Below are positions 1 to 64,000 of a stretch of DNA of 64,000 bases, piece by piece. Made by a program: the position numbers and the translations under genes. This DNA is from a virus: IMG/VR virus record IMGVR_UViG_3300025467_000013, positions 1-64,000 of that record. One strand, given 5' to 3'. How positions within the stretch are numbered: position 1 is the first letter of the stretch; each line of letters starts with the position of its first letter. The notes under the pieces were generated by a model that worked only from the letters and a program-made list of their open reading frames with translations, was not told the DNA's origin and ran no database searches.

Positions 1-259
1 CGTTATAAACATTAAGTTGATGATTGCCTTTATCGTACCATAATTGCCCTTCAAGAGCTTGACCGCCATTTGGTTGATTTTCAGGCGATGCTACGTTTGC
101 AAAATTTTCTAGCAAATGAAGGAAATCTTCTGCAATAATAGGACCGTAACTTGAATAATTTTTACCTACAAATGTAAGATTAGTGGAATTATTAAGTTGT
201 TGATCTTGTATAGTAATCGGTGCATTAGACGGATTTGTTGAAGTAATTGTATAACTCAT
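1..259 (-). CDS. Tail fibre/baseplate-associated structural protein, N-terminal part (runs off window edge; not in ORF track)
   Basis: ATG at 259 reads open to position 1: MSYTITSTNPS...LTFVGKNYSSYG...LLENFA...GQLWYD. This is an N-terminal motif set typical of fibre genes in large T4-like phages. Confidence 0.75.
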   Translation of the reverse strand, partial: MSYTITSTNPSNAPITIQDQQLNNSTNLTFVGKNYSSYGPIIAEDFLHLLENFANVASPENQPNGGQALEGQLWYDKGNHQLNVYN

Positions 260-265
260 ATTGTA

Positions 266-871
266 TTACCCCATTAATCCTGTTAGACTTTGAATTCTTA
301 CAGTATAATCGATTTGTATTAAACGATTTAACGACTTTTGAACTGGGTGGAAAATTACATGTGTTAATAATAATCCAGTACCGTTCAAATTATATGCAAC
401 TAATCCTAATTCATCAAAAACGTAAGAACTATTGTTATTAGTTGTATTGTCAAACGCTAACTGATCTGCAGGCTCACCGTAATCTAATAAACACGTAACA
501 AACACATCAGTGTAAGTTGTTCCAGTAACATGTCTTGTTTCAATAAAGTTTCTAGTAGGATCAGTATTATTACTCGATGTATCATTAACAACTTTAATAT
601 ATGTTTGATTATATAAACTCGCATTTGACCCCGAACTATTCGGCGACAAATACGTAATAATACCTGTTGGATCTACTGCTGTACCTCCATTACCAAACGC
701 CATTTGATATACGAAACTATCTCCGGTATTTGCAATAGATCGAGCTAATGCTATACTCATATTTTCATAATGAATTGCATTCCTTTTATTAACATACGTA
801 ATTTTTTCAACAGGATCATGAATATGAATATGACCTTCAATATGTATGCCTGTTAATTCTCTTTTTTCCAT
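266..871 (-). CDS. Conserved virion structural protein (baseplate/fibre-attachment-like)
   Basis: 201-aa ORF with MAFGNGG, FDELGL and LLTHVIFHPVQKS motifs. It has its own late promoter and sits in the baseplate cluster. Confidence 0.6.
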   Translation of the reverse strand: MEKRELTGIHIEGHIHIHDPVEKITYVNKRNAIHYENMSIALARSIANTGDSFVYQMAFGNGGTAVDPTGIITYLSPNSSGSNASLYNQTYIKVVNDTSSNNTDPTRNFIETRHVTGTTYTDVFVTCLLDYGEPADQLAFDNTTNNNSSYVFDELGLVAYNLNGTGLLLTHVIFHPVQKSLNRLIQIDYTVRIQSLTGLMG

Positions 872-891
872 ACGAAACTCTCTTTATTGTA

Positions 892-899
892 TATTTATC
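892..899 (-). promoter_or_regulatory. T4-type late promoter (GATAAATA)
   Basis: One mismatch to the T4 late consensus TATAAATA, about 20 nt upstream of the ATG at 871. Confidence 0.65.
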
Positions 900-918
900 A
901 AGCACATTAACTACTAAT

Positions 919-1971
919 TTAATTCAAATTATCCCAACTTGTACCGTTAAAAACCTGTAATTTTAAAGACGAACTATTAAATAGAACTGAACCAGGTACT
1001 ACACCCGTTAAATTATTTCTTTCAATAACAGAATATGACGGAAATACTATAGGTGCTGTCGGAACAATATTACCTCGAATAATACCGTCTGATATAATCG
1101 ACGGAGCTGATATTGTTCTGTTAGAATTTAATTTTAAATTAACAGCATCATATGTTACAATTGCATACGGTGTATTCAACGTAGGTTCTATCAGATTAAT
1201 TTCAGCTACAACTGCATCTAATGTTATTGTATTATTAGAGATGTCAGTTTCATAATCGGAAATTTGTGTCTCATTTGAAATAATTTGGCTGTTAAGTTGA
1301 GCTATATGTGTTGTTCTATTTTGAGAAGGCGGTTGGGCTTGCCAATACGCCAAATCGGTTTGTGCCGAAGCCAATGCTGTTTGTGCTGTTGATAACTGTG
1401 AATTTAAAGTTCCAATATTATCCTCTAATGAACTTTGTTGGTTTAATAAATTTTGATAAAAAGAGTAAGCAGCACTAGCATTTCCGAGCACGTGAATTTG
1501 TGTAGAATCTATATTACCAGTTACATTCCCAGTTACATTCCCAATTATATTACCAGTTACATTCCCAGTTAAGTTACCAGTTACATTCCCAGTTACATTC
1601 CCAGTTACATTCCCAGTTAGCGAATTAACTGAAATCGTTATATTCTTTGTTGTATTATCAGTTGAGATTGTAACATTATCGCCTGCTACAAAAGAAAGAG
1701 TTGTTTCTAAGGAATCAGCAATAACAGTATCGTGCCCTGCAACTTCAATTTTTGATATAGATCCTCGATTCGGTTGGCTATTTGTAATTACAAATCTTCC
1801 TAGCGAGCCTGAGATTGCAATACCTTGCCCGGCTGAAATATTTGTTACGCTATTACTAATTGCTGAATACAGTTCAGTAAAATTAGAATTAACTTTTAAC
1901 GCACCTTGTCTAAGAGTATCTCCGGTTCCATCATTGGGGGTTAATCCGACATTAATTAATTGCTGTGACAT
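919..1971 (-). CDS. Baseplate/short fibre protein with gp9/gp10-like N-terminus
   Basis: N-terminal INVGLTPNDGTGDTLR motif, GNVT repeats, a coiled-coil segment and a C-terminal FNSSSLKLQVFNGTSW fibre module. Confidence 0.6.
   Translation of the reverse strand: MSQQLINVGLTPNDGTGDTLRQGALKVNSNFTELYSAISNSVTNISAGQGIAISGSLGRFVITNSQPNRGSISKIEVAGHDTVIADSLETTLSFVAGDNVTISTDNTTKNITISVNSLTGNVTGNVTGNVTGNLTGNVTGNIIGNVTGNVTGNIDSTQIHVLGNASAAYSFYQNLLNQQSSLEDNIGTLNSQLSTAQTALASAQTDLAYWQAQPPSQNRTTHIAQLNSQIISNETQISDYETDISNNTITLDAVVAEINLIEPTLNTPYAIVTYDAVNLKLNSNRTISAPSIISDGIIRGNIVPTAPIVFPSYSVIERNNLTGVVPGSVLFNSSSLKLQVFNGTSWDNLN
1513..1619. repeat. 12-bp tandem repeat (ccagttacattc) x ~9, encoding (TGNV)n
   Basis: Directly visible units starting at 1517, 1529, 1541, 1553, 1565, 1577, 1589 and 1601, with a partial unit at 1613. 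Confidence 0.95.
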
Positions 1972-1976
1972 CTTTA

Positions 1977-4900
1977 TTATCCTTGGTCAAATGTATTTTT
2001 TGCATTATCAAACGATGCATTATATGTATCTAATGTAACTGTTGTTTTATTACTTTCATATTTATTGATACCGGTATACCAAATACCCGGCGTTTCTTTT
2101 AAGAACAATGCGATTTTGTTATTATCATATAAAATATTAGTTGTAGAATCCCATTCAACGAGTGTTCGTTTGATTACTGTAACTCGTGTACCTACCGCAA
2201 GTAAATTTGTTAATCGAATTTCCTTACTAACCCCATCAACTGCAAAGTCCGCATCAAATCGGATGTCTCCTTCTGGGCTAGTCGGTGCTTGATTAACATT
2301 AAACATGCTATATGGCTCTTTTCTTAACCGTATGTTACCGATAAAGAATGTCCATCGTGTAGAATCATCCCTAAAATATGATGAACTAGTATGTTCACTA
2401 ATGCATCGATAGCTATAAGATCCCACATTAACAATTGTTCCAACTGTATAATGAACGTTTGATGCCCATGTTAATGAATTATCGTATCCGCCAACAAATA
2501 CTTCAATATCATTACATTGCTGATACCCTACCGGAATCGAAGAATACAACTCCCAATATTGGCCATTTGTTGGTACAATAGATGTTGGATTTACTGTACT
2601 AGCAACATATGATAACATGTTGACATAATAGTATCCGTTATACGATACTACATCATTAACCGAATACCCAACGGTGTTACTAAATGAACCCTTTAATGTA
2701 TATCCATAATCAGTAAACCACGAATTGTTAACTGTTAAAGACGGTACAAAATTTATCGGAATTATATGATTATGATTATTAGCATTAGTTATAGTATATT
2801 GTTCAACTATTGTATTATCTGCATACGGAATATTTTCATCTGATCCAATATCTTGTACATACGATCCTGCTTTATGTACAGGAGATACACCGGTACCTAA
2901 TGTGCCTCTTCTTAGTTGTCCTAACACATAAAATATAAGAATACCGTTTTCTCTATGTTCATTTATAGTAAAGTATTCGATGCGTTCTCCTCGAATTTCA
3001 ACTACACCTGGACGATTTTTTGAAGGATTTGGCAGCGTAAAGGTACTAGCATCAACTACTAATATTGTTGTGTCGTTATATAAAAGATCACTATATAATT
3101 TTGAACGTTTATTTAAACTTAATCTCTTATATTGATATCGATTTAACATATCTTTAAACTGCATGTACGATATGCCCGATTCTAATATGTTATCATCAAA
3201 TGTGATTAACGTAAATTCGTCATTAGTATTAGGCGCTGCTGCTAAAGTAACGCTACTTCTGTCGTCATTTAATCTAAAATCAATACTTGGAGTTAAAATC
3301 TTAGAATTCCTAATAATCCAAATATAATCATCGTCAACTACTGTTCGTCCTAATTGTAGTTGTCCATTGAATATTTTTAAATGTGTAAAATAATCAATTG
3401 TATTTGGAGTTAAGGAATTATTAGTCGTTACGTTTATTGCTGTACGATTAATATTTAACACGTCATGTTTATAGAAACTAATAATTTCAACTAATTCATT
3501 ATTATACTCAACATCAAATGTAATCGATGCCACCGACGATGTAGTTGCCGGAGTATAAAAATATCCCGGATGTTGTTTAATACTAATAGTCAACTCGGCA
3601 CCAACATACTTTTTAGCAATAGTTTTTGTAATCTTAATTGACATATTACTGCCGTCGAAAATATAATCAGTATTTGGTTTTAATACCGCTGTTCCACTAA
3701 TAATAACCGAAACATCATTGACGTCGGCGGTGTTAGGTAATGCAGCATCTGATGATATAGTATAAATTAAATCAGCATTAGTAGTTGCTTTCCTAATAGT
3801 GTGATATATGTTATTCGGTCCTTTTAGAATATCTTGACCGACCCGTACAAGCATATTAGATTCATATGGTTTTGAATCACCGATTGTATTCTGCAACGGA
3901 TATACTAGCGATCCGTTAGTCTGGATAGTTTCGGATTCCATTATCGAATATGTTTGATCACTTCCGCTCACAATAATATAACTAATTTGGTCACCGACTG
4001 CTGGAGGAGTATTAAAGTTTATTCCTACTAATTTTGCAAGTTCATATGTGTCATCAGTCTCAAATATTTCATAATTTTTAGAACTTAACATGTTACCGTT
4101 GACAAAAATTGATATGGTTAATAAAGCTAACCAAGGTGCAGTAGTGATATATTGATCTGTCACTCCGTCGCCGACAAACGAGTTAAAGTCTAAAATATTT
4201 GATCCGCTAACCCCAAACGAAGTAATAGAAACAATAGTTCCAGTTATAGGAGGGTCAACTAATACTACTGTTCTAACATTAAATTGATAATCTATAGTGT
4301 ATTCATCCTTAGACAAAATCGTAACATTAGTATATTGGTTAGTAGGATTATCATACCCAGAAATTAATTTAACCAATAATGCTTGTCTGTTATTAGGGTC
4401 TTGTGTAATCTCAAATTCTGTTCGACTACCGTCCCCAATAAATGTATCTGTTTTAATTTTTGCAGAACCGCTAAAAGGACGATCATATACCTTAATTGCA
4501 ACAGTATCAACAACTTGTCCAGGAACAATTTCTTCTGTTGCAGAACTAGTTGTCTGAGTAACGAAGCCATCGCCATCTATAATAATGTCATCCGCTGCAA
4601 GCCCAGTTGCAGTAGTATACACCCCACCGATGTTAGATAATGCTCCGCCATTTATTGCAGTATCATAATCGTCAGGTATAGGAGCCAACGATCCATCACT
4701 TGTACTTTGTCTAAAGATAAATGTATCTCCGATATGTACTGTAAATGTGTTCGGTACGCTAACTGTAGAAGTACGGCCGTCCATTATAATCGGAGGCATT
4801 ATTGCATAAGGGTTATCCCACTGCGCATGTCCTATAAATCCAGGGTTATCTAATCTCACAGCGTTTACTTTATTAGTACCGTTTGGTGCATAATATACAT

Positions 4901-7900
4901 TAATTTCTGTTCCCGAAGCCGGAACATAAGGTAACGTAAAAGTATGTGTAACTGAAGTCAATGTTACAATATAATCTGTAAATGTATCATCTGAACTGTC
5001 CCATCTATCACTAAAATATGGAGAACCGTCCCATCCGTAATACATGTCGAACCCGATTCCATTAACAGTTACCCCGCCGTAATCAACTCCGGACATTAAC
5101 TGATCTAGGTCTTTACCTGTCTCACCTGTTGCAGGATCATAATAATACTGAATTCTGTCCGCTGCATTTAAAACCAACCAATCTTTAATGTAAGTAACTT
5201 CGATAATTGACCCTTTAATTGGGGCAGTATTAAATGTTATTAATCCAGAATATCTTGTATATCCTGATGACTTCGATTTAACAACTGTCAATGTGTAATC
5301 ATCTCTTAATACATTAGAACCATTTACAGTAACTGAAGAATAACCAACACGTACATCAGGAGCCCATGCTAAAGTAAATTGCTTCTTAGATCCAGTTCCA
5401 ATTGCTGTTTCAAGTTCCTGTAATTCTGTTATAAAGTATTTTTGTGTAGTTCTATCAAACTTAATACTAATTAAATTAGAACGTACTACTCCGTTGCCTA
5501 TTTTTGCAATTACTTTAGCAGGAGATCCCGAAGACGACAAACCACCGTTAATTTTAACTGTTGGTACACTTAGATATTTTGAACCGCCATTAATCAGCAC
5601 GATTCTATTTACAGTTCCTTTTGCAATATATGCAATTGCATGTGCGCCCGATCCACTATTACTAGTAATTTCAACAGTCGGTTGGGTGATATATCCGTTA
5701 CCGCCGTCGACTATTACTAATTCAGTAATACTAAATCCAACATTATCTGCCCAAAACTTCCACGGATATGTTTCAGTTATAGTATCATATGACACAATTG
5801 TATCGTTCGAAACTTCTACTAATGCTGGAACTAATTTACCGTTTTCTAATACTGTCGGTAAGTCAAAATCGGTTGCTGCTTGATAGTTAATATCTACTGA
5901 ATTGTAATTACTTACGTATTCTCTAATTTTTGTTCTGTAAGGTTTTACCTCAGACACATATGATTGAAAATCAGCTAAATGATCATTATTGTACGTAACT
6001 TTTTGAATTAAACTACCAACATTGTGTTCAGCTTTGATAAAACTAGTTTTGAATATCCAGTCAACATATAATTGTTCACTAAGGATATATCGTACAGATG
6101 TAAAGAATAAATTTAAGTACTCTTGAACTAAATCACCAACAAAGATATCATACTTAAATGCCTCAAATATGTATCTTAATTCAGTTGATGCATAATCGTC
6201 GTATACTTCTAAATCATACAATGAACTATCATACCCATACACAGTATTATCAAATTCGTACAACGACGAACTAAGTTGAATGGTACCATCCTGTAATCCA
6301 ACAATACTATAACTTTGTGTCCAATCAATACTAGACGAGTCAGCATATTTTTCTAAAAGAACCCATTTACCAGAATTATTAGTTAATACTTTAACTAAAC
6401 TACCAACCAGTGAATATAGATCTTTTAATTCAATAAATGTGTTAACTACAAAATTAACTACTGTAAATTGATTGTAACCAGGGGCATACCAATCAGTATA
6501 ATTCCAGTATTGGGTTGTGTCATATGCCTGGGTATCAACTTTTGACCAAACAGTATTAATCGAATCATAATAATAAATGCTCCACTTATTTTTTGCGGTT
6601 GAATCATTTCTTACTAATGTTGAATACGTTCTAACCGACAATATTGTACTACTATCATATCCAATTCCAGACGATATGATTTCAACTCCATTGATTTGCC
6701 CATACGAATTAATTTTAGTTTTTAAAATTGCACCAGATCCCGATCCAACTATGTCAATAAACGGAGCGTTAATATATCCTTTTCCTGCATCAACAATAAC
6801 TATATCGATTATTCTGCCATTAACGATAGTAGGAACAATCGATGGCATTACAAAATCGCTAATATTAATATAACTTAATTCTTCTACGGTATCAATAACT
6901 GTGTCATACACTCCGTCAACCGTCGTCGGTATTGGTTGTGCTGCCTCTAATCTTGATAAATCATATTGATTAACAATTTGATGTTTAATTAAAACGCGAT
7001 TTGCTTGTTCAATGACTTGCTTTAACGCTTCAAATCGATTAACAACCATACTTTGACGAGGACGATTCTCAACACCATATCGAATTTTCACCGGTAATTG
7101 TAAATCTGGAACGGTACGATTCTTTGCATCAGTACCACATAAACTATCGATCCACTTTTGTTCAATTAATTCAGGTAATTTAGTAGTAGGATCAGTACTA
7201 ATTAATTCCCACTGGCTATGAATATTTTGATCAATCTTGTCAATAATCCAGTATTGTACCGACAATACTATATCGCTACTTTGTAGTAACGGTTTAACAT
7301 TAAATAAACTAAATGAATTAACACCAGTAAAGGCAATAAATTCATACCCGTTACCGCGAGGGTTGCTAATTAAATTAGCAACGTCATTTGCCGAAATATT
7401 TCTATTACTTACATCCGGTACTAATGTTTTATTTTTAACCCAAAAATAATATGTATTAGAAAACACCTCATTCAATTCATCATATTTTGTAATTATTGAG
7501 TATGCACTATTTCCATATAGGCTAGTACCACTAATACCTCTTGCTAGTCCAGCTGCTGTGTCAGTTGTTGCATCCCAATCCGATGGTAAAATTGATGATT
7601 CAACCCATTCATAAATATCGATACTTGCGCCCGGGAATAGTTGATTCCATGTGTTATTTCTATAAACTACATCAGAATCATAACAGTTAAAGAATTTTGC
7701 AGTTCTTAAATCCCACCATAATTGCCCAACTTGTGCAGTCGTCCATGCTTGCCCTGAGCTACTAGGAATGGTGCCATCGCTATTTGAATATACTGCCGGA
7801 TCAAAATAAGATTTGTACGTTAGTTCTTCGTCGGCGACTCCTAAGATTTTACCCTGTAACGGGTCAACGACATCAAGATGTGTGACTATCGTATCTGTTT

Positions 7901-10900
7901 TTTTGTTATATAAAAACGCCTTCTTTATCTTCTTTACATCAACTTTATCAATTTCTTGATTAACGATAGTCCATGTAAATGAATTAATCGGTTTTTTATA
8001 TTCGTACACAATACCCGATCTAACATTAAGATCAAATCCGTATATAGAACTTAGAATAACAGTATCGTCGCCTGTTGATATACTGTATCCATATTGCGAC
8101 TCGTTATCATCTAAATTGTCTAAACTTTCAGTAAATATCCAATACGAACCATATTGATCATAAATGTCAACGCGGCCTTCACCTTTAGTAGCTAAGGAGA
8201 ATATTGTCGATTTTTCATCAAATGTTGTATTGTTTTCATCAAATATAATCGGATCATATCTTACCGAACTACGACTAAAGACCACTAATGTATCAAAATC
8301 ATTCATGAATGAAACGTAACTACCAAAATGCTGAGAAGTTTCGGGAGCTATATTAGTAATCTTTTGATATGGTACATATTGTGTATCTCCATATTCGTAT
8401 ATTTCTACTTTACCTTCATTAATTTTTAAACCGTCATATAATACAGAAGAAATTACAATGTAATCTGCTGCATAAGATACATCAACTCCCTGGCCAAATC
8501 CCAACCCGTCACCTTCTGTATCTGTAATAACTTGTGACAAATAATAACTTATACTATCGTCAGAATTATATACAAATACTCGTCCCGGATTAACAGCACC
8601 TATTATAGATACACCTGCTGAGCATATTAATAACGTCGAAACATCTTTACTCATAGCCATACGATAACCAAAATTACCGCCAATTGCAACATTATTATGA
8701 GTTATCCCTACTTTGTCTTGCCAGGTCCATTGAAGAATAACAAATTCTAATATACCGACCGGCTGACTGTCAGGTTCAACATCAGACTGAATTGTTGTAC
8801 TATCAATTATCCTTGCTACAATTTGCCCGGTTGTAAATCCAGTCCCCACTATACTCATGCCTACTGCAATTTTAGCAGTATTAGAAACTTTAATTATTGT
8901 ACCATTACTTCCAATCGGATTATAATACACACTTGCATAAATCACCGGTTGGTATGTTAATTGATATACTACCCCTTTACCGTTATTGCCGCCTGGAGCA
9001 TTTATAAAAAATGTTCCATTACCAAAGGTTAAATTTGCACCAAATTGTTCGTTCTCAGCAGGCGATGGGCTAATAATGGTATCAACTAATGTAATGATGT
9101 TGTTATCGTTTACTTTATAAAGTGTTACTGCACCTTGCTTCATTAATGACGAATTAGTGCCGCCTGCATCGACTGGAATATATTGTGTAATATTCCAATA
9201 ATCTGCCCAAAGCGTAACTATAACACCATTTGAATTAGTGTCGTTTGTTAATGTAAGTTCGTTACCTTCAAATGTATCAGATACTGTAAATGCAGTATCA
9301 CTTAAAATTCTTGAAACATAATAAACAACATCTGCAATTAAATTGCCAATAGTCTGCTTAAAGATAATAGATTGCCCTGGGTTAGCTGGGCCTGATCCTA
9401 ATTGATTAATAACTCGATTGTTACTAATCGCAGTAACTAAACAAGTCGGAGGATAGTCTTCTGGTACATTTTGTGTTGCCTTATAAAATTCTCCCGAAAT
9501 AGGATCACGTATAATATCCTTAATATTATACGATGATAAATGTTGCCATGCTCCTTTATATCGAGTGCATACATGAGATGCTTGAGGAATACCAACCGCT
9601 ACCCAATTATCTGCTGCTATAATCTCTTGACTCGAAATTGCTAATATATCACCAATATAATGATTAGTAAAATTAGGGTCGGTATAAGTTGATATAAATT
9701 CAGGCGGTACTGTTTGACGAACGAGCCACGATGAATTTAAACTTGCTTTGTCACGGACATAAAGTGTCCCGCTGTTGTCAGTTGTAACCAAAAAATCTGT
9801 TGAATTTGTGGTTGCAATGCTAAGACCGTATTGTGAAAAAGCATGAGGAGAAGTATTAATTATTATTGATTGATTATATACTTTATTGTATTCCCAGGTT
9901 GCCCATTGGCCGTTTCCATTACCATTTTCATCTGTCCACATTAATTCATTAGGTAATAAATTGAGAGAAGTAATCGGCTCTGCAGAATCGATCGAGCTTG
10001 TCCGTTGACTAGTTAAGGTAAACACAACTACATTTGTTTGATCAGTGAACGTAACTGATGCAGGGGTAGACGATGACACTACATTAAACGCATTTAAATT
10101 AACCGATACTACTTTATAAAATCCTGCAAGACTACTATCAACTTGTTCTAAGGCAATTACTGATCCAACTTGTACCGTAACAAGTGCATCTGTAGTAATT
10201 TCGAGTTCTTGCACACCGTTAACAATTACTCCAACAATATCTAATACATTCATATAGGCGCTTGAATACCGATAGACATTCCAATCTTGTTTATCAAACC
10301 CACACCAAATATAATCTCCCATATTAATCAGAGACCATGCAGTTGATGTATCACTCGGTGCAACATTGATATTATCTATCTTTGCAATATAAATTTTATA
10401 TTTTCCGGTATGGTCGGCGGCGTAAGTCACAATATTAGTTGCATAGTATTGAACGCCGCTGTCCCAAACTGTGTTAGTTAATAATGCATCAAGTGTGCCT
10501 ATTGCAACTTTAACATCAGTTAATCTTGCGTACCCTGCAGATCTTAAGTAAGGATTAAAATTTGCTAATACTGGCCACGGTGACGATGTATATCCTAAAG
10601 GCTTTAAATATACATCATTCGGAGTTTGTACTATTGTTAAATTATCAAGCGATGGTGACACAATACCATATGTTAGTGAGAATGCCGCACCTGATCCTAA
10701 ATTGCCGGAAGTATCTGTAATTGTCCCCACTGACGAAAACGATCCAGAATTTACAATTCGATTAATTGCAATAATTTTTCCTGTACTATCTGTTCTAACA
10801 TTAAAGACGCAGGTACCAGTCGACGTTGTTACCGTTAAATTAAACTTTTCGTTACTTTCATATCCCGATCCGCCATTTGTTATTTTTACATCTGTTACTG

Positions 10901-13900
10901 TGTAACTTAATGTTTGATATATTGGCGGTACAGTATCAAGAAGCTCTACACCTTGAGGATTATTATTAAATTTTGCTTCGTCTAATATAAATTCAATTTC
11001 ATTAAATCCAGAATTTGCACCGTATTGGCCGACACGAACTGCCCATTCTTCGTAGAATTTTAAACTTTCTTTTCCTTCTTCTGTTAATACATTAAACAGA
11101 TTATTAAAAACATTTTGTGTCCCTTTATCTCGAATCATACCTTGATAGAACTTAAATTCGGACACATCATCCTGGATGATATTATCAAGATATTGTCTCT
11201 TTTGATAACCAATTAAATGATGCGCCATTGTCTGCTGATTACTATCAAAGTTATCGCTATCTAGACTATAAAAATCAGTAAACTGACCTGCTTTATAGGT
11301 CCAATTTGGTATCAACTTAGGGCTCGGTTTTGACGACAGTTGAGTCCATTCTGATGGAGTAAACGCGCTAGTTCCTGGTAAAAATGAATTTGCACTATAA
11401 TAAAATTGCTGATATTTTACAACATCACCGAGCTGATAATCTTGCCACTCAACCCAATTTTTAAATACTGCTTGATCAAAGATAAATCCAGGGATGTTAA
11501 ATGAACCATCCCAAACCGTACTAACATGCGCAGATACTTTAATTCGTTCTTGTCGATATCCAGTCGCCGGACTATAAATTAAATCATTAAAGATCGTTTT
11601 TTGATCTAACAAAATTATTTGTTCTTTTTGTACTAGATAGAAGGTTGCATTATAAATTCCATCATTCTCTTCCGGTGAGTAGGTAACTGTATTTTCGTTT
11701 CTATAAACATCAATAGTCGACGGATCAATAGGAGTCCCGTCAACTTTAAATATTTCGTAGGTGTAAAACGGATTCGTGATGTCGTCAACTACACAATTGT
11801 TCGTTATAAATGTAAGACTTGCAGCCGCAGGGCTCAAAGAAATCACTGAACTGCCTATTGTACTCAGCCCTTCTAACTTAACAAAATCACTACTATTAAA
11901 ATTACTAGAATTAATCGAACTACGAATCACTCGATAGTAATCACCCTCATATTGAACAATTGTTCCGCCTACAAATTCTATATTAGGTAACCATTGTTTC
12001 CATTTATCTTCACCAGTCGACCAATTCTGTGTTGTCCAGAACATGAATTCTTTAGCACTAGTTGTCCAGTTTGTAACTACACTTAATGAATCGCTAAAAT
12101 TATCAAATCTAAATCCTTGATCTATCAACCATTGTTCATACCCTAATAGAAAATCAACAACATCTTGTATTGTTCTTAACATGGTTCCATAAGACATAAC
12201 AACAGGATTAGTTCTATTCCATCCTGTTCTTAACCGAGCTGAACATCCTCCGATAATCGGTAAGGTTGGTAATTTTTCATAGTATGCAGTATCTAGAGGG
12301 GTACTAGTATTAGTAACTAACACTCGATAAAAATTTTCATTGTATTTTACAATAGTGCCGGCATAATATTCGTTTCCTGCAACCCATGTTGAAAATGTTT
12401 CAGATATCCCGCCTACAGTAACATTAATTCCGGTTACATTCCATTGATAATATGTAAAATACGGATCAACTTGACTATATCCTTTAATCTCAAATCCATT
12501 TGCTAACTTTGTAATAATTACACCACTATATGTAATCTTTTTAACAGGCGAAGAACTATTTAAAATTAATGTATAGTTTTCGTTAGGAACAAATACTCCA
12601 CCTGTTGATAACGGAGATCTCGAATCTAATATTAAATTAAATTGTTCTTTACTACTAAATGCACCTGCTCGATAAGATAACTGTGCATTAATATTGTTCA
12701 AATCATATATGTATTGAGTATATGCAGTTAAATCTAATCCCACAATATAATCAGTAAGATAATTGATAATACCCGAAGTCTGAATTTTAGTTGCGCTAGA
12801 ATAGATACTCGGTATTGCAATGGTAGAAGGGTTAACTCTCAATCCAGTGTCAGAGTATATTAGTTGTCCGGCTAAATTTCTAATGACCCTCGACCGATCT
12901 AATAATGTCCCAAAAGTTTTTGCAGGATGCATTAGCATTGCTGTAATTAAAAAACTAAATGGGTAATCTGAGCTTCTTCTCCATGCCCCTTCTACCGGTC
13001 CTTGATCACCAAAAACAAAATCATCAGCAATTGAAGCTGTCACTGGACCAGTTGCCCATCCAGCTGTTAACGGATCTAATAATGTGCCGTCGCTATCAAC
13101 AGGAATTCGATTGATTAAATCCGGTCTCACAAAGTTAAGAAGTTTGATCGTTGGAACATTTGGTTGCCTAACAACACCGTCTGTTAAATCTTGCCACATG
13201 ATTAAATTATCACTAGTATATGGTGCTGAACCATATACTTGTTCCCACCAAGTCGGTTTATCATTAAACCCTAACATTTCCCACGGTGTTTGATCAGGAC
13301 TATCGGTATCTAGAACATAATTGTAAATTCCTCTCCAATATCCTGGACAACTTGTGCTGTTTGGAAGATCGAAATCTTTATAATTAAATGTTAAACTTAT
13401 AGTACGATCAAATTTAATATTCTGCGTGTAGTCAGCCCCTACGACTTTAACCCATTTATAAAAATTAGGCGCTAATATTTCATTAAATTCAGTTAAGCTA
13501 TATTCGGTTGTTCTATTATAACCAGGAATAATATCGTAGATATCAAAAATACTAGAATCATATTTTACCTTTATATTGTTGTAAATTCTTTTTTCTAATT
13601 CTAATAAAATTGCATCACGGAAATCTGTAAACACTCCATTTACAATTTCACCATACAGCACAGTATGACTGCCGTCGTGCCCTTGAATCATCCATGTTGG
13701 ATTCAATAATGCAGTATCTAAATATGCTCGAGGGTCGTATGTTGGCCATATACCTAACTTCGACGGTGTAGGTGGAACAAAACATCCGTTTGTACTGTCA
13801 TATTCGTTGATGGTTATTATATCGTCGTTATGCAATTCTGCAGATATTATAACAAATCCTTGATCATCAAAAGAATAATCATGTTCATACAACAATTGTG

Positions 13901-16712
13901 TTCCATTCAAATATACTAATACCGCCGTTGTCGATAATGAATCTAAAGAAAAAACGTTGCTTAATGGATAAGATTTAATTCTATAGTCAATTACCGAAAT
14001 CTCAGTTTTGATACTTGGGCCAAATGGAACCATATCACTAAAATAATAAGGATCAGTGTTTGGTCGGTCTTTGGTCATCTTTTGTAGAATTAAATCAACC
14101 ATAGTAGTCGGATTTGTATCTACCCCTAATGATTCAGAAGTTTTTATAAAGTTTCTCTTGAATTTACTATATTCAATTTTTGAATGTTCGATCGCACGAA
14201 CAATATTATTCTGTTCCGATGTAATATGATAAATTGAAAGGCTCAAAGGTGCGCTATGCTGGAGGAACTTAGTACCATATAACGTAATGTTTCCTAAATC
14301 TCGTAAATTATTTGTACCCGGTGATGTACCAACAAACGATATAGTGTTAGGTAAATTATCGACAATCGAATTTACATGATCAATCACTTCTCCTAACGAA
14401 AAATTGGTTATCAACTCATTAAAAGGATTATTTTGTAAATTATACGGAATTTCATAAAACCCGTTGCTATTGATTGCTTGTTTAGAAAACGCTCGCATAG
14501 TCAATACATCACTAAGAGCAATATCATTAACTAGTGTAATTTGTTTGTATAAAGGATTTCTAATTGCAGTTGTATCAGTTGTAAAATTCCAATTAACGGA
14601 ATCAAGACGAATACCGTTAACATAAATTACTAATTTTAAATCATCTAACCCATTAATATTATCAAAAATATCCAGAGGGAAATTGTTAATCCACCCAGAA
14701 TTTTTATAGATTCTAATTGCTGCTTGTGTTGTTGTATTAGCAGAAGTTTGCCAGCCATTAACATAACTCAATACATTATTGTTGTTTGTTTTAACAAGAT
14801 AACCAACATTGATATTTTTTGTAATAATCTTTGAGGTGTCTTTGTAACTAAACGAATCAGTTGCTAAATCAAAATTAAATAATATATCGCCAATGTTGTT
14901 TATATTACCGTAAGACAGAGGAAATCCTAATACAGTATCATCTGATCCTGTTCCTACCTTATATGAAAATAACTTAGTTCCAATAAAGGTCGAACCTGCA
15001 TAGGTAGATTTATTACCATAACTAACATTATTGTCATCAACAATATCGAATAACGGAGTTTGATTTAACTGGTTTTTTTGTTGTGCTATATTCCATGATA
15101 CTCCGTCGTACCAGTACATATATCCTTGAGCACTTTTACCTGATCGAATTAAAACAACATCATTTAGATTAGGTGTTGCATATTCTACTAAATTAATCAA
15201 TCTAACGTTACTAGTTGAATTATGGACTGTAACAAAGTTAACTTGATATATTTTGTTTACAACCTGCATATCAGTATCTGCGGTAACTAAAATCAGTTGG
15301 CCGTCGATTAGGTCTATACCATCAATGTTATATCCAAGTTGTCCTTCGATATTTGAAAAAATATCCGTTGTAAATGAATCAACTAAATCAACATCTGTAA
15401 TTGCATTAGTTCCAAAATTAAACAACTTTAATCCGGTCTCAAATTCGATAATCGGACGAGTCGCTCTTGCCGTTTGATCCAACGATGCTACAGTTCCGTT
15501 TAGTTCTGCACTTTTCTTAATTACGTCAATATGAAACCATCTATTATTACGACTCCATGGATTATGATCATTGCTGCTACGATCAATAACAATATAATCA
15601 GGAGTTTGAGGATATGATGATGCATTACTAAATGGTAGCGAATCAAACGGAGTATCATCAAATAACACCGATTCAGTAACAGTATATGGGCCGATAATTT
15701 CTAATGTAGATTCATTTATTAATCGAATACCTGTGCCTACACCTTCAACATAAAAATGTCCAGTAGCATACTCATTCGGAGTTACTGTACCGATAAAGGA
15801 TACCTTCATTCCATTACTTAAAGATGTACCGTTTTCTAAAGTAAAAGTCTTCTTTCCTATAATTTCTTTTTCAACATCAATAAACGTATTTTCGTTGATC
15901 GAATATATCTCAAAAATACCGCCTACATCCGCATTACTTTCACTTACATAATATAAAGTTTTTGGTGCATTATCCGGTACTGTAAAAGTTATTGTGCCGT
16001 TTTCTACTGCATAACCGTCGACTCCGACATCGGTATACCTATCTAAAAATCCAACAGTTCTTGCAGTTTTAATAGAAAACGGGTTACCTGGACTACTAAT
16101 ATCAAAAATGTATGTTTGACCTTTATATAACTTGATCGTCGGATTCGGCGTTAATCCAAGCACTCCGTTTGGTGAAAATATATAAACGTTATCGCCTAAA
16201 TCATTTTGTATCGATACATCATAAGTGCTTATAATCTTTTGTTGTTGCCCAGAAATCTGAATAGACGATGGGCCATATGGTAACCAATAATAGTGTTGAA
16301 AATTTACAAATTTATCCCAATTAATATGCGGATCCCAACTATAAAACTCTTCAGAATTTAATCTAGCGTGATTTGTAACATTGCTACCGAATACCCCAAG
16401 TTGGTTAATATAGTCTTGGTAATCTTTAAAAAACGTATTGTTACCCGACTCATCATTAATAACTAAGCCCGGCTCTAATTGATAATTTTGTCGTGTCAAA
16501 TCAGCTGCATGAACAAATACATCATTGCCTGTGGTTGATTTAGCATATTCACGACCGATATATCCATTAATCTTTTTAACAGTCCCTGGTTGTATTAATT
16601 GATCAACTGTAGCGTGTAAGAATTTTTTATTTGCATCAGTACGATAATACTGTGGTAAAAATTCTGAACTTATATTTGTATTATTTCCGGTTGGGTTACT
16701 GTTATCAGCCAT
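1977..16712 (-). CDS. Giant (~4,911 aa) baseplate wedge/structural protein, gp7-like position
   Basis: Uninterrupted ORF overlapping the gp6-like stop. Likely start is the ATG at 16712 (GGAG upstream) rather than 16724. Contains CBM5/12-like W..Y..G..V.Y repeats, FG-GAP-like propeller repeats, GGSGY and GDG repeats. Confidence 0.65.
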   Translation of the reverse strand: MADNSNPTGNNTNISSEFLPQYYRTDANKKFLHATVDQLIQPGTVKKINGYIGREYAKSTTGNDVFVHAADLTRQNYQLEPGLVINDESGNNTFFKDYQDYINQLGVFGSNVTNHARLNSEEFYSWDPHINWDKFVNFQHYYWLPYGPSSIQISGQQQKIISTYDVSIQNDLGDNVYIFSPNGVLGLTPNPTIKLYKGQTYIFDISSPGNPFSIKTARTVGFLDRYTDVGVDGYAVENGTITFTVPDNAPKTLYYVSESNADVGGIFEIYSINENTFIDVEKEIIGKKTFTLENGTSLSNGMKVSFIGTVTPNEYATGHFYVEGVGTGIRLINESTLEIIGPYTVTESVLFDDTPFDSLPFSNASSYPQTPDYIVIDRSSNDHNPWSRNNRWFHIDVIKKSAELNGTVASLDQTARATRPIIEFETGLKLFNFGTNAITDVDLVDSFTTDIFSNIEGQLGYNIDGIDLIDGQLILVTADTDMQVVNKIYQVNFVTVHNSTSNVRLINLVEYATPNLNDVVLIRSGKSAQGYMYWYDGVSWNIAQQKNQLNQTPLFDIVDDNNVSYGNKSTYAGSTFIGTKLFSYKVGTGSDDTVLGFPLSYGNINNIGDILFNFDLATDSFSYKDTSKIITKNINVGYLVKTNNNNVLSYVNGWQTSANTTTQAAIRIYKNSGWINNFPLDIFDNINGLDDLKLVIYVNGIRLDSVNWNFTTDTTAIRNPLYKQITLVNDIALSDVLTMRAFSKQAINSNGFYEIPYNLQNNPFNELITNFSLGEVIDHVNSIVDNLPNTISFVGTSPGTNNLRDLGNITLYGTKFLQHSAPLSLSIYHITSEQNNIVRAIEHSKIEYSKFKRNFIKTSESLGVDTNPTTMVDLILQKMTKDRPNTDPYYFSDMVPFGPSIKTEISVIDYRIKSYPLSNVFSLDSLSTTAVLVYLNGTQLLYEHDYSFDDQGFVIISAELHNDDIITINEYDSTNGCFVPPTPSKLGIWPTYDPRAYLDTALLNPTWMIQGHDGSHTVLYGEIVNGVFTDFRDAILLELEKRIYNNIKVKYDSSIFDIYDIIPGYNRTTEYSLTEFNEILAPNFYKWVKVVGADYTQNIKFDRTISLTFNYKDFDLPNSTSCPGYWRGIYNYVLDTDSPDQTPWEMLGFNDKPTWWEQVYGSAPYTSDNLIMWQDLTDGVVRQPNVPTIKLLNFVRPDLINRIPVDSDGTLLDPLTAGWATGPVTASIADDFVFGDQGPVEGAWRRSSDYPFSFLITAMLMHPAKTFGTLLDRSRVIRNLAGQLIYSDTGLRVNPSTIAIPSIYSSATKIQTSGIINYLTDYIVGLDLTAYTQYIYDLNNINAQLSYRAGAFSSKEQFNLILDSRSPLSTGGVFVPNENYTLILNSSSPVKKITYSGVIITKLANGFEIKGYSQVDPYFTYYQWNVTGINVTVGGISETFSTWVAGNEYYAGTIVKYNENFYRVLVTNTSTPLDTAYYEKLPTLPIIGGCSARLRTGWNRTNPVVMSYGTMLRTIQDVVDFLLGYEQWLIDQGFRFDNFSDSLSVVTNWTTSAKEFMFWTTQNWSTGEDKWKQWLPNIEFVGGTIVQYEGDYYRVIRSSINSSNFNSSDFVKLEGLSTIGSSVISLSPAAASLTFITNNCVVDDITNPFYTYEIFKVDGTPIDPSTIDVYRNENTVTYSPEENDGIYNATFYLVQKEQIILLDQKTIFNDLIYSPATGYRQERIKVSAHVSTVWDGSFNIPGFIFDQAVFKNWVEWQDYQLGDVVKYQQFYYSANSFLPGTSAFTPSEWTQLSSKPSPKLIPNWTYKAGQFTDFYSLDSDNFDSNQQTMAHHLIGYQKRQYLDNIIQDDVSEFKFYQGMIRDKGTQNVFNNLFNVLTEEGKESLKFYEEWAVRVGQYGANSGFNEIEFILDEAKFNNNPQGVELLDTVPPIYQTLSYTVTDVKITNGGSGYESNEKFNLTVTTSTGTCVFNVRTDSTGKIIAINRIVNSGSFSSVGTITDTSGNLGSGAAFSLTYGIVSPSLDNLTIVQTPNDVYLKPLGYTSSPWPVLANFNPYLRSAGYARLTDVKVAIGTLDALLTNTVWDSGVQYYATNIVTYAADHTGKYKIYIAKIDNINVAPSDTSTAWSLINMGDYIWCGFDKQDWNVYRYSSAYMNVLDIVGVIVNGVQELEITTDALVTVQVGSVIALEQVDSSLAGFYKVVSVNLNAFNVVSSSTPASVTFTDQTNVVVFTLTSQRTSSIDSAEPITSLNLLPNELMWTDENGNGNGQWATWEYNKVYNQSIIINTSPHAFSQYGLSIATTNSTDFLVTTDNSGTLYVRDKASLNSSWLVRQTVPPEFISTYTDPNFTNHYIGDILAISSQEIIAADNWVAVGIPQASHVCTRYKGAWQHLSSYNIKDIIRDPISGEFYKATQNVPEDYPPTCLVTAISNNRVINQLGSGPANPGQSIIFKQTIGNLIADVVYYVSRILSDTAFTVSDTFEGNELTLTNDTNSNGVIVTLWADYWNITQYIPVDAGGTNSSLMKQGAVTLYKVNDNNIITLVDTIISPSPAENEQFGANLTFGNGTFFINAPGGNNGKGVVYQLTYQPVIYASVYYNPIGSNGTIIKVSNTAKIAVGMSIVGTGFTTGQIVARIIDSTTIQSDVEPDSQPVGILEFVILQWTWQDKVGITHNNVAIGGNFGYRMAMSKDVSTLLICSAGVSIIGAVNPGRVFVYNSDDSISYYLSQVITDTEGDGLGFGQGVDVSYAADYIVISSVLYDGLKINEGKVEIYEYGDTQYVPYQKITNIAPETSQHFGSYVSFMNDFDTLVVFSRSSVRYDPIIFDENNTTFDEKSTIFSLATKGEGRVDIYDQYGSYWIFTESLDNLDDNESQYGYSISTGDDTVILSSIYGFDLNVRSGIVYEYKKPINSFTWTIVNQEIDKVDVKKIKKAFLYNKKTDTIVTHLDVVDPLQGKILGVADEELTYKSYFDPAVYSNSDGTIPSSSGQAWTTAQVGQLWWDLRTAKFFNCYDSDVVYRNNTWNQLFPGASIDIYEWVESSILPSDWDATTDTAAGLARGISGTSLYGNSAYSIITKYDELNEVFSNTYYFWVKNKTLVPDVSNRNISANDVANLISNPRGNGYEFIAFTGVNSFSLFNVKPLLQSSDIVLSVQYWIIDKIDQNIHSQWELISTDPTTKLPELIEQKWIDSLCGTDAKNRTVPDLQLPVKIRYGVENRPRQSMVVNRFEALKQVIEQANRVLIKHQIVNQYDLSRLEAAQPIPTTVDGVYDTVIDTVEELSYINISDFVMPSIVPTIVNGRIIDIVIVDAGKGYINAPFIDIVGSGSGAILKTKINSYGQINGVEIISSGIGYDSSTILSVRTYSTLVRNDSTAKNKWSIYYYDSINTVWSKVDTQAYDTTQYWNYTDWYAPGYNQFTVVNFVVNTFIELKDLYSLVGSLVKVLTNNSGKWVLLEKYADSSSIDWTQSYSIVGLQDGTIQLSSSLYEFDNTVYGYDSSLYDLEVYDDYASTELRYIFEAFKYDIFVGDLVQEYLNLFFTSVRYILSEQLYVDWIFKTSFIKAEHNVGSLIQKVTYNNDHLADFQSYVSEVKPYRTKIREYVSNYNSVDINYQAATDFDLPTVLENGKLVPALVEVSNDTIVSYDTITETYPWKFWADNVGFSITELVIVDGGNGYITQPTVEITSNSGSGAHAIAYIAKGTVNRIVLINGGSKYLSVPTVKINGGLSSSGSPAKVIAKIGNGVVRSNLISIKFDRTTQKYFITELQELETAIGTGSKKQFTLAWAPDVRVGYSSVTVNGSNVLRDDYTLTVVKSKSSGYTRYSGLITFNTAPIKGSIIEVTYIKDWLVLNAADRIQYYYDPATGETGKDLDQLMSGVDYGGVTVNGIGFDMYYGWDGSPYFSDRWDSSDDTFTDYIVTLTSVTHTFTLPYVPASGTEINVYYAPNGTNKVNAVRLDNPGFIGHAQWDNPYAIMPPIIMDGRTSTVSVPNTFTVHIGDTFIFRQSTSDGSLAPIPDDYDTAINGGALSNIGGVYTTATGLAADDIIIDGDGFVTQTTSSATEEIVPGQVVDTVAIKVYDRPFSGSAKIKTDTFIGDGSRTEFEITQDPNNRQALLVKLISGYDNPTNQYTNVTILSKDEYTIDYQFNVRTVVLVDPPITGTIVSITSFGVSGSNILDFNSFVGDGVTDQYITTAPWLALLTISIFVNGNMLSSKNYEIFETDDTYELAKLVGINFNTPPAVGDQISYIIVSGSDQTYSIMESETIQTNGSLVYPLQNTIGDSKPYESNMLVRVGQDILKGPNNIYHTIRKATTNADLIYTISSDAALPNTADVNDVSVIISGTAVLKPNTDYIFDGSNMSIKITKTIAKKYVGAELTISIKQHPGYFYTPATTSSVASITFDVEYNNELVEIISFYKHDVLNINRTAINVTTNNSLTPNTIDYFTHLKIFNGQLQLGRTVVDDDYIWIIRNSKILTPSIDFRLNDDRSSVTLAAAPNTNDEFTLITFDDNILESGISYMQFKDMLNRYQYKRLSLNKRSKLYSDLLYNDTTILVVDASTFTLPNPSKNRPGVVEIRGERIEYFTINEHRENGILIFYVLGQLRRGTLGTGVSPVHKAGSYVQDIGSDENIPYADNTIVEQYTITNANNHNHIIPINFVPSLTVNNSWFTDYGYTLKGSFSNTVGYSVNDVVSYNGYYYVNMLSYVASTVNPTSIVPTNGQYWELYSSIPVGYQQCNDIEVFVGGYDNSLTWASNVHYTVGTIVNVGSYSYRCISEHTSSSYFRDDSTRWTFFIGNIRLRKEPYSMFNVNQAPTSPEGDIRFDADFAVDGVSKEIRLTNLLAVGTRVTVIKRTLVEWDSTTNILYDNNKIALFLKETPGIWYTGINKYESNKTTVTLDTYNASFDNAKNTFDQG

Positions 16713-19700
16713 TAGATGCTCCATAAGGTGCGCTTGTTACATTTTGTGATGTAGAAGTATTAGTAGTAGTTCCAGTTATTGCTTTAAGTACTGTTGGGGT
16801 TAATGAAGAAACGATCTCGATATCATTAACTGTTGCGCCATTAACAAATAATTGATCACTAGCAGCAGTGATTTCAAATAGATTGCCAAATCCTATACCG
16901 CCCTGACGAGGAACCACAACAAAACTTGTAATATTCGGTGCCAACTGTTGCATGACATATGCAGCCAGTTCTGAAAAATAAAATGTATCGCCAAAGTCCC
17001 AATTTTCTAACGCAAAGAACTGATTAATTGCAGCTAATACACTTGTTTGTATATAATTATCCGAATTAACTTGAGCTGGATTTTTTACAACTTTAAATGA
17101 TGCTTGTACATCAGGTGTTGCATATGAGCCAAACAGTATTTTGTAAGTTGCCGAATGGTAAACAATCTCGTCAGACATCGACTTAATAAGATTTAACTTT
17201 GGTGCTAAAATATCATATAATTCGTCAGAACCTGGAGGTAATGGTTTTATTATTGTAGACGGAGATGCTAGCCATTTTCTAAATGCAAGGTCATAACTTG
17301 TAGTTAATATATACACATCAACGATATTACTCGGACTTGGATCAATACGCGACTCGTAGTTTGCACTATGTACATACTGGAATTTTAGGTTATCTCGCCC
17401 AACATACACTTTATAGTCCAATGTAGGTTCTAATGTTGCTGTACTTAAATTCAACTTAACTACTGTATCAGTATCGATAAAATAGAAATACTGACTATCG
17501 TTGTAATTTATTAACGGACCCATTGAGCTTTGACTGCTAAGAATCAGTACAATATTCTCCGAATTACTAACGTAGGTATAGTCCTCTTGATCTACATTAA
17601 CAAGGTATTTCTGTTCAACAATATATTTAGAAGTTGGATTTACTGACGGATTAACAATATCAATAAAATACTCTGGGTTGTCAACAACACCATTATTATC
17701 AGAATCAGCAAATGAGATTACTAATTTTGACGGATCAACATATCCATCAGTACCAATGTATTCAGACACGATGTCCCACTTTAAATCAGTAGTAAATGGC
17801 ATTGTAGTATCAGGTTGCGTGTTAATACTAAGAAGAGTAATACTGTCTTTAATTAATTTATTATTAGATACATCGAAAATTCTATGATTGCTATTAAAGT
17901 AAAATCTTATCTGAGCATCACTTTCAAAAATATATTGCTGCTCGCGAGATTTAACCGTATAAACAACATTGTCTGTTGTGAACAGTATTAACCAACTCGA
18001 ATCTTGTTGTTTATTAGTAGTATCGCCTTGATATGCTAAACTAAAATCAGTTGTTAAATTTAAATTCGATTCGTAAACAATTTGCCATGCTTGTGTAGTC
18101 GCATTATAACTTAATCCAAACGGATTATTAGCAAAAATTAAATCAATCATAGTTGTTATAACTGTTGGACTAATAGTAGTAATCCATGCAGGAATAATCT
18201 GATCAATAATAGGATAGATTCCATTTAATGTATCAAATTTTTGATTTAATACAATTGGTCCAAATCCAGATGATAACATTCCGGTCCCGGTTGCTGTTCC
18301 GTCGTCGACTATTGAAACTACCTCTGCCCATACTGATATTTCTGCACCCGGACTCGTTCCATTCCCTAAGACTAATTTATTCGAGTTTAATGTATCAAAA
18401 TAATAACCTGCAGGAGCAGTAAATTTAATTAATGCACCCGGTATAAAGTATTTTAAATCGTTGGTGGTATAATTTCCAACCTTGTATATTGTAGAATTGT
18501 TGTTAGCATCAACAATATATCCGCTAGACATACCGATATCAGTCGTAACACTAATCCAGTTAATTGATAAACTAGCAGTAATATAGTTCAAATATTTTGA
18601 GTAATAATAATTTCGCAGACTAGCTTTCTTTAACACAGGATATAATGCATTGTAAATAACCCCTTCGATATCAGTTCTAGTTTGATATGTAAATGTTATT
18701 TGAGAAATAGTTGGCTGAGAATATATAACTCCGTCGTCTGCAAATAACATAGTAGAACTATATGCACCTGTAGGATCTTTTAAATCAAAGTAACGACTAA
18801 TTCCGCTAGATGTCCTGTTGAGAGATTTAACTTTTACTACTTGTGTACTCGCCGATAACGGACTAATATTATAATCTTCACCTGTAATCATACGATTTTG
18901 TGTATAATAGGTCTGAGGAGCGTTTGTCTTTATGTTGGCATTCGACTCGGTAGTATTAGCATTCGATACACTAGTTTGCAGATTTAATGTAATCGATAAT
19001 TGCTCAAGTTTATTATTACGTGAATAGTAAGGGATAGTAATATTAACACTACGGATATCCTGTGTATTAATCACATACGATAACCCATTACTTACTCTGT
19101 AATAGGTACGAAATGTTCCCAAAGGTAAGTTACCAAAAGTACCGTCACTAAATTGAAGGCTAACCATATCATTAACACGAGAAATAACTTGATAGATTGT
19201 TTGTACATTTTGATTTAAACTATTGTAAATGATATTATTACCGATTAAATTAGGTACTTTTGTCCACAATGTCGATTCTTTACCGTTTGAATCTAATTGA
19301 TATAACCACACATCATTTTCATTAATATTATTTGCATTGATGTCAATAGATTCATTGCTACTTGGTTGGCTAATAGTAAAAGTACCTTGATTTAATGTAC
19401 CTTGTACAAAATTTAAAAAGAAACCTGTCCCGGGGCTTCCGGCACCCATACCGTCGTAACTATAGATACATGCTAATGGATTTCCGAGCGCCGGTGGTTC
19501 TTCGTATATGTAATTTTCACCTTTAAATGTTGTACTTGTAATTTCAAAATTTGTATTATTACCAGAAACTGCTTTTGTAAACGAAAAAACAGGGAGCCCG
19601 GTAATTGCGCTGTTAAATCGATATTGTTCAGTAGGAATCGAATAAATTGTCGCACTATCGGCTGGATTACCAAACTGCTGGGTCGAAGAAAAAGCTGCGT

Positions 19701-20181
19701 TTAGAACTTTTATAAACTGATCATACCAATTGGTATTAGTTGAATCATTCCAGTTAATTGCTTGTCCTGAAAGATTAAGACCGTTACTATCGATTACATT
19801 TTCTGTAGTAATAATTGTACTAAATTTTAATAATCCTTGTGCTGCAATGTTACGAGTAGGATTATAACTGATCATTCTAGCTAATCGTAAAACTGCATCG
19901 GTGCGATCAGCAAGTTCTAAAAAATTATTTCTTGCATTTAAATCAGCACGAAATGCAATGCTTTGGCCCATGTATGCAATAAGGTCGATTAAGGCTAGAT
20001 ATTCCGAGCTTTCAATGTAATCGTTAAAATCTTCGGGAAAATTTATACGAAGATAGTCTATCATAGTCCTTCTCAAATTTTCAAAATCATAACTTTGAAA
20101 ATCTGCGTTCTTAAACGATTGATAAATTTTTTGCCAATCTTCCGAAACAAGAAGATTATTTAAACGATCTGTAGAGCTCAT
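16705..20181 (-). CDS. gp6: Baseplate wedge subunit (gp6-like)
   Basis: 1,158 aa with DFENLR...DYL...FNDYIESSE, FLELA...VLRLA...Y.P, QFSDGTFG and QNRMITGEDY motifs. Lies downstream of the gp25-like gene. Confidence 0.85.
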   Translation of the reverse strand: MSSTDRLNNLLVSEDWQKIYQSFKNADFQSYDFENLRRTMIDYLRINFPEDFNDYIESSEYLALIDLIAYMGQSIAFRADLNARNNFLELADRTDAVLRLARMISYNPTRNIAAQGLLKFSTIITTENVIDSNGLNLSGQAINWNDSTNTNWYDQFIKVLNAAFSSTQQFGNPADSATIYSIPTEQYRFNSAITGLPVFSFTKAVSGNNTNFEITSTTFKGENYIYEEPPALGNPLACIYSYDGMGAGSPGTGFFLNFVQGTLNQGTFTISQPSSNESIDINANNINENDVWLYQLDSNGKESTLWTKVPNLIGNNIIYNSLNQNVQTIYQVISRVNDMVSLQFSDGTFGNLPLGTFRTYYRVSNGLSYVINTQDIRSVNITIPYYSRNNKLEQLSITLNLQTSVSNANTTESNANIKTNAPQTYYTQNRMITGEDYNISPLSASTQVVKVKSLNRTSSGISRYFDLKDPTGAYSSTMLFADDGVIYSQPTISQITFTYQTRTDIEGVIYNALYPVLKKASLRNYYYSKYLNYITASLSINWISVTTDIGMSSGYIVDANNNSTIYKVGNYTTNDLKYFIPGALIKFTAPAGYYFDTLNSNKLVLGNGTSPGAEISVWAEVVSIVDDGTATGTGMLSSGFGPIVLNQKFDTLNGIYPIIDQIIPAWITTISPTVITTMIDLIFANNPFGLSYNATTQAWQIVYESNLNLTTDFSLAYQGDTTNKQQDSSWLILFTTDNVVYTVKSREQQYIFESDAQIRFYFNSNHRIFDVSNNKLIKDSITLLSINTQPDTTMPFTTDLKWDIVSEYIGTDGYVDPSKLVISFADSDNNGVVDNPEYFIDIVNPSVNPTSKYIVEQKYLVNVDQEDYTYVSNSENIVLILSSQSSMGPLINYNDSQYFYFIDTDTVVKLNLSTATLEPTLDYKVYVGRDNLKFQYVHSANYESRIDPSPSNIVDVYILTTSYDLAFRKWLASPSTIIKPLPPGSDELYDILAPKLNLIKSMSDEIVYHSATYKILFGSYATPDVQASFKVVKNPAQVNSDNYIQTSVLAAINQFFALENWDFGDTFYFSELAAYVMQQLAPNITSFVVVPRQGGIGFGNLFEITAASDQLFVNGATVNDIEIVSSLTPTVLKAITGTTTNTSTSQNVTSAPYGASNG

Positions 20182-20199
20182 ATCTTATCCTAATATCAA

Positions 20200-20207
20200 T
20201 ATTTATC
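20200..20207 (-). promoter_or_regulatory. T4-type late promoter (GATAAATA)
   Basis: About 19 nt upstream of the gp6-like ATG. Confidence 0.65.
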
Positions 20208-20228
20208 GAATAAAATTAAGTGGGTATA

Positions 20229-20678
20229 TTATTGCGCAAAGAATCCATTAGCCTGATCAAATTTCATTTGCAATGTTTGACTAATGTTATATGGCAAATA
20301 TGTTAATATACATTCAATTTGTATACCTGATTCGTATGCAGTTACAATAATGTTCTGGGCACTAATTCGTGGATCATAATTAAGAATTTGATCAACATTT
20401 TTTGTAATAATTGCTTTAAGATCGTCTGTCAACGGATCAAAAAGCAGATCCCATATTACTGTACCAAATGTTGGATTCATTAATCTTTCACCCTGTCGTA
20501 TATGAAAATGGTTTAGCAAATCTTGTTGTATAAGTTCGAAGTCAAATAAACTAAAATTTTCAGTATTAGTACTAACTGTACTAAATCCTCGATACATTTT
20601 AGGTGTAATTGCAGTTGTTTGCACATTTGATGCAGGGTTTAATGTGACTTTATTGTAAAGATTTGATATTGAACTCAT
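20229..20678 (-). CDS. gp25: Baseplate wedge/sheath-initiator (gp25-like)
   Basis: GERLMNPTFGT..W.LLFDP and YDPRI motifs of the GPW/gp25 family. Confidence 0.9.
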   Translation of the reverse strand: MSSISNLYNKVTLNPASNVQTTAITPKMYRGFSTVSTNTENFSLFDFELIQQDLLNHFHIRQGERLMNPTFGTVIWDLLFDPLTDDLKAIITKNVDQILNYDPRISAQNIIVTAYESGIQIECILTYLPYNISQTLQMKFDQANGFFAQ

Positions 20679-22114
20679 GTTGTTGACCTCTTAACCCTTG
20701 AGAATGGGTCTACTTTGGTTGTAGGCTTATTGTAAAATGCTGGCGTTGGCGACGATACCGTACTAGTAGATGCTTGTGTTTTCGATGGTATAAATGATTG
20801 TGGATCAAGATTTTCATGTTGCACCCAAGGTTCTGCCGTTGGAATACGTGCAGGTTTCGGTGCTTCTTCAGCCGGAGTCGGCGACGGTCCGTTCCATCTA
20901 ATTGCCGGTGCTACACCCAAAATTGCTGCTGCGGCCGTAAGACCAATTGTACCTTGTACTGTTATTCGTCCATCCACTTCTGCTTTTACTTGGAAGTTTT
21001 TAGCAGTAGTCATTTTAATATCTTTTGTTGCATTAACATTAAAATTGCCAGCACAAGTAAAATTAATATCACGACCAGCAGTAACATTAAAATCATTCAT
21101 TGTATGCAAACTTACGCTGTCTTGTGCATAGATATCAATCTTACCATTACTAGTCAATTCGATCCATGTTGTACCTCTAGCATTTCCGATATAAATTAAA
21201 TCTTCACTATTATGTAATAATATTTGATGGCCGGTTCTTGTACGTATTCTAACTAATTCATTATGCGGAATTGTAGGTTGGCCTCCAGTTTCACCTTGTG
21301 CTACAGATGCATAGTCGGGCGGACCTTTTCCTGCTGGTGTTTTACGAAGAAACTTATCATCTCCATCATCCATTACAAATGTTGTTCCACCTAATCGACT
21401 AACAAATACGTTATTAGCACTACTTTCTTTTTTTCCAACAGTTCCTGTTTTTGCACCAGGGCGTTTGTCAACCGGACCGGGCGTTGATATACCAAATACT
21501 GCACTCGGCACTTCTCGTCTTGAACTACTAGTTGTAATTCCTCTGATATCATCTTTAATTAATCCCTGGCCTGATAATATATCAGTTAGGGGATGTTTTG
21601 GTTTGTTAATTTTAGTTTCGTCATTAACAATTTTGTCGTTAACTTTTTTATTATATTCTGCTACCGGGTATCTACCGCCATCACCACCAGTTGTATATTG
21701 CGTTGCTGCAATGCCCGGTACCATAAAGTTCATTGCTTCATCCGGTACGCATCCGATCCAGTATCCTCGCTTTGGATCTCCGTCGATAAAAATAACCATC
21801 ACCGTTGACCCAACATCCGGAGGAACAAACCACATACCGTAACTCTTTTGAGTATTGTTGTAGTCGTCTTGATTCCCTACATAATCTAAATCTGTACATC
21901 CGTAAAACGGAGTCATCATTTTTACTTGATGCAACTGCCCTCCTGCGCGAGTTTGATTACCTACCGGTCTAAGTAACTCTACTTCAAGTGTTCCCATGTA
22001 TGTAGGATCAAGATGACTTACAATTGTTGCTAGATACGGGCCAGGGCGCGAACCTATACCAGCGGCATCGCTAGGAGAATAATCAATATTTTTATCTACA
22101 TTTTTATCTATCAT
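20675..22114 (-). CDS. gp5: Baseplate central spike (gp5/VgrG-like), no lysozyme domain
   Basis: OB-fold motif (DP..MG.L.V; PPDVGSTVMVIF.DGD...YWIG), RTRTGHQI, and 8-residue beta-helix repeats. Confidence 0.75.
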   Translation of the reverse strand: MIDKNVDKNIDYSPSDAAGIGSRPGPYLATIVSHLDPTYMGTLEVELLRPVGNQTRAGGQLHQVKMMTPFYGCTDLDYVGNQDDYNNTQKSYGMWFVPPDVGSTVMVIFIDGDPKRGYWIGCVPDEAMNFMVPGIAATQYTTGGDGGRYPVAEYNKKVNDKIVNDETKINKPKHPLTDILSGQGLIKDDIRGITTSSSRREVPSAVFGISTPGPVDKRPGAKTGTVGKKESSANNVFVSRLGGTTFVMDDGDDKFLRKTPAGKGPPDYASVAQGETGGQPTIPHNELVRIRTRTGHQILLHNSEDLIYIGNARGTTWIELTSNGKIDIYAQDSVSLHTMNDFNVTAGRDINFTCAGNFNVNATKDIKMTTAKNFQVKAEVDGRITVQGTIGLTAAAAILGVAPAIRWNGPSPTPAEEAPKPARIPTAEPWVQHENLDPQSFIPSKTQASTSTVSSPTPAFYNKPTTKVDPFSRVKRSTT

Positions 22115-22115
22115 A

Positions 22116-24263
22116 TTAACTAAAAAGATTTTTAACGTTAAACATTACATCTGGTCCACCTTTATTTGGATTTTCTTGTTGGGGTCTTCTCATACCATGT
22201 AACTCTTGAGTGAATTTACCATCTTTGAGACGACTCACTACTTTTGTAACTTTATAGATCCCACTAAAATGAATTACAGGAGCAACTTTGCTATTGCCTC
22301 CGAAATCATATAAACCAGTTGCTTGATTTAAATCTAAAGGTGAACGAAAATTAACTTCAATATCAACTTCACTGCTTTGATAATTCACAGACATATCAGA
22401 ATTTAAATCTTTATATTGTGTCGGTGTAGATGTATAATTTCCCATTCCGCTGTGAGGTATCCAATACGGATCTCCTAAAATTTTCATATCTAAATTTACC
22501 ATTTCCATTGGGTTTGTAAGAGCGTCTAAAAAGGTTCGACCTGCTCTGTTTCCTTGATTTTCTTGACCACCACCACCTTGATGATCAGTAGTAGTTGTAG
22601 TATTGGTGTATCTAACTTGAGATGGTAGGACTCCTGGTTCAGATGACGGTGCTAATCCAGAAAATAACGGCTTAACGAACGAAAATAGAGAACTTAACCA
22701 ATCAATTGCTTCCATAACCCCGGCTCCAAACTCTGCGGCAGTTAATACATCCTGCGATCTTGCTAAATTATCTGCGGGCATTAATCGAGCAAATGAGTTA
22801 CTAAAGTCAATGTTAAATTCCAATACTTCGGTGTTATTTCCAGTATAGATATAATCGTATCTTTTAATAATCTCTGATTGAATTTTATCGTATCCCGGTG
22901 GACGTACATTCGGCGCAGATAATACGCCGCCGTGTGCTTTATACGGCATTATTCTATAAACAATCACTTTTGGTGTTGTACCTGTTTTTGCTAAGTTAGC
23001 ATCGTCTTTAATAAAATATGTTTGTGTATCTAAAACCCACCATTGACGCATACCTTTTTCGTCTATCGCATCCATGCCGAGTGCAGTTTTAGGATATTCA
23101 CTTTGCAATATTACATTATTAATAATCTGCTCGATGTACTGAGTTGATGCATATGTGTGAGTACTATCAGCTGGATCAAATTGAACATTACCATTATTCC
23201 AAATTTTAGCAGTTTCGTCATATACTTTATTTTCATCATTAACTGACGCAGATGCTTTTCTATCCGACGAAACCATTTTTGCTTGACCAATAGCATTAGT
23301 AGTCACATTTGATCCTGTTGACGAAGTTGCACCCATTCCTAATACCGAACTTAAATCTCCGCCATTGATTACAGCAGATGGTGATACTGTAGAAGTTAGT
23401 GCTGAAGTTATGCTAGAGTTTTGCGACGATGTCTGTGGCTTATCAGGAAACATAATAACGTATTTCGTTGGCGTAGATTCTATACCGTCGTCGACTAACT
23501 GTTTAGCTCTTGCATTTAACACCGCTTGCAAACTTTTTTCCCCAGTTTGCAATATTTCTTGAACTGTTTTTCCTTTAATTGTTGTATCGCTTTTTGTTTT
23601 TGCATGTTCGGTAGAATGTGCCTTGCCGTTAGTAACCAATGCTTCACAATTATATGTTGTTCCTTTCTCACTTGCTTTAATTCCAAAATGTTTAAAATGT
23701 ATCGGAATATATCGGGTGGTACTAGGAATATTTACAGGTGCACCGTTTTGTTGCCATCCTCTAAACTCAATCGTTATTAGATAAGGAGCTTCCATCCAAT
23801 TTTTCCACCCTGCATCATTTGCTGCTTTTTGAACTGCTAATACAAACATTCCCATACTGTAAGGTTCGTAAATATCAAAAGTTGCATTTGATGTGTAACT
23901 ATTGTGATGTTGAAAACCAATAATGCTATCTAATGTTAAATTATCGATAAAGAAATCAAACTGACCATATTGAGTTTGCACTCTATTTGCAGGATCAGCA
24001 CTAGCCGATTTACATATTAACTCAATACGCTGTCCTATCATGTACGTACTGTCTGGGTTATTAAATTGATCGTGTGTTAAAACACCTAATCCTAAAATAT
24101 AATCGTGAGTTGCATAATTTGATAATTCATTAGGAAGTGGTAAATTAAGATTTCCTATAGTATTAATAATGCCGTTAGAAAAAGACGAAACTGCATTAGA
24201 AACACTCGAAGTTAGTGAAGAAATATCTGTTATTACTGCCGATGTTGAATCGAAAATACTCAT
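22116..24263 (-). CDS. Baseplate hub protein (gp27-like)
   Basis: 715 aa. C-terminal ILGDPYW and FSGIYKVTKV...GKFTQEL motifs are typical of hub proteins. Lies between gp53-like and gp5-like genes. Confidence 0.6.
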   Translation of the reverse strand: MSIFDSTSAVITDISSLTSSVSNAVSSFSNGIINTIGNLNLPLPNELSNYATHDYILGLGVLTHDQFNNPDSTYMIGQRIELICKSASADPANRVQTQYGQFDFFIDNLTLDSIIGFQHHNSYTSNATFDIYEPYSMGMFVLAVQKAANDAGWKNWMEAPYLITIEFRGWQQNGAPVNIPSTTRYIPIHFKHFGIKASEKGTTYNCEALVTNGKAHSTEHAKTKSDTTIKGKTVQEILQTGEKSLQAVLNARAKQLVDDGIESTPTKYVIMFPDKPQTSSQNSSITSALTSTVSPSAVINGGDLSSVLGMGATSSTGSNVTTNAIGQAKMVSSDRKASASVNDENKVYDETAKIWNNGNVQFDPADSTHTYASTQYIEQIINNVILQSEYPKTALGMDAIDEKGMRQWWVLDTQTYFIKDDANLAKTGTTPKVIVYRIMPYKAHGGVLSAPNVRPPGYDKIQSEIIKRYDYIYTGNNTEVLEFNIDFSNSFARLMPADNLARSQDVLTAAEFGAGVMEAIDWLSSLFSFVKPLFSGLAPSSEPGVLPSQVRYTNTTTTTDHQGGGGQENQGNRAGRTFLDALTNPMEMVNLDMKILGDPYWIPHSGMGNYTSTPTQYKDLNSDMSVNYQSSEVDIEVNFRSPLDLNQATGLYDFGGNSKVAPVIHFSGIYKVTKVVSRLKDGKFTQELHGMRRPQQENPNKGGPDVMFNVKNLFS

Positions 24264-24264
24264 T

Positions 24265-24564
24265 TTATATTCCTAAAACTGTTTTTAAACTGCTGCCTTT
24301 TGGAATGTATATCGATACTCCTGGAACAAAATCAAATATAGGATCTTGTAACACATTTAAATTTCGTTGAATAAAAACCCACCATAGTTGAGGAGACCCG
24401 TATAAATCGTATGCTAACAAGTCTGGCCTATATGTGTATTGTGCCTCAATGGTATAAAGGAAATCATCCGGTTCTGCACTAACTGGCCTGATCGATAATA
24501 TATCAAGATAGTTATTAGTGATAGGTGTTGTATACCAAGGACTAGTATTACTATAAGTTGCCAT
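24265..24564 (-). CDS. gp53: Baseplate wedge protein gp53-like (LysM-type)
   Basis: RPDLLAYDLYGSPQLWWVF...N motif. Confidence 0.85.
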   Translation of the reverse strand: MATYSNTSPWYTTPITNNYLDILSIRPVSAEPDDFLYTIEAQYTYRPDLLAYDLYGSPQLWWVFIQRNLNVLQDPIFDFVPGVSIYIPKGSSLKTVLGI

Positions 24565-25577
24565 TACATATACCCAAAATAATTATTAATATATCCGCCT
24601 GAGACAAATTGATCTAAACTAAATTGTCTAATACTTGTCCTACTATATACTGCTCGAACACTTATTGTAAATGTGCTTGCAGTTGGGACATATGCTAACC
24701 CGCCGCTAACTGTCCCTCCGATATTATATGCACTTAACATGCTAGAAACTTGTCCAACTCCTCCAGCAATTCCGTTAACTAATCCGGTGATGCCTGACAG
24801 GCCTGGTATAGCTGAGCCGACGGTGTTTGCAACATTACCGATTGCATTAGAAATATTAGCAATGTTACCTGCTTCTGTACCAACAACAGGAGTACTAATG
24901 TAATCACAATCTTTTGGGAGAGTAACATCAACTGTTTCAACTACAACCGGGATGTTTTTAAACACATAATTTCCGTACCCATTTAAAAACACAACCGGAG
25001 GAGGATTACCAGCAAGCGCATCATATCCCATAAACATCTTAGTTATTGATCTAAAATAATGTAAAGATGCTAACCAATATAATGCCTGTGTCGGATCTTC
25101 AACATTCATCGGTGCAGTGATTTGAATTTTTTGAGGTTCGGAAAATTTAAAATAATTAATAGAAAAATTATTATGCATAGTCGGTTCGTGCCCATACGTT
25201 GCAACAGATTGCATTGTTATTTCAGGTGTATATGGAAATATCATGCCTCCTGCATCACGTAATGGTTTAAGAACTGGGCTATCAATAAAACTAATCCAAT
25301 TAGGAAGACTTAATCTTACACGAAAATCATTAGGATTGTCATTGTTAGAAAACATCGATACTGCACTAACTACACTACCGACTGCTTCCCCTGCGGCAGG
25401 CAAGTTGATACTTCTAATGGCGCTTGAAATATCGCCCGACTGTAGTGCTGAACTAATTGCAGATCCTAATCTACCTGCGGTTCCTACTGCATTGGCTACA
25501 GAACCGAATACTGCACCCGAAGTTGCAATAGTTGAGGTACTTGATTGACCAGTATTAAATTGTTGAAGTGTAGTCAT
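24564..25577 (-). CDS. Baseplate-tail tube initiator (gp48/gp54-like)
   Basis: FPYTPEI, GNPPPV.FL.GYG and VP...F.I motifs; adjacent to gp53-like. Confidence 0.55.
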   Translation of the reverse strand: MTTLQQFNTGQSSTSTIATSGAVFGSVANAVGTAGRLGSAISSALQSGDISSAIRSINLPAAGEAVGSVVSAVSMFSNNDNPNDFRVRLSLPNWISFIDSPVLKPLRDAGGMIFPYTPEITMQSVATYGHEPTMHNNFSINYFKFSEPQKIQITAPMNVEDPTQALYWLASLHYFRSITKMFMGYDALAGNPPPVVFLNGYGNYVFKNIPVVVETVDVTLPKDCDYISTPVVGTEAGNIANISNAIGNVANTVGSAIPGLSGITGLVNGIAGGVGQVSSMLSAYNIGGTVSGGLAYVPTASTFTISVRAVYSRTSIRQFSLDQFVSGGYINNYFGYM

Positions 25578-25597
25578 TTTTCGTCCTTTTGGTATAA

Positions 25598-25605
25598 TAT
25601 TTAGT
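25598..25605 (-). promoter_or_regulatory. Late promoter variant (ACTAAATA) for baseplate operon
   Basis: TAAATA core about 20 nt upstream of the ATG at 25577. Confidence 0.5.
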
Positions 25606-25633
25606 TGACTTTTTAATGTGCGTATATTATAAT
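25605..25633 (+). promoter_or_regulatory. Sigma70-type early/middle promoter
   Basis: TTGACT (25605-25610), a 17-nt spacer, then TATAAT (25628-25633); GGAG RBS before the ATG at 25657. Confidence 0.85.
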
Positions 25634-25656
25634 TTTAGTAATGGAGAAACAAATTA

Positions 25657-26484
25657 ATGTTACAAAAAGTAAATTATCTCAATAACAAGGATATGTTATT
25701 AGAGATACATAGATCAAAGACATCATATTGTAGTTTTATAAAACCAGAATATCACCAATACGATATTATCTTACCTAGTTTAGATAAGATTAATATTAGA
25801 ACTGTTGCTGATGCAAAACGAAATCAAGCAAAAAGGCTCGGTGAAGCAGAGTATATTCGTCGCAAAACAGCCGGCGAAAAAGTCAAACAAGCAGAGTGCG
25901 AAGTAGATTATAAAAAAATCGCAAAAACTGACTTGATCTTTAGAATAATGTCGTTTGACCATATTCCTACCAATTCTATCCGCAAGAAAAATCCAAAAAG
26001 TGTTGCAGACAGACACGAAAAAGTTAATTTTCCCCCGTTTCAACATTGGCGATTTAATGATAACGATGAATTAGAATGTGTAGGCAAGAGTCATTGGCGC
26101 GGTGATTTGTTGACTGGCGAATTTGACAAAAATAGAGGAAAAATCACGGACAATTTAGCTCGCATGATGATTAAATTATGTGAACGATACGCTACTAGAG
26201 GCAATGTTCGCGGGTATACTTACAACGACGAAATGCGCGGGCAAGCAATCTTACAATTAACACAAATCGGTTTACAATTTGATGAAAGTAAATCCGATAA
26301 TCCATTTGCTTACTTCACAGCAGCCGTTACTAATAGTTTTGTTCGTGTTATTAATATCGAAAAGCGTAATCAAAATATTCGAGACGATATTTTAGAAATG
26401 AACGGGATGAATCCAAGTTATACTCGTACAGGAGATGCAGAATATGAATATGCACTTAAAAGATACAACGAGGACCAAGAATGA
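25657..26484 (+). CDS. gp55: Late-transcription sigma factor (gp55-like)
   Basis: YLNNKDML N-terminus, YTYNDEM, FD..KS.NPFAYFT...NSF.R.I..EK; upstream of gp47/gp46 as in T4. Confidence 0.9.
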   Translation: MLQKVNYLNNKDMLLEIHRSKTSYCSFIKPEYHQYDIILPSLDKINIRTVADAKRNQAKRLGEAEYIRRKTAGEKVKQAECEVDYKKIAKTDLIFRIMSFDHIPTNSIRKKNPKSVADRHEKVNFPPFQHWRFNDNDELECVGKSHWRGDLLTGEFDKNRGKITDNLARMMIKLCERYATRGNVRGYTYNDEMRGQAILQLTQIGLQFDESKSDNPFAYFTAAVTNSFVRVINIEKRNQNIRDDILEMNGMNPSYTRTGDAEYEYALKRYNEDQE

Positions 26485-26708
26485 TAATTGATTTAAAAGA
26501 TCCAAGAGTTAATAAAGCAATCGAACTGGTACAAGATAAGCATAATGTTCCTTTTGGGAGAGAATTTGAAAGAATCTTCGAAGAACAGTATCATTGTAAA
26601 ATAGTCCCAGAACCGGGTGATTGGTCATGTACTAGAGGGTCGTTATATATTTCCGAAGACAAATATGCAAATTGGTTTGTATTACAATTTGGGCATGGTG
26701 GAAAATGA
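26481..26708 (+). CDS. Small hypothetical protein (WFxLxF/W C-terminal motif)
   Basis: 75 aa, ATGA-coupled to gp55, GAGGA RBS. Confidence 0.65.
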   Translation: MIIDLKDPRVNKAIELVQDKHNVPFGREFERIFEEQYHCKIVPEPGDWSCTRGSLYISEDKYANWFVLQFGHGGK

Positions 26709-26944
26709 AATTTAAAATCGACGAATTAGAAGAATTATATAACAAATACTTATTTGCAACAGCCGATGTTCCAACTATGAATGCTATTATGATGGAACTT
26801 AGACAACTTGAAGAAAAGTATAACTATAGGTTTACTATCACTGCGGTTCCTAAAGAACACGACAGCGAACTATCATTTCAACTGTCATTCAAAACACCTG
26901 CAGATAGAAATTGGTTTGCATTAAAGTGGGGTGTAAGTGAGTAA
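26705..26944 (+). CDS. Small hypothetical protein (WFALKW C-terminal motif)
   Basis: Likely start is the ATG at 26705 overlapping the upstream TGA (79 aa, MKFKIDELEE...), not 26672. Confidence 0.65.
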   Translation: MKFKIDELEELYNKYLFATADVPTMNAIMMELRQLEEKYNYRFTITAVPKEHDSELSFQLSFKTPADRNWFALKWGVSE

Positions 26945-27950
26945 CTTATTCAAAAAAGTAGCCTGTTTTACCGATATTCATTTTGGATTAAAGTCAAACA
27001 GCGCGGTACATAATCAAGATTGTGAAGATTTTGTTGATTGGTATATTAAAAAAGCAAAAGAGGAAGATTGTGATACAGGAATCTTTCTCGGTGACTGGCA
27101 TCATAATCGTAATAGTTTGAATATTACAACAATGACTTCTAGTCTACGTGCTTTAGAAAAGTTAGGTCAAGCATTTGATCAATTTTTCTTTTTTCCAGGT
27201 AATCACGATTTATACTATAAGGATAAGAGAGATATCCACAGCGTAGAGTTCGGCAAACATGTACCGGGAATTACAATTGTAGATAAACCTACTACCATTG
27301 GCGATGTAACCCTTTGTCCGTGGTTAGTAGGTGACGAATGGAAATCTATAGGCAAAAAGCCTAGCAAATACTTGTTTGGGCATTTTGAATTACCACACTT
27401 CTTTATGAACGCTATGGTACAAATGCCCGATCATGGAGAAATGCAACCGGATCAGTTAACTAGATATGAAAAAGTTTTTAGCGGCCACTTTCACAAAAGA
27501 CAAAATAATAATAATATTCACTATATTGGCAATGCTTTCCCACATAATTATTCAGATACTTGGGATGATGCCCGGGGAATGATGGTAATGGAATGGGGCA
27601 GTGAACCAGAATTCTTTACTTGGGATAATCAACCCACGTTTAGAACTGTTAAACTAAGCCAACTAATCGACGATGCGGATAATTTACTCAAGGCTAAGCA
27701 ACATTTAAGAGTCAATCTTGATATCGATATTAGTTTCGAAGAAGCAAGTTTTATTAAAGAAAATTTTATTACCAATTATAATTTAAGAGAATTAACTTTG
27801 ATCACAGAACGGCGAGCAGTTGAATTAACTGAAGAATTTGATGTACAATCATTCGAATCAGTGGATCAAATTGTTACCAATCAGCTTGTAAGTATTCAAT
27901 CTGACAAGTATAATACTAACACACTACTAGATATCTATAATAATTTATGA
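26937..27950 (+). CDS. gp47: Recombination endonuclease subunit, Mre11/SbcD-like
   Basis: Phosphoesterase motifs DIH, GD..H, GNHD, GHF and SGHFH. Confidence 0.93.
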   Translation: MSNLFKKVACFTDIHFGLKSNSAVHNQDCEDFVDWYIKKAKEEDCDTGIFLGDWHHNRNSLNITTMTSSLRALEKLGQAFDQFFFFPGNHDLYYKDKRDIHSVEFGKHVPGITIVDKPTTIGDVTLCPWLVGDEWKSIGKKPSKYLFGHFELPHFFMNAMVQMPDHGEMQPDQLTRYEKVFSGHFHKRQNNNNIHYIGNAFPHNYSDTWDDARGMMVMEWGSEPEFFTWDNQPTFRTVKLSQLIDDADNLLKAKQHLRVNLDIDISFEEASFIKENFITNYNLRELTLITERRAVELTEEFDVQSFESVDQIVTNQLVSIQSDKYNTNTLLDIYNNL

Positions 27951-29725
27951 CTCTCCTTAAGACATTAACTGTTAAAAACTTTATGAGCGTGGGTAATCAA
28001 ACCCAAGCAGTACGACTTGACTCTGAACATCTTACACTTGTATTAGGTGAAAACTTAGATATGGGTGGCGATGATTCGGGGTCTCGTAACGGTACAGGTA
28101 AAACTACAATTCTTAACGCTTTGAGTTACGCATTATACGGTACTGCTCTAACAAACATTAAAAAAGATAACTTGATTAACAAAATTAACAATAAAAATAT
28201 GTTAGTTACGTTAACTTTTGAAAAAGATGGTAACAAATATCGAATCGAACGCGGCAGAAAACCCAATATTCTTAAGTTCTATGTCAATGATGAAGAACAA
28301 TCTAGTAACGACAATGACGAAGCACAAGGCGATAGCAGGGAAACACAAAAAGATTTTCATATCTTATTCGGTATGAAGCATCTAATGTTTAAGCATATCG
28401 TAGGGCTTAACACATACACCGAACCGTTCTTATCGATGCGGGCAAACGATCAAAGAGAAATTATTGAAGAACTGCTCGGGATCACATTGCTTTCTGAAAA
28501 GGCTGAAGCACTTAAACTTCTAACCAAAGAAGTTAAAGACGAGATCATGCGAGAAACTGCTAACATTGAAGCAATTAAAAAGGCAAATGAAAAGATCGAC
28601 CTTAGTATTAGTAGTTTGAAAACTAAACAGTCTGCATGGAATAATCAAAACCAAGATGCAATTAATAAGATCGCACTCGCTATTGCCGACCTACAAGATG
28701 TAGATATCGAAAAAGAACTTGAATTACATGCAAAACAATCAACATATGACGATGTAAAAAAGCAAATTACCAGTCTTAATAAAGAAAAAGCCACCCTTGA
28801 ATCGGCATTAGTACAAGCACAACGTAGTGTTGATCGTTATACAAAGGAATTAGAAACACTTAGTAATCACAAATGCCACGCATGTGAACAAGACTTGCAA
28901 GATCATAAGCAAGTTGAATTATTTTCTATTGCAAATAAGAATTTACTTGAATCATTTAATTATCTTGACGAAGTAAGCGCACAATATGCAACTATTAAGA
29001 CAGAACTTGATAAAATTGGCGAGATTGGCATGCGACCCGAGACATATTACGATACTTTAGAGCAAGCTATGTCGCATCAAAATAATTTATCGGTATTAGA
29101 GAACCAATTAGAAACAAAACTTAACGAAACTGATCCGTATCAAGAACAAATTGATGAGTTAACTAATACTGCATTGCAAGATGTTTCGTGGACCGAGGTT
29201 AATACCTTAACGGAAATGAAAGATCACCAAGAATTTTTGTTAAAGCTATTAACTAACAAAGATTCGTTTATCCGTAAGAAGATTATTGATCAAAATCTTG
29301 CGTATTTGAATAATCGATTAAGTTATTATCTAGATAGAATGGGATTACCACACCTTGTTGTATTTCAAAACGACTTAACTGTCGAAATTACCCAGTTAGG
29401 ACAAGATTTAGACTTTGATAACTTGTCTAGAGGAGAAAGAAATCGACTTATCCTTGGATTATCATGGGCGTTTCGCGATGTATGGGAAAGTTTGTACCAA
29501 GGTATTAATTTAATGTTCGTAGACGAGCTTATTGACAATGGATTAGATGCAATTGGCGTTGAAAATGCGTTATCTGTACTCAAGCAAATGGGCAGAGAAC
29601 GTAACAAGAACATATTTTTGATTAGTCATAAGGATGAACTAGTCGGAAGAGTTAATAACGTATTAAAGGTTATTAAAGAAAATGGGTTTACTTCGTACAG
29701 TAACGATATTGATGTAATAGAATGA
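27947..29725 (+). CDS. gp46: Recombination ATPase subunit, Rad50/SbcC-like
   Basis: KNFMSVGN, Walker A NGTGKT, zinc hook CHAC, signature LSRGE, Walker B FVDE, ISH. Confidence 0.95.
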   Translation: MTLLKTLTVKNFMSVGNQTQAVRLDSEHLTLVLGENLDMGGDDSGSRNGTGKTTILNALSYALYGTALTNIKKDNLINKINNKNMLVTLTFEKDGNKYRIERGRKPNILKFYVNDEEQSSNDNDEAQGDSRETQKDFHILFGMKHLMFKHIVGLNTYTEPFLSMRANDQREIIEELLGITLLSEKAEALKLLTKEVKDEIMRETANIEAIKKANEKIDLSISSLKTKQSAWNNQNQDAINKIALAIADLQDVDIEKELELHAKQSTYDDVKKQITSLNKEKATLESALVQAQRSVDRYTKELETLSNHKCHACEQDLQDHKQVELFSIANKNLLESFNYLDEVSAQYATIKTELDKIGEIGMRPETYYDTLEQAMSHQNNLSVLENQLETKLNETDPYQEQIDELTNTALQDVSWTEVNTLTEMKDHQEFLLKLLTNKDSFIRKKIIDQNLAYLNNRLSYYLDRMGLPHLVVFQNDLTVEITQLGQDLDFDNLSRGERNRLILGLSWAFRDVWESLYQGINLMFVDELIDNGLDAIGVENALSVLKQMGRERNKNIFLISHKDELVGRVNNVLKVIKENGFTSYSNDIDVIE

Positions 29726-29976
29726 AATTAAGCGACGACGATGTTCATGATGAGCTAATGGATGCTATTAGAGCTTACTATAAAGCGCATCATGAGTGGG
29801 TTAATAAAGGCACAAGACAGGCAGGAAAGCGAACTAGATGGTGGCTTTCCGAAATTAGGCGTATAGCAAAGGCACAACGTAAGGTCATCATGGATTGGCG
29901 TTACGATATAGACGAGAAAAAGCGAATTAAAAAGGCTCAAAAACAACAGGCACAGGGAAAGAACGATGATAATTAG
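29722..29976 (+). CDS. Small basic protein resembling histone H1-like Hc1 N-terminal domain
   Basis: KGTRQAGKRTR..LSEI...AK..RK pattern resembles the KGNKAAG.RAR motif of Hc1-like proteins; lysine-rich tail. Confidence 0.55.
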   Translation: MKLSDDDVHDELMDAIRAYYKAHHEWVNKGTRQAGKRTRWWLSEIRRIAKAQRKVIMDWRYDIDEKKRIKKAQKQQAQGKNDDN

Positions 29977-29979
29977 TTC

Positions 29980-30405
29980 GTGTCATGGTATTATAAGAAA
30001 AAACTTGTCAAAGAACTACCGCAAGATTGCGTAGGCTTTGTCTATCTCATCACGAATAATATCACTGGTCGGAAGTATATCGGAAAAAAATTAGCGCAAT
30101 TCTCTAAAACAACTTATAAAACAGTGACACTTAAAAACGGCACAAAAAAGAAAAAGAGAATTAAAACTAAGATAGAATCCGACTGGAGAGATTATTACGG
30201 TTCAAATGACCAACTAAACAAAGACGTTCAACAGTTAGGCGCAGACAAATTCACAAGAGAAATACTTTTTTATTGCAAATCTAAGGCAGAATGTAGTTAT
30301 GTAGAGGCTCGAGAACAATTTAGTAGACGAGTACTGGAATCAAACGACTATTATAATGGTCATATCCAGGTTCGGGTCCACGGTTCTCATATTTTAAAAT
30401 CATAA
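29980..30405 (+). CDS. GIY-YIG endonuclease (endonuclease II/Seg-like, catalytic domain only)
   Basis: GFVYLIT...RKYIGKK, ESDW..YYGS, F.REIL, conserved E and YYN. 141 aa with no extra DNA-binding domain. Confidence 0.85.
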   Translation: MSWYYKKKLVKELPQDCVGFVYLITNNITGRKYIGKKLAQFSKTTYKTVTLKNGTKKKKRIKTKIESDWRDYYGSNDQLNKDVQQLGADKFTREILFYCKSKAECSYVEAREQFSRRVLESNDYYNGHIQVRVHGSHILKS

Positions 30406-30427
30406 CAGGCATTAACTCTACCAATTA

Positions 30428-30865
30428 AGCTCGCACTGGCGTCAATAAAGTGCCCTTTAAGTTGGACCTCGGGTCTCAATGACGGAATTCCTTGTTTGGT
30501 AGCGGGGTTATAAGTCAGTATCCTTAACAGGACCACGATCGGATGCGCCTTTAACCGGTTTGACTTATAAGAAAAAGTTTTACACAGGCTAAAAGAGAGG
30601 CTAGCAGCCTCACGACTGCACTGATGTTAGTGTATTTTTGCAGTCCGCCGTCATTATGAAAACAGAATGAGTAGGTACCGGATGACCGCCTACGGAATGT
30701 ATTATAAAGATGACAAAAATTAAATTTATTGTTATTTTTATAGTGCATTGTAGTTCTAACACTAAGTGATATTGTTCAACTCGGATAATGTCTTGTAGTT
30801 TCGCTCGGCAACGGGCGAAATGTGATTGAACAATCTGGATAATATCTAAAAGTGCTTCGCACAAT
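30428..30865 (+). ncRNA. Candidate large structured non-coding RNA (family unassigned; boundaries approximate)
   Basis: Many nested stems, including 30478-85/30648-55, 30508-17/30561-70, 30614-20/30639-45, 30696-716/30729-49, 30771-79/30826-34 and a GCAA-tetraloop hairpin at 30799-820. Non-Watson-Crick positions in the long stems are G-U on the + strand. About 45% GC by hand count over 30421-30660. Confidence 0.7.
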
Positions 30866-30930
30866 CATTATAAAAATAATAGTTCGAGCGATAGCGAAGA
30901 ACAGATGAACGTAGTTCATCTTAACACTGT

Positions 30931-30938
30931 TATAAATA
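30931..30938 (+). promoter_or_regulatory. T4-type late promoter (TATAAATA)
   Basis: Exact T4 late consensus 20 nt upstream of the ATG at 30959. Confidence 0.8.
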
Positions 30939-30958
30939 ATTAATGTTAGGAAATACGT

Positions 30959-31687
30959 ATGCATCTTAGAGAAATAACAAACATTAATGCCCCGAATAAA
31001 GATCTCGAAGAAGGAATATTCTCGTTATTTGGCTTCATGAGAGGAATAATAATGACTCTTGGTGTAGGACAACCATTATACGATGCATATAAAAATATTC
31101 AATCTGCAAAACAACAATACCCCGAAGGTAATGAGCAGAATAGAATAATCGATCATGAACTAACTGCATGTGCTTTAAAGATCGCAGGCATCTTAGCAGC
31201 AAGTAAATTGTTTGCGTCGATAGCTGATTTCGTAAAAATATCAAAATTATTTCCTAGACGATCGGTTATTGCAGGATTCATTGACTTTGTGTTGTCACTT
31301 CCGATCGGCGCAGCACAAACAACTGCATTAGGATTGCTTTATAGGTTATTAAACACCCAATCAGGACAAACTTTCCTTGGACAATACATTACAGGGTTAG
31401 CGTTGAGCAGCCAAATTCCTGAAAATACACCGATGTACGAGAAGTTTATCGGTGGATCAATACGACAAGCAGCTGAGTTTATTAATAAATCACTTAAAAA
31501 CTCCACTGGAGTTGATTTAGGTGCATCATCTGGTATAAGCAAATCCGAACCTCAAGGAGGACAACCAGCTCCAGAACCCGAAGTTACTCCGAAGCCAAGA
31601 GTCGCTAATCCAAATGAACCAGTACCGACTACGACCGGTAATGTGTTTACACGGGATCCTGCAACTGGTGAATTGATGTTTAAGTAA
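30959..31687 (+). CDS. Late hypothetical protein, possible internal head/ejected protein
   Basis: 242 aa with a late promoter and AGGA RBS. N-terminus MHLREI...LEE/G, hydrophobic helices, Pro-rich tail. Confidence 0.55.
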   Translation: MHLREITNINAPNKDLEEGIFSLFGFMRGIIMTLGVGQPLYDAYKNIQSAKQQYPEGNEQNRIIDHELTACALKIAGILAASKLFASIADFVKISKLFPRRSVIAGFIDFVLSLPIGAAQTTALGLLYRLLNTQSGQTFLGQYITGLALSSQIPENTPMYEKFIGGSIRQAAEFINKSLKNSTGVDLGASSGISKSEPQGGQPAPEPEVTPKPRVANPNEPVPTTTGNVFTRDPATGELMFK

Positions 31688-31693
31688 TGTTGA

Positions 31694-31930
31694 TTACAGT
31701 AATGGTAGTTGACTTTTAACAGTTGTATCAATATTTTCCTTAACAACTTCGTACATTGCTTCGCGATCATCGGGGCCATATACATGAAGAAGCTCGTAAA
31801 AAGTAACACCGCCTCTCATATACCAGCTTAATCTAGCTAATTCTTCTTTGAATTCTTTTAATTCTGTATCTAACCTAACTAGATAGCCGTTAATTTCCGA
31901 CGATGCTAATCTAATTAGGTGCGAACGAAA
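31694..31930 (-). CDS. gp51-like C-terminal extension, probably reached by -1 frameshift from gp26-like (not in ORF track)
   Basis: 78 open codons in the -1 frame from the TTTTTTC slippery site (FRSHLIRL...LARLSWYMRGGVT...LPLL*). First ATG only at codon 38, without a clear RBS. Confidence 0.7.
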   Translation of the reverse strand, partial: FRSHLIRLASSEINGYLVRLDTELKEFKEELARLSWYMRGGVTFYELLHVYGPDDREAMYEVVKENIDTTVKSQLPLL

Positions 31931-32742
31931 AAATTCGATTGGTCCATTTCGATAATAATAGTATTTGTTGATTCACATTCTACGCATACTACGGATTTTT
32001 GAGGTGCGCTCCATAAAGATTGATTACTTTGCAAATGAGTTTTAAGTGTAAGTATTGTTTCGGAGTCGATATTTTCTAACCATTCTTTAATATAAGCCTG
32101 TTCTACTACGGTAGTTGTACTAGTCTTAACAGATTCGATTGAAAAAGCGTAGATTTCGTTTTGTAAATCTGATAATTCTGAGAAAATTCTAGTTAATTCT
32201 TTACCTCTTTCGACTTCGTCGGCGATATCAGGTACTTGTTTTAACTGTTGTTGTATTTGAAAGTTAGAAACTGAAATATTTGTTGACTGTCTATAGTTTA
32301 ACGGGCGGGTATTAATAACTAAATCTTTTATAATTAATCGATTATTATATGATTTTGCCTTATAATCGTCGATTAATGATGGTAACTCGATGTCATATTC
32401 ATTTTCTGCTTTGCATGAAGGACATACATGTGATACTGGGTAAGTAGTACCAAACGATGCAATCTTAATAGCAATTAGTAAAGTATTAAGATCTAACATG
32501 TTCACATCCCAAGCATCCTTAATTGTTGGGCAGCAACTCTCGATAACTTTCACTACCGACTCGCCTATTAACAATGCATCGGGCGTCTTTAGTAGCATTT
32601 CATCCATTCCGGTCATGCTATACACTGGCATATTTTCGATAGCTCCGTGAATAGTATCTTTATTGTAATAAAGACCATGTGAAGGCAAATCAATAAAAAT
32701 TTTTGGCTGTCTAAAATACTGTTGTAATGGATTTTGGCTCAT
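31915..32742 (-). CDS. gp26: Baseplate hub assembly/tail chaperone (gp26-like)
   Basis: LPS.G.YY, MT..DE, D...LLIAI.IAS.G, two CxxC motifs (CPSC, CVEC), C-terminal NFF. Confidence 0.75.
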   Translation of the reverse strand: MSQNPLQQYFRQPKIFIDLPSHGLYYNKDTIHGAIENMPVYSMTGMDEMLLKTPDALLIGESVVKVIESCCPTIKDAWDVNMLDLNTLLIAIKIASFGTTYPVSHVCPSCKAENEYDIELPSLIDDYKAKSYNNRLIIKDLVINTRPLNYRQSTNISVSNFQIQQQLKQVPDIADEVERGKELTRIFSELSDLQNEIYAFSIESVKTSTTTVVEQAYIKEWLENIDSETILTLKTHLQSNQSLWSAPQKSVVCVECESTNTIIIEMDQSNFFVRT

Positions 32743-32752
32743 TCTATCTCCA

Positions 32753-32779
32753 GCTAAATATACAATATTCGTATTTATA
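32753..32779. promoter_or_regulatory. Bidirectional late promoter pair
   Basis: GCTAAATA on + at 32753-32760 (for tape measure) and TATAAATA on - at 32772-32779 (for gp26-like). Confidence 0.6.
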
Positions 32780-32804
32780 TGCGCATTTTTAGGATTTTTT
32801 ACTT

Positions 32805-35078
32805 ATGGCAAATGAATTAACTCCAGAAAGTTTACGTAACGTACTGTTAGATGTAATAGGTATGTCGGGAACAAGTGGTAGAACCGCCCCTGATGTGAAA
32901 GGAGACTTAGACTGGACTAATCTACAAGATGGCATTGGAAAAACTGCTGGAGCAGCAGGAGTATTGGGTGCAGGCCTGATTAGCGGTAGTAACGCACTTG
33001 GAAAGATTGTACAAGGCTCGTATAGTGCAGGCGATGCGTTAGGTGACATGAATGGAATTGTTGGTGCAGTTGGTGGTAGACTTGGCGAATTTGGTACAGG
33101 ATTAGCAAATGGGCTGAAGAACATTAGTACCACCGCAGTAGAAGTAAACAACAACCTTAAAAAACTTTCTAACAATGGTGTTTATTTTGCAAATGACTTA
33201 GGGAAGTACAGCCAATTAGTTACTGGTGCTAGAACAAGCATGGATCATTTTAATGATCTAGTTACAAAGAACGGTTCTAGTCTAGGGTCGTTTGGCGGTA
33301 ACATGGATCAAGCTGCTGAAAATTATTTAAAATTAGCGCGAGATTTACAACAAAATCCTATAGCAAGTCAACTTGAAAAGACCGGGATGGATATTGACGA
33401 ACTAGGTGATACGTTATTAGCAATCACTGTTCGCTCGAGGAATCTTAATTTGCAAGATGATGCTGCTAAAAGACGGGCAATCGAAGCCTCGTTGAGTCTC
33501 TCGGTCGAAATGGATAATATGTCTCGACTAACAGGTATCAGTCGTCGTGAAATGGAAGACAAGATGCAAAAAGATCGAGAGTCAGCCGCGGCAAAGATTG
33601 CAGAAGCAAGGATGACGCCTGAACAACGTGCAGCGTACGAAAAAGTAAAAGCAGATGCTCTCGCAGCCGGCGGCGATAAAGCTATGACAGTAGCAGCAGA
33701 AGCATTTAGGAATCAAATTTTTGGATTCGGAGGTACAATCGCATCGAAAGCAGGTACAGAAGCAATGCAAGCAGCACCTGAACAGATGGCAATGTATCAA
33801 AACATTGGTATTATGCAAGCCCAAGGGCAAGATACTAACAGACAATTAGCTAAAGTAATAACATCGCAAGAAAACTTATTACAAAGTCAAGATGCTGCGG
33901 TTGCCGCAGCAGGTATGAGTGATTCAGAAAGAACTGCATACTTAGGAGACATTGCATCGCGAGGCGCACTTGCTGAAAAAGTAAAAGAAGCACAAGGTGA
34001 TCCTCAAAGACTAGCTGAATTAATTGCAGCAGAAACTAAAAAAGCATCTGATCAGCGAAAAGAAAATGTTCCGGGACAAAAACCCGAAGATGCATCTGCA
34101 CTGAGCAATGCTATTAATATGGCTGATCGAAGTGTTAGAGACTTTGGTGCAGCAATTGGCACTATGATGCCGGACCTTAATAAATCAGTTGGACAATCTG
34201 TAAATGAGTTTAATTTGCTTACTAAAGCGATACAATTAGCAAGATCGAGTCCCGAAGAAGTTAAGAAGACTGCGGGACTGGGCAACGTTGAAAATATTTT
34301 TAAGGGTGAAACCGAAGGAAGGGCTAATGGATCTTTAGGATCTACTGGTAACTGGATTGAAGACTTTGGTGCAGGCACATTAATGGAACTGCATGGTAAA
34401 GAAGGTGTTGTAACTGAAGGACAATTTAATAATCTAAAAGAACAAATTGAAAGTATTATGACTAGTAACGGAGTAGTACCAACCGTTAGTAATTTTAGTA
34501 CTGACGATTTTCTTTCGCAGATTAAAACTGCAACTAATCCATTACCTATAAACGATAGCGGAATATTTAACGATTTCCTCTCTCAAGTTAAAACTACAAA
34601 TAATGAATCACCTAAGGAAGAAAACGGGTTCTTTAATGATATTACTAACATGTTTTATGATGTTGGTAATATTGCAGGTAAAATGTTCGACGAAGTTACT
34701 ACTACAACAAAAACTCTAGGAGACAATGTTAAGTACCAACCAACAAAAAACGAGTTAACTCCTGCTGAACAAGAAGCAAAACTTCGCGCATTAAACACTC
34801 CGGAAAAAATTGCAGAAAAACGAGCTGCTCTAGAAAAAGAACAAGCAAATAAAAAAATCGAAGAACAAAAAGCAAAAGCGCAGAAAAATCGCGAAAATGC
34901 CAACCCGGAAGAATCTAAAAAAGAACCAGTGCCGGCAAATGTATCCCTAAACGATCTTCGAGATCAATTGATTGAATTAAATAAAAATGTAAAAGACCTA
35001 ATTACTCATACTGATCGTGTTGCAGACCATACTGGAAGGCAACTTACTGAGACGCGGAAAGGCGGCAGTAGAATATAA
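32805..35078 (+). CDS. Tail tape measure protein (probable)
   Basis: 757 aa, Ala/Gln-rich helical, LS.LTG.SR motif, RANGS...ELHGKEGVV motif common in tape-measure C-termini; next to the gp26-like chaperone. Confidence 0.7.
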   Translation: MANELTPESLRNVLLDVIGMSGTSGRTAPDVKGDLDWTNLQDGIGKTAGAAGVLGAGLISGSNALGKIVQGSYSAGDALGDMNGIVGAVGGRLGEFGTGLANGLKNISTTAVEVNNNLKKLSNNGVYFANDLGKYSQLVTGARTSMDHFNDLVTKNGSSLGSFGGNMDQAAENYLKLARDLQQNPIASQLEKTGMDIDELGDTLLAITVRSRNLNLQDDAAKRRAIEASLSLSVEMDNMSRLTGISRREMEDKMQKDRESAAAKIAEARMTPEQRAAYEKVKADALAAGGDKAMTVAAEAFRNQIFGFGGTIASKAGTEAMQAAPEQMAMYQNIGIMQAQGQDTNRQLAKVITSQENLLQSQDAAVAAAGMSDSERTAYLGDIASRGALAEKVKEAQGDPQRLAELIAAETKKASDQRKENVPGQKPEDASALSNAINMADRSVRDFGAAIGTMMPDLNKSVGQSVNEFNLLTKAIQLARSSPEEVKKTAGLGNVENIFKGETEGRANGSLGSTGNWIEDFGAGTLMELHGKEGVVTEGQFNNLKEQIESIMTSNGVVPTVSNFSTDDFLSQIKTATNPLPINDSGIFNDFLSQVKTTNNESPKEENGFFNDITNMFYDVGNIAGKMFDEVTTTTKTLGDNVKYQPTKNELTPAEQEAKLRALNTPEKIAEKRAALEKEQANKKIEEQKAKAQKNRENANPEESKKEPVPANVSLNDLRDQLIELNKNVKDLITHTDRVADHTGRQLTETRKGGSRI

Positions 35079-35098
35079 ATTAGGATAAGGAATAATAA

Positions 35099-36853
35099 AT
35101 GTCTTGGAAAAAATACTTCTCACCGGTGTCTACTAGCGAATATCTGAGCCCAATTGCTGGCAATTCAACAGCAAAAAGTGGTCCCGCAAAAACGAATTTT
35201 TCGAGCTATCTGCCAGATGTGTACACGGGTAGCCCTAACCGTATTGAAAGATATCAGCAATACGAAGTTATGGACAGTGACCCAGAAGTAAATGCAGCAT
35301 TAGATATTCTTGCTGAATTCTGTACACAAAAATTAAAAGATGGTAAAACTCCGTTTAGTGTTCAATGGCGACATAAAGCAACTAATAGTGAAGTTAGAAT
35401 ACTATCTGAATATCTACAGCAGTGGACAAAATTACAAAAATTCGATGTTCGTATCTTTAGAATTATGCGTAACGTCTTTAAGTACGGTGATGTATTCTTT
35501 ATTCGAGATCCAGAGAATCAAAAATGGAGTTACGTTGATCCTACTAAAGTTACAAAAATTATTGTAAATGAAAGCGATGGAAAGAAGCCGGAGCAGTATA
35601 TTATCAAAGACCTTGCTCCTAATTTTGTCGATTTAGTTGCAACACAAATTACACCGAATATTACTACAAATCAGTCAAATGGCGCAGTAATTACTGCTAG
35701 TGCATACATTGGTGCAGGTGGCCAAAGCAGAGGCGGTTCCGGTGCGTATCCTCAATCTAATTCAGGATCTAGATTTGGCTTAGGCGATACAGAAAATGCA
35801 ATCGATTCTGAACATGTTGTACATTTAAGTCTATCAGAAGGATTAGATAATAACTACCCGTTTGGTAATAGTTTACTGGAAAACATCTTTAAAGTCTACA
35901 AACAAAAAGAATTATTAGAAGATGCAATCTTAATTTATCGTATTCAACGTGCTCCGGAACGTAGAGTATTCCATATCGACGTTGGGAATATGCCAGGGCA
36001 CATGGCAATGGCATTTGTTGAACGAGTTAAAAACGAAATTCACCAACGCCGTATTCCAAGTCAAACAGGAGGCGGCGCAAATGTTATTGATAGCGCATAC
36101 AATCCATTATCGATCAATGAAGATTACTTCTTCCCGCAAACCGCTGAAGGACGCGGATCTAAAGTAGAAACATTACCGGGCGGTACTAACCTAGGCGAAA
36201 TCGACGACTTGAAGTATTTTACAAATAAATTATTCCGTGGATTAAGAATTCCTAGTTCTTATTTGCCTACTGGTGCAGACGACAGTCAAACAAATTATAA
36301 TGATGGCCGTGTAGGAACAGCATACATTCAAGAATTACGTTTTAACAAGTATTGCGAACGCCTACAAGCCCTTGTAACAGCAGTTTTTGACGAAGAGTTC
36401 AAAATGTATATGTATACAAGAGGTGTAAACATTGATGCTAATCTATTCGAATTAAAATTTAATCCACCATTGAATTTTGCAAGTACAAGACAAAGTCAAC
36501 TTGATAGTGAACGAATTAATACATTTAATACTATTCAAGCAATTCCGTTTATGAGTAAGAGATTTGCATTAAAACGATTCTTAGGCATGACTGACGAAGA
36601 AGTTGCGGAAAACGAACGTTATTGGGCAGAAGAAAACGGTAAAGGCGCGCCGACATATACTGATGCAGCAGGAGAAATGCGTAGCGCAGGATTATCGGCT
36701 GCTGGAATCGAAGGTGATATGGGAGAAGCAAGTGATTTAGAACCACCTGAAGACATGGAAGGTATGGAAGGAGCCGGAGAGCAAGGTGGGGCACCTGGTG
36801 GCGCATCACCGTTGGGCGGAGCAGGGGCACCGCCAGTTGCGCCAGGAGCATAA
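35099..36853 (+). CDS. gp20: Portal protein
   Basis: LLEDAILIYRIQRAPERRVFHIDVGNMP, EDYFFP...GRGS.VETLPGG.NLG.IDD..YF, L.IP.S. Confidence 0.97.
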   Translation: MSWKKYFSPVSTSEYLSPIAGNSTAKSGPAKTNFSSYLPDVYTGSPNRIERYQQYEVMDSDPEVNAALDILAEFCTQKLKDGKTPFSVQWRHKATNSEVRILSEYLQQWTKLQKFDVRIFRIMRNVFKYGDVFFIRDPENQKWSYVDPTKVTKIIVNESDGKKPEQYIIKDLAPNFVDLVATQITPNITTNQSNGAVITASAYIGAGGQSRGGSGAYPQSNSGSRFGLGDTENAIDSEHVVHLSLSEGLDNNYPFGNSLLENIFKVYKQKELLEDAILIYRIQRAPERRVFHIDVGNMPGHMAMAFVERVKNEIHQRRIPSQTGGGANVIDSAYNPLSINEDYFFPQTAEGRGSKVETLPGGTNLGEIDDLKYFTNKLFRGLRIPSSYLPTGADDSQTNYNDGRVGTAYIQELRFNKYCERLQALVTAVFDEEFKMYMYTRGVNIDANLFELKFNPPLNFASTRQSQLDSERINTFNTIQAIPFMSKRFALKRFLGMTDEEVAENERYWAEENGKGAPTYTDAAGEMRSAGLSAAGIEGDMGEASDLEPPEDMEGMEGAGEQGGAPGGASPLGGAGAPPVAPGA

Positions 36854-36856
36854 ATA
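36849..36856 (+). promoter_or_regulatory. Late promoter-like CATAAATA overlapping portal stop
   Basis: Only 5 nt from the ATG at 36862, so any transcript would be near-leaderless. Confidence 0.4.
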
Positions 36857-36861
36857 AAACT

Positions 36862-37101
36862 ATGATACTTCGAGAGTTATTTTATATCGATCCGGATACA
36901 CGCAGAACTGCAAACGACCTTCGTTATGATGCAGGTCGAGATCTCACCACTATGCGCCGCAAAGATACACGTAAGACCCGATTAACTTTGCGTCAGCTAA
37001 ACGAGTTACGTAAATCCAATGAAGCACACATTCTTGAACAGGAAGCAGAATTAGAATTTATTCATAGCATGTACGGTATGCCACCTGCCCCTGCGGCATA
37101 A
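36862..37101 (+). CDS. Small prohead-associated protein (gp68-like position)
   Basis: 79 aa, MILRELF...DTRKTRLTL.QLN.LRK...MYG, between portal and core protein. Confidence 0.7.
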   Translation: MILRELFYIDPDTRRTANDLRYDAGRDLTTMRRKDTRKTRLTLRQLNELRKSNEAHILEQEAELEFIHSMYGMPPAPAA

Positions 37102-37166
37102 ATAATCCATATTTTTGATAAAACGACATCGTTTTAGGCTATATTGTCTACATTTTTTAAATTAAA

Positions 37167-37174
37167 TGTAAATA
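37167..37174 (+). promoter_or_regulatory. Late promoter variant (TGTAAATA); second candidate CATAAATA at 37097-37104
   Basis: Upstream of the AGGAG RBS and ATG at 37209. Confidence 0.5.
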
Positions 37175-37208
37175 ATATTACAGCCTTGTAACTAACAGGA
37201 GAATTATT

Positions 37209-38129
37209 ATGACTGATCGTGCTCAATTTGAAGCAATGCTTAATGCGCTCATCAACGAGGATGAGGCCGCAGCAAAAGAAATTTTCCACAACATTGTGGT
37301 AGCAAAATCTCGTGAGATTTATGAAGAACTTCTAGAATCAGACTTCGGCCGTGAAGAGGAAGAAGAAGGGGAAGAAGAGGAAGAAGAAGAGGAAGGTGGT
37401 GAAGAGGAAGAAGAAGGATCTGATGATATCGGCGGTGATGCAACTGACGACTTCGTTGGCGATGTTTCTGACGATGAAACCGATTCTGATGCAGGCGAAG
37501 GTGAAGGCGATTTAGAAGATCGTGTTTTAGACCTTGAAGACGCTTTAGAAGAATTAAAAGCTGAATTTGATTCATTAATGGCTGACGAAGCTAACGAACC
37601 AGAACACAATGATGGTGTTGATGATCCAGACTTCGGTGGCGAAGATGACTTTGGTGGCGAAGAAGAACCTGCGTTCGGTGACGAAGAAGGTTCAGATGAG
37701 TTCGGCGGCGAAGAAGAAGAAATGGAAGGTGCAAAAGAAATTCACCACTATCATCACGACGGTGACAAAATGCCACAAGACGAATTCCAAGCATTTATGG
37801 AATACGTTCATAAAGTAGCATTACCGAAACACGGTGACAATGGTGTAAACACTAAGAGTGTTGTTGACAACATGAAGAATGATATGGGCGGTACTAACGC
37901 TAATATCTTAAACGGTGGTACAAGCACTTCGGGCGGTACTAAAGGCGGATTGTTAACTCCATCGACAGATGATTTAACAAAAGGTTTAGGTACAATTCAA
38001 AATCGTCCAGACTCAAAAGCTGGTAAGACTGCGTTCACTAAGAGAGAACCAGGACACGGACCAGAAAAGAAAGGTTCGGGTGAAAAGGCTGATAATACTA
38101 AGAGTATGATCGGCAAGAGAGTAAGATAA
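37209..38129 (+). CDS. Acidic prohead core protein (gp67-like)
   Basis: 306 aa, very Glu/Asp-rich, A..IF..IV..KS N-terminus; between portal and protease. Confidence 0.65.
   Translation: MTDRAQFEAMLNALINEDEAAAKEIFHNIVVAKSREIYEELLESDFGREEEEEGEEEEEEEEGGEEEEEGSDDIGGDATDDFVGDVSDDETDSDAGEGEGDLEDRVLDLEDALEELKAEFDSLMADEANEPEHNDGVDDPDFGGEDDFGGEEEPAFGDEEGSDEFGGEEEEMEGAKEIHHYHHDGDKMPQDEFQAFMEYVHKVALPKHGDNGVNTKSVVDNMKNDMGGTNANILNGGTSTSGGTKGGLLTPSTDDLTKGLGTIQNRPDSKAGKTAFTKREPGHGPEKKGSGEKADNTKSMIGKRVR
37353..37415 (+). repeat. GAA/GAG low-complexity poly-Glu tract
   Basis: Encodes EEEEEGEEEEEEEEGGEEEEE. Confidence 0.85.
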
Positions 38130-38133
38130 TATA

Positions 38134-38760
38134 ATGTTACATCTCCGAGAAAATCTAAGTTTCAACGAAGCAAAAATGGTCGTTGAATCTGATGAAAAGG
38201 AAGGCAAAAACTTGTATATGAGCGGTATTTGTATACAAGGGGGCATACGTAATGCAAATCAACGTGTGTATCCTGTTAGCGAGATCGGAAAGGCTGTAAA
38301 GACTCTTAACGATCAGATTCAAAACGGCTACTCAGTACTCGGAGAAGTAGATCATCCAGACGATTTAAAAATTAATTTAGATCGTGTGAGCCATATGATA
38401 GTAAACATGTGGATGGATGGTCCAAACGGTTATGGTAAGTTGAAAATCTTACCTACACCAATGGGACAATTAATTAAAACTATGCTGGAAAGCGGAGTTA
38501 AATTAGGCGTATCAAGTCGCGGATCCGGAAACGTCAAAGAAGACGGTTCTGGTGAAGTGTCAGATTTTGAGATTATCACAGTAGATATGGTAGCTCAACC
38601 TAGTGCCCCAGGGGCGTACCCTACACCAATCTATGAACATCTTATGAATAATAAAGGTGGGTATAGTGCCTTACGCATAGCGCAAGAGGTTAAAGGTGAC
38701 CCAAAAGCACAAAAATATCTCAAAGAGAGCTTATTAGGAATAATAAGCAAACTCCAATAA
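38134..38760 (+). CDS. gp21: Prohead core protease
   Basis: N.N.RVYP, LGEVDHP, VSH, ILPTPMG, GVSSRGSG, D.VAQPSAP.A. Confidence 0.95.
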   Translation: MLHLRENLSFNEAKMVVESDEKEGKNLYMSGICIQGGIRNANQRVYPVSEIGKAVKTLNDQIQNGYSVLGEVDHPDDLKINLDRVSHMIVNMWMDGPNGYGKLKILPTPMGQLIKTMLESGVKLGVSSRGSGNVKEDGSGEVSDFEIITVDMVAQPSAPGAYPTPIYEHLMNNKGGYSALRIAQEVKGDPKAQKYLKESLLGIISKLQ

Positions 38761-38773
38761 TAAGGAGAATCAC

Positions 38774-39868
38774 ATGTTGGATGCATTAAAATCATTATTT
38801 GAGAACAATGTGATTTCTGAAGATATTCAAGAGTCAATTCAAAAGGCTTGGGATGCGAAGATCAATGAAAATCGCGAACAAGTTGCACAACAATTGCGTG
38901 AAGAATTTGCGCAAAAATACGACCACGACAAGAACGTCATGATCGAAGCAGTTGATCGCATGATCACTGACGGCATCACTGGCGAAATTGCCGAATTCAT
39001 CGATGATCGTCATCAATTAGCAGAAATGAAAGTTAAGTATGCTAAGAAAATGTCAACTGATTCAAAGATGATGAAGGAATTTATTACACGCCAACTAGCA
39101 TCTGAAGTTCGTGAATTACACGAAGATCAAGTTGTTATGGCTAATAAATTTGGTAAATTAGAACAATTTGTTGTTGAAGCTCTTGCTCAAGAAATTACTG
39201 AGTTTTATAAAGATAAGCAGGATCTTGCTGAAACTAAGGTCCGTTTAGTACGCGAAGGACGCGAACAACTTAAAAAGGTTAAGGAACAATTTGTACAACG
39301 TGCAGCAAAGATGGTTGATTCAGTAGTAAGTGAAAGTTTACACAATGAATTAACAAGTTTAAAAGAAGACATTGATGCAGCTCGTCGTAACGACTTTGGT
39401 CGTAAGTTATTCGAAGCATTTGCTTCTGAATATACAACAAGTTACTTAAACGAAAAATCAGAAACTGCAAAATTACTCAAAGTTATAGACTTGAAAAATC
39501 TTGAATTAGCAGAAGCACAACAATTTGCTTCAAAAGCTAAGTCGATTTTAGAAAGTAAACAAGCAGAGATTAACATGCTTAAAGAAGCACAAGATCGCAA
39601 AGCAATCATGAGTGAATTACTTGCTCCATTAAACACAGAGCAACGTGAGATTATGAGTGAATTAATGGAGAGTGTGAAAACATCTAAACTCAATGAAAGT
39701 TTTGATAAGTATCTCCCAGCGGTCGTTGCTGGCAAAGCTCCGCAGAAGAAACAGGCACTATTAGAGGCAAAAGAAATTACAGGAAACAAAGTTTCCAACA
39801 GCAATCGTAGCAGCGAGGAAGACAATAATATTGTTGATATCCGTCGCCTTGCTGGACTTAAAATTTAA
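38774..39868 (+). CDS. gp22: Prohead scaffold protein
   Basis: 364-aa coiled coil between protease and MCP, with several L/I-x-E gp21-type cleavage motifs. Confidence 0.85.
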   Translation: MLDALKSLFENNVISEDIQESIQKAWDAKINENREQVAQQLREEFAQKYDHDKNVMIEAVDRMITDGITGEIAEFIDDRHQLAEMKVKYAKKMSTDSKMMKEFITRQLASEVRELHEDQVVMANKFGKLEQFVVEALAQEITEFYKDKQDLAETKVRLVREGREQLKKVKEQFVQRAAKMVDSVVSESLHNELTSLKEDIDAARRNDFGRKLFEAFASEYTTSYLNEKSETAKLLKVIDLKNLELAEAQQFASKAKSILESKQAEINMLKEAQDRKAIMSELLAPLNTEQREIMSELMESVKTSKLNESFDKYLPAVVAGKAPQKKQALLEAKEITGNKVSNSNRSSEEDNNIVDIRRLAGLKI

Positions 39869-39880
39869 GGAGAAATTTAA

Positions 39881-41044
39881 ATGTCAGAACTACTTAACGG
39901 CCGTTGGGCAGAAACTAAAGAAGCTCTTTTAGAAGGCCTACAAGGCACAAAGAGATCAGTAATGGGCGTGACACTTGAAAATACACGTAAGTATCTTTCA
40001 GAATCCGCTACTGCTGGAGGAACTACTGCCGGCAACGTTGCCACATTAAATCGCGTTATTTTACCAGTTATCCGTCGTGTAATGCCGACTGTTATCGCTA
40101 ATGAATTAGTTGGCGTTCAACCAATGACTGGCCCAGTTGGACAAATTCATACATTACGTGTTCGCTATGCAGACAACGGTAATGGTGTTGTAGCAGGTGA
40201 AGAAGCACTTAGCCCATTCAAGATCGCAGCAGGTTATTCTGGTAACGATCAAGATCCAGGTTCAAAAGCAACTTCTACAGCAACACTTGAAGGTGCAGCT
40301 GGCAAGAGAATGTCAATCCAAATCTTAAAGCAAACTGTTGAAGCAAAGACTCGTAAGTTATCAGCTCGCTGGACTTTCGAAGCTGCACAAGATGCTCAAG
40401 CACAACAAGGTATTGACATCGAAGCAGAAGTAATGGCTGCTCTTGCACAAGAAATTACTGCTGAAATCGACCAGGAAATCCTTGGTTCATTATTATCATT
40501 AGCAGGTTCTGCTACTGAACAATTCGACCAATCTGCTGTATCTGGTACAGCTACATTCGTCGGTGACGAACATGCTGCATTAGCAGTTCAAATGAATCGT
40601 GTTTCTAACTTAATTGCACAACGTACACGTCGTGGTGCAGGTAACTGGGCAGTTGTTAGCCCATTTGCGTTAACAATCCTTCAATCAGCAACTACTTCAG
40701 CATTCGCTCGTACAACTGAAGGTACTTTTGAAGCTCCAACTAACACTAAGTTTGTCGGTACTTTAAACAGCGCAATGAAAGTTTATGTTAACACATATGC
40801 TAACGATTCAACAGACATTCTTATCGGATATAAGGGTGCTAGCGAATCAGACGCAGCAGCATTCTATTGCCCATATATTCCATTAATGAGCAGTGGTGTT
40901 GTTCTTGATCCGTCTACCTTCGAACCAGTAGTTAGCTTCATGACACGTTATGGTTATGTTGAGCTTTCTAACACAGCGTCATCTTTAGGTAACGCTGCTG
41001 ACTACTTAGGTCGCGTATCTTTAGCGAACGTTTCTTTCAAGTAA
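39881..41044 (+). CDS. gp23: Major capsid protein
   Basis: RR.MP..IA.ELVGVQPMTGPVGQI, VEAKTRKL.A.WT.E.AQD, YCPYIPL, F.P..SFMTRYG. Confidence 0.97.
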   Translation: MSELLNGRWAETKEALLEGLQGTKRSVMGVTLENTRKYLSESATAGGTTAGNVATLNRVILPVIRRVMPTVIANELVGVQPMTGPVGQIHTLRVRYADNGNGVVAGEEALSPFKIAAGYSGNDQDPGSKATSTATLEGAAGKRMSIQILKQTVEAKTRKLSARWTFEAAQDAQAQQGIDIEAEVMAALAQEITAEIDQEILGSLLSLAGSATEQFDQSAVSGTATFVGDEHAALAVQMNRVSNLIAQRTRRGAGNWAVVSPFALTILQSATTSAFARTTEGTFEAPTNTKFVGTLNSAMKVYVNTYANDSTDILIGYKGASESDAAAFYCPYIPLMSSGVVLDPSTFEPVVSFMTRYGYVELSNTASSLGNAADYLGRVSLANVSFK

Positions 41045-41066
41045 GAAATTACTTTTTGAAGCATTT

Positions 41067-41095
41067 AAGAAAGGCTCTTCGGAGCCTTTCTTTTT
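41067..41095 (+). terminator. Rho-independent terminator after MCP
   Basis: aagaaaggctc-TTCG-gagcctttctt followed by a T run; C(UUCG)G loop typical of T4-like phages. Confidence 0.92.
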
Positions 41096-41100
41096 GATCG

Positions 41101-41108
41101 AATAAATA
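41101..41108 (+). promoter_or_regulatory. Late promoter (AATAAATA) with structured leader
   Basis: Immediately after the terminator and about 86 nt upstream of the ATG at 41195. Confidence 0.55.
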
Positions 41109-41194
41109 CATTATCATAAAGTGAGCTGTCTCTTAATGAACAGTTTATGCGGTACCCACCGCGTATGATTTAAAAAATCTTAAGGAGAAAACAA

Positions 41195-42904
41195 ATGGGA
41201 CGTCCATTAAATAAGAAATATTTCGGTAACCGTAACTTAGGTGCCGACGGAAATGACGGTAAATTAAATACCGCAGGTGACGCAGGATTAGGCGGCGAAG
41301 GTATTGCTAGCGTAACAGTTAGTACCGCAGGTAGCTTTACTTCTGCTCCTACTATTACAGTTCCAAAACCAGTATTAAGTGGTGACGGTGCAGTTACAGC
41401 AACCGTTACACCAACATATAAAGCAGTTAGTGCGACTATCGGCGGAACACAAGCAACTGCATATGCAGCAGGCACCGGAACAATTACATCATACGGTGCA
41501 ACTTGGACACCAACATTAACAACTTATAGTGGTTTCAGTATTGCTAGTATTACATCAGGTGGTGTAATGACATTAACTGGTGGTACAATTACTGCGGTTG
41601 CTGGTACAAGCGTTACATTCAATGCAGGATTAACTGGTTCAACTGGATTAACAGCTGGCGCAACTTACTATGTAGTAGCAAGTGTAACATCTAGTACAAC
41701 TGTAACATTGAGTTCAACTTATGGTGGTAATGCAATTGCAATTACTGGCGGTACACCAACTGGTACATTAACATTAACAATTGGTACAACTTTTGCTTCA
41801 GTAGCAAGTGTTGCTGTTGCTAACGGCGGATCTTACACAACATTACCGAGCGGTGCTCAAGCTACTACAGCAACTTCGGGTTCTGGTTTAACATTAACAA
41901 TTACATCAGGTATTGCTTCTATCGCAGTTAATAATAAAGGTACTGGTTACTTTGCAGCATCGACTGGTTCAACAACTATTACTGCTACCACTGCAACTAG
42001 CACAGCAACAAGTATTACTTCTACTATTGCTAACAATGTTTTGACAGTTACAGCAGTTACTGGTACAATTACTAATGGTATGGTATTAACAGGCGGTACA
42101 GTTACAGCTGGCGCTTACATTGTTAACCAAGTTACTCCATTAACATCAGGCGAAGCAACTGGCGGTATTGGTCGTTATTACATTGAAAAGTTCGGTGGTG
42201 GTGCAATTACAGGAACTCCAACAACTAGTACATTAAACCCTATTACTGTTTCTTCAACAGTTGATATCGTTCCAGGTATGACATTTACTGTTGCATCGAA
42301 CGTCGGCGGATTAACAACTAGCGGTAACCCTTATTATGTAATGACAGTATCAGGACCAAACACTATCCAAGTGTCGTCAACTTACGGCGGTACTTCTGCT
42401 GTTTCAACTAGCACAACAACAAGTCAAAGTGTTGCAGCAACTTTTGGCCAAAACTTAGTGTTAGCGTTCTCAGCAGGCGGTTCGGCAGCTACTTTAGTTC
42501 CGGCAACAACTGCAAGCGCAAGCGGCAAAGTTGGTCTTACAAGTGTTAACTTATTCAAAGCTATTCAAGTTACTGCATTTATTCCTGCTGCAAACGGCGG
42601 AAAGGCAGCACGACAAGATAGTGATATTGTTGCACAAAAAGGTAGTCACCGTTACAAAGTTGAAAATCAAGACGGCACCGGTGTTATCAAGTTAGTTGCA
42701 GGTGCAATTACTGCTGGTACTGGCATTATCACAGCAACTGATTATAATGGAAGTACCTATTATGTAACAAAACTTACAGCTCATAAAGCATTGTTAACAC
42801 AAAAAACAGTTAGCGGTAGCTTCCAATTTGCATCTGGTAAGCAAGTTCCATGGACATTTGGTTCAGCAGTTACTGGCTATTCAGTTCAAATTGACAGCAA
42901 GTAA
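41195..42904 (+). CDS. Virion structural protein, possible head decoration/fibre
   Basis: 569 aa, Thr/Gly/Ser-rich, MGRPLNKKYFG N-terminus and QKG.HRYKV C-terminal domain. Own promoter, strong RBS and terminator, directly after MCP. Confidence 0.6.
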   Translation: MGRPLNKKYFGNRNLGADGNDGKLNTAGDAGLGGEGIASVTVSTAGSFTSAPTITVPKPVLSGDGAVTATVTPTYKAVSATIGGTQATAYAAGTGTITSYGATWTPTLTTYSGFSIASITSGGVMTLTGGTITAVAGTSVTFNAGLTGSTGLTAGATYYVVASVTSSTTVTLSSTYGGNAIAITGGTPTGTLTLTIGTTFASVASVAVANGGSYTTLPSGAQATTATSGSGLTLTITSGIASIAVNNKGTGYFAASTGSTTITATTATSTATSITSTIANNVLTVTAVTGTITNGMVLTGGTVTAGAYIVNQVTPLTSGEATGGIGRYYIEKFGGGAITGTPTTSTLNPITVSSTVDIVPGMTFTVASNVGGLTTSGNPYYVMTVSGPNTIQVSSTYGGTSAVSTSTTTSQSVAATFGQNLVLAFSAGGSAATLVPATTASASGKVGLTSVNLFKAIQVTAFIPAANGGKAARQDSDIVAQKGSHRYKVENQDGTGVIKLVAGAITAGTGIITATDYNGSTYYVTKLTAHKALLTQKTVSGSFQFASGKQVPWTFGSAVTGYSVQIDSK

Positions 42905-42915
42905 TTTGCTATTAT

Positions 42916-42940
42916 GGAGGGCAGAAATGCCCTCCTTTTT
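42916..42940 (+). terminator. Rho-independent terminator
   Basis: ggagggca-GAAA-tgccctcc-ttttt. Confidence 0.9.
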
Positions 42941-42951
42941 AAGGATTAAAC

Positions 42952-43983
42952 ATGTCTAGAATAGTAAAAGTTAGTGAAGATAACTATAGATTAAAAGTTC
43001 AAGTAGGCGGTACAATAACATTGGATACTGGTGATTCTTATGGAAATCCTACCGGAACTATTGTTGTTATCGGAAATCTTGATGTAAAAGGCACAACAAC
43101 AACTGTGGAATCTTCAAATACTACTGTTAAAGACAATATCCTACAATTGAATTACGGGCAAACTGGAAATGGTATTTCCAGTACGCTAAACTACGAGGCT
43201 GGATTACAATTTGGCCGAGGTAATTATTCTGATGCGATGTTTGTTTTTGATGATAGTGTATCACATTATGATCCGTATGCTCCGAACAATGCGTTAACCG
43301 GCACGTTTGTCATGAAAACAGCGAACGGCAACTTGAGCGGACTACAATTAACAACTATCACTTCGGATGGTACACATAACTTACAAATCGATTTACATAA
43401 TTCTACATCGAATGTAGTTGAACTAGTGAATGTAGATCCGACTGTTTATTCAAATTTAATTTTCGGTACTGATCCGATGCCTAGCTCATATCCTGATGAA
43501 ACTAGCACAGATAATGTATTAGTTAATAAACGATATGTACAAGCATATATTAGTTCGGGTTTAGTTACTCCAGGAATGGCCGACGTTGATAAAATCCATT
43601 TAGGAACAAACAAAGCACAGGTTTTAGCCTCGAGTATTAATTTCTATATCAATAATGCTCAACGTGCAATCATTACTTCTGCCGGTGTAACTGTTGATAA
43701 CATTAACGCATATCAAAATACAATTACTAATATCTCAACAAACAATCTAGTACTGTCATCGTTTAATAATATAGTTGAAATGAGTGCAGTAATGGAATTA
43801 GATGACCAAGTTTCGGCACAATCAGCACCGCTAGGAAATGCAACAAAATTGTACTCGATGCAGAATCTAACACCAAAGTTGAGTCAATATCCAGGAAAAA
43901 CTGGTATTTTCTTTGCAAATAGTGTTAATTCGGATGAATTAGTTTCTAAAAACAGAGCAGTATTATTCAGTATATTATTTTAA
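42952..43983 (+). CDS. Virion structural/fibre protein
   Basis: 343 aa; GNL.V.GTTTTV.S....V.DNI..LN fibre motif. Confidence 0.6.
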   Translation: MSRIVKVSEDNYRLKVQVGGTITLDTGDSYGNPTGTIVVIGNLDVKGTTTTVESSNTTVKDNILQLNYGQTGNGISSTLNYEAGLQFGRGNYSDAMFVFDDSVSHYDPYAPNNALTGTFVMKTANGNLSGLQLTTITSDGTHNLQIDLHNSTSNVVELVNVDPTVYSNLIFGTDPMPSSYPDETSTDNVLVNKRYVQAYISSGLVTPGMADVDKIHLGTNKAQVLASSINFYINNAQRAIITSAGVTVDNINAYQNTITNISTNNLVLSSFNNIVEMSAVMELDDQVSAQSAPLGNATKLYSMQNLTPKLSQYPGKTGIFFANSVNSDELVSKNRAVLFSILF

Positions 43984-43992
43984 GGACATAAC

Positions 43993-44334
43993 ATGGCAAT
44001 TACAAATGCAACTATAGGATCATCGACTGCTGCAATTTACACAAGCAGCGGTAATAATGCAATTACAACTGTTATTGTTTGTAATACCACTGCATTTGAT
44101 CCAAATAATCCTACAACAGGGCAAACAAATTTATATATGTATGCCGTGCCAAGTGGCGGAAATCCTAGTTCACCGGCAACAAATACTATTATTGTTAACG
44201 GATTACCAATTCCAGCAGGTGAAACAGTTTCATTCGATCAAGAAAAGATGGTATTAGCAAATGGTGACATGTTGGTTGCTAAAAGCGATAGTCCTACAAA
44301 TTTAGTAGTAACCATTAGTACATTGGCAGTATAA
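43993..44334 (+). CDS. Small beta-sandwich virion protein
   Basis: 113 aa; IYT...VCN...IPAGET....EKMVL.NGD pattern. Confidence 0.65.
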   Translation: MAITNATIGSSTAAIYTSSGNNAITTVIVCNTTAFDPNNPTTGQTNLYMYAVPSGGNPSSPATNTIIVNGLPIPAGETVSFDQEKMVLANGDMLVAKSDSPTNLVVTISTLAV

Positions 44335-44335
44335 T

Positions 44336-45367
44336 ATGAGATACTTAAGAAAACAAGTTATTAATCGAAGAGTTCCGAACGATGCTCGTCTTGATGTAGA
44401 TATTAATAACAATATCCTTATGACAAGCCCGGCAGCGGTACAAGTTCCGGCCGGTTCTACTGCTCAACGTCCTATTGTTGCTAACAGATACGGAACTAGC
44501 ACACCTGGTGATTTGTCAGGAATGATTCGATACAACACTTCTACAAATCAGTTAGAAGGTTACCAAGCAGGTACTTGGAGAGCATTTAGGTTTAAAGAAT
44601 CTACACAGATTACACAACAAAATTTAGGTGCGGGTGATAGTAGTACTGTTTATTTTGGACCGTTAAATCCTATTCCACCGTCAGTTGTTCAGAGCGGTGC
44701 AACGTGGGGAGGACAAAATTTATTAGTATTAGTAGAAAATGTACTTCAAATTTCTAATACAAATTATACAATTGTTCAAAATCCGACTATTACTGGTGAA
44801 ATATATTCAGGACTAACTAGTTCAGTGACATTAGTTGGCGCATCAATAATTAATTTTTCAACGAGTTTAGTAGTTTCCAATGCAGCAGGCAACGGATCAA
44901 CGGTAACATTAACATTTGCTACTCAATCATCAAATCCATTTGCAATTGGACAATCTATTACAGTTACTGGATTAAGCAATATAGGATATAACGGAGTGTA
45001 TACTGTTACCGGAGTTACTACTAGCACAGTATCTTATGCAAATAGCACAACCGGTAGCATTATCGGAGACGGTATGGTTATAAGTAACAGCGCAATTTAT
45101 CCGGCAATTTCTCTTGTTGGTGCAATAGTTACCGGCCATTCTAGTATTCCGTCAAATACTGCAATTTTATCTTATGTTACAGATCCGATAACAGATGCAT
45201 TAGTAAGTATTACTGTTAATAAAACAATTACAACTGCATTAATTCCAGTATCTACTTCATTAACGATAACAGAATCGACCACAACAGGTAGCGGATACTA
45301 CATTCAGTTTAGCAGCCCTCCTCCATATGGTAAACCTGTAACAGTATTATCGGGGTTTGATCAGTAA
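44336..45367 (+). CDS. Virion structural/fibre protein
   Basis: 343 aa; P.GSTAQRP, GMIRYNT....LEGY...W module, V.VENV.Q, F.SPPP.GKPVTVL.GFD. Confidence 0.6.
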   Translation: MRYLRKQVINRRVPNDARLDVDINNNILMTSPAAVQVPAGSTAQRPIVANRYGTSTPGDLSGMIRYNTSTNQLEGYQAGTWRAFRFKESTQITQQNLGAGDSSTVYFGPLNPIPPSVVQSGATWGGQNLLVLVENVLQISNTNYTIVQNPTITGEIYSGLTSSVTLVGASIINFSTSLVVSNAAGNGSTVTLTFATQSSNPFAIGQSITVTGLSNIGYNGVYTVTGVTTSTVSYANSTTGSIIGDGMVISNSAIYPAISLVGAIVTGHSSIPSNTAILSYVTDPITDALVSITVNKTITTALIPVSTSLTITESTTTGSGYYIQFSSPPPYGKPVTVLSGFDQ

Positions 45368-47136
45368 TGTCAATCGGGTCAATTTCTGGTAATCTGTTAT
45401 CACAAAACTTACTTAGAAATGGCGAAAATCTAGCATTTGAAACAAAGTTACTATATCTTGATGTAGTAAATGGTCGTGTAGGGTTTAATAATTCTGCTCC
45501 AGTTAGGGAATTAACAACTAACTGGCTTACAACTGATTATCTAATTACCGATAATTTTACGGTTGGGAATATCTCGTTCTCACCGGATACGATTCAAGAT
45601 TTTGTAAGTCCGGTATATATTACACCTGATCAAACATCTAATCCTCAAATTATTGCTACTGGATTCGGAGTTTCTGGCTTTTCGATTAATAATACTTCTA
45701 TTCTCGGTAATCTTAATCACGATATAATATTTCAAGCAGATGCGTTAGGTAACGTACAACTTAATACAACACAATTATTGGTAAATGCCAACTTACATGC
45801 AACCGGAATTATAACTGCTGATGGTAGTATACAGCTTGGTAATAATAGCAGTGATACAATTGCGTTCGTAGCAGATGTTAATAGTGATATAACTCCTAAC
45901 CAGAACAAATATTACAACTTAGGTACTAGCTTACTTAGATGGAAGAATATATACGGACAAAATATTGATGTTAATGGTGTTACGCAAATTACCGGTAATA
46001 CCATCTCGACTAGCCCAAATTTAGTTCTTACTTCAAACGGTGGAGTTGTTAGAGCAGCATCTAATGTCGTTATTAATAGTACTTTAACAGCACCAACATT
46101 AGTATTAAACAGTACGCAAGTTAATGGATTACTAACAGTTAATAACAATATTTCAAGAACCGGCACAACGCAGTTAACGGGTAATATTATTCAAACTGGT
46201 AATACATCTGTTACTGGTTCAATGAATATTTCTAACTTAGTAACAAACCAAAGTAGTCTTATTCAAACCGGCGACTATCAAATATCTAACAATACTCTCA
46301 GCACGATTAACACTAATGAAAATGTTGTTTTAAATTCAACCGGTAATGTTTCGATTTTTAATACAATACAATTTAATAATAACCAAATTATCAATACCTT
46401 AACTGGATCACATACTGATAACGAAAAGAGTATTATTTTTAATCCGTCTGGTACTGGAAATGTTGTTATCAATACTACAAAACCATTACAAATACCTTAC
46501 AATAATGATTCAACATACTTGTTGTCGCACACCGGCCAGATAAGACAAAACAGTACAACAAATTTTTATGAAGGGTGGGCACCGTCTGGTACTGTTAGTT
46601 TTTATCAGTTATATTCAAGTGACCGAAAATCATACATTATTCCCGAACTCACACCGTATTCGGGCGACAATATTCTTCGATTTGCTGTTAATAATGTTGT
46701 TACAACTACAATAGATACTTCGAAAATTTATAATACTGCGGCCACTTTTGGTAATGTTAGTATTAATCAAAATAGTATTTCTAATGTAACTCCATCGATT
46801 GATATAACTATTAATCCTGTAAGTAGTAGTAATTCAATTTATGTTAATGGATTGCCGTTTAACCAAAATACAATACTTAATCCAACTAATGGTGTGCTAA
46901 CATTAGCTACAACTGGCACAGGTTACGTTAAATTTGGGGGCACATTTGGTGTTGTACTTCCTAACGGTACCACAAGTCAACAACCGTCAAGTCCGGATGT
47001 AGGAACCATGCGATTTAACACAAATTCTCAAGTTGAGGAAGTGTGGAATGGCACAGCATGGGTAGGAAGTTCGGCTCATATCACACTTGACCAAGTTACT
47101 GATATCATGGATATTTGGTCCATCATCCTTGGATAA
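45367..47136 (+). CDS. Tail fibre-like protein (paralog A)
   Basis: 589 aa; ISG.LL..NLLRNG.NLAFET.LLYLDVVNGRVG, GTG.V repeats, G.MRFNT....EVWNG..W. Confidence 0.7.
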   Translation: MSIGSISGNLLSQNLLRNGENLAFETKLLYLDVVNGRVGFNNSAPVRELTTNWLTTDYLITDNFTVGNISFSPDTIQDFVSPVYITPDQTSNPQIIATGFGVSGFSINNTSILGNLNHDIIFQADALGNVQLNTTQLLVNANLHATGIITADGSIQLGNNSSDTIAFVADVNSDITPNQNKYYNLGTSLLRWKNIYGQNIDVNGVTQITGNTISTSPNLVLTSNGGVVRAASNVVINSTLTAPTLVLNSTQVNGLLTVNNNISRTGTTQLTGNIIQTGNTSVTGSMNISNLVTNQSSLIQTGDYQISNNTLSTINTNENVVLNSTGNVSIFNTIQFNNNQIINTLTGSHTDNEKSIIFNPSGTGNVVINTTKPLQIPYNNDSTYLLSHTGQIRQNSTTNFYEGWAPSGTVSFYQLYSSDRKSYIIPELTPYSGDNILRFAVNNVVTTTIDTSKIYNTAATFGNVSINQNSISNVTPSIDITINPVSSSNSIYVNGLPFNQNTILNPTNGVLTLATTGTGYVKFGGTFGVVLPNGTTSQQPSSPDVGTMRFNTNSQVEEVWNGTAWVGSSAHITLDQVTDIMDIWSIILG

Positions 47137-47147
47137 TTTCAATATTA

Positions 47148-47155
47148 GATAAATA
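47148..47155 (+). promoter_or_regulatory. T4-type late promoter (GATAAATA) with ~100-nt structured leader
   Basis: Precedes a GC-richer paired leader and the AAGGAG RBS of the 47258 gene. Confidence 0.65.
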
Positions 47156-47257
47156 ATTTTAACTGCAAGATAAGACCATTTTTGCAGGGACAAACAGTGG
47201 TAAACCCGCTATGCAAGGTGGTTATCCGTGAAACACGGTGGCGAATAAGGAGCAAAA

Positions 47258-49024
47258 ATGGCTGTCGGTCGTATATCCGGTCCGCTCTTAAAGTCGAATT
47301 TACTTCGCAACGGTGTAAATTTAGCTTTCGAGACGAACCTTCTCTATCTTGATGTAGTAAATGGCCGAGTTGGTATTAAAACAACTACTCCATCGCACGA
47401 ATTACAAGTTGTTGGTACTACCCGAACAACTACTCTTGAAATTTCTAGTAACACGATTACTATCGGCAATATTACTATTGCTGGCAATTCTCTATCTAGT
47501 AATAACTCTATAATTAACATAAATCCTACTGGCACTAACGCAGTAGTTTATCAAGGTACACTTGTTACCGGAAATTTAACACTTTCTAATAACACTATCC
47601 AAGCAACTAATTTTGGCGGTAATATTAACATTACTACCCAAGGAACTGGGCAAGTTGTTTCTAATTCTGATGTTTTAATTAACGGTAACTTACATGCAAC
47701 GGGCAACATTACCGCTGATGGAAATATACAACTTGGTAATCAGTCTAGTGATACTGTAACATTCACAGCAGAAGTTAACAGCGATATCGCCCCTAGCCAA
47801 AATAATTATTACAATTTAGGTACTAGTTCTCTTAGATGGAATACTGTATTCACTAACAGTATTGATACTAATGGCGTAGTAATTAACAATAACAATATTA
47901 CAACGTCGAACAATACTGATTTAATATTATCAGCAAATGGTACCGGTGTTGTTTCTATACCTTCTAATAATGTTAATTTAGGACAACAGTTAACAGTTGT
48001 TGGATTAGCTACATTTGGTGCAACAACAATTAACGGAACTGTTACACAAAATAGTAACACTATTCAAACTGGTAATATTACACAGACTGGTAATATTACA
48101 CAGACTGGTACATATAATCTTACTGGAACACTTACAGTATCAAATACTATTAATATATCTGGATATTTGCAATTACCGGGTATAACTTTTAATAACAATA
48201 TTATCACATCTACGGTTTCAGGGACTGACTTAGTATTAAGCGCAAACGGTTCTGGCAATGTAGTAATGCAAGGATTTACAATCCATAACAACGTTATTCA
48301 ACCAACGGCTACAAACACTAACATTGTTTTAACACCGTCTGGAACTGGAAGCGTGGTTATTAATAATGGATTAATCATCCCTGTCGGCAATACTGCTAGT
48401 CGACCAAGCCCTGCATCCAATGGAATGATTCGATATAACACCGATCTTTCAAGATATGAAGGATATAGTAATCCAAATTGGTTACCATTAGGCGGCATTT
48501 CCGATGCTGCTGGCTATACATACATTACACCAGAATCGAGTCCGGGCGCTGGCGATAACGTGCTTCGTTTTTATGTCAATAGCACTTTAATGTCGTACAT
48601 AGATGCTACTAAGTGGTGGTCATCAAGATTTGAAACTAATCAACTTGCAATATACGGTAACACAATCACAACTGTTTCTTCTGGTACTGATATTAATTTT
48701 ACTACCAGTGGATCAGGTGGCATTACACTAGGCTATCTTAAAATCAACAACAGTAGTATTACAAATACTGTAGCAAACTCTGTGACTACATTTAATGAAT
48801 CAGGAACTGGATATGTTAAATTTAATGGAACAAATGGTGTTGTAATTCCATCAGGCAACGGAAGCAGCGATCGCCCATCGGTTAAGGAAGTTGGTATGAT
48901 GAGATTTAATACCGACGATTCGCTTATCGAGGTATGGAACGGTTCGGTATGGTCTAGTGGTACAGGTGTGTCAGCATATGATGCTATAGATATCGGTATA
49001 CAAATGGTATTAACATTAGGATAA
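47258..49024 (+). CDS. Tail fibre-like protein (paralog B)
   Basis: 588 aa, colinear with the 45367 ORF; MAVGRISGPLLK N-terminus. Confidence 0.7.
   Translation: MAVGRISGPLLKSNLLRNGVNLAFETNLLYLDVVNGRVGIKTTTPSHELQVVGTTRTTTLEISSNTITIGNITIAGNSLSSNNSIININPTGTNAVVYQGTLVTGNLTLSNNTIQATNFGGNINITTQGTGQVVSNSDVLINGNLHATGNITADGNIQLGNQSSDTVTFTAEVNSDIAPSQNNYYNLGTSSLRWNTVFTNSIDTNGVVINNNNITTSNNTDLILSANGTGVVSIPSNNVNLGQQLTVVGLATFGATTINGTVTQNSNTIQTGNITQTGNITQTGTYNLTGTLTVSNTINISGYLQLPGITFNNNIITSTVSGTDLVLSANGSGNVVMQGFTIHNNVIQPTATNTNIVLTPSGTGSVVINNGLIIPVGNTASRPSPASNGMIRYNTDLSRYEGYSNPNWLPLGGISDAAGYTYITPESSPGAGDNVLRFYVNSTLMSYIDATKWWSSRFETNQLAIYGNTITTVSSGTDINFTTSGSGGITLGYLKINNSSITNTVANSVTTFNESGTGYVKFNGTNGVVIPSGNGSSDRPSVKEVGMMRFNTDDSLIEVWNGSVWSSGTGVSAYDAIDIGIQMVLTLG
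48068..48110 (+). repeat. 18-bp tandem repeat (actggtaatattacacag) x2.4, encoding TGNITQ
   Basis: Directly visible perfect copies at 48068 and 48086, partial at 48104. Confidence 0.9.
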
Positions 49025-49027
49025 TAA

Positions 49028-49357
49028 ATGTCTACACTTTTTCAAACAAAAATTATTAATAATGTAGGAACAGCACCTACTACTGCGGTAACTGCACCGT
49101 CAAATGGTACCGTAACGGTCTTAGGATTAAGTCTTGCAAATTTAACAAACGATAACATTTATGCAAGCGTAAAAGTTGCTGATAATTTGAGTAATTCAGC
49201 ATACTACGCATATAATTTGTTAGTACCGCCAAATTCGAGTTTAAGAGTTTTAAATGGCGGCGAAAGACTTACATTAGCATCGCAGTATTCATTAACCGTG
49301 TCGGCTAGCGAAGATAACGGGTTTGATGCAGTGATAAGTTACGTAGTAATACAATAA
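49028..49357 (+). CDS. Small beta-sandwich virion protein
   Basis: 109 aa; V.GLSLAN, VPPNSSL....GERL.L; same general pattern as the 43993 ORF. Confidence 0.65.
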   Translation: MSTLFQTKIINNVGTAPTTAVTAPSNGTVTVLGLSLANLTNDNIYASVKVADNLSNSAYYAYNLLVPPNSSLRVLNGGERLTLASQYSLTVSASEDNGFDAVISYVVIQ

Positions 49358-49367
49358 GGAAACGGCC

Positions 49368-49727
49368 ATGTCATACAATTATGTTGGACAATCATACGAT
49401 AATATTGCAGGACAATATCAACCGAGGTATTTCTATGCATTAAGAAGAACCGATGCTGGTGATTTATATTTTGCAAGAGTAGATCAATTACAAAATACTG
49501 ACAGTATTACACTCAATAATCCCGGTAATACGTCTGATAATTATGATAACTTTGAACTCGGTTCGGATTTTTTTGAAGGGCGGGATGTAACTCATAACTT
49601 AGTTTATCCTAACTTAAATTATGAACAGTGGCGATGGGACGAACGGTCAGTTTACTATTATATTGATAGTAATGGTAATTTAGTTGCAAGAATTGGACAA
49701 GGATATAGTTACCCGTCAGGTTTATAA
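49368..49727 (+). CDS. Conserved hypothetical virion protein
   Basis: 119 aa; RYFYALRRT..G.LY, YEQWRWD...YYYID..G.LV.RI. Confidence 0.6.
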   Translation: MSYNYVGQSYDNIAGQYQPRYFYALRRTDAGDLYFARVDQLQNTDSITLNNPGNTSDNYDNFELGSDFFEGRDVTHNLVYPNLNYEQWRWDERSVYYYIDSNGNLVARIGQGYSYPSGL

Positions 49728-49737
49728 TAATTGGTAG

Positions 49738-49745
49738 GATAAATA
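49738..49745 (+). promoter_or_regulatory. T4-type late promoter (GATAAATA)
   Basis: 27 nt upstream of the ATG at 49773, AAGGA RBS. Confidence 0.65.
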
Positions 49746-49772
49746 ATAAAAACTTAAATTTAAGGAATTACG

Positions 49773-52700
49773 ATGGCAGAATTTAAACTAGGACGATTAA
49801 AATTTGTATGGCAAGGTGCATGGGTTACTGGTACCGCTTACGTTAAAGACGATGTTGTAAGATATGGCGGTAAAACGTATGTGTGTGTAACCGGCCATAC
49901 TGCAAATGCAAACTTCTATACCGATCTCGGAACTTCTTATTGGAGTTTAATGGGAGATGGTATTGCATGGGTAGGTACATGGACTGGATCAACATTTTAT
50001 AAAGTTGGCGACATTGTTAAGAATGGTGGACAATCATATATTTGTACCACTGGCCATACTTCGGTATCAACATTTGCTAGCGATTCATCAAACTGGACTT
50101 TAATTTCAGGCGGTTTTGCATGGAGAGGATCGTGGCAACAAAGCACATTATATAATGTTAACGATGTTGTAATGTTTGGTGCAGTTACATACATTTGTAC
50201 TACTGCAAATACCAGTTCGTCGGATTTTGCAACTGATCAAAGCAGCAAATGGCAAGTTTTTGTTCAAGGTACACAGTTTATTAATACTTGGAATAATTCC
50301 ACTGAATATTCTGCAGGTTCTATTGTAACATATGGTGGTTATTCATATGTTTCAACACAAACCAATACCGGGCAAGTTCCATCGTCTAGCCCATCTTACT
50401 GGAACGTATACACAACCGGTTATAGCAATCAAGGAACATTTAGCTACGGCACAACATATAAAGTTGGTAGTGTAGTTCAATATGGCGGTAACACATATGT
50501 TGCTATTCTTGATAATACTAACCAATATCCGTCAAACGCAACGTATTGGTCAATTGTTGCATATGGTATTAAAGTAAATGGTCCATATGTCGGTGGTACA
50601 ACTTACAATCTTAATGATGTTGTAACTTATGGCGGTTCTGCATATAGAGCATTACAAACAAACACTAGCATTGCTCCGTCGGCGCTTTCGCCTAATTGGC
50701 AAGTTTTATCTGTAGGTTTAGTAAATCAAGGCGTTTGGTCAGGTTCAACAAACTATAAATTAAATGACTTAGTACAATACGGTGCAAATATCTATATTGC
50801 AATCCAAGACAATGTAGCGCAAACTCCAAGTACTGCTGCATCTTACTGGTCGGTATTTAATTATGGTTACAATTATCAAGGTACATGGTCTAGTGCAACT
50901 AACTACACTATTGGCCAAGTTGTAACATACGGTGGATCATTATTCCAAGCAAAATCCGACAACAATAATGTAAACCCAACTACAACTGCAACATGGAATA
51001 AATTATCATACGGTGTTAAAAATCGCGGCACATGGACAACTTCGACTGCATATAATATTGACGAATTAGTAACACATGGTGCAAACACATATATTTCATT
51101 AATTCCACATACTTCGGGTACTTTCTCTTCAGATTTATCGACAGCAAAATGGCAATTAATGTCGAGCGGATTGCAATATAGAGGTGTATGGGCAGGATCT
51201 ACAAGTTATTATGTTAACGATATTGTTCAAGGCCCAACAGGATCTGTATATGTTGCATTACTAGATCATACATCGGGTGGTGATTTTCCAACTGATTTAG
51301 CAGCAAGCAAATGGACATTATTCATTGCATATAGCTCTACAACACTTCCTTCATTACCAAGTCCGGCTGTAGGCAAGTCTTTAACTGTTTCAAGTAACGG
51401 TTCTACACTTTCTTGGTTAAACACTACAGGATCTGCTAACGTTCTTTATGTTGGACCAGGCGGCTCCGACGCATCAAATCAAGGAACAAGTTTAGCAACA
51501 CCGTTTGCTACAATTAAGTACGCATGTTCGGTAGCAACATCGGGTAATGTAATTTATGTTAAAAGTGGTACATACTCAGAACAGCTTCCGATCACAGTTC
51601 CTGCAGGGGTGTCGATTGTAGGCGATAGTTATAGAACAGTTACAGTTCAACCAACAAGTGGACTTAGTGATGATGCTGTGACTCCGAACAACCAAGCAAC
51701 TATGTGGAAATTAAGCGATGGTACTAATCTTTCAGAAATGACCTTTGCAAATATGACCGGTTGGGTTCCAGGAAGTACTACTTCGGATATTTCAACATCT
51801 ACACCAAAAGGCGTGTATGTTGCATTTAATTCGGCATCAGTTATTACTAGACCTCCGAGTGTTTCAAACTGCACTACGAGTTCATCATCTGGTGCAATTG
51901 GTGCATACTTAGACGGCTCGTTACATGGGTCGGGGCAAAAAACAATGGCATTCCGCTATTACAATATTACTTCAGATACTGGTGTAGGGTTCTGGGCTAC
52001 GAATAATGCAAAATTAGATCTTACAACTTGTACATCTTCATATTGCTATTTTGGGTTTGCAACATCAGCAGGTGGAACTATTCGATCTGATAACGGTACT
52101 GCAAAATGGGGTACTTATGGCGGAACTTCGGTTGGTTATTCATCATTAGAAACTGCTGCAACTGGAAATATTGTCGGTCAACAGTTAAACTTTTCTTATA
52201 ATACCGGTACAATTGCAGTAGGTGATACTGTAACTTCGATCACTAGCGGCGGTACTGCTACTGTTATTGGGGTCCAAACTGCATATAACAAAGTATTTGT
52301 GTCAAGTGTTACTGGATCGTTCTTAACAGGTGATGCGTTATCATTTACTAGTGGTGGATCTGGTATAGTAACTACAGGTGTTACTAATCAAACAGGTGCA
52401 GTATTAGCATTAAACACACTAGCAGCATTACCAACAGCAGGCGGTGTTGTTACTATCGGAAGTGATAGTTATATTATTCAATCTGTAAGTGGTGCGTATG
52501 TTAACTCAGCTAGTGTTATTACTGTATTTTTAACAAGTGCAGCAACTAACTTATACGCAAATGCAGCAGCAGTAACTATTCGTTATCAAACATCACAGAC
52601 TCGTTTATCAGGTCATGATTTCTATAATGTTGGCACCGGCGGTGTAACTAATACAAATTATCCAGGTACGCCATTATCTGGACCGTTCTCTGCACAAGAA

Positions 52701-54164
52701 ATACAACAAATTCTACCCGGTAGAGTATATTATAGTGCATCTAGCCAAGACGGTCGTTTTGCAGTTGGTAATTACTTAACAATCAACCAATCAACTGGTA
52801 CTGCTACACTTAATCCAGCTGCATTTACTGTAACTGGTAATTCAGCATTAACACTTGGTGCAATTGGTACGTTGACCGGTGCTACAATTAATAAGTTCTC
52901 AACAGACGGAACATTAATTAATAACAGTAATACTAGTGTACCGACAGAAAATGCCGTTAAGACTTATGTTGATAATGCACGTACACAAGCATTAGAACCA
53001 ACCGGCTTTAATCTTAACAACCTTAACAGCATCGGTATTATTGAAATTTCTAACGACGGTGTTAACATTGTTAAAATCGATCAAAATGGCGCAGTAACTA
53101 CTAGAGCTGATAGTACATTTGGTACAGGAACTGTTTATTCGAGAGCAGCAAGTGCTAGAACTATTGCAATATATCCAGTAAGCGGACAAACATCAGTTAG
53201 TGTATGGATAAGTGGAATTCAATACACCTACACAAAGATGCAAACTACAACATATTCAAGTTTAAGCAATCTTAACTATGCATTCTTCAACGCTAGCGGT
53301 ATTGTTGTGTATACATCGGGAACAGTAACTGATACTATTTTCCAAACATTTGCACAATTATTAACATTTACAGGTACTGATAGTACTAATACATTTGCTA
53401 TAACTTCTGCTAAGAGATGTGGTATTAACATGCCGGGACAAGTACAAAATTACTTGTCAAATAGTGTTGGCGCCGCGTATAAAACAGGATTAGGTGTTAC
53501 TGGTGTTGTTGCAAGTGCTACAGCATATACTAATACTGTGGCAGGTACTACACAAGTTCAAGATTTAACACACACATTTGCATCATTATCGACAAACTAT
53601 TGGTTATATAACGTCGGCGGTGTGTGGACAGTATCAGGAAGTGCAGATAATAATTTCAGTTATTTGTCTACCGGTACTGCACAATATAACGGTTCTGGTG
53701 CATTAACTACACTTTCATCAGGACAATATACAGTTACATACTTCATTGCTACTAGTGATAAGGTACGCGGTGGTGTTATGAAACTTGTAGGACAAAGAGT
53801 GTTCACAACATTAGCGGCTGCAAGACAGTCTGCACAATCTGAACCGAGAGATACAAGTCTTGTTGGTCTACCATTCCAAGATTTTGTATGGATCGGTGCA
53901 GTAGTTGTTAACTCAACAGGCGCTGTACAAACATTAGATAACGGATTAACTTATATTGATTTACGTTACCAAATTATTAGTGCAGGAACTAACGCATTAG
54001 GTAACTATCTAGTTAATGCATCGGCAGCAGATTTATATTATAACAACTCAGCATTTCCAAGTGCAGGCACAAATGTACAGTCTGCAATTGATACTGCCGC
54101 AGCAAGTTTATCAAGAGCTAGAACAATTTTATCACTAAATACATTATGGACAAATGCCTGGTAA
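49773..54164 (+). CDS. Large fibre/spike protein: 10 CBM5/12-like repeats plus pectin-lyase-like beta-helix
   Basis: Ten W/F/Y....Y....V..G..Y repeats, then LYV...GSD...G.....PFATI..A...I.VK.GTY.E (beta-helix cap motif). Confidence 0.7.
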   Translation: MAEFKLGRLKFVWQGAWVTGTAYVKDDVVRYGGKTYVCVTGHTANANFYTDLGTSYWSLMGDGIAWVGTWTGSTFYKVGDIVKNGGQSYICTTGHTSVSTFASDSSNWTLISGGFAWRGSWQQSTLYNVNDVVMFGAVTYICTTANTSSSDFATDQSSKWQVFVQGTQFINTWNNSTEYSAGSIVTYGGYSYVSTQTNTGQVPSSSPSYWNVYTTGYSNQGTFSYGTTYKVGSVVQYGGNTYVAILDNTNQYPSNATYWSIVAYGIKVNGPYVGGTTYNLNDVVTYGGSAYRALQTNTSIAPSALSPNWQVLSVGLVNQGVWSGSTNYKLNDLVQYGANIYIAIQDNVAQTPSTAASYWSVFNYGYNYQGTWSSATNYTIGQVVTYGGSLFQAKSDNNNVNPTTTATWNKLSYGVKNRGTWTTSTAYNIDELVTHGANTYISLIPHTSGTFSSDLSTAKWQLMSSGLQYRGVWAGSTSYYVNDIVQGPTGSVYVALLDHTSGGDFPTDLAASKWTLFIAYSSTTLPSLPSPAVGKSLTVSSNGSTLSWLNTTGSANVLYVGPGGSDASNQGTSLATPFATIKYACSVATSGNVIYVKSGTYSEQLPITVPAGVSIVGDSYRTVTVQPTSGLSDDAVTPNNQATMWKLSDGTNLSEMTFANMTGWVPGSTTSDISTSTPKGVYVAFNSASVITRPPSVSNCTTSSSSGAIGAYLDGSLHGSGQKTMAFRYYNITSDTGVGFWATNNAKLDLTTCTSSYCYFGFATSAGGTIRSDNGTAKWGTYGGTSVGYSSLETAATGNIVGQQLNFSYNTGTIAVGDTVTSITSGGTATVIGVQTAYNKVFVSSVTGSFLTGDALSFTSGGSGIVTTGVTNQTGAVLALNTLAALPTAGGVVTIGSDSYIIQSVSGAYVNSASVITVFLTSAATNLYANAAAVTIRYQTSQTRLSGHDFYNVGTGGVTNTNYPGTPLSGPFSAQEIQQILPGRVYYSASSQDGRFAVGNYLTINQSTGTATLNPAAFTVTGNSALTLGAIGTLTGATINKFSTDGTLINNSNTSVPTENAVKTYVDNARTQALEPTGFNLNNLNSIGIIEISNDGVNIVKIDQNGAVTTRADSTFGTGTVYSRAASARTIAIYPVSGQTSVSVWISGIQYTYTKMQTTTYSSLSNLNYAFFNASGIVVYTSGTVTDTIFQTFAQLLTFTGTDSTNTFAITSAKRCGINMPGQVQNYLSNSVGAAYKTGLGVTGVVASATAYTNTVAGTTQVQDLTHTFASLSTNYWLYNVGGVWTVSGSADNNFSYLSTGTAQYNGSGALTTLSSGQYTVTYFIATSDKVRGGVMKLVGQRVFTTLAAARQSAQSEPRDTSLVGLPFQDFVWIGAVVVNSTGAVQTLDNGLTYIDLRYQIISAGTNALGNYLVNASAADLYYNNSAFPSAGTNVQSAIDTAAASLSRARTILSLNTLWTNAW

Positions 54165-54195
54165 TAAGGCGAAAAGGATATTAGGAGTACAATAA

Positions 54196-57100
54196 ATGAC
54201 AACCGCAGCAAAATACGGCGCACAAGACTTAAATGGTAATCCGTTCAATTACCAACAGTTAGTTCCGCTACCAAGTACTAATCCAGGTACTACAAACACC
54301 GTAGTTAATACTACTTTTACTAACAGAGCAGCATATGACGCAAGGGTAAGAATGGCATTGACCAACACCCCAATCGGCTCACAAGTAGTTTCAAACGTTC
54401 ACGGGACACAGTCGTTTACAGCACAACAAAGTGCAGCATCGACATTAGTTGAAACACAGCAGGTATTAACAATTGATACTGCATCAGCAACAACAAATGC
54501 GTTTACAACCGCATCATATATTGTTACTGCAACCACTGAAAACACAAACCTTATTACTGTTTCAAGCACAACTACTTTTGCAGTCGGACAGCCGGTTGTA
54601 TTCAGTGCATCAGCAGGTAACTTAACAGCTGGTACAGTTTATTATATCCTAACTATTAACAGTTCAACAACATTTACAGTTTCACCAATCTGGAACGGAC
54701 CTGTACAATTGTTAACAACTAGTGCATTCCCAATGATTGTACAACAAACTGTTAGTAACCTTTCAGTCGGTATACCAATTAACTTCCACGGTGCAACATT
54801 TGGTTATGCATTCTACAACATGAACTTTTATGTTGCAAGTTTACCGGGCGGTGCAAGCGGTACTACATTTACTATTAGTGCATATCCAGGCGGTCCAACT
54901 ATTCCGCTAGCTTCTGCAATTGGTACAATGTCAGCTGTTCCTGTAGTTACTCCTGTTGCTAATCCTGCTACTGCACAGTATCCAACAGCAATGGCATCGG
55001 CACTTGCACTTGGTACAACAGCACAAGCAGGGTACTACAACACATTACAAGGTGTTACTGTTACTGCATCAACTGCAACTACTAATATCTTAACTACTGC
55101 ATCATTTGCAATTACTGCAACTACTGCAACCACTGGATTATCAGGTTTTGCATATGTTACTACTTCAGGTTCTACTAACTTATTAACCGTTGGTCAGCCA
55201 GTTGTATTCAACGCAGCAATTTCAGGTTCTGCGGTTTATGCTGGTATTACATACTATATTCATTCGATTATTTCGTCTACAACATTTAGTATTTCAACCT
55301 CATTTAATGGTACACCAATTTCATTAGGTACAAACGGTTCTGTATCTGGCGTTACTATGTACCTAGCAACAACTTACTTGCAAACAAACCAACAGGTAAT
55401 TTTCACCGGTACAACTTTCGGTAATATCATTCCTAATATTCCGTATTACATCGCAACTGTACCGTCAACAAATACATTTACTGTTTCAACAGCACCAAGT
55501 GGCCCGATTGCAACATTAGCTACTACTACAGGTACTATGGTTGTATCGGCATTTGTACCTCCAACTGTTCCACAATTAGTTGTAGGTAGTTCACAAGCAG
55601 GTGTAACAATCAGTGTAACTGGATCAACAACCAGCGTAATCAACTGCGTAAGCACAACTGGATTGGCTGCTAACCAACCGATTGTATTCAGTGCTAGCTT
55701 CGGTGGACTTACTTTAGGTACAACTTATTATGTTGTTTCGGGGTTTACTTCGAATACATTCCAAGTAAGTTCAACGGTAGGCGGTTCTGCGATCACGTTA
55801 ATTGCAAGCACAGGTACATTAAATGCTCAAGCATTACCGTACTTTAATACATATGCGACTACTGTAACTGCAACAACAGTAAGCACTAACTTAATTACTG
55901 TTACAAATACTTCGAACTTTGTTCCAGGACAACCAGTTGTATTCAGTGGTGCAATTGGCGGACTTTCTGCTAACACCGTTTACTATGTTTTAAACGTTTA
56001 TAGCACTACCCAGATAGTTGTTTCTGCAACACAAGGTGGCGTTGCGTTCCCATTAATTACTGCAACTGGTTCTGTAACTATGTCGCAAGCAACTACAGGA
56101 TTAGCAGTTAACCAACCATTCCAGATCAGCAGCGTAATTATTCAGGTAACTGCAACATCAACATCAGGAAACCTTGTAACTTGTAATAATACAGTTAACC
56201 TTGTTGCTAACCAACCGATTATATTCAGCGGTGCAATGGGTAACATTGTTGCAAATACTGTTTATTATGTTTCAACAATTGCAAGTAACACAACATTTAC
56301 AATCAGCCAAACACAAGGCGGCGGTGTATTTGGACAAGCAAATGGTTCGGGTTCAATCGTTGGACAGCAAGCACCATTTGGCGGTGTTGTTCCTGGACAG
56401 GTTTACTACGTTTACAATGTAACATCACTTACATCGTTTGCAATTTCAAGCATTCATGGTGCACCAAGTGCATTAGCACTAACAACTGTTGCAGCAGGTG
56501 CACAACTTGCAGGATTCCAGTCAATTGTTCCTACAGTTTCATTAGGTACTTCAACAGCAACTGGTTCAATTTATGCTCTAAACAATACGTATACTACATC
56601 GACTGTTACTGCATCAAGCAACACAACTACAGATATTACACTTAGCTCTGTTGCAACTTTTGCAGTCGGACAACCGATTACATTCTTGTTTAACAGCGGT
56701 GCAAATGCAACTACAAACAACATTTTCAGTTTTGTTAGCGTAACTGGTACTACAACTGGTACTAATACTATTAGTATTTCAGGTAACACAACCGGACTTG
56801 CTATTGGACAAGCGATTGTTTTTAACGGCACATTAGGTGGACTTACATACGGTACTGTTTATTATATTGCAAGTATTCCAAGTACTTCAACATTTACAGT
56901 TTCATTAGTTCCATACGGTACAGCAGTTTCTTTAAATACTGCAAGCGGTACTATTACTGGTTACTTAACATATTATATCACTTATGTTAATGTCGGTGCA
57001 ACAACAATCCAGATTTCACCAACATTTAACGGTCCAACTTATGCATTATCAGCAGGTTCGATTGTTTCAAATAGCACAGTACAACATGCAACCACTAACT

Positions 57101-60100
57101 TAAATCCAGGACAACCGATTCTCGTAACTGGTACAGCGTTCGGTGGTACTACAACTAACACAACTTACTATGTAAGAACTGTTCCAACTCAATCGCAGTT
57201 TACTATTTCAACTTCGCCGTTTGGACAGATCTTTACTTTAAGTAGCACATCCGGTGCAATGCCAACCTTAATTGGCCCAAGACCAGTGTTAACAATCTTG
57301 CAGTCTACTAGTTCAAACCAAATGCAGACACAGACTTATGCGGTTACAGCAACTACTGCTACAACCAACTTAATTACTGTTAATAATACATTTGGATTCA
57401 CAGTTGGTATGCCGGTTGTATTCAGTGGTGCATTAGGTAACTTAGTTTCAGGTATGATTTACTATGTTTCATCTATTCCGACTGCAACAGTATTCGCAGT
57501 TTCTCCAACATTAGGCGGACAGAACTATGCACTTGCTACAGCAACTGGATCAGTGAACGCACAGCAAGCAACTGCAAACTTGTATCTAAACCAACCGATC
57601 CAGTTCCAAGGTTCAACAAGCATTGGTTCACCTTATACCGGTGTTACTTCTGGTACAACATACTACATTAGAAGTATTGATTCGGCTGTATTGTTTACTA
57701 TTTCGTCAGCATTAAGCGTTCCGGGTACTACATCAACCGCTGCTACATTAACTGGTGGTGGTCAGATTATTGCTAACCCGATCGTTAATAACATTGTTGA
57801 CGCATTTGCTTATTACACACCGTTGATTACTGTAAGTGCTACATCTGCAACTAGCCCAACATACTATTTGACTGTATCTAGCACAGCAAACTTAGCAGTA
57901 GGACAACCGATTGTATTCACTGGTATTTCATTACTTGGTGGCGTTAGTGCAAATACTGTTTACTATGTTAATGCAATTGCAAGTACCACACAGTTTAATA
58001 TTTCAACAACATATGGCGGACCGATTGTTGCATTAACTTCTGGTTCAGGTACAATGTATGTTCAACAATCAACATCAGCATACTCGCTCAACCAAACAGT
58101 TATTTTAAACTCGCCAACTGTTATCGTAACTAGCACAGCAGCTACTTCTAACATTATTACTTGCAACAGCACAACAAACTTAATTGCTGGACAGCCGATT
58201 GTATTTGGTAACATGACTTATCCGACAAGTAACATTGGTAACATTGTTGCTGGTACAGTTTACTATGTACTAACCGTGTTAAGTACGACTACATTTACAA
58301 TTTCTGCAACACCAGGCGGTAGCCAGTTTGCATTAACTAGCACAACTACACAGTTTGCAGCACAGCAAGGTATCTTTGGACAGCAATACGGTGTTAACGG
58401 ACAGAACTATGTTGTTCAAAACACACCAAATGCTACTTCATTAGTTCTTGCAAGAGCAGGTGCAAGCATTAGTCCAGCTGGTTTAGGATTGTTCCCAATG
58501 CCAACAGTTGCACCGATTCAGGTAACTGCTACAGCAGGTTCTGGTTCTTATGCAATTACTGTTCCAAGTACTGCACAATTAACTGTTAACCAACCAGTTA
58601 TCTTTATTGGTACAGCAATTGGTGGTCTTACTGCTACTGTTAACCAACTTATTAACCCGACTGTTTACTATGTAAGTTCGATCTTAACTAGTACAACATT
58701 TAACGTTTCTAGTTCATTAGGCGGCGGTGTTCAGGTCTTATCAGGCGCAACAGCAAACACAATGGCTGTACTTCCATTAAGTGCAACAGGTATTGCAACT
58801 GCATATTCGTTCAACTCAACACCGGCACTTACAATCGGTGCAACTACTACAAGTACTAACGTAATAACTACACTTGGTTACAGCGTAAGTGGTAATAGTG
58901 CAACTACTGCTAACTTGTTAACTGCAAGCTCAACTGTAATATTTGTAGTTGGTCAAGCAGTAACATTTAGTGCTGCGTTCTGCGGACTTAACACAGGTGT
59001 TACTTACTACGTTGCATCAGTACAGTCAAGTACAACATTTACAGTATCAGCATTTTGGGGCGGTCCAGACGTTATCTTAAGTGGTAGCGGTAGTGCAACA
59101 ATGAGTGAAACAACAACATTCTTACAGCTCAATCAACCTGTAACATTTGTTGCTGCATCATATATTGGTGGGTTAACTGCTGGTTCAAACTACGGTGTAA
59201 CTTATTATGTTACTAATATTGGTAGTTCGACTACATTTATTGTTAGTACAGTACCGGGTGCATCAGGTAACCAATTAGCATTAACAACTACATCGGGCCA
59301 GATGACTGCACAGGTTGGTTGCTACAGAGCATTAAGTTTCAACTCAACAAATAACGGTACCTCGGTTCTTCAAACACAAACATTTGCTGTATCTGCTACT
59401 GCTGCGGTTAACGGTACTATGTTAGTTACTGCAACTAATACGTTCGCTATGTATCCAGGTATGGCAATAGCATTTAGTGGTTCACTAGGCTTCTTAGCTG
59501 CGAACACTATCTACTATGTGTTATTTGTTTACGATGAAAAGAGATTTGCAGTTACTACAGCACCGGTTAACTCATTAGGTATTGCAACTAACGGCACAAC
59601 TGTTCTACAGACTCTTAATGGTGCATTGTTAACACATCAAACAACTACTGGTTCGATTACAGTTACACAAAGTCCGGCAAGATTACAGCAGAACCAAGCA
59701 GTTGTGTTCTATAGCACAATCGGTGGTGCTGTACTCGGTGGTGTTACACAAGGTACAATTTACTATGTACAGGCTGTTAACCCAGTATCTGGTACAATTG
59801 CTATTTCAACTACACCAGGTGGTTCGGCATTTACATTATCGGCAGTTAACAATACTGGTACAACACAGTCGATGATGATGGTTCCGTTAACAACATGGGC
59901 TCCTGTAACTAACGTATTGATTACACAACCAATGCCAATTTACAGCGGTACTAACTCATCGAATGTATTAACTACTGGAAATATTGCACTTGTAACTAAC
60001 ACATCATATGGTACTAACTATATTACATGTCTTACTACATCAGCATTAGCAGTAGGTATGCCGATTGTATTCGGTAGTGCAATTGGTTCGTTAGCATCGG

Positions 60101-61659
60101 GTGTTACTTATTATGTTGCACAGATTATTAATGCAACACAGTTTACAGTATCATTAGTATGGGGCGGCCAGGTTGCAATCCTAACACAAGGTACTGGTGC
60201 TATTACTGTTCAGCAATCAACTGCATTGATGTCAATTGGTCAACCAGTGTTTATTTCAGGTACTGCGTTTGTTCCAACATCAGCAAACAGTGTTGGATCA
60301 TACACCACATACTATGTTGCTACAATTCCGAGCGTAACAACATTTACATTAGCAACATCTTTAGCGAACGCAATTGCAGGTACAGCGATTACACTTGGTA
60401 CAACAACATACGGTTATATGACATTAACTGCGTCAAACGCAAATGCATTAACTAATATGTCGAACGTAATTGGTCCTTCATTACCATTTGCATTCACAGG
60501 TGCGCAGATTAACATCACCGCAATTACTGGTAGCAACTTATATACTCCAAACGGTACAGCATTGCTAAGTGCTAACCAAGCAGTAGTATTCACAGGTTAC
60601 GGATATACTAACCAAACAAGCGGTACTATCCAACCTGGTACAACATACTACATTAAGGCAGTATTAGATAATAACACATTCACTTTAAGTTCAACTCCAA
60701 GTGGTGCTACATTATCGTGGGTTACTGAAACTAACGTGTTAACTATGCAGTTAGTAAGTTCATTAGGTTCATCATTAACACCTTACTCGACTTACTTTGT
60801 ATTAGCAACACCTACACCAAACACCTTCCAGATTGCAACAACGACTGCAACTGTAAGTGGTTTAACATTAACAGTGCCGACTCCAGTTACACAAGCAGCT
60901 GGTAATACACTTGTTAAGATTGATAGTAACATTATTACACTTGCACAAGCACAGGGTGCTACTAATACATTCTTTGTTCCAAATACTCCTGTAACATTCA
61001 CAGCAGTAAGCGGTACAACATTTGGTGTTAGTGCAACAGCAGCGGCAGGTACATACAACGGTGCTCCAACATATGGTACTCCGTTCATTGTAACAGCAGT
61101 TGCTACAAACGGTAACATTACAATCAACACTAGTGCAACAAACTTACTAGTAGTAGGTCAACCGATTATGTTTACTAACCCATTATCACCATTGACTACT
61201 ACAAGTGGTTTAGTACCATTCCAGACATATTATGTGTTAACTGTTTCTAGTACAACTATTACAGTGGCGTCAAGTTGGCCAAGTGCTACCGCAGTGACAT
61301 TTGCTGCTGCATGGTCATCACAAACAACAGTTGGTGGTTTCTACGCTGTACCAATGTACTATGTTAAGGCAGTACTCGATAGCAGAAGACTTATGCTTTC
61401 GGCTACATTAAACGGTGCTACATGGCCTATTACAAATGCATCAGGTACTGTTCCAGGTAACTATACCGCTGGTACAAACATTATGGTAATTAACTCACAA
61501 CCATCGTTCACTGACTTCATTGAACATGATGTTACATTATCACCAAATGGTACATTTGAAAGAACTGGTATATTAGTTCCGCCAAACACTTACTTGTATG
61601 TTTCTAGTAACCAATCACAAGTTAGTGCAGTAGCAACAGGTATTCAAGAAGCAGTATAA
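54196..61659 (+). CDS. Giant repeat-rich fibre/adhesin-like virion protein (2,487 aa)
   Basis: About 25 copies of L..GQP..F....G.L.....YYV.......F.VS...GG; AGGAG RBS. Confidence 0.75.
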   Translation: MTTAAKYGAQDLNGNPFNYQQLVPLPSTNPGTTNTVVNTTFTNRAAYDARVRMALTNTPIGSQVVSNVHGTQSFTAQQSAASTLVETQQVLTIDTASATTNAFTTASYIVTATTENTNLITVSSTTTFAVGQPVVFSASAGNLTAGTVYYILTINSSTTFTVSPIWNGPVQLLTTSAFPMIVQQTVSNLSVGIPINFHGATFGYAFYNMNFYVASLPGGASGTTFTISAYPGGPTIPLASAIGTMSAVPVVTPVANPATAQYPTAMASALALGTTAQAGYYNTLQGVTVTASTATTNILTTASFAITATTATTGLSGFAYVTTSGSTNLLTVGQPVVFNAAISGSAVYAGITYYIHSIISSTTFSISTSFNGTPISLGTNGSVSGVTMYLATTYLQTNQQVIFTGTTFGNIIPNIPYYIATVPSTNTFTVSTAPSGPIATLATTTGTMVVSAFVPPTVPQLVVGSSQAGVTISVTGSTTSVINCVSTTGLAANQPIVFSASFGGLTLGTTYYVVSGFTSNTFQVSSTVGGSAITLIASTGTLNAQALPYFNTYATTVTATTVSTNLITVTNTSNFVPGQPVVFSGAIGGLSANTVYYVLNVYSTTQIVVSATQGGVAFPLITATGSVTMSQATTGLAVNQPFQISSVIIQVTATSTSGNLVTCNNTVNLVANQPIIFSGAMGNIVANTVYYVSTIASNTTFTISQTQGGGVFGQANGSGSIVGQQAPFGGVVPGQVYYVYNVTSLTSFAISSIHGAPSALALTTVAAGAQLAGFQSIVPTVSLGTSTATGSIYALNNTYTTSTVTASSNTTTDITLSSVATFAVGQPITFLFNSGANATTNNIFSFVSVTGTTTGTNTISISGNTTGLAIGQAIVFNGTLGGLTYGTVYYIASIPSTSTFTVSLVPYGTAVSLNTASGTITGYLTYYITYVNVGATTIQISPTFNGPTYALSAGSIVSNSTVQHATTNLNPGQPILVTGTAFGGTTTNTTYYVRTVPTQSQFTISTSPFGQIFTLSSTSGAMPTLIGPRPVLTILQSTSSNQMQTQTYAVTATTATTNLITVNNTFGFTVGMPVVFSGALGNLVSGMIYYVSSIPTATVFAVSPTLGGQNYALATATGSVNAQQATANLYLNQPIQFQGSTSIGSPYTGVTSGTTYYIRSIDSAVLFTISSALSVPGTTSTAATLTGGGQIIANPIVNNIVDAFAYYTPLITVSATSATSPTYYLTVSSTANLAVGQPIVFTGISLLGGVSANTVYYVNAIASTTQFNISTTYGGPIVALTSGSGTMYVQQSTSAYSLNQTVILNSPTVIVTSTAATSNIITCNSTTNLIAGQPIVFGNMTYPTSNIGNIVAGTVYYVLTVLSTTTFTISATPGGSQFALTSTTTQFAAQQGIFGQQYGVNGQNYVVQNTPNATSLVLARAGASISPAGLGLFPMPTVAPIQVTATAGSGSYAITVPSTAQLTVNQPVIFIGTAIGGLTATVNQLINPTVYYVSSILTSTTFNVSSSLGGGVQVLSGATANTMAVLPLSATGIATAYSFNSTPALTIGATTTSTNVITTLGYSVSGNSATTANLLTASSTVIFVVGQAVTFSAAFCGLNTGVTYYVASVQSSTTFTVSAFWGGPDVILSGSGSATMSETTTFLQLNQPVTFVAASYIGGLTAGSNYGVTYYVTNIGSSTTFIVSTVPGASGNQLALTTTSGQMTAQVGCYRALSFNSTNNGTSVLQTQTFAVSATAAVNGTMLVTATNTFAMYPGMAIAFSGSLGFLAANTIYYVLFVYDEKRFAVTTAPVNSLGIATNGTTVLQTLNGALLTHQTTTGSITVTQSPARLQQNQAVVFYSTIGGAVLGGVTQGTIYYVQAVNPVSGTIAISTTPGGSAFTLSAVNNTGTTQSMMMVPLTTWAPVTNVLITQPMPIYSGTNSSNVLTTGNIALVTNTSYGTNYITCLTTSALAVGMPIVFGSAIGSLASGVTYYVAQIINATQFTVSLVWGGQVAILTQGTGAITVQQSTALMSIGQPVFISGTAFVPTSANSVGSYTTYYVATIPSVTTFTLATSLANAIAGTAITLGTTTYGYMTLTASNANALTNMSNVIGPSLPFAFTGAQINITAITGSNLYTPNGTALLSANQAVVFTGYGYTNQTSGTIQPGTTYYIKAVLDNNTFTLSSTPSGATLSWVTETNVLTMQLVSSLGSSLTPYSTYFVLATPTPNTFQIATTTATVSGLTLTVPTPVTQAAGNTLVKIDSNIITLAQAQGATNTFFVPNTPVTFTAVSGTTFGVSATAAAGTYNGAPTYGTPFIVTAVATNGNITINTSATNLLVVGQPIMFTNPLSPLTTTSGLVPFQTYYVLTVSSTTITVASSWPSATAVTFAAAWSSQTTVGGFYAVPMYYVKAVLDSRRLMLSATLNGATWPITNASGTVPGNYTAGTNIMVINSQPSFTDFIEHDVTLSPNGTFERTGILVPPNTYLYVSSNQSQVSAVATGIQEAV

Positions 61660-61668
61660 TAAATTAGA

Positions 61669-61693
61669 TTGTGGGGGACTAGTTCCCCCACAA
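61669..61693. other. Strong intergenic hairpin without U-tract
   Basis: ttgtggggga-ctagt-tcccccacaa, extendable by attag/ctaat. Confidence 0.7.
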
Positions 61694-61715
61694 CACTAAT
61701 TGAATAGGAGACACA

Positions 61716-62123
61716 ATGAGAAAACAACCTAGAATTAGTTCGGCATCGATTATACAGCTACCAGCAATTCAACAAGGATACTATTATTATCCACTAGCAG
61801 CGCCAGGTAACGGTACATATGCGACTATTCCTATTAATACTGTAGGAACGTTAATCCAAATGGCTAACGCCCCAACTGCAAATACTTGGTACTTAGATTT
61901 TACTGGTGTAATTTTGTCAGTTAACTACACATTAACTATTACTATTTTAATACCACAAGGTGCGTCAGCATATAACCCATCGGTATTAGTAAATGGTATC
62001 GCTCCTACATTAATCGGAGCAGGTAATGGTGGTGCAACATCTAGAACTAATGCTTACTATTACACAATTATCTGTACTGCACCAAATCAGTATTCTTATA
62101 CTGTGTGGGTAGCAGCAATTTAA
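61716..62123 (+). CDS. Small virion protein (paralog of 62136 ORF)
   Basis: 135 aa, MRKQPRISSA...QLPAIQQ, LSVNY.L.IT.LIP.G..AYNP, YTI.CTAPNQYSY. Confidence 0.65.
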   Translation: MRKQPRISSASIIQLPAIQQGYYYYPLAAPGNGTYATIPINTVGTLIQMANAPTANTWYLDFTGVILSVNYTLTITILIPQGASAYNPSVLVNGIAPTLIGAGNGGATSRTNAYYYTIICTAPNQYSYTVWVAAI

Positions 62124-62135
62124 TAGGCGATTATA

Positions 62136-62789
62136 ATGAGAAGATTACCTAGAATTAGTTCAGCACCAAACTTACAGTTACCAGCAATACAACAGGCTGT
62201 ATTTACTGAAAATTTATCGATCGGTGGTAACTTTGTTACTGTTCCAGTTAATAGTTTGGGCACATTTATTAATTTAGCCAGTTATTATGTAAGTTATACT
62301 GGCACAGTTGGTAGTATTAGTGGAACAGGTCCGTGGACTGCAACAATTACTGGTATGACTTCAACTTCGGGTCTAGTAGCAAATCAGGTAATACTTGCTG
62401 TAGCAGGTTCTGGATCAATAGGTACTGGTACAATTACCGTAACAAGTATAGTAAGTTCAACTTCTATTACAATTACAGCAACTGGCGGTACAACTCCGGT
62501 CGCAGGAACTGTAACGAACATAATAACCGCCGGAAGTGTTGTTAGTTCAGCTTGGACATTAGATCTTACTGGTATTTCACTATCAGTTAATTATGCATTA
62601 CCGATAACTGTATTAATTCCAGTAGGTGGCACAGCATACAACCCGACCGTATTAGTTAACGGTATTACAGCAACACTTATCGGAGCCGGACCTTCACCGA
62701 CTACTAGCAGAACAAATCAATATTTTTATACAATTGTTTGTACTGCACCAAATCAGTATTCGTACTTCGCATACGCAAACGCAGTTTAG
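62136..62789 (+). CDS. Small virion protein with inserted ~82-aa module
   Basis: 217 aa, same termini as the 61716 ORF. Confidence 0.65.
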   Translation: MRRLPRISSAPNLQLPAIQQAVFTENLSIGGNFVTVPVNSLGTFINLASYYVSYTGTVGSISGTGPWTATITGMTSTSGLVANQVILAVAGSGSIGTGTITVTSIVSSTSITITATGGTTPVAGTVTNIITAGSVVSSAWTLDLTGISLSVNYALPITVLIPVGGTAYNPTVLVNGITATLIGAGPSPTTSRTNQYFYTIVCTAPNQYSYFAYANAV

Positions 62790-62792
62790 TAT

Positions 62793-62823
62793 TAAAGCGT
62801 ATAGAGATATACGCTTTATTTTT
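62793..62823 (+). terminator. Rho-independent terminator
   Basis: taaagcgtata-GAGA-tatacgcttta-ttttt. Confidence 0.85.
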
Positions 62824-62857
62824 ATCCAAAACACCGTCTTTTTAAACTTCTTTTCTC

Positions 62858-62865
62858 GATAAATA
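62858..62865 (+). promoter_or_regulatory. T4-type late promoter (GATAAATA)
   Basis: 17 nt upstream of the ATG at 62883, GAGGA RBS. Confidence 0.65.
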
Positions 62866-62882
62866 TATTAGAGGAATGAATC

Positions 62883-64000
62883 ATGCTTAATATAACTAAT
62901 TACATCACGCAGGGACAACGTAACACGATTAAACTGCAAAAAGATTTATCATTCAAAAACCCTTGGATTCAAGTTCACAACAATACAACTATAGACCAAT
63001 GGCATGTAGGTGATTTTTCGAGCGCATCATATTTTGTTACTGTTGAGTACGATTCAAATTCAAAAGAAACTATGCAGATTTTGGTAGTTGCTAGACCTGG
63101 ACAAGCAACGTTATCGATATTTGGTAGAACGACTATCCAAGATCCTCTAGTCACGTTAACTGCAACTGTAACAAACAGTATATTAACAATGGCTGCGACA
63201 GCAAACACAGGCTATACGGGTGCCAAATTAACCTATGTTGCTTCTTATATTGAGACAATTCAACCATTAACTACTCCAACCATTGTACCGTCAGTTCCTT
63301 CGGGTACAGCAGTTATTTCACCACTTGTACCAACCCCTACTTCATTTGGTATAGTTAATTCTGCAGGACAGCCGACTCTTACAGCAGGTGCAGCAGGCGA
63401 TACGCTTACTTTTATTGCAGGTTCAGGAATCGGATTAACAACTAATGCTAGTTCAAATTCTTTAACAATTAGTTCATCATTTCCGTTTTATAGTAATATA
63501 CAAGTTACAGGGCAAACTACGTTAGTACCAACAAGTCCGACTAGCAATTTAACTTTTACACCGGCAAATGGTATTACTTTAACAACTAACGGAACAACAA
63601 ATACTATTACTGTTGGAATCGGCACAGTACCGGGATTAACATCATCGAGTACTATTACTGCACCGCTTTTTTCAGGATCAGGAGCAAGTTTAACTTCATT
63701 AAATGCTTCTAATTTAGTAACTGGCACAGTATCTTCAAGTTTATTACCAATAGCAACTACAAATAACTTAGGTGCTATAAAGGTCGACGGTTCTAGTATC
63801 ACTATCAATAATAGTGTTATTAGTGCAACACAATATACATTACCGTCTGCAAGTACAAGTTCATTAGGCGGTGTAATTATTCCAACGGTTACTACAAGCG
63901 GTATTACTAATTCAAGTGGCACTATTGGATTAGCTACTGCAAGCACAACACAATTAGGCGGTGTATTAGTTGACGGAACTAGTATTTCTATTAATAACGG
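62883..64000 (+). CDS. Tail fibre-like protein, N-terminal part (runs off window edge; not in ORF track)
   Basis: Open frame MLNITNYITQG... with LP.A.T..LG.(I/V) fibre repeats (ATTNNLGAIKVDG, ASTSSLGGV, ASTTQLGGVLVDG). Confidence 0.75.
   Translation, partial: MLNITNYITQGQRNTIKLQKDLSFKNPWIQVHNNTTIDQWHVGDFSSASYFVTVEYDSNSKETMQILVVARPGQATLSIFGRTTIQDPLVTLTATVTNSILTMAATANTGYTGAKLTYVASYIETIQPLTTPTIVPSVPSGTAVISPLVPTPTSFGIVNSAGQPTLTAGAAGDTLTFIAGSGIGLTTNASSNSLTISSSFPFYSNIQVTGQTTLVPTSPTSNLTFTPANGITLTTNGTTNTITVGIGTVPGLTSSSTITAPLFSGSGASLTSLNASNLVTGTVSSSLLPIATTNNLGAIKVDGSSITINNSVISATQYTLPSASTSSLGGVIIPTVTTSGITNSSGTIGLATASTTQLGGVLVDGTSISINN

What the first reader, a model, noticed from the sequence alone, without database searches (positions are those of the whole stretch)
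29980..30925. Minimal GIY-YIG nuclease followed directly by a ~450-500-nt ornate structured RNA: candidate RNA-protein system
Seen: in a genome with mostly short, AT-rich intergenic gaps, the 553 nt after the GIY-YIG stop are non-coding, GC-enriched at the 5' end (109/240 by hand count) and folded into nested stems. These include GCACT/AGTGC (30433-37/30449-53); AATGACGG/CCGTCATT (30478-85/30648-55) enclosing TTATAAGTCA/TGACTTATAA (30508-17/30561-70), TCCT-TAAC-AGGA, GAGGCT/AGCCTC and GACTGCA/TGCAGTC; GTAGG/CCTAC (30671-75/30689-93); a 21-bp stem (30696-716/30729-49) whose four non-Watson-Crick pairs are all G-U; and a GCAA-tetraloop hairpin with a U-G pair. G-U tolerance and the GNRA loop favour a + strand RNA, co-transcribed with the nuclease. 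Known: Seg-type GIY-YIG homing enzymes usually carry extra DNA-binding domains, and nucleases paired with large adjacent RNAs (IscB/omega-RNA) are RNA-guided. Inference: this may be an RNA-associated or RNA-guided GIY-YIG nuclease, a replication-primer RNA (R-loop origin), or a large phage ncRNA of the GOLLD/ROOL kind. I cannot assign it to a family from sequence.
Basis: partly seen in the sequence, partly recalled or inferred. Interest (0 to 1): 0.9.

Follow-up and report, generated by a model that had tools for sequence, protein, structure and literature searches.

The report
Large twin-box phage RNA beside nuclease
The gene-free stretch behind a small DNA-cutting-enzyme gene of this uncultured freshwater T4-like giant phage encodes a real, knotted non-coding RNA of about 500 bases. 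Its first 143 bases are the catalogued orphan motif Polynucleobacter-1, its job is unknown, and nothing tested here supports the idea that it guides the nuclease.

Summary
Window 30428-30925 (+) is a conserved structured RNA: fold z -4.5, and 69 of 87 tested base pairs show compensatory changes across 52 relatives.

It is not unassignable. Bases 30428-30570 are a full-length Rfam RF01718 (Polynucleobacter-1) match at 85 bits against a cut-off of 37. The uncatalogued remainder adds two pseudoknots, a conserved GNRA hairpin module and two identical 7-nt "twin boxes" (GGATAAT at 30783 and 30837).

In 155 of 155 complete relatives the two boxes are identical, although the word changes at least about 50 times on the tree. 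No complementary partner was found in the RNA, the window or a complete 347-kb relative.

The 141-aa GIY-YIG protein is a fixed gene of the gp47-gp46 recombination operon and is more conserved than gp46, so it is not a roving homing enzyme. Some relatives carry a PDDEXK nuclease in its place with the RNA kept, and E. coli phage 121Q carries Endo VII there. The GIY-YIG family occurs without the RNA in 335 cultured phage records. The RNA occurs in three Burkholderiales genomes, with no nuclease next to it in the two whose neighbours were scanned.

The RNA-guided-nuclease reading is therefore not supported. The function remains unknown. This scan has reported the same RNA family many times on other DNA.

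The parts
29722..29976 (+). orf84: a small basic protein (weak Hc1-like hit) that lies between gp46 and the nuclease in most relatives
   Evidence: It carries a conserved motif (H..F..Y...W...AG..R..L.EIR..RR) and does not covary with the twin boxes.
29980..30405 (+). A 141-aa nuclease consisting of the GIY-YIG catalytic domain only (SegE_GIY-YIG). It is a fixed member of the gp47-gp46 operon.
   Evidence: Pfam PF19835 at 114.9 bits. AlphaFold model pLDDT 85, with VIA Z 8.4 to the I-TevI catalytic domain. It is 70-82% identical across 80 syntenic loci, against 48-86% (mostly 53-74%) for gp46.
30428..30925 (+). Full-length structured ncRNA (extended Polynucleobacter-1 / 'twin-box' RNA). It is 498 nt here and about 420-480 nt in most relatives.
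   Evidence: Conserved end to end in more than 50 loci. 87 pairs are 88.5% paired against 73.3% in shuffles; covariation score 0.414 against 0.17 shuffled and 0.06-0.08 slid.
30428..30570 (+). 5' domain, equal to Rfam RF01718 Polynucleobacter-1. Helices: P1 30433-37/30449-53, P2 30462-68/30472-79, P4 30511-17/30561-67 enclosing 30521-24/30529-32 and 30537-42/30555-60.
   Evidence: 85.3 bits against a gathering score of 37, model positions 1-141 of 141. Helices 1 and 4-6.
30597..30645 (+). Hairpins P5 (30597-602/30606-11) and P6 (30614-20/30639-45). The P6 loop supplies one strand of pseudoknot PK2.
   Evidence: helices 7 and 8: all pairs show changes on both sides.
30627..30765 (+). Pseudoknot PK2: the P6 loop (30627-33) pairs with 30759-65
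   Evidence: helix 9: 7 of 7 pairs with changes on both sides, 92.7% paired.
30650..30693 (+). Core pseudoknot: P7 (30650-54/30682-86) crosses P8 (30671-75/30689-93). It holds the nearly invariant GGTACCGG...ACCGCC.
   Evidence: helices 10 and 12. Invariant columns are listed.
30664..30757 (+). P9 (30664-68/30753-57), which closes the core and the variable insertion site
   Evidence: helix 11: 5 of 5 pairs with changes on both sides.
30696..30749 (+). It is not part of the conserved RNA.
   Evidence: Gap in about 50 of 52 relatives. Shared with L002; L010 has an unrelated insert at the same site.
30783..30789 (+). Twin box 1 (GGATAAT), with 5' flank ACTC
30799..30820 (+). P11 hairpin between the two boxes (GCAA loop in this phage)
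   Evidence: helix 13.
30837..30843 (+). Twin box 2 (GGATAAT), with 5' flank ATCT
   Evidence: Identical to box 1 in 155 of 155 complete RNAs, with at least 12 different words in phages.
30852..30862 (+). P12, a GC-UUC-GC triloop hairpin
   Evidence: helix 14.
30882..30902 (+). P13 module: GTTC/GAAC stem, GA/GAA internal loop, and a GC-GATA-GC hairpin with a GNRA loop. The GAGC...GCGAA motif is nearly invariant.
   Evidence: near-invariant columns; helices 15-17.
30903..30921 (+). P14, the 3'-terminal 8-bp hairpin and probable 3' end. No U tract follows it.
   Evidence: helix 18: 7 of 8 pairs with changes on both sides. It is not called a terminator.
30931..30938 (+). TATAAATA, the T4-type late-promoter consensus, 20 nt upstream of the ribosome-binding site of the next gene (ATG at 30959)
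   Evidence: Read directly. The consensus is from established T4 biology. It argues that the RNA is not the late 5' leader of orf242.

Best explanation
The gap holds an independent gene for a large, tertiary-structured, + strand non-coding RNA. It belongs to an extended Polynucleobacter-1 ('twin-box') family found in uncultured aquatic T4-like giant phages and in a few Burkholderiales chromosomes.

In this phage the RNA probably rides on, or is processed from, the early/middle gp47-gp46-orf84-GIY-YIG transcript, and ends at hairpin P14 just before the late promoter of the next gene. That transcription scheme is inferred.

The likely working part is the 3' module. Two helices present the same single-stranded 7-nt word twice, behind constant ACUC and AUCU flanks. 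Both copies always change together and nothing inside the RNA pairs with them. The most likely mechanism is therefore that the RNA reads an outside, fast-evolving partner twice, either by base pairing with two copies of one sequence or through a two-fold symmetric binder. That mechanism is also inferred.

The GIY-YIG protein is a separate component: the structure-specific or recombination nuclease slot of the Mre11/Rad50-like (gp47/gp46) operon. Relatives fill the same slot with a PDDEXK nuclease or with Endo VII. It is a long-standing neighbour of the RNA, not its guided effector.
For: The RNA is real and lies on the + strand. Family membership: RF01718 at 85.3 bits over the full model, and the same match directly behind the GIY-YIG gene in 29 of 40 relatives checked.

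Whole-gap conservation and both pseudoknots are shown.

Twin boxes: the two copies are identical in 155 of 155 RNAs. Mutual information between the two copies is 0.41-0.90 against at most 0.42 for any other column. The word changes at least 52 times on a FastTree tree.

Independence from the nuclease:
- L247, with gp46 71% identical to the window's, and L238, L275 and L316 keep the RNA behind a PF24608 PDDEXK nuclease instead of GIY-YIG.
- E. coli phage 121Q has Endo VII at the same syntenic place.
- GIY-YIG homologues sit in other contexts in 335 cultured phage records. Melnitz, phiM12 and P-HM1 have no RF01718 match, and Melnitz has no match to the twin-box model either.
- Bacterial copies in G058, G011 and G100 carry twin boxes and are transcribed divergently from a DUF6641 gene, so they are their own units. 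No nuclease lies next to the RNA in G058 or G011, whose neighbours were scanned.

The nuclease is a core gene: it has fixed synteny and 70-82% identity, higher than gp46 in nearly every locus.
Against: No transcript evidence could be obtained, so the ends, abundance and even expression are inferred. Within this phage clade the linkage is very tight: 69 of 71 GIY-YIG loci carry the RNA, and 71 of 80 RNA loci have GIY-YIG upstream. This leaves room for a functional tie. All the enzymes seen in the slot beside the RNA in phages are small, catalytic-domain-only DNA nucleases, and one bacterial locus has a small tyrosine recombinase two genes downstream, which is what an RNA-specified system would look like. 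No partner for the boxes was found, so 'reads an outside partner' is an argument by exclusion.
Confidence: 0.7

Rival explanations
1. RNA-specified nuclease or recombinase system. The RNA is a cofactor that supplies target recognition to minimal DNA enzymes lacking DNA-binding domains, with the twin boxes acting as a bivalent guide.
For: In phages nearly every RNA copy is preceded by a catalytic-domain-only nuclease, either GIY-YIG or PDDEXK. 69 of 71 GIY-YIG loci of this clade have the RNA. One bacterial copy has a 212-aa tyrosine recombinase two genes downstream. The boxes are variable, exposed and 7 nt long, the size of a recombination crossover region.
Against: Non-homologous enzymes replace one another beside an unchanged RNA. 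The GIY-YIG family is widespread without the RNA. The G011 copy sits among housekeeping genes with no nuclease within 3 kb. In 7 loci another ORF separates GIY-YIG from the RNA. Seven nucleotides is far below known guide lengths. The box word and its complement are neither avoided nor enriched in the window or in a complete 347-kb relative, and no inverted or direct second site exists there.
Confidence: 0.07
2. Replication-origin transcript. The RNA primes or opens an origin (an R-loop, as at T4 oriF/oriG or ColE1 RNA II) next to the recombination-replication genes.
Against: The cumulative GC skew of the complete relative G001 shows no turn at the RNA. An elaborate pseudoknotted fold with compensatory changes is not needed for an R-loop. 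Bacterial chromosomal copies sit beside non-replication genes. The identity of the twin boxes is not explained.
Confidence: 0.08
3. Cis-acting part of an mRNA: a 3' UTR stabiliser or processing element of the operon, or a leader of the downstream gene, as Weinberg et al. tentatively scored it.
For: It starts 22 nt after the GIY-YIG stop with no promoter-like site between. Table 1 of the 2010 paper scores the motif as possibly cis-regulatory.
Against: The downstream gene differs between relatives and has its own late promoter after the RNA. In bacteria the RNA follows no co-directional gene but is divergent from DUF6641. About 500 nt with invariant junctions and two pseudoknots is far more than a stabiliser needs.
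Confidence: 0.08
4. DNA-level element. The twin boxes are direct-repeat binding or crossover sites (iterons or recombination sites), and the conservation reflects DNA function.
For: The boxes are direct repeats about 54 bp apart. One relative (L206) has precisely lost one unit, as recombination between the repeats would produce.
Against: Helices throughout the region show compensatory changes, and many G-U pairs are tolerated on the + strand only. The 30 kcal/mol strand asymmetry also argues against it. The flanks ACTC and ATCT stay different while the 7-mers stay identical, which argues against gene conversion.
Confidence: 0.04

Closest known systems
Polynucleobacter-1 RNA motif (Rfam RF01718; Weinberg et al. 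2010, Genome Biol 11:R31, PMC2864571)
   Same: Window 30428-30570 matches the whole 141-position model at 85.3 bits. The habitat is the same (fresh water), and so is the gene context noted in 2010 (downstream of a gene family with a cyanophage P-SSM2 homologue). The flanks of the authors' own alignment rows, including Polynucleobacter NC_009379.1, already contain the twin boxes.
   Different: The catalogued motif covers only the first 30% or so. The mid-core pseudoknot, PK2, the twin boxes and the P13/P14 module are not described. Some relatives (for example G001, L013, L047) keep the 3' two-thirds but have a different 5' domain that RF01718 does not detect. In 2010 no phage copy was known.
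GOLLD (RF01998) and ROOL (RF03087): large ornate RNAs of phages and prophages
   Same: Both are large (over 400 nt), multi-domain, pseudoknotted orphan RNAs carried by phages, of unknown function.
   Different: There is no Rfam match to either. This RNA has no tRNA neighbourhood, and nothing like the twin boxes is described for them.
IscB/omega-RNA (HEARO) and TnpB/omega-RNA RNA-guided nucleases
   Same: A large structured RNA is encoded next to a compact nuclease gene.
   Different: In those systems the protein and RNA are an obligate pair and the RNA ends in a guide of 15 nt or more. Here the neighbours are exchangeable, each occurs without the other, and the only variable parts are two internal identical 7-mers.
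Lambdoid N protein with the boxB elements of nutL/nutR (analogy only, from established knowledge)
   Same: Two copies of a short RNA element are alike within a phage yet differ between related phages, and a small arginine-rich protein is encoded nearby.
   Different: The local small basic protein orf84 does not change with the boxes: near-identical orf84 proteins accompany GG, GC and AG box variants. The boxes are single-stranded words, not hairpins.
I-TevI catalytic domain, T4 EndoII, and T4 Endo VII / Slx1 (for the protein)
   Same: GIY-YIG fold: Z 8.4 to I-TevI (1LN0), 5.4 to T4 EndoII (2WSH), 3.3 to Slx1. The size matches EndoII (134 residues in 2WSH). The genomic slot is occupied by Endo VII in phage 121Q.
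   Different: It has no DNA-binding domain or linker as in I-TevI and the Seg enzymes. It carries a long basic beta-hairpin insertion (residues 40-66). It is not sporadic or mobile. Its substrate is unknown.

Membership tests
Rfam RF01718 Polynucleobacter-1 RNA | Covariance-model score at or above the curated gathering score over the whole model | tested here: met
   85.3 bits against 37, model positions 1-141 of 141, E 1e-16.
Rfam RF01718 Polynucleobacter-1 RNA | Consensus helices maintained by compensatory changes among relatives | tested here: met
   P1 5 of 5, P4 6 of 7 and P4b 4 of 6 pairs with changes on both sides (helices 1, 4, 6).
Rfam RF01718 Polynucleobacter-1 RNA | Location downstream of a GOS11034-family gene (possible homologue of P-SSM2 PSSM2_218), as described in 2010 | tested here: inconclusive
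   The RNA follows the GIY-YIG gene, and that family has cyanophage homologues. I could not verify that GOS11034 or PSSM2_218 is this family.
Extended 'twin-box' RNA (family defined only by this scan) | Two identical single-stranded 7-nt words behind ACUC and AUCU flanks, on either side of a hairpin | tested here: met
   GGATAAT at 30783 and 30837, with P11 between them. The copies are identical in 155 of 155 relatives.
Extended 'twin-box' RNA (family defined only by this scan) | Core pseudoknot with ...ACCGCC, a long-range loop pairing (PK2), and a GAGC-GNRA-GCGAA module followed by a terminal hairpin | tested here: met
GIY-YIG nuclease superfamily (Pfam PF19835 SegE_GIY-YIG) | Profile match above the cut-off and a GIY-YIG fold | tested here: met
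   114.9 bits against 25. Z 8.4, rmsd 2.7 A over 82 residues to I-TevI 1LN0; the next-best matches are also GIY-YIG enzymes.
GIY-YIG nuclease superfamily (Pfam PF19835 SegE_GIY-YIG) | Conserved GIY and YIG motifs plus catalytic Arg/Glu/Asn | tested here: inconclusive
   G19-x-V21-Y22, Y33-I34-G35, R93, E109/E112 and N126 are invariant and E94 nearly so in 28 homologues. The residue-by-residue match to the I-TevI catalytic residues was not checked.
Seg-type free-standing homing endonucleases | Extra DNA-binding domain, and a sporadic, mobile distribution between otherwise syntenic genomes | tested here: not met
   The protein is 141 aa, catalytic domain only. It has the same position in nearly all of 80 loci and is more conserved than gp46 and gp47.
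RNA-guided nucleases (IscB/TnpB/Cas-like) | Obligate co-occurrence of the protein family with its RNA | tested here: not met
   PDDEXK replaces GIY-YIG with the RNA kept. GIY-YIG occurs without the RNA in cultured phages. The RNA occurs without an adjacent nuclease in bacteria.
RNA-guided nucleases (IscB/TnpB/Cas-like) | A terminal variable guide segment with matching targets | tested here: not met
   The only variable elements are two internal 7-mers. No matching or avoided sites were found in the window or in a complete relative.
RNA-guided nucleases (IscB/TnpB/Cas-like) | Physical RNA-protein complex with RNA-dependent cleavage | not testable with these tools
   This needs biochemistry.
GOLLD / ROOL | Match to the family covariance models | tested here: not met
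   No match even at E up to 10 on 30300-31100.
RNA-primed replication origin (T4 oriF/oriG, ColE1 type) | Replication initiates at the locus, with a persistent RNA-DNA hybrid | not testable with these tools
   The only indirect look was GC skew, which shows no turn at the RNA in G001. That is weak evidence for T4-like phages.

The most novel reading that the evidence does not exclude
The RNA is a programmable bivalent adaptor. Its two identical 7-nt words, perhaps extended through the pyrimidine flanks by G-U pairing, each pair with one copy of the same sequence. That would hold two nucleic-acid segments together for the small DNA enzyme encoded alongside (GIY-YIG, PDDEXK or Endo VII nuclease, or a tyrosine recombinase). 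This would be an RNA-specified DNA cleavage or recombination system of a new kind, shared by giant phages and bacterial islands.
Probability: 0.05. Interest if true: 0.95.

Novelty: new variant of a known kind. Interest (0 to 1): 0.58.

Why it matters
Polynucleobacter-1 has sat in Rfam since 2010 as a 141-nt orphan motif. These data show it is only the head of a 420-500-nt pseudoknotted RNA. That RNA is one of the most conserved features of a large group of uncultured aquatic T4-like giant phages and also occurs in Burkholderiales chromosomes.

Its twin boxes evolve in a way I know from no described RNA class. Two separate 7-mers are always identical, change dozens of times, and have no partner in cis. 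This points either to a specificity element for an unknown trans partner or to a mechanism that needs only self-identity.

Knowing the function would add a new kind of large functional RNA to phage biology. The negative result also matters: the tempting 'GIY-YIG plus guide RNA' reading should not be propagated.

Tried and rejected
- **Expression.** No RNA holder was listed for window 29000-32000. Only seven DNA metagenome runs (freshwater or lake water) hold it, five of them with half or more of the sampled words. Read laying was therefore not used, and nothing can be said about expression.
- **Partner inside the RNA.** No covarying complement of the boxes was found, and a mutual-information scan found no third covarying column.
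- **Partner in the genome.** No extra copies of the extended box were found in the window (9 matches at up to 2 mismatches, 6.2 expected). Box and anti-box 7-mers are neither enriched nor depleted in the window or in the complete 346,856-bp relative G001. One box/anti-box palindrome in G001 proved to be a box-independent GATAATATTATC-like operator site that is also present in G002, which has a different box. No anti-box lies within 3-4 kb of the RNA in the bacterial loci, apart from one isolated match 2.3 kb upstream in G100.
- **orf84 as the box reader (N/boxB analogy).** Rejected: near-identical orf84 proteins go with three different boxes.
- **Template-jump model.** Reverse transcription that needs only box identity has no support: no RVT_1 gene in five large relatives.
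- **Origin by GC skew.** No signal.
- **Group I intron reading.** Rejected: only 3 nt separate orf84 from the GIY-YIG start, the downstream ORF is not conserved, and there is no Rfam intron match.
- **tRNA or tmRNA.** None in the window.
- **Promoter and terminator scans.** Nothing above shuffled expectation.
- **Genome-contig scan.** The GC-rich core pattern returned only chance hits in high-GC bacteria: 0 of 120 carried the RNA.
- **Cultured phages.**
  - blastn of the region or of the core found nothing.
  - A sequence-only model of the twin-box module (R1; RNAalifold found no consensus pairs because the bacterial rows misaligned) found nothing in 121Q, GAP32, Atu_ph07 or Melnitz.
  - RF01718 found nothing in the stretches downstream of gp46 in 121Q, GAP32 and Atu_ph07, nor in the whole Melnitz record.
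It is not disproved.
- **Protein structure searches.** Foldseek against the PDB gave no significant match for the GIY-YIG model, although VIA-align did. phmmer against PDB sequences found nothing.
- **DUF6641.** It is absent from the phage loci, and 10 other bacterial DUF6641 copies have no detectable RNA.
Full report
**Context.** The window is 64 kb of a 75.6-kb viral contig that CheckV rates 21% complete. This suggests a genome of roughly 350 kb. Five freshwater DNA metagenomes hold at least half of the 3-kb stretch searched (29000-32000).

Around the finding the + strand carries:
- a gp47-like phosphoesterase (26937-27950);
- a gp46-like SMC/Rad50 ATPase (27947-29725);
- an 84-aa basic ORF (29722-29976);
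- a 141-aa SegE-type GIY-YIG ORF (29980-30405).

A 553-nt gap follows. After it come a 242-aa ORF (30959-31687) and, on the - strand, a T4-type baseplate protein. A T4 late-promoter consensus, TATAAATA, sits at 30931-30938 just before the 242-aa ORF (the consensus is established T4 knowledge).

**Observation.** The + strand of 30428-30925 folds to -147.8 kcal/mol (z -4.5). The - strand gives -117.9 kcal/mol (z -3.0).

Rfam gives one match in the whole window above a curated threshold: RF01718 Polynucleobacter-1 at 30428-30570 (+), 85.3 bits against a gathering score of 37, covering the full model. The remaining 355 nt or so match nothing in Rfam.

**Relatives.** The GIY-YIG protein has at least 577 relatives in IMG/VR. 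The best 80 (70-82% identity) have the same gene order: gp47, gp46, small basic ORF, GIY-YIG, a gap of about 450-700 nt, a variable gene, then the baseplate gene.

The GIY-YIG protein is more conserved than gp46 (48-86%, mostly 53-74%) and gp47 (56-77%). It is therefore a fixed core gene and not a roving homing endonuclease.

RF01718 lies directly after the GIY-YIG stop in 20 of 20 loci of one set. It does so in 9 of 20 loci of a second set chosen because blastn had found nothing there. That hairpin is an insertion shared only with L002; L010 has an unrelated insert at the same site.

**Structure.** I tested 87 pairs in 18 helices on a 52-sequence MAFFT alignment.

| Measure | Observed | Column shuffles | Partners slid 1-3 columns |
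|---|---|---|---|
| Cells forming a standard pair | 88.5% | 73.3% (0 of 500 as high) | 37-43% |
| Covariation score | 0.414 | 0.170 | 0.06-0.08 |

Changes on both sides occur in 69 pairs.

Beyond the Rfam domain the supported helices are:
- P5 (30597-602/30606-11);
- P6 (30614-20/30639-45);
- P9 (30664-68/30753-57);
- P8 (30671-75/30689-93);
- P11 (30799-806/30813-20);
- P12 (30852-55/30859-62, a UUC triloop);
- P13 with a conserved GA/GAA internal loop and a GNRA hairpin (30882-30902);
- P14 (30903-10/30914-21).

Two pseudoknots are supported. The P6 loop pairs with 30759-65 (7 of 7 pairs covary). P7 (30650-54/30682-86; 3 of 5 covary) crosses P8 and P9.

That outer stem shows no compensatory change and only its CGG/CCG end is kept.

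Many G-U pairs (for example columns 169/209, 171/207 and 356/378) would be A-C on the other strand. Together with the energy asymmetry, this fixes the RNA on the + strand.

**Twin boxes.** GGATAAT occurs at 30783-89 behind ACTC and again at 30837-43 behind ATCT, on either side of hairpin P11.
- In 56 of 56 aligned relatives the two 7-mers are identical while the word varies.
- With 91 further RNA loci the count is 155 of 155, with at least 12 different words. These loci were fetched independently of the protein, by the invariant core pattern.
- The commonest words are AGATAAT, GGATAAT, AGATGAT, GGATGAT and GCATAAT.
- Each variable box-1 position covaries only with the same position of box 2: MI 0.90, 0.41, 0.87 and 0.51, against at most 0.42 for any other column.
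- On a FastTree tree built without the box columns, the word changes at least 52 times. Position 1 alone changes at least 30 times.
- The flanks (CTC against TCT) stay different. Gene conversion is therefore an unlikely cause, and selection for identity is the better reading (inference).
- One relative (L206) has lost exactly one unit.

No complement of the box exists at a conserved place in the RNA. There are no further copies of the extended box in the window. The word and its complement are neither enriched nor avoided in the window or in a complete 346,856-bp relative.

**Are the RNA and the nuclease one system?** Within this clade the linkage is tight:
- 69 of 71 GIY-YIG loci with enough downstream sequence have the RNA.
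- Of 80 RNA loci not cut by a contig end, 64 have GIY-YIG directly upstream.
- 7 more have GIY-YIG with an extra ORF in between.

The pair is nevertheless separable:
- In L238, L247, L275 and L316 a PF24608 PDDEXK nuclease (with a weak Hjc resemblance in L238) sits between gp46 and an otherwise normal RNA. L247 is a close relative, with gp46 71% identical to the window's.
- In E. coli phage 121Q the same slot holds Endo VII, between gp46 and the baseplate hub. An 836-nt unannotated gap follows it.
- GIY-YIG homologues (36-54% identity) occur in 335 cultured phage records: cyanomyophages, OM43 phage Melnitz, phiM12, ACP17 and IME-SM1. They are often mis-annotated as 'NAD synthetase'.
- In the three I opened they sit in other contexts, without a gap and without RF01718.

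My reading is that this operon position is a slot for a structure-specific or recombination nuclease. That is an inference from the non-orthologous replacements.

The AlphaFold model (pLDDT 85) is a GIY-YIG core with a long basic beta-hairpin insertion. Its nearest structures are I-TevI (Z 8.4), PD-T4-3 (6.7), the UvrC N-terminal domain (5.7) and T4 EndoII (5.4).

**Bacterial copies.**
- RF01718 scores above the cut-off in 3 of 151 sampled Burkholderiales genomes, all 1.8-1.9 Mb. A fourth genome has a weak hit.
- G058, G011 and G100 carry the full architecture, with twin boxes AGCGAAA, GGCGAAA and AGCGATG. The two copies are again identical within each RNA.
- The flanks printed in the 2010 supplementary alignment, including Polynucleobacter NC_009379.1, show the same boxes.
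- In all three genomes a DUF6641 gene lies divergently just 5' of the RNA. The RNA is therefore its own transcription unit there.
- DUF6641 also occurs 10 times without a detectable RNA, and it is absent from the phages.
- G058 has a 224-aa ORF and a 212-aa tyrosine recombinase downstream, and Zorya-like ZorC/ZorD-type genes upstream.
- G011 has ordinary housekeeping neighbours.

**What it is and how it may work.**
- Shown: a real, + strand, doubly pseudoknotted RNA of about 500 nt. Its 5' domain is RF01718. It is conserved at a fixed site in well over a hundred phage contigs and is present in bacteria.
- Shown: the concerted twin boxes, and the separability of the RNA from the nuclease.
- Inferred: co-transcription with the operon, termination at P14, and a trans-acting role in which the twin boxes read an outside partner twice.

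I tested and rejected several specific partners (orf84, cis complements, genomic sites). I could not test host sequences or proteins.

The replication-primer, cis-element and DNA-site readings remain minor rivals. The RNA-guided-nuclease reading gets about 5-7%.

**Relation to earlier work of this scan.** The same family has been reported many times on other DNA. My independent tests agree with those notes on the reality of the RNA, the twin boxes and the swappable nuclease.

New here, as far as I could see:
- the DUF6641 neighbour in bacteria;
- the lack of covariation with orf84;
- the null result in a complete genome;
- the L206 one-unit deletion;
- Endo VII at the syntenic slot in 121Q.

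I could not reproduce the note that cultured E. coli, Cronobacter and Agrobacterium phages carry recognisable relatives.

Noticed in passing
L206 (IMGVR_UViG_3300008113_000659), locus about 8545-8643: This relative's RNA has lost exactly one twin-box unit together with hairpin P11. It keeps a single ATCT-AGATAAT box. This looks like recombination or slippage between the two repeats.
   Followed up: partly
L364 12873-13340 (+), L365 1466-1966 (+), L366 about 9833-10216 (+): In all three bacterial genomes with the RNA, a DUF6641 (PF20346) gene lies divergently just 5' of it. The family has no literature in the searched library. It also occurs in several other copies without the RNA.
   Followed up: partly
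L386 (Escherichia phage 121Q NC_025447.1: 326017-327344): In this cultured jumbo phage, gp46 is followed by Endo VII on the opposite strand. Then comes an 836-nt unannotated gap with an extended -10-like TGCTATAAT and a hairpin-plus-T-run, then the baseplate hub. The synteny matches the window. There was no match to RF01718 or to my twin-box model, so homology of the gap is open.
   Followed up: partly
window 29980-30405 and cultured phage records: This GIY-YIG family (PHROG 447) is annotated 'NAD synthetase' in many phage records. That appears to be a propagated mis-annotation.
   Followed up: no
window 30765-30782 and 30821-30836: Each box is preceded by a GTGA element and a short spacer. 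In this phage the spacers are complementary (TTGTTCAA/TTGAACAA), but not in all relatives. In many relatives the one or two bases just 5' of the ACTC/ATCT flanks are also identical between the two units.
   Followed up: partly
L364 13849-19738 (-): Upstream of the G058 RNA locus lie an EH_Signature protein and an SNF2-helicase/Mrr-nuclease fusion. This is the domain pair of Zorya ZorC/ZorD, so the RNA sits in a defence or mobile island that also has a small tyrosine recombinase.
   Followed up: no
window 29722-29976: orf84 belongs to a fast-evolving family of small basic proteins with a conserved AG..R..L.EIR..RR helix. The family accompanies gp46 and the nuclease in most relatives. Its function is unknown.
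   Followed up: partly
L228, L292, L214: The RNA also occurs in other phage contexts: beside a Pol III alpha fragment, an Rv2179c-like 3'-5' exoribonuclease, Tad3 and SHMT (L228); behind an amidoligase, with a T5orf172 (GIY-YIG-like) gene 1.3 kb downstream (L292); and as a partial copy with a PDDEXK_15 gene downstream (L214).
   Followed up: partly
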